Below the pieces are notes generated by a model. It made no database searches and was not told the DNA's origin. It was given only the letters and a program-made list of their open reading frames with translations. The position numbers and the translations under genes are program-made. Of a stretch of 11,119 bases of DNA, positions 1-11,119 are shown one piece after another (position 1 is the first letter of the stretch; each line of letters starts with the position of its first letter). Origin of the DNA: a virus (lineage: Duplodnaviria > Heunggongvirae > Uroviricota > Caudoviricetes); the IMG/VR virus record IMGVR_UViG_3300031354_000001, positions 1 to 11,119 of that record; one strand, given 5' to 3'.

Positions 1-205
1 CCCCCCTATCCTCGGAATAATTTTGCCACGCACCATTTGTTGTAAGAAATACTATTGCCCCAGTAAGTGCAGCCTGCTCCCCATATTCTTGGAAAACAAC
101 TGCCAGATATTCATATAATAGTGGCTGTGATAATTTAATATCATCTAATAGTTCATTTATATTTGCATCTTCGAGATTTGGAAAGTGGTCTTTTGTTATG
201 AGCAT
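1..205 (-). CDS. Hypothetical helical protein, truncated at the window edge; paralog of 606..812
   Basis: Hand-translated from ATG at 205: MLITKDHFPNLEDANINELLDDIKLSQPLLYEYLAVVFQEYGEQAALTGAIVFLTTNGAWQNYSEDRG..., open to the edge. Overlaps the Nudix stop. Shares the DI..(S/A)QPLL..YL and A(A/L)L(T/S)G.IV(F/Y)L segments with 606..812. Confidence 0.75.
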   Translation of the reverse strand, partial: MLITKDHFPNLEDANINELLDDIKLSQPLLYEYLAVVFQEYGEQAALTGAIVFLTTNGAWQNYSEDRG

Positions 206-615
206 AGGAATGGATTTAATCCTTGTTCTAAAGCTTGTCTTGTTCCAGGCATTAATGGAGTTGGGAGATTTTTCCAACTATACCAATCCCAAGGACCATT
301 TTTATCTGGTTCTAATGATAATGGTTTCTGATATTTAGGCATATCTGCTACCATTAATATCAAAACATAGTGTTTATTTTCATTTGGAAAAATAGTATTT
401 TGAACATGCCAAAATTTTACTTCTTCTAAAATAATTCCAGTTTCTTCTTTTACTTCTCGAATAGCACATTCTTCAAAGGATTCACCGTATTCAAGATGAC
501 CACCTGGCGTAGACCACATTCCATAGGCATGATTACTTTTTCGTTTTGCTAATAAAATGAGGCCATTATTTCTTATAGTAACTCCAACACCTACTTGTGG
601 TCTATTTATTTGCAC
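196..615 (-). CDS. Nudix hydrolase (MutT/NUDT15-like nucleotide triphosphatase)
   Basis: Complete Nudix box GGHLEYGESFEECAIREVKEETGI (Gx5Ex7REUxEExGU); N-terminal RPQVGVGV strand; 139 aa. Confidence 0.95.
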   Translation of the reverse strand: MQINRPQVGVGVTIRNNGLILLAKRKSNHAYGMWSTPGGHLEYGESFEECAIREVKEETGIILEEVKFWHVQNTIFPNENKHYVLILMVADMPKYQKPLSLEPDKNGPWDWYSWKNLPTPLMPGTRQALEQGLNPFLCS

Positions 616-812
616 AATGCATTCTCCACAGCAAGATATACAATTATTCCAGATAACAACGCTTCATCAGACAATAATGACAAATATTTTAATAACAATG
701 GTTGGGCTATTAATATATCTTTCACATATATTTCAATCCAAGCTTCCTTCGCTTCCTTTTCTTCTGGAATCATGGGAAGATGTTGTGGTAGTATCATTGG
801 TAACTTTTTCAT
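606..812 (-). CDS. Hypothetical protein (QPLL family)
   Basis: 68-aa ORF overlapping both neighbours; similar to <1..205. Confidence 0.75.
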   Translation of the reverse strand: MKKLPMILPQHLPMIPEEKEAKEAWIEIYVKDILIAQPLLLKYLSLLSDEALLSGIIVYLAVENALCK

Positions 813-1018
813 TGTTCCCTTATTTCTACCTCACAGAAATGATCTACATAAAATCTTCCATCATAAAAGAATAGATTTGCTCCTGCATCCCATATTCTAT
901 TTGGAAGAATCAGATATAGTCCACCATCATCTGATACAAATGCTTCCCGTCCCGAATTAATAATCCATTCAAAGGACTTAATCCCTATAGAGTGTTGTTT
1001 CTTTAGGCTAATTTTCAT
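809..1018 (-). CDS. Hypothetical protein (VDHFC family)
   Basis: 69 aa; clear paralog of 1008..1214 (SG.EAF...G.LYLI...IW.A.A......F.VDHFCEV.I.E). Confidence 0.8.
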   Translation of the reverse strand: MKISLKKQHSIGIKSFEWIINSGREAFVSDDGGLYLILPNRIWDAGANLFFYDGRFYVDHFCEVEIREQ

Positions 1019-1048
1019 TGATTGTTACCTCACAGAAATGATCTACAT
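827..1048. repeat. 23-bp perfect direct repeat tacctcacagaaatgatctacat (827..849 and 1026..1048)
   Basis: Identical 23-mers encoding the VDHFCEV segment in both paralogs. Confidence 0.9.
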
Positions 1049-1214
1049 GGAATGTTCCAGAACACATTATAGATTTAGCTGCTGCTCCCCATATATACTC
1101 ATGGCCAATTAAATACAATGTTCCTCTTTCGATAAAAGCTTCATGTCCCGACTTCAATAATTGATCTGTACTATATGTACCTTCATGATATTCACTTTTA
1201 AGATTAATCTTCAT
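1008..1214 (-). CDS. Hypothetical protein (VDHFC family)
   Basis: Start moved to ATG 1214 (MKINLK), which has GGAG upstream and aligns with MKISLK of the paralog. The longer 1286 start lies inside the ligase. Confidence 0.8.
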   Translation of the reverse strand: MKINLKSEYHEGTYSTDQLLKSGHEAFIERGTLYLIGHEYIWGAAAKSIMCSGTFHVDHFCEVTINEN

Positions 1215-2247
1215 CGCGTTTTCTCCAAAATCGTGCTTCCTTGGGAATCCCATCATCTGATAGTTCCCGATACTTAAATTCAACAAGACTATTCAATGGA
1301 AACTCAGGATGATTATAGTTATTGATTTCCAAACCCGGATAATCCATTGCTTGTTTCCTGGCTGGCTCGTTTTCAATTAACCTCTGGGCATCCGTTAGCC
1401 CAGATAATTTTAAAATCTTTCCATCATAGACGACAACCAACGCTCCGACCATTCCATGCAACCGTCCGGTCTTCCCATATTCACCGGAAATATAGCCGAT
1501 GACTTTTCCTTCGGCAGTGAACCACGGTTTATATTTTAAAAGATGATGTGTTCGCTCGGTAACATACTTTGCTGCTCCCCATCGAACCATACAACCTTCG
1601 CCACCACGCTCCAAGAAATAATCAAGCTTCTTGTCCAATTCTTCTTTTGCCAAAGAATCACTCAGAGGCAGACGCTCTTGCTCAACTACTGTTACGAACC
1701 TCGAATTGACACAACGGTTTTTCATAGCAATGTATCGTAACTCGAATGGCCAGTCTTCCTTTGCCGGATTGACTCCTCTTGACTCCGTCCACGGCCGTGC
1801 ATCCTTAATGAAGAATGAATAATCATTTCGGATTTTAATCTCACGGTCATCGAATACGGTCATTGTCGGAATATCGAATGCCATGAAGTTAACGATATTC
1901 CAATCATAGTCGCTGTTTAAACATGAAATTATTTTCCTAAGTTTTTGGAACTGACCATATCCAATGAATAGCTCACCATCAAGCATCGTATTTGGCAGCG
2001 TATCAAGCCACCAATCTGGTGCATGAATAATCTTGCCAGATCGTGACCATAATCCTGTGGCAACCTGTTTTGTTAAATAGCGACTGTCTTTGATGCTATT
2101 TGCATATGGTACAGCCTCTACAGCACAGCCACGAGATATTCCGCCATCCCAAAAGGCTCTCGTACCATCGAGCTTCTCTGAAACGAACCAACCACCGATG
2201 TTTTGATTTTTATATACATGAGCCAGTGTCAGATATTCTTGTTTCAT
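1204..2247 (-). CDS. lig: ATP-dependent DNA ligase (compact phage type)
   Basis: Motif I SEKLDGTRA (KxDG), III LDGELF, IIIa FMAFDI, IV EGCMVR, V LLKYKP, then an OB-fold C-terminus ending GIPKEARFWRKR; 347 aa. Confidence 0.95.
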   Translation of the reverse strand: MKQEYLTLAHVYKNQNIGGWFVSEKLDGTRAFWDGGISRGCAVEAVPYANSIKDSRYLTKQVATGLWSRSGKIIHAPDWWLDTLPNTMLDGELFIGYGQFQKLRKIISCLNSDYDWNIVNFMAFDIPTMTVFDDREIKIRNDYSFFIKDARPWTESRGVNPAKEDWPFELRYIAMKNRCVNSRFVTVVEQERLPLSDSLAKEELDKKLDYFLERGGEGCMVRWGAAKYVTERTHHLLKYKPWFTAEGKVIGYISGEYGKTGRLHGMVGALVVVYDGKILKLSGLTDAQRLIENEPARKQAMDYPGLEINNYNHPEFPLNSLVEFKYRELSDDGIPKEARFWRKRDED

Positions 2248-2465
2248 CGTTCTTTTAAAAATCTTTCATAATCTAATATGCCTTGCTCATAAAACCATTG
2301 CTCCCATGTTTCCCATTCATAATCATGGTTGCTTTCTATATATTCTATAGCAGACTGATTACTTTTTATATAGTCTTTAATACCAGCATAGTAATATTTT
2401 AAACCTTTTTCTTCTACGTCTCTTGGTTTAAAATTTATATCTATTTCCATATTAGTGCTATCCAA
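2244..2465 (-). CDS. Hypothetical protein
   Basis: 73-aa ORF with a 4-nt overlap onto the ligase start. Confidence 0.65.
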   Translation of the reverse strand: MDSTNMEIDINFKPRDVEEKGLKYYYAGIKDYIKSNQSAIEYIESNHDYEWETWEQWFYEQGILDYERFLKER

Positions 2466-2584
2466 AATAGGTGATATCCGAAGTTAAAGTACAATCCTAT
2501 TTCGCCATTATGTTTATATGGTATAATACTATATTGTTTATTTAAGCCACAAGAATCATCGCAATGTCCGAAATCAAACTTCAT
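2441..2584 (-). CDS. Hypothetical protein; possible divergent member of the beta-strand family at 2828..3489
   Basis: Likely start MKFDFG (ATG 2584). C-terminal EIGLYFNFGYHLFWIALIW resembles EIDFNIELGPLLVWFSIIL of 2828..3007. Confidence 0.6.
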   Translation of the reverse strand: MKFDFGHCDDSCGLNKQYSIIPYKHNGEIGLYFNFGYHLFWIALIWK

Positions 2585-2831
2585 TGTAGCCTCTCCAACA
2601 TATGTCACATAGAATATCACTTCCACGTAGTTTCACGTCACTTTTATTTTTATGGCACTTATCGCACTTTAAGTTTCCGTTCTTCATTGACTCTATAAAA
2701 TCAATAAATCCTTCGACACCTTCTTCATGGATGCCTCTAACTGTTGCATACCATTCATCTCTATTTTTGTTATCAAGTGTAGCAAGATAAATTTCTGACA
2801 ACTCTAAAAGTCTATTTTTACTATAACTCAT
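2574..2831 (-). CDS. Hypothetical protein with a C-terminal C4 zinc ribbon
   Basis: CDKC-x15-CDIC; ATGA overlap with the upstream gene. Confidence 0.7.
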   Translation of the reverse strand: MSYSKNRLLELSEIYLATLDNKNRDEWYATVRGIHEEGVEGFIDFIESMKNGNLKCDKCHKNKSDVKLRGSDILCDICWRGYNEV

Positions 2832-3007
2832 AGTAGATTCTTATTGTGTAAAATAATTGAAAACCAAACTAAAAGTGGACCGAGTTCAATATTGAAATCT
2901 ATTTCTTCGGACAACTTAGACCAAGCTATTGTCGGACCAATTCCCCAGATATCCCAATAGAAACAAAACCCTAATTCAAATTTCCAGATTCTAATTCTTT
3001 TTGTCAT
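2828..3007 (-). CDS. Small aromatic/Gly-rich beta-strand protein (array member 4)
   Basis: Not in the ORF track; hand-translated 59 aa MTKRIRIWKFELGFCFYWDIWGIGPTIAWSKLSEEIDFNIELGPLLVWFSIILHNKNLL; ATGA overlaps at both ends. Confidence 0.8.
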   Translation of the reverse strand: MTKRIRIWKFELGFCFYWDIWGIGPTIAWSKLSEEIDFNIELGPLLVWFSIILHNKNLL

Positions 3008-3180
3008 AACTTATTCCTATTAATGTTAATACTAAATCCAATATCCAATATGCCTATACCGATATTAAAATACACATATCCAATCAACTTATTCCAATAA
3101 ATATCTACTCCAAGACCTATAATAGAGGTGCACCACGATAAAGATAATTCGAATCTCCAAATTTTAATTGTCTTTTTCAT
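3004..3180 (-). CDS. Small aromatic/Gly-rich beta-strand protein (array member 3)
   Basis: Not in the ORF track; 58 aa MKKTIKIWRFELSLSWCTSIIGLGVDIYWNKLIGYVYFNIGIGILDIGFSININRNKL; aligns without gaps to 2828..3007. Confidence 0.8.
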   Translation of the reverse strand: MKKTIKIWRFELSLSWCTSIIGLGVDIYWNKLIGYVYFNIGIGILDIGFSININRNKL

Positions 3181-3338
3181 GGAACTTCCTTATAAAAATA
3201 ATCAATTGAAAATAACAATGGCCCTAAATATAATGAAAACTTCAATGATGGATATTCCAGATAGTTACATAATTGAAATTCGACCCCAAAACCACATCTC
3301 TTTAAATTAATATTGGAATAAAAAAGAAATCTATTCAT
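3177..3338 (-). CDS. Small aromatic/Gly-rich beta-strand protein (array member 2)
   Basis: Likely start MNRFLF (ATG 3338); GFGVEF...FSLYLGPLLFSID matches the other members. Confidence 0.75.
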   Translation of the reverse strand: MNRFLFYSNINLKRCGFGVEFQLCNYLEYPSLKFSLYLGPLLFSIDYFYKEVP

Positions 3339-3489
3339 AGTATGTATCCCACCAAATTTCAATTGGTCCTAGCCACAATGAAAATAGGAATGTATTCTTT
3401 ACAGTAAATGAATAATGAAAGCCTAATCCGAAAAGTTTCCAAGAATAAGCGATTCCAAAGCTACCATTTTTAATCAATTGTATTAACAT
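3331..3489 (-). CDS. Small aromatic/Gly-rich beta-strand protein (array member 1)
   Basis: Not in the ORF track; 52 aa MLIQLIKNGSFGIAYSWKLFGLGFHYSFTVKNTFLFSLWLGPIEIWWDTYYE; shares the GLG and LGP motifs. Confidence 0.75.
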   Translation of the reverse strand: MLIQLIKNGSFGIAYSWKLFGLGFHYSFTVKNTFLFSLWLGPIEIWWDTYYE

Positions 3490-3763
3490 CTAATATCCTC
3501 CTATATTCGTTGGATTCTGTATCATCGACAATCTCAAATACTTTACTTTCCAGCCAATCTCTCCATCCTGGATGCTTCTTAAACCAGTTTTGTCCAAGAA
3601 GATATTGCCCAATAATACAGAAATCCAATATCTTGACAGTGTTAATAACAATTTCTGGTTTTATTGGTGGACAATAATAGTCTCCTGGCTCTCCTGGCAC
3701 AAATGTATAGTATATATCGGCAGCACAATTATATTTGCCAATTTTAAAATCAATTATCATCAT
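3470..3763 (-). CDS. Hypothetical protein
   Basis: 97-aa ORF in the overlapping gene run; no motif recognised. Confidence 0.7.
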   Translation of the reverse strand: MMIIDFKIGKYNCAADIYYTFVPGEPGDYYCPPIKPEIVINTVKILDFCIIGQYLLGQNWFKKHPGWRDWLESKVFEIVDDTESNEYRRILDVNTID

Positions 3764-3957
3764 AGCTCCTTGTAATATCTAAGATGCCTCTCAATAAAAT
3801 CTCGTATTAAAATTGGACATAGATTTTTAATAATATGCTCAGGTAGGAAATCTTTTGGAAACGATTTTTCTATTATTTTTTGGTCAATAAGCCAAACAGA
3901 TAGAGTACCATCACTTAGTTGGCAATCAAACATTCCATATTCAAATCTTTTTATCAT
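3760..3957 (-). CDS. Hypothetical protein (FxY beta-beta-beta-alpha family)
   Basis: 65 aa; AAGG RBS; FEYGMFDCQLSDGTLSVWLIDQKIIE aligns without gaps to FYYKGFRVTVFEGYFTVSLKGKVAIE of 4259..4447. Confidence 0.7.
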   Translation of the reverse strand: MIKRFEYGMFDCQLSDGTLSVWLIDQKIIEKSFPKDFLPEHIIKNLCPILIRDFIERHLRYYKEL

Positions 3958-3966
3958 AATATACCT

Positions 3967-4305
3967 TTAATCAAATTCGATGATTCCATATTCATTATCC
4001 GATATTGAGTAGAAACAGCGTTTGACACCATGAAACTTCATAATCTGTCGGCACTTTCGACAGGGCCTTGCTTTCGCTAACTCACCAGATCGAAGTACCC
4101 TTACGACATAGACAATGCCACCGAATCCGAGCTTCTTAACAACGCGGGCTTCAGCGTGGGCGTGGGGCTCAGGCTGTCGATTGGGAAGGTTGTTTGATTT
4201 TACAATTGCACCATCGGCTCTTAGACCGATTGCACCGAGTCGATGCTGGCGCTTCTTGTCACCATTTATTGCTATCTTTTTTGCTTCGCGGAAATATTTT
4301 TTCAT
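3967..4305 (-). CDS. Zn-dependent cytidine/deoxycytidylate deaminase-fold protein
   Basis: HAEA and PCRKC zinc motifs (HxE...PCxxC); HRLGAIG strand and GVKRCFYS tail; 112 aa. Confidence 0.9.
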   Translation of the reverse strand: MKKYFREAKKIAINGDKKRQHRLGAIGLRADGAIVKSNNLPNRQPEPHAHAEARVVKKLGFGGIVYVVRVLRSGELAKARPCRKCRQIMKFHGVKRCFYSISDNEYGIIEFD

Positions 4306-4447
4306 TGCTTTTCAATTCTAGGATTAGGTCAATTGCATCTTCTTTATTTCCACGTCTTGTTATTTCAATAGCTACTTTGCCCTTTAAAGATACAGTGAAA
4401 TATCCTTCAAAAACAGTTACTCGGAATCCTTTGTAGTAGAATGACAT
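4259..4447 (-). CDS. Hypothetical protein (FxY family)
   Basis: 62 aa starting MSFYYKGFRVTV; similar to 4417..4605. Confidence 0.65.
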   Translation of the reverse strand: MSFYYKGFRVTVFEGYFTVSLKGKVAIEITRRGNKEDAIDLILELKSNEKIFPRSKKDSNKW

Positions 4448-4605
4448 ACTTTATTCTCCACTAATGTGTCTATAATGATTTTAGCTTCAATCTCTGGCTG
4501 TGCTACACGCACATTGGTCACAACAAAGGAGTCTTTTATTATGGAGTAATTATTTTTGTCAACAGTTATTAAATATCCACGATAATTGAATTGCTTAATC
4601 TTCAT
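4417..4605 (-). CDS. Hypothetical protein (FxY family)
   Basis: Likely start MKIKQFNYRGYLITV (ATG 4605). Confidence 0.7.
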   Translation of the reverse strand: MKIKQFNYRGYLITVDKNNYSIIKDSFVVTNVRVAQPEIEAKIIIDTLVENKVCHSTTKDSE

Positions 4606-4650
4606 AGCTTCTCGCTTTATTAAAATCAAGATTCGTTCTAAAATATCTTA

Positions 4651-4767
4651 TCATTGTACTGCCTTAATAGCTGGAACAATGATATACCAAATCAAAAGAT
4701 ACCAGAAAAGTAATGGAATAGAAAAAGCAATAATTGTGGCAGCAACAAATAGTAGAAACTTTTTCAT
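4651..4767 (-). CDS. Small hydrophobic membrane peptide (38 aa)
   Basis: Not in the ORF track; AAGGAG RBS; MKKFLLFVAATIIAFSIPLLFWYLLIWYIIVPAIKAVQ. Confidence 0.7.
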   Translation of the reverse strand: MKKFLLFVAATIIAFSIPLLFWYLLIWYIIVPAIKAVQ

Positions 4768-4776
4768 TTCAACTCC

Positions 4777-4980
4777 TTAACAAGAACCAAATCTGTAAGA
4801 TTTAAAACAATTGTATTCGTCTGTTGGATAAAATCCTAAAGACCTTAATACTTTAAGATCATTTTCCGTCACTAATTTGTACTCTACATCGACATATAAA
4901 ATATCATGTTCACAGTGTGTTGGGTATTCGGAGTTACTATATTTTAGAAATATTTGCAACGCCTTTATTAAATCACTCAT
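4777..4980 (-). CDS. Conserved phage hypothetical protein (ALQIFLKY...PTHCEHD type)
   Basis: 67 aa; the LIKALQIFLKY-PTHCEHD-LGF-FGS pattern is one I recall from unannotated phage proteins; not verified by search. Confidence 0.75.
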   Translation of the reverse strand: MSDLIKALQIFLKYSNSEYPTHCEHDILYVDVEYKLVTENDLKVLRSLGFYPTDEYNCFKSYRFGSC

Positions 4981-5171
4981 TTCAAATCCCTATCTACAAT
5001 GGAACAAAGATAATGTTTAATGGCCCTCTTCACTTTTGCTTCCGAAGAATAAAGCTGCAAATCAATTTGAATCCTGCCTTTTTTAAGTGCAACTTGATAT
5101 GGTTTTTCTCCATCGATCCATGTGATAATAAACTCAAGATCGCCAAATGCAAAGGTCTTAGGTAGGATCAT
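4977..5171 (-). CDS. Hypothetical protein
   Basis: 64 aa, overlapping neighbours; predicted beta-beta-beta-alpha pattern. Confidence 0.65.
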   Translation of the reverse strand: MILPKTFAFGDLEFIITWIDGEKPYQVALKKGRIQIDLQLYSSEAKVKRAIKHYLCSIVDRDLK

Positions 5172-5314
5172 TATAGTTGCCTTAGATCAATTAGTATGTG
5201 ATTATTTTCTTTTACAACCTTATTAATGGAATAATCAAAACTAATTGTTGCCAACTCCACATCAAGAGAATCATCAAATTCTGACAACAGTTCTTTTAGT
5301 TCTTTTACTTTCAT
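5171..5314 (-). CDS. Small phage protein (MKVKEL..L..FD type)
   Basis: Not in the ORF track; 47 aa MKVKELKELLSEFDDSLDVELATISFDYSINKVVKENNHILIDLRQL; fills the gap exactly, overlapping both neighbours. Confidence 0.75.
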   Translation of the reverse strand: MKVKELKELLSEFDDSLDVELATISFDYSINKVVKENNHILIDLRQL

Positions 5315-5490
5315 TGCACAATTTCCTTAAATTTATCGGATTCGTAAAGCAAAGTATTTAAAAGCAAAATTGTTCTACTTACTTCTTGTCTAAATGGATC
5401 AAGTGGATCTTCATCATGCCATTGCTTTAATACTTCTGGATCAATTGTGCCAACCAAAATAGGCCCATACCATGTTTTCTTATACTTCAT
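5311..5490 (-). CDS. Hypothetical protein
   Basis: Likely start MKYKKTWYG (ATG 5490); ATGA overlap downstream. Confidence 0.65.
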   Translation of the reverse strand: MKYKKTWYGPILVGTIDPEVLKQWHDEDPLDPFRQEVSRTILLLNTLLYESDKFKEIVQ

Positions 5491-5653
5491 TTTCCATCCA
5501 ATCAATAAATTGTTGAGCAAAATTTAAAGCTTTTTGTTGTGTCGGAAAATCAGCTTTAGTAAATAGAAAATTAACTCCAATGACTTTAAGATCATAACCA
5601 TAGTTTGTTGGTATGATCTGGATTTCCGCTATTTTATAACTATATGTTAGCAT
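5480..5653 (-). CDS. Hypothetical protein (beta-beta-beta-alpha, FxY-like)
   Basis: Not in the ORF track; 57 aa MLTYSYKIAEIQIIPTNYGYDLKVIGVNFLFTKADFPTQQKALNFAQQFIDWMENEV. Confidence 0.7.
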   Translation of the reverse strand: MLTYSYKIAEIQIIPTNYGYDLKVIGVNFLFTKADFPTQQKALNFAQQFIDWMENEV

Positions 5654-5707
5654 TTCTTAAAACCTGTACCAAATGTCTCAAGATCAAATATTCCACGTCC
5701 ATTTATT

Positions 5708-6070
5708 TTAACAGCATTTTATGTTCAATTTTCTATTTAATAGTTGTGGAGTTAGCCTCATTTTATATTCACCAAGCATTACTGTTTCAATGAATAATCT
5801 TTGAATCTGTTTTGAAAAACTCCAAAACCAGCACTCAACAGAATTATCTTCATTATGTGAATTACTGAATATTAATTCAGTTTTAAACACAACTAATCTT
5901 TGATTATTTTCAAATTCTTTAATAACATATTGGTCAAGATAGTCTAACTCTAAATAATCTCCAATAAATATTCTTTCTGATTTGGTATTTTTAAGAATAA
6001 ACTCAGCTTTCTTAAGAATTAATGCTGGATAATAATCTTCCATTACAATCAGTAGTTCATCTAAATTCAT
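5708..6070 (-). CDS. Hypothetical protein
   Basis: GGAG RBS before ATG 6070 (MNLDELL); 120 aa; no motif recognised. Confidence 0.7.
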   Translation of the reverse strand: MNLDELLIVMEDYYPALILKKAEFILKNTKSERIFIGDYLELDYLDQYVIKEFENNQRLVVFKTELIFSNSHNEDNSVECWFWSFSKQIQRLFIETVMLGEYKMRLTPQLLNRKLNIKCC

Positions 6071-6099
6071 TTTATTCTCCAATAATAAAAGTAATACAG

Positions 6100-6172
6100 T
6101 CCGGCAGGGAGGAATCGAACCTCCGACCCATGCTTTATAAGAACATTGCTCTAACCACTGAGCTACTGCCGG
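6100..6172 (-). tRNA. trnI: tRNA-Ile, anticodon TAT (reads AUA)
   Basis: Cloverleaf CCGGCAG-TA-GCTC AGTGGTTA GAGC-A-ATGTT CTTATAA AGCAT-GGGTC-GGAGG TTCGATT CCTCC-CTGCCGG-A; no encoded CCA. Confidence 0.93.
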
Positions 6173-6176
6173 ATAG

Positions 6177-6250
6177 TGATCCCGGTGGGACTTGAACCCA
6201 CGGCCTACGGATTAAAAGTCCGTTGCTCTAGCCAACTGAGCTACGAGATC
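6177..6250 (-). tRNA. trnK: tRNA-Lys, anticodon TTT
   Basis: Cloverleaf GATCTCG-TA-GCTC AGTTGGCTA GAGC-A-ACGGA CTTTTAA TCCGT-AGGCC-GTGGG TTCAAGT CCCAC-CGGGATC-A; no encoded CCA. Confidence 0.95.
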
Positions 6251-6256
6251 GTGATT

Positions 6257-6481
6257 TTAATATCCCATTTGTTCTAAGTGTTCATCATATTCTTTCATTT
6301 GTTCTTCCACGATTAATTCAAATTCTTCGGTATACTTTTCGTCTTTTTCAAAAAGGAAGAAGATACCATCTACTTCAAGAATTTCTCCGCCATTCTTTGA
6401 TGATATACCACCCATAAAATTACAGAACCCATATCCTTGATCCATTAGATCGTTTATTTCTTCATATCTAACTTCTCTCAT
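6257..6481 (-). CDS. Small acidic hypothetical protein
   Basis: Likely start MREVRYEE (ATG 6481, ATGA overlap); 20 D/E versus 6 K/R in 74 aa by hand count. Confidence 0.7.
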   Translation of the reverse strand: MREVRYEEINDLMDQGYGFCNFMGGISSKNGGEILEVDGIFFLFEKDEKYTEEFELIVEEQMKEYDEHLEQMGY

Positions 6482-6852
6482 GGCCAATGATACCTCATTT
6501 CTGGTTTTTCTTCCCAATTGAATTGAGAATAATAGTGGTAATCCTTAAACAATAGTGCGGCACGATGCGTTCCATGAATCTTGCCACCAATCCATGGTGG
6601 CAAGATTATATCATCAAACTCGAATACCTCTTGCAAATTATCAACAAACCCGCGATTCTTCCATTCCTCGCATATTATAAAACCATAATAGCACAATGCC
6701 GATTCATACCCTATCCACATCTTGGTTGCAGGATGATTTGGAAAATCCAATTCTAAAATCTGATAAGCTTCTACACGTTGTTTTCCTAGACGCTTATTAT
6801 CTAAGCATCGTGCAGATTGATGGAAGTCAGGATATGGAAGAAATGTCTGCAT
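6478..6852 (-). CDS. Pyrimidine dimer DNA glycosylase/endonuclease V-like protein (MSMEG_6728 type)
   Basis: Start MQTFLPYPDF (ATG 6852); LDNKRLGKQRVEAYQIL, HPATKMWIGY, EEWKNRG, PPW, HRAALLFKD and YHWP are the typical motifs of this family. Confidence 0.88.
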   Translation of the reverse strand: MQTFLPYPDFHQSARCLDNKRLGKQRVEAYQILELDFPNHPATKMWIGYESALCYYGFIICEEWKNRGFVDNLQEVFEFDDIILPPWIGGKIHGTHRAALLFKDYHYYSQFNWEEKPEMRYHWP

Positions 6853-7007
6853 TAAAACAAATGACGATAAATGAAATAAAATGGCCAAAGAAGAACTGTT
6901 TTAAAATACTCCTTTGGATCACTCATTGGAGCATCAAATCTCCAACTATACCATTCAACTGTCCCCATAATTAAATAGGCTGCTATAACTATTAAAAGTA
7001 TCTTCAT
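6852..7007 (-). CDS. Small membrane protein (51 aa)
   Basis: Not in the ORF track; MKILLIVIAAYLIMGTVEWYSWRFDAPMSDPKEYFKTVLLWPFYFIYRHLF; two hydrophobic segments; TAATG overlaps at both ends. Confidence 0.75.
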   Translation of the reverse strand: MKILLIVIAAYLIMGTVEWYSWRFDAPMSDPKEYFKTVLLWPFYFIYRHLF

Positions 7008-7261
7008 TATTCCTCCACAATATCAATTATACAAAATCTATGTACATTGAATGTCTCTTGAGAATCAGTCCAAAAGTCTGTTGATGTTGGATCAGAAATT
7101 GTAAATACTCCACCTTCTTTGAAACATAGTCTCAAGCCAGATGCAGCATAAAATCCATTATAATCTGTCTCCGAATTATCAATATAATCTTCAATTTCCG
7201 ACAATGTCATATTTGTTGGTGTCGTCGGTTTTACTTTAATTGTTGTTACTTTAAGTCCCAT
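7007..7261 (-). CDS. Hypothetical protein; probable distant VDHFC-family member
   Basis: SGLRLCFKEGGVFTI and FNVHRFCIIDIVEE parallel SGREAFVSDDGGLYLI and FYVDHFCEVEIREQ of 809..1018. Confidence 0.7.
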   Translation of the reverse strand: MGLKVTTIKVKPTTPTNMTLSEIEDYIDNSETDYNGFYAASGLRLCFKEGGVFTISDPTSTDFWTDSQETFNVHRFCIIDIVEE

Positions 7262-7291
7262 AACCGTTTGCTCTCGCTGCTCTACCTTGTT

Positions 7292-7675
7292 TTATTGCTT
7301 TTGATTTAGCACGTTCACGACTAGCTTTGTTCCCTGGGGTATATGTATATTTAGCTCCGTGGTGTCCCCATTGATATGCAGGTTTACCGTTTTTTGTTGT
7401 TCGTCTGACTGGCATTTCTTTATCCTGTAGTCATAGAGTGACCAAAACCACTGTGGTTCCCATGTGTACATCCATGTATTATTGTGTTTACCTTTAAACT
7501 CAATATCTGCACCGTCGGCATAGGCTTGCTCTACGTCCCATTCTTCCTTGATTTTATAAGCATCCTTGCACCACCAACGCCAAGCTGGCTTAGCTATTTC
7601 ATACCATAGACCATCGAACTCACTTTTATAGGCGACAGCCTTACCCTTATTGAACGCTTCTTCGACACGATTCAT
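7292..7675 (-). CDS. Phage protein with two tandem A..G..I/V...W...P.W.W...Y.IK repeats
   Basis: VEEAFNKGKAVAYK...WYEIAKPAWRWWCKDAYKIK and VEQAYADGADIEFK...WMYTWEPQWFWSLYDYRIK. Confidence 0.75.
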   Translation of the reverse strand: MNRVEEAFNKGKAVAYKSEFDGLWYEIAKPAWRWWCKDAYKIKEEWDVEQAYADGADIEFKGKHNNTWMYTWEPQWFWSLYDYRIKKCQSDEQQKTVNLHINGDTTELNIHIPQGTKLVVNVLNQKQ

Positions 7676-7926
7676 GATAGAACTCCATGACTGATTGACT
7701 TATTTATTTGGTTTAAACAATAATCACTTAGATTAATTAACGACACTCTTTTGGAAAACTCTTCAGGGCCAAGAGCATTGAGTGTCTTTACGATTGCTTC
7801 ATTGATCCACTTATTATAAAGAATCCGAACACCTTTAAAATCGAGCACAACACTCTTTGATTTTAAAATTTGTTGCCGTAATTCTTTGCCAGATTGTGGT
7901 GACTGGTTAATTAATGTAAACAGCAT
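7672..7926 (-). CDS. STAS-like domain protein (DUF4325 type)
   Basis: GKELRQQI...VVLDFKGVRIL...INEAI...GPEEFSKRVSLINL pattern; 84 aa, stand-alone. Confidence 0.75.
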   Translation of the reverse strand: MLFTLINQSPQSGKELRQQILKSKSVVLDFKGVRILYNKWINEAIVKTLNALGPEEFSKRVSLINLSDYCLNQINKSISHGVLS

Positions 7927-8104
7927 CTATCTCTTCAAATCCAAGTTGTTTCATTGCTTCTAATCTTTTGTATCCGTCAATTATCCTATTATTTTTATCG
8001 ATAATAATTGGTTTTTGTTGCCCATTAGCACTTAATGATATTATTATATCGCCGTATTTTGGAGTTACTCTATGTCTTGGTACTTTTATTTTACTTATTA
8101 TCAT
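7907..8104 (-). CDS. Stand-alone ParB/Sulfiredoxin N-terminal domain protein (copy 4)
   Basis: SLSANGQQKPIIIDKNNRIIDGYKRLEAMKQLG: G..P.(DG)xxR.A motif; 65 aa; no HTH. Confidence 0.85.
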   Translation of the reverse strand: MIISKIKVPRHRVTPKYGDIIISLSANGQQKPIIIDKNNRIIDGYKRLEAMKQLGFEEIDAVYIN

Positions 8105-8351
8105 TGCTTTTCAATTTGTAATAGGAATATGCTTCGGTGTCTTCCATAAAATTACAATAAACATATTCCTTTTTTAGTTCTTTCAAAGCTTCAATTCTGT
8201 TGTATCCGTCAACAAGTCTCATTTCTTTTGTTACTAGAATTGGCCTCATTTGCCCCAGTTCTTTTAGACTTTTTACGAGTCTATTAAAAGATCGTATCCT
8301 TCTTCGATAATACCATTCAGGTATTTTAATATCAACGATTCTTATTTTCAT
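8091..8351 (-). CDS. Stand-alone ParB N-terminal domain protein (copy 3)
   Basis: LVKSLKELGQMRPILVTKEMRLVDGYNRIEALKEL; 86 aa. Confidence 0.88.
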   Translation of the reverse strand: MKIRIVDIKIPEWYYRRRIRSFNRLVKSLKELGQMRPILVTKEMRLVDGYNRIEALKELKKEYVYCNFMEDTEAYSYYKLKSNDNK

Positions 8352-8795
8352 ATAACAACTTCCACTTCGATTGTCTTATTGCCATTTTCAATTGCCTCGA
8401 ATATTGGTTTCACATTATCAAATGGAACATATTTTCCTTTATGCTTTACCACCGACGGCCTACGCTTAGTATCAGTTAGCTTGTATGGACCATCGAGTTT
8501 AATATCAGCGATTCTTATTCTTTCCATTCTTCCTCTTCCAGCGTTTTGGATGTTTCTCAATTTTAGTTAAAATAGGTTGAAGGTCACATGCCTTATCACA
8601 ACGCACACAATAAACGTATTTAATGCCTAATTGTTTCAATGCCTCGATTCTACCAAAACCATCGGCAAGATAGTTGTTAATATCAATAGTGATTGGAATA
8701 ATTTGACCGAGTTTTTGCAATGATTCAACTAATTGTGAACTAGGCCATTTCTTATTATACCATTCAGGTATTTTAATATCAGCGATTCTTATTTT
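8310..8795. repeat. 39-bp direct repeat (8310..8348 and 8757..8795), one mismatch
   Basis: ataccattcaggtattttaatatca(a/g)cgattcttatttt, encoding KIRI(V/A)DIKIPEWY. Confidence 0.9.
8348..8527 (-). CDS. Degenerate ParB N-terminal-like protein (copy 2)
   Basis: Start MERIRIADIK (ATG 8527, GAGG RBS); DGxxR is replaced by FDNVKP; 59 aa. Confidence 0.65.
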   Translation of the reverse strand: MERIRIADIKLDGPYKLTDTKRRPSVVKHKGKYVPFDNVKPIFEAIENGNKTIEVEVVI

Positions 8796-8820
8796 TTCCA
8801 TTCTTCCTCTTCCAGCGTTT
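8498..8820. repeat. 49-bp direct repeat (8498..8546 and 8772..8820), one mismatch, period 274 bp
   Basis: tttaatatcagcgattcttatt(c/t)tttccattcttcctcttccagcgttt; contains an RBS and start in one frame and a stop in another. Confidence 0.92.
8505..8801 (-). CDS. Stand-alone ParB N-terminal domain protein (copy 1)
   Basis: Start MEKIRIADIK (ATG 8801, GAGG RBS); LVESLQKLGQIIPITIDINNYLADGFGRIEALKQLG. Confidence 0.88.
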   Translation of the reverse strand: MEKIRIADIKIPEWYNKKWPSSQLVESLQKLGQIIPITIDINNYLADGFGRIEALKQLGIKYVYCVRCDKACDLQPILTKIEKHPKRWKRKNGKNKNR

Positions 8821-8907
8821 GACACATTTCTTCATTGTCTTCATTGCTCGAAGGTAGACCAATGGCAAATGAGACTTGTAAACGAATTGTCCATTAATTA
8901 CTGGCAT
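8779..8907 (-). CDS. Small basic hypothetical protein (42 aa)
   Basis: Not in the ORF track; MPVINGQFVYKSHLPLVYLRAMKTMKKCVKRWKRKNGKNKNR; fills the gap. Confidence 0.55.
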   Translation of the reverse strand: MPVINGQFVYKSHLPLVYLRAMKTMKKCVKRWKRKNGKNKNR

Positions 8908-8910
8908 GTT

Positions 8911-9042
8911 TCACCATTTAATTATCTTATAGTGGAGTAGATTACATTTCTCACAAAGATAAGCGTCTTTAATTGTTTCTCCTTTTTTGATTGTATACAT
9001 ATAGCGTTTGCTATGGAACAATTTACACCAGAGTTTCATCAT
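8911..9042 (-). CDS. Small putative Zn-binding protein (DUF1660-like)
   Basis: Not in the ORF track; MMKLWCKLFHSKRYMYTIKKGETIKDAYLCEKCNLLHYKIIKW; C-x3-H...CxxC resembles the KLLCKLFGH...C.RC prophage family. Confidence 0.65.
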   Translation of the reverse strand: MMKLWCKLFHSKRYMYTIKKGETIKDAYLCEKCNLLHYKIIKW

Positions 9043-9164
9043 GAGATATTTGCTCTCAATACTCTGAAACCGAAGAAGTAAATATCGAGGAATGTTGTAC
9101 GATATGTAATACGTCCATTAATATTAGTTACTACAACCTGGTCAATAAAAATTGGTGTAAGCAT
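9039..9164 (-). CDS. Small hypothetical beta-rich protein (41 aa)
   Basis: Not in the ORF track; MLTPIFIDQVVVTNINGRITYRTTFLDIYFFGFRVLRANIS; ATGA overlap. Confidence 0.6.
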   Translation of the reverse strand: MLTPIFIDQVVVTNINGRITYRTTFLDIYFFGFRVLRANIS

Positions 9165-9174
9165 ATATTTGATT

Positions 9175-9567
9175 TTAAACATACTCATTTACCTCACAAA
9201 GAATGCTTTGACCAGACTGTGAGTATTTAATCACTCGAAGTGATTTTACCTTAACAGTATCACCATCGAGACCCTGTCTCTTAATGAGTTCGGCACGGGC
9301 ACGAGGCATGAGAATGCACTTCCAGCCGAAATGACTGCGATGATTATCGTCATGTAGATACCATGCTGGCTCAATATCAGTCAACTCCGGCACAGATGCT
9401 TTGCCATAAATGAATGGCGGCTGACCATCATTTAATTCTACATTCAAAACAGCATCACCATCTACTGATTTTAAAATTGTTCCGATCTCTGGCTTCGACT
9501 CGGTGACTTCACGATACTTTTGTGACCACTCGGCCAAACCAGTCAACACTTCTTCCAAATTACTCAT
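9175..9567 (-). CDS. Hypothetical protein
   Basis: 130 aa with an ATGA overlap onto the sigma gene; no family recognised. Confidence 0.75.
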   Translation of the reverse strand: MSNLEEVLTGLAEWSQKYREVTESKPEIGTILKSVDGDAVLNVELNDGQPPFIYGKASVPELTDIEPAWYLHDDNHRSHFGWKCILMPRARAELIKRQGLDGDTVKVKSLRVIKYSQSGQSILCEVNEYV

Positions 9568-10082
9568 GATACTCTCCTATAGCGTTCATATAACTTCTTT
9601 AGTGACGTAGTTACGGTCTTCACATTCAATCCCATAATCTCAGCGATGTCTTTTCGAGTTTTTCCTTTGAGACGCAAATTGACAATCTCGTGTTCACGAT
9701 CATTATGGATTATAAAATCCAAGGCGTCTCTTAGTTCGGACAATGATCGATTCTTATCAGCCTTATCAAATGAATCTACTTGCTGTAGTTTCACCTTATT
9801 TTGCTTTTCCAAGAAACGTCTCAGATCATTATGAATATATGAAGTAATATAGCCATGTACATTGTCGTGCTTCAATGAGTGTAAGCGATTCACTGATTTT
9901 ACAATCGCAAGTAATGCTACACTCTTCAATTCATCAGCTTCAACTTTTGTCGATGCATGGTAACTCAAGGCTATACTGCATCCTATGCCCATAAAATTCT
10001 GAATAATCCTATCTTTTACTTTCTTAGAATCATGTTGCCTTAGAGTGTTTAACATAATAATCAAATCGTCATTAGTAAGCAT
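9564..10082 (-). CDS. Phage-encoded sigma-70-family RNA polymerase sigma factor (regions 2 and 4 only)
   Basis: Region 2-like EADELKSVALLAIVKSVNRL...GYITSYIHNDLRRFL; region 4 HTH REHEIVNLRLKGKTRKDIAEIMGLNVKTVTTSLKKL; 172 aa. Confidence 0.85.
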   Translation of the reverse strand: MLTNDDLIIMLNTLRQHDSKKVKDRIIQNFMGIGCSIALSYHASTKVEADELKSVALLAIVKSVNRLHSLKHDNVHGYITSYIHNDLRRFLEKQNKVKLQQVDSFDKADKNRSLSELRDALDFIIHNDREHEIVNLRLKGKTRKDIAEIMGLNVKTVTTSLKKLYERYRRVS

Positions 10083-10257
10083 TTCCGTCTCTTTCTGTAA
10101 TGAAATTCAATTCAGCCAAAATGTCTCGTTTCTTTTTCTTTCCAATATACTCCTTAGTTAATCCTCCTGGTTTTCGTGGCCGTTTGCTTTTATTTGCAAA
10201 CTTCATTGCATGGCCTTCGCGGGTCGCCTGTTCATCAATATCATCCCAGTCTCTCAT
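10072..10257 (-). CDS. Hypothetical basic protein
   Basis: 61 aa, overlapping both neighbours. Confidence 0.65.
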   Translation of the reverse strand: MRDWDDIDEQATREGHAMKFANKSKRPRKPGGLTKEYIGKKKKRDILAELNFITERDGNAY

Positions 10258-10523
10258 TTCAGTTCTCCAATTTTCTTAACAATATCATAGTATTTAGCAA
10301 GATAAAAATCACGGTCCTCTTTTGTCAATGACTTGTCATTTGATAATTTTAGATATCTGATTTTAAGATTCTTCCAATGAGCGATTGATCTTAGTTCAGT
10401 AAGCATTGATTTTAAAATCTTGCTTCGTTCAGCATACACTTGATTCGCAAATTTACTATTTAAACCATTCGATTCAATAGACAATTGAAAATCATTCTGA
10501 ACGTCGTGTAATTCATTGAGCAT
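10254..10523 (-). CDS. Hypothetical helical protein; first gene of the putative transcript
   Basis: GAGG RBS upstream of ATG 10523 (MLNELHDVQ); 89 aa. Confidence 0.7.
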   Translation of the reverse strand: MLNELHDVQNDFQLSIESNGLNSKFANQVYAERSKILKSMLTELRSIAHWKNLKIRYLKLSNDKSLTKEDRDFYLAKYYDIVKKIGELK

Positions 10524-10566
10524 AAAATCAATCCTCACTTCTTGAAAAAATCAAAATCAACTGTTA

Positions 10567-10612
10567 TTCCTTTATTATTGTCTCGCGTGGTTCCTTTATT
10601 ATTGTCTCGCGT
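10567..10612. repeat. Two perfect 22-bp direct repeats ttcctttattattgtctcgcgt, period 24
   Basis: 10567..10588 and 10591..10612, separated by gg. Confidence 0.95.
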
Positions 10613-10624
10613 CCGAAAACAATG

Positions 10625-10668
10625 ATAGCCCGCACGCATACATCTATTATAGATAGCGTCCGGGCTAT
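10625..10668. other. GC-rich imperfect hairpin/cruciform
   Basis: atagcccg/cgggctat outer stem, acgc/gcgt, and atcta-tta-tagat inner stem. Confidence 0.8.
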
Positions 10669-10673
10669 TGCAA
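10646..10673 (-). promoter_or_regulatory. Putative sigma70-type promoter: -35 TTGCAA, 16-nt spacer, -10 TATAAT
   Basis: Minus strand reads ttttttcTTGCAAtagcccggacgctatcTATAATagatg, with an A/T tract upstream, pointing into the gene run. Confidence 0.65.
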
Positions 10674-10799
10674 GAAAAAATTCTAATTTTATTGATTTTG
10701 ATTTTTTAAAAAGTTAGAAATTGATTTTATAATAAAATGGAGCGGATACAATAAAATTGATATTATTATCAGGAAATAATCTAATAATTTTACAATCAT

Positions 10800-11119
10800 T
10801 TATAATGTAATCCTAATACCATCAAAAATCCAGAAATGTGATATAGCTACATTACAATCATCAAATGATATAATATGCCCACGTGGATCGTAAACCATCT
10901 TACCATCCCATGCTACGGCATGACCGAATCGCCTTGCTTGTCCAGTTAGGATTCCGATATTATCATCAAGATATTCTTGGAAACGCATCTCATTCATTTT
11001 TATTGGAGAGAATTTACCATCACCAATAGTACCAATTGGTTTGGCTTCAATTGGTGTCACCGAGAATCCTTTTTGCCATGCAACATCTATAATTTCTTGA
11101 ATATGGAATCCACGTCTAT
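10800..11119 (-). CDS. C-terminal part of a putative papain-fold (peptidase C39-like) protein, truncated at the window edge
   Basis: The frame stays open past the listed GTG to the window end (RRGFHIQEIIDVAWQKGFSVTP...). GHAVAWDGKMVYDP gives the His...Asp pattern. The catalytic Cys would lie outside the window. Confidence 0.55.
   Translation of the reverse strand, partial: RRGFHIQEIIDVAWQKGFSVTPIEAKPIGTIGDGKFSPIKMNEMRFQEYLDDNIGILTGQARRFGHAVAWDGKMVYDPRGHIISFDDCNVAISHFWIFDGIRITL

Follow-up and report, generated by a model that had tools for sequence, protein, structure and literature searches.

Four tandem genes of a phage genome encode members of an uncatalogued, new family of very small (about 45–60 aa) proteins, which are all-beta according to sequence analysis and structure prediction. 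The four genes, designated A to D, are most likely real, separate and translationally coupled. As to their role, the reading that we favour, with a probability of about 0.5, is that of an autonomous early accessory binder, which buries a greasy face by pairing with itself or by binding to the host, and which was multiplied by tandem duplication and diversified.

The window, i.e. the whole stretch of DNA analysed (11,119 nucleotides), represents the initial 11.1 kb of a linear virus contig with a length of 75,119 bp (GC 37%), the completeness of which was estimated by CheckV at 78%. Nearly all genes of the window are carried by the minus strand. Between positions 2828 and 3489 of this strand, the four ORFs (52, 53, 58 and 59 aa) follow one another without gaps. 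The features of the array and of its flanks, in the direction of transcription of the minus strand, are the following:

3470..3763, minus strand: upstream flanking gene of 97 aa, not a member of the family
3496..3502, minus strand: Shine–Dalgarno sequence AGGAGGA, located 6 nt 5' of the ATG of gene A, as read from the sequence
3331..3489, minus strand: gene A (P0001), 52 aa, the first of the array, defined by its ORF and translation, with the ATG at 3489
3177..3338, minus strand: gene B (P0002), 53 aa from the ATG; an alternative TTG start at 3362 would give 61 aa
3004..3180, minus strand: gene C (P0003), 58 aa, in which an IGI motif replaces LGP
2828..3007, minus strand: gene D (P0004), 59 aa, joined by ATGA overlaps both to C and to the 85-aa gene downstream
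2574..2831, minus strand: downstream flanking gene of 85 aa, with a CxxC...CxxC pattern that looks zinc-ribbon-like by eye, translationally coupled to D

The first 20 nt of gene A are shared with the end of the upstream 97-aa gene. An overlap of 8 nt joins A to B, whose ATG is located within ATGAATAG, across the stop codon of A, and ATGA overlaps are found at three junctions, B/C, C/D and D/next gene. Shine–Dalgarno sequences precede all four genes alike: in addition to the one upstream of A, GGTGGGA was found 8 nt upstream of the ATG of B, and the Shine–Dalgarno-like sequences AAGGAAG and AGGAA are present upstream of C and D, respectively. The N-termini of C and D, each beginning at its own ATG, are similar (MKK.IKIW and MTK.IRIW).

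When the 662-nt region was shuffled 20,000 times, four ORFs of at least 52 codons never appeared on the minus strand, and three appeared in seven shuffles. The codon-usage log-likelihood, trained on the long genes of the genome, favours the annotated frame for all four genes, with positive in-frame values. These values are low (0.16–0.29 and 0.12–0.19 per codon): windows of true genes average 0.45 and 0.42, with 5th percentiles of 0.18 and 0.23, which places the four genes near or under the 5th percentile. The extreme composition of the proteins, where L, I, F, G, Y and W account for 55% of residues, may be the reason. Comparison of the C and D genes revealed codon identities of 0.60, 0.60 and 0.41 at the first, second and third positions, respectively, and different codons are used for 13 of the 24 conserved residues, including Ser encoded by AGT versus TCA and Leu encoded by TTG versus CTT. 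The divergence at the third position and the synonymous changes therefore indicate that conservation acts on the protein rather than on the DNA.

Several other interpretations of the region were considered and rejected. Tandem Repeats Finder and a repeat finder detected no DNA repeat with the period of the genes, which excludes a DNA tandem repeat or iteron array, and a known non-coding RNA was dismissed in view of the absence of an Rfam match in the array. Two antisense ORFs of the plus strand, at 2844–2960 and 3128–3310, were discarded on account of their lower in-frame codon scores. The translations, the 8-nt and ATGA overlaps and the shuffling results confirm the description of positions 2828–3489, given in an earlier note on this DNA, as four tandem, translationally coupled mini-ORFs. 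The absence of three of them from the ORF track, also pointed out there, fits a 60-aa limit, since only the TTG-extended form of B reaches 60 aa.

By sequence comparison, A–D are old paralogs that have diverged at the protein level and show no repeat at the DNA level. The C and D proteins are aligned without gaps with 41% identity (E 2e-12). In a leave-one-out HMM analysis with 2000 composition-matched shuffles, the real score was reached by 3 of 2000 shuffles for A and by 0 of 2000 for each of B, C and D. A G-x-G motif followed by LGP (IGI in C) was previously noticed in these proteins; both motifs are indeed present, at a distance of 19–22 residues from each other. The segment at 2441–2584, proposed as a possible fifth member, was rejected, since its score was reached by 186 of 2000 shuffles, and later profiles recovered nothing there; the true fifth paralog lies outside the window.

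The ATP-dependent ligase gene located 0.6 kb downstream of the array was used as an anchor for finding related phages. Hundreds of homologs of this ligase, at 45–54% identity, are present on phage-sized contigs, and family profiles were run against their neighbourhoods in all six frames. A lack of homologs would have spoken against the reading of the earlier note; four were recovered, each as a single copy, in related uncultured phages, the ligases of which are 50–54% identical to that of this phage (52–54% by BLASTP). These homologs and the fifth paralog are listed below:

L011:7673-7822: homolog of 49 aa, with a TAATG overlap with the preceding gene
L017:12288-12431: homolog of 47 aa, uncalled as a gene, overlapping the next gene, which is PD-(D/E)XK-like, at an ATGA
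L013:7519-7678: homolog of about 53 aa, the start of which lies in an ATGA shared with the 306-aa gene before it; apparently frameshifted
L097:3006-3179: homolog of 57 aa, right after a sigma-factor gene and a 124-aa gene
29762-29899 of the genome, plus strand: fifth paralog of 45 aa, outside the window, with an ATGA overlap with the next gene

The L097 homolog was an independent match, with an E of 8e-7 among 48,852 ORFs. In the L013 homolog, the sequence MKIGRFEFNC, resembling the N-termini of C and D, is present in one frame and the remainder in the next one, and some copies of the family may thus be decaying. Searches with separate profiles linked the two sets of proteins in both directions. 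With a profile of the four window proteins alone, the top three of the 48,852 ORFs were the L097, L017 and L011 homologs. With a profile of the four outside proteins alone, B ranked first among the 1,162 ORFs of the genome (E 1.4e-6), being the array copy closest to the homologs in other phages, and the fifth paralog ranked second (E 5e-4). The latter is located between dNMP-kinase-like and nucleoside-deoxyribosyltransferase-like genes, both assigned by Pfam matches under the curated cut-offs. The single copies in the relatives and the fifth paralog each adjoin different genes, with no constant neighbour, and the free-standing homologous genes elsewhere encode 47–57 aa. No member was found within 10 kb of the ligase gene in about ten other close relatives, and in more distant material none was detected in 80 IMG/VR ligase loci, five whole IMG/VR records and four extra contigs. 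The known size of the family is thus nine members.

The view of the earlier note that the family is not a recognised one agrees with the searches of Pfam, PHROGs, PADLOC and PDB sequences, in which no catalogued relative was found. Pfam gave no match for A–D at E up to 10, nor for all nine members at E up to 1, and this applies also to the choline-binding beta-hairpin repeats (CW_binding_1), which had no profile match either in A–D or in the nine members. The PADLOC anti-phage defence profiles matched none of the nine members, PHROGs yielded nothing beyond two single-member matches with E of 0.035 and 0.43, and a profile search of PDB sequences returned only CRABP2 at E of about 1.6–2, i.e. 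noise. A word-seeded search of 5.8 billion proteins with P0004 and with a 5-sequence profile recovered only the contig's own proteins and P0128. In a HMMER search of 1.84 billion representatives, only the window's own proteins and two eukaryotic proteins, P0006 and P0007, were found; these two were rejected as relatives, since many copies of the repeat 'FSVYIGIQTITLKD' sum to a spurious score. No fused form of the units was present among these 1.84 billion proteins, at all lengths. Scans of IMG/VR with the 85-aa neighbour, the coat protein and peptide patterns of the family revealed no relatives, and no description of the family was found in the literature.

For D, AlphaFold2 with a 4-sequence alignment predicted strands at residues 2–7, 10–16, 22–30, 35–43 and 45–52 with a mean pLDDT of 81.7, and for A, with a 9-sequence alignment, five strands in the same order as in D (pLDDT 78.3). 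The spread of pLDDT over the five models, 59.7–81.7 for D and 64.8–78.3 for A, corresponds to moderate confidence. The predicted fold of A and D is a five-stranded antiparallel beta meander, and this prediction is extended to each of the four proteins. In these models the conserved G-x-G and L-G-P motifs are located at or beside the breaks between strands 2/3 and 4/5, where they fix the turns of the predicted meander. One face of the strands of D reads KII / FLFF / IPIW / IFIL and the other one TRR / EGC / GGTAS / EDNEG, so that one face of the sheet is almost wholly aliphatic or aromatic and the opposite face consists of polar or small residues; in the last strand of D, both faces are hydrophobic. 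In the family members, hydrophobicity follows a beta period about twice as strongly as a helical one, as measured by the hydrophobic moment. The amphipathic beta sheets envisaged in the earlier note are therefore retained, on the basis of AlphaFold2 and of the split into two faces, but the three to four strands assumed there give way to five predicted ones.

Hydrophobic residues make up 53–55% of A–D and aromatic residues 16–27%, and the GRAVY values are positive (0.17–0.48). Such a combination of a positive GRAVY with this hydrophobic content is unusual for soluble proteins and leans toward membrane association or aggregation. No transmembrane helix was found in A–D: the highest 19-residue Kyte–Doolittle means are 0.85–1.51, acidic residues alternate within the hydrophobic stretches, and AlphaFold2 gives strands only. 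The N-termini carry no export signal and no uninterrupted hydrophobic stretch, as judged by eye and from hydropathy, and no lipobox was seen by eye at the Cys residues. The lack of a signal peptide and of a long hydrophobic helix, stated previously, was thus borne out by visual inspection, hydropathy and AlphaFold2. In the homologs outside the window, acidic residues alternate just ahead of LGP (E-x-D-L-G-P), a pattern which, at the level of sequence, suits a strand and would be very unfavourable within a membrane helix.

A Foldseek search against the PDB gave no match at E of 0.001 or better. An exhaustive structure alignment reached a best Z of 5.7, with five-strand stretches of GFP-like barrels and START-like sheets, which is a generic arrangement. 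Among predicted structures, the 60-aa phage protein A0A6J5NRS0 from BFVD was aligned with a TM score of 0.80 and an rmsd of 2.7 over 59 columns, viral clusters of 53–69 aa in the ESM Atlas had TM scores of about 0.7, and a search of the ESM Atlas by features retrieved anonymous viral clusters alone, with scores of no more than 0.90. These small phage beta proteins are like A–D in size and in the predicted five-strand meander; however, with Foldseek E of 6e-3 at best and 9–21% identity, kinship is unproven, and none of them has a known function.

The gene set of the phage includes a family-A DNA polymerase (PolA), a P22-type coat protein and a GpA-type terminase, for which the best match among cultured phages is just 23% identical. 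A megablast search of GenBank phages with the whole window gave no match and revealed no near relative. Pfam matches in the window comprise NUDIX, the OB domain of ATP-dependent ligase, a dCMP-deaminase-like protein, a DenV-like glycosylase and a sigma factor, and two tRNA genes are present. The top-scoring sigma-70-like promoter match of the minus strand is located at about 10673–10646, and no terminator-like site was found on this strand between it and the array. Therefore, the array appears to be a part of one long non-structural operon, and we infer that this operon is expressed early. The operon neighbours of the array, as assigned by Pfam, are genes of DNA metabolism and regulation, not lysis genes. 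Other duplicated small-gene families are also present in this operon, namely a VDHFC pair with 46% identity and a ParB-N-like pair with 39% identity. The downstream 85-aa gene belongs to no Pfam family. By eye, the upstream 97-aa gene resembles genes of 101–102 aa in the related phages; also by eye, the genes on either side of the array block have homologs in the relatives that are less far apart there. On such visual comparison of sequences, the likeness of the 97-aa gene to these genes would suggest that the array was inserted, or expanded, on its downstream side.

Variable clusters of small genes, termed hyperplastic regions, have been described in T4-type phages (PMC2839356, PMC4122927). 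The array resembles them as a single-strand block of small, fast-evolving genes of unknown function in the early or non-structural part of the genome, the presence, position and copy number of which vary between related phages. It consists, as hyperplastic arrays do, of adjacent diverged paralogs on the same strand, with variable copy number and position and with non-structural neighbours. The two differ in organisation: T4-type regions contain PeSL promoter/stem-loop cassettes, whereas here the genes are joined by start/stop overlaps within one long operon. No promoter- or terminator-like site of the minus strand was found inside 2828–3489, and the 4–8 nt overlaps between units leave no intergenic room for a PeSL cassette. 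Moreover, in its P22-type coat, GpA-type terminase and PolA, the phage is not T4-like.

Among functionally characterised proteins, TolC, the trimeric autotransporter anchors and alpha-haemolysin are split or oligomeric beta-barrels, proteins that reach their site by export or secretion and span the membrane with longer strands. The likeness, which is the analogy drawn in the earlier note, is that short amphipathic beta units such as A–D could in principle complete a barrel, but only as an oligomer; the differences are that A–D have no export signal, have strands of only 5–9 residues and show no sequence match or significant fold match to these proteins. Membership in the holin type is not indicated, the hydrophobic transmembrane helix being absent in A–D. 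T7 Gp2 (64 aa) is a small phage-encoded inhibitor of a host protein and is not an all-beta meander. It is comparable to A–D in size, early context and autonomous action, but this is an analogy only, with no match in sequence or fold.

A single sheet with an exposed greasy face would probably be unstable alone, and this face would then be expected to be buried. The simplest arrangements would be a face-to-face dimer with a second copy or a paralog, which would make a small beta-sandwich, or attachment to a host protein. The single copies in the relatives, with their varied positions and no constant neighbour, indicate that the protein acts alone rather than as a subunit of a fixed system. The four-copy array could then have resulted from a lineage-specific tandem duplication followed by divergence, as in the other expanded families of the operon, and the proteins would most likely serve as early accessory binders in host takeover or counter-defence, which duplication has diversified. 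The earlier note allowed for hetero-oligomers, and one could hypothesise that A, B, C and D are obligate partners in a single complex (a pseudo-symmetric beta-sandwich or a ring, for instance), where translational coupling would serve to provide equal amounts of the four proteins. The tight coupling of all four genes and the intactness of all four copies despite their old divergence are in line with such a complex. We nevertheless consider it unlikely, since a single copy in related phages means that the ancestral protein works without paralog partners, and hetero-oligomers of four parts cannot then be the basic mode of the family; the start/stop overlaps, moreover, tie the array also to flanking genes outside the family, so that coupling is not special to it, and duplication is seen in other families of the operon as well. 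An alternative that likewise seems doubtful is that the amphipathic sheets associate with the host cytoplasmic membrane or insert into it as oligomers, pure or mixed, in the form of a barrel-like pore or a surface patch which depolarises the cell, blocks superinfection or masks a receptor. The high hydrophobic and aromatic content, the positive GRAVY, the fully hydrophobic face and the last strand with two hydrophobic faces are all consistent with it, and so is the resemblance of the model to five-strand stretches of larger curved sheets and barrels, generic as it is at Z of no more than 5.7. However, A–D have no signal peptide, lipobox or transmembrane helix, the array adjoins genes of DNA metabolism and regulation rather than lysis genes, and the predicted strands are just 5–9 residues long. 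Strands of this length are short for spanning a bilayer, and insertion into a bacterial inner membrane from the cytoplasm is not known for any beta-barrel protein. A more specific version is highly improbable. Here, each mini-protein would be one module of a beta-barrel, and several copies (A–D mixed, or one kind in the relatives) would complete each other's sheets; the resulting barrel or pore would be closed and lipid-facing and would form in the host membrane with no help from the standard export and BAM machinery.

The remaining explanations question whether A–D are functional units at all. If they were decaying duplicates or chance frames without a selected product, the low codon-usage scores, the tiny size of the family, the three ORFs shorter than 60 aa and the frameshift in one homolog would be readily understood. 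This is quite improbable in view of the absence of four-ORF arrangements in 20,000 shuffles, the presence of Shine–Dalgarno sites and start/stop overlaps, the greatest divergence at third codon positions with residues kept through synonymous changes, and the occurrence of homologs with the same motifs in four other phages with ligases only 50–54% identical. It could also be supposed that one larger repeat protein was split into four ORFs by frameshifts or assembly errors; the units are arranged head to tail and are similar in length, indel errors are possible in metagenome contigs, and the L013 homolog looks frameshifted. Such a splitting has hardly any probability, since each unit has its own ATG at a conserved N-terminus and an upstream Shine–Dalgarno sequence, the stop codons of the units overlap the next starts exactly, and the homologs are free-standing, with no fused counterpart in the HMMER search.

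The family is new, and small private paralog arrays in accessory regions of phages are already known and common. It adds a small all-beta family to the phage 'dark matter' and provides an example of why such families escape notice: of its nine members, at least one is uncalled as a gene and another is frameshifted, and the length of 45–60 aa causes relatives to miss significance in searches of billions of sequences. Only when syntenic regions of related phages were searched in six frames with profiles did the family surface. The strong Shine–Dalgarno sites suggest that the host of this phage uses Shine–Dalgarno-led initiation. With several duplicated small-gene families in one operon, the phage is a good case for studying the diversification of accessory genes by tandem duplication. 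If the proteins are self-assembling amphipathic sheets, they would represent natural scaffolds of compact size and might also be host-targeting effectors of a new type, and the reading as a barrel or pore, if true, would mean a new phage route to permeabilise or re-wire the cell envelope.

A fifth paralog of the beta family is encoded in the same genome at a dispersed position outside the window:

G000:C1 (whole contig) 29762-29899, equivalent to L003 (second coordinate handle for this locus) 18762-18899, plus strand: fifth beta-family paralog, 45 aa, ...NWRTWRLCFDFYISYEFEEIGIVLGLGPIYLYFAILK

It is joined by an ATGA overlap to a downstream nucleoside-deoxyribosyltransferase-like gene, and is closer to the single-copy homologs of related phages than to copies C and D of the array. 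One of these homologs (L017, contig of a related uncultured phage, 12288-12431, plus strand) fits exactly between two called genes, and was missed by the gene finder of the source. Protein databases therefore contain too few of such small genes, and this accounts for the empty protein searches with the beta family. In the homolog on another such contig (L013:7519-7678, plus strand), MKIGRFEFNC is read in one frame and the remainder of the protein in the next; the cause is an indel introduced during assembly or decay of this copy.

Two of the related phages also carry genes for a tiny, extremely acidic Asp/Trp-rich peptide of 41–44 aa, ...DDWEDDVDDDDWDD..., located near the beta mini-protein copy of each phage and adjoining a tRNA gene:

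L011:7539-7673: acidic peptide gene
L097:3507-3632: acidic peptide gene

The following further features were recorded in the window:

2574-2831, minus strand: 85-aa gene, translationally coupled to D (last gene of the array), CDKC...CDIC
2441-2626, minus strand: small ORF, 47 aa from ATG or 61 aa from GTG, HCDDSCG and an aromatic tail
809-1018 and 1008-1214, minus strand: two adjacent paralogs, 68–69 aa, ending ...VDHFCEV...
7907-8825, minus strand: adjacent short ParB-N-like genes
6099-6250, minus strand: adjacent phage genes for tRNA-Ile (anticodon TAT) and tRNA-Lys (TTT)

By eye, the cysteine pattern of the 85-aa gene looks like a zinc ribbon; no family in Pfam and no relative in IMG/VR was found for it. 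The small ORF, which occupies the gap separating this gene from a 73-aa gene, was considered as a beta-family member and rejected, and searches with it gave no match anywhere. Both tRNAs read A-ending codons, and the genome is AT-rich.

The G+C content reaches its window minimum (28.4%) at 3001-3500, coinciding with genes A–C, and the AT skew of this segment (+0.12) is the strongest of just four positive 500-nt bins in the window. These features could result from the I/F/L/N/K/Y-rich composition of A–C or from a different origin.

Two ParB-N-like copies, 7907-8104 and 8091-8351, are 39% identical when compared with each other (E 2e-12). The VDHFCEV paralogs are 46% identical (E 1e-19) and represent a further tandem duplication within the operon that includes the array A–D.
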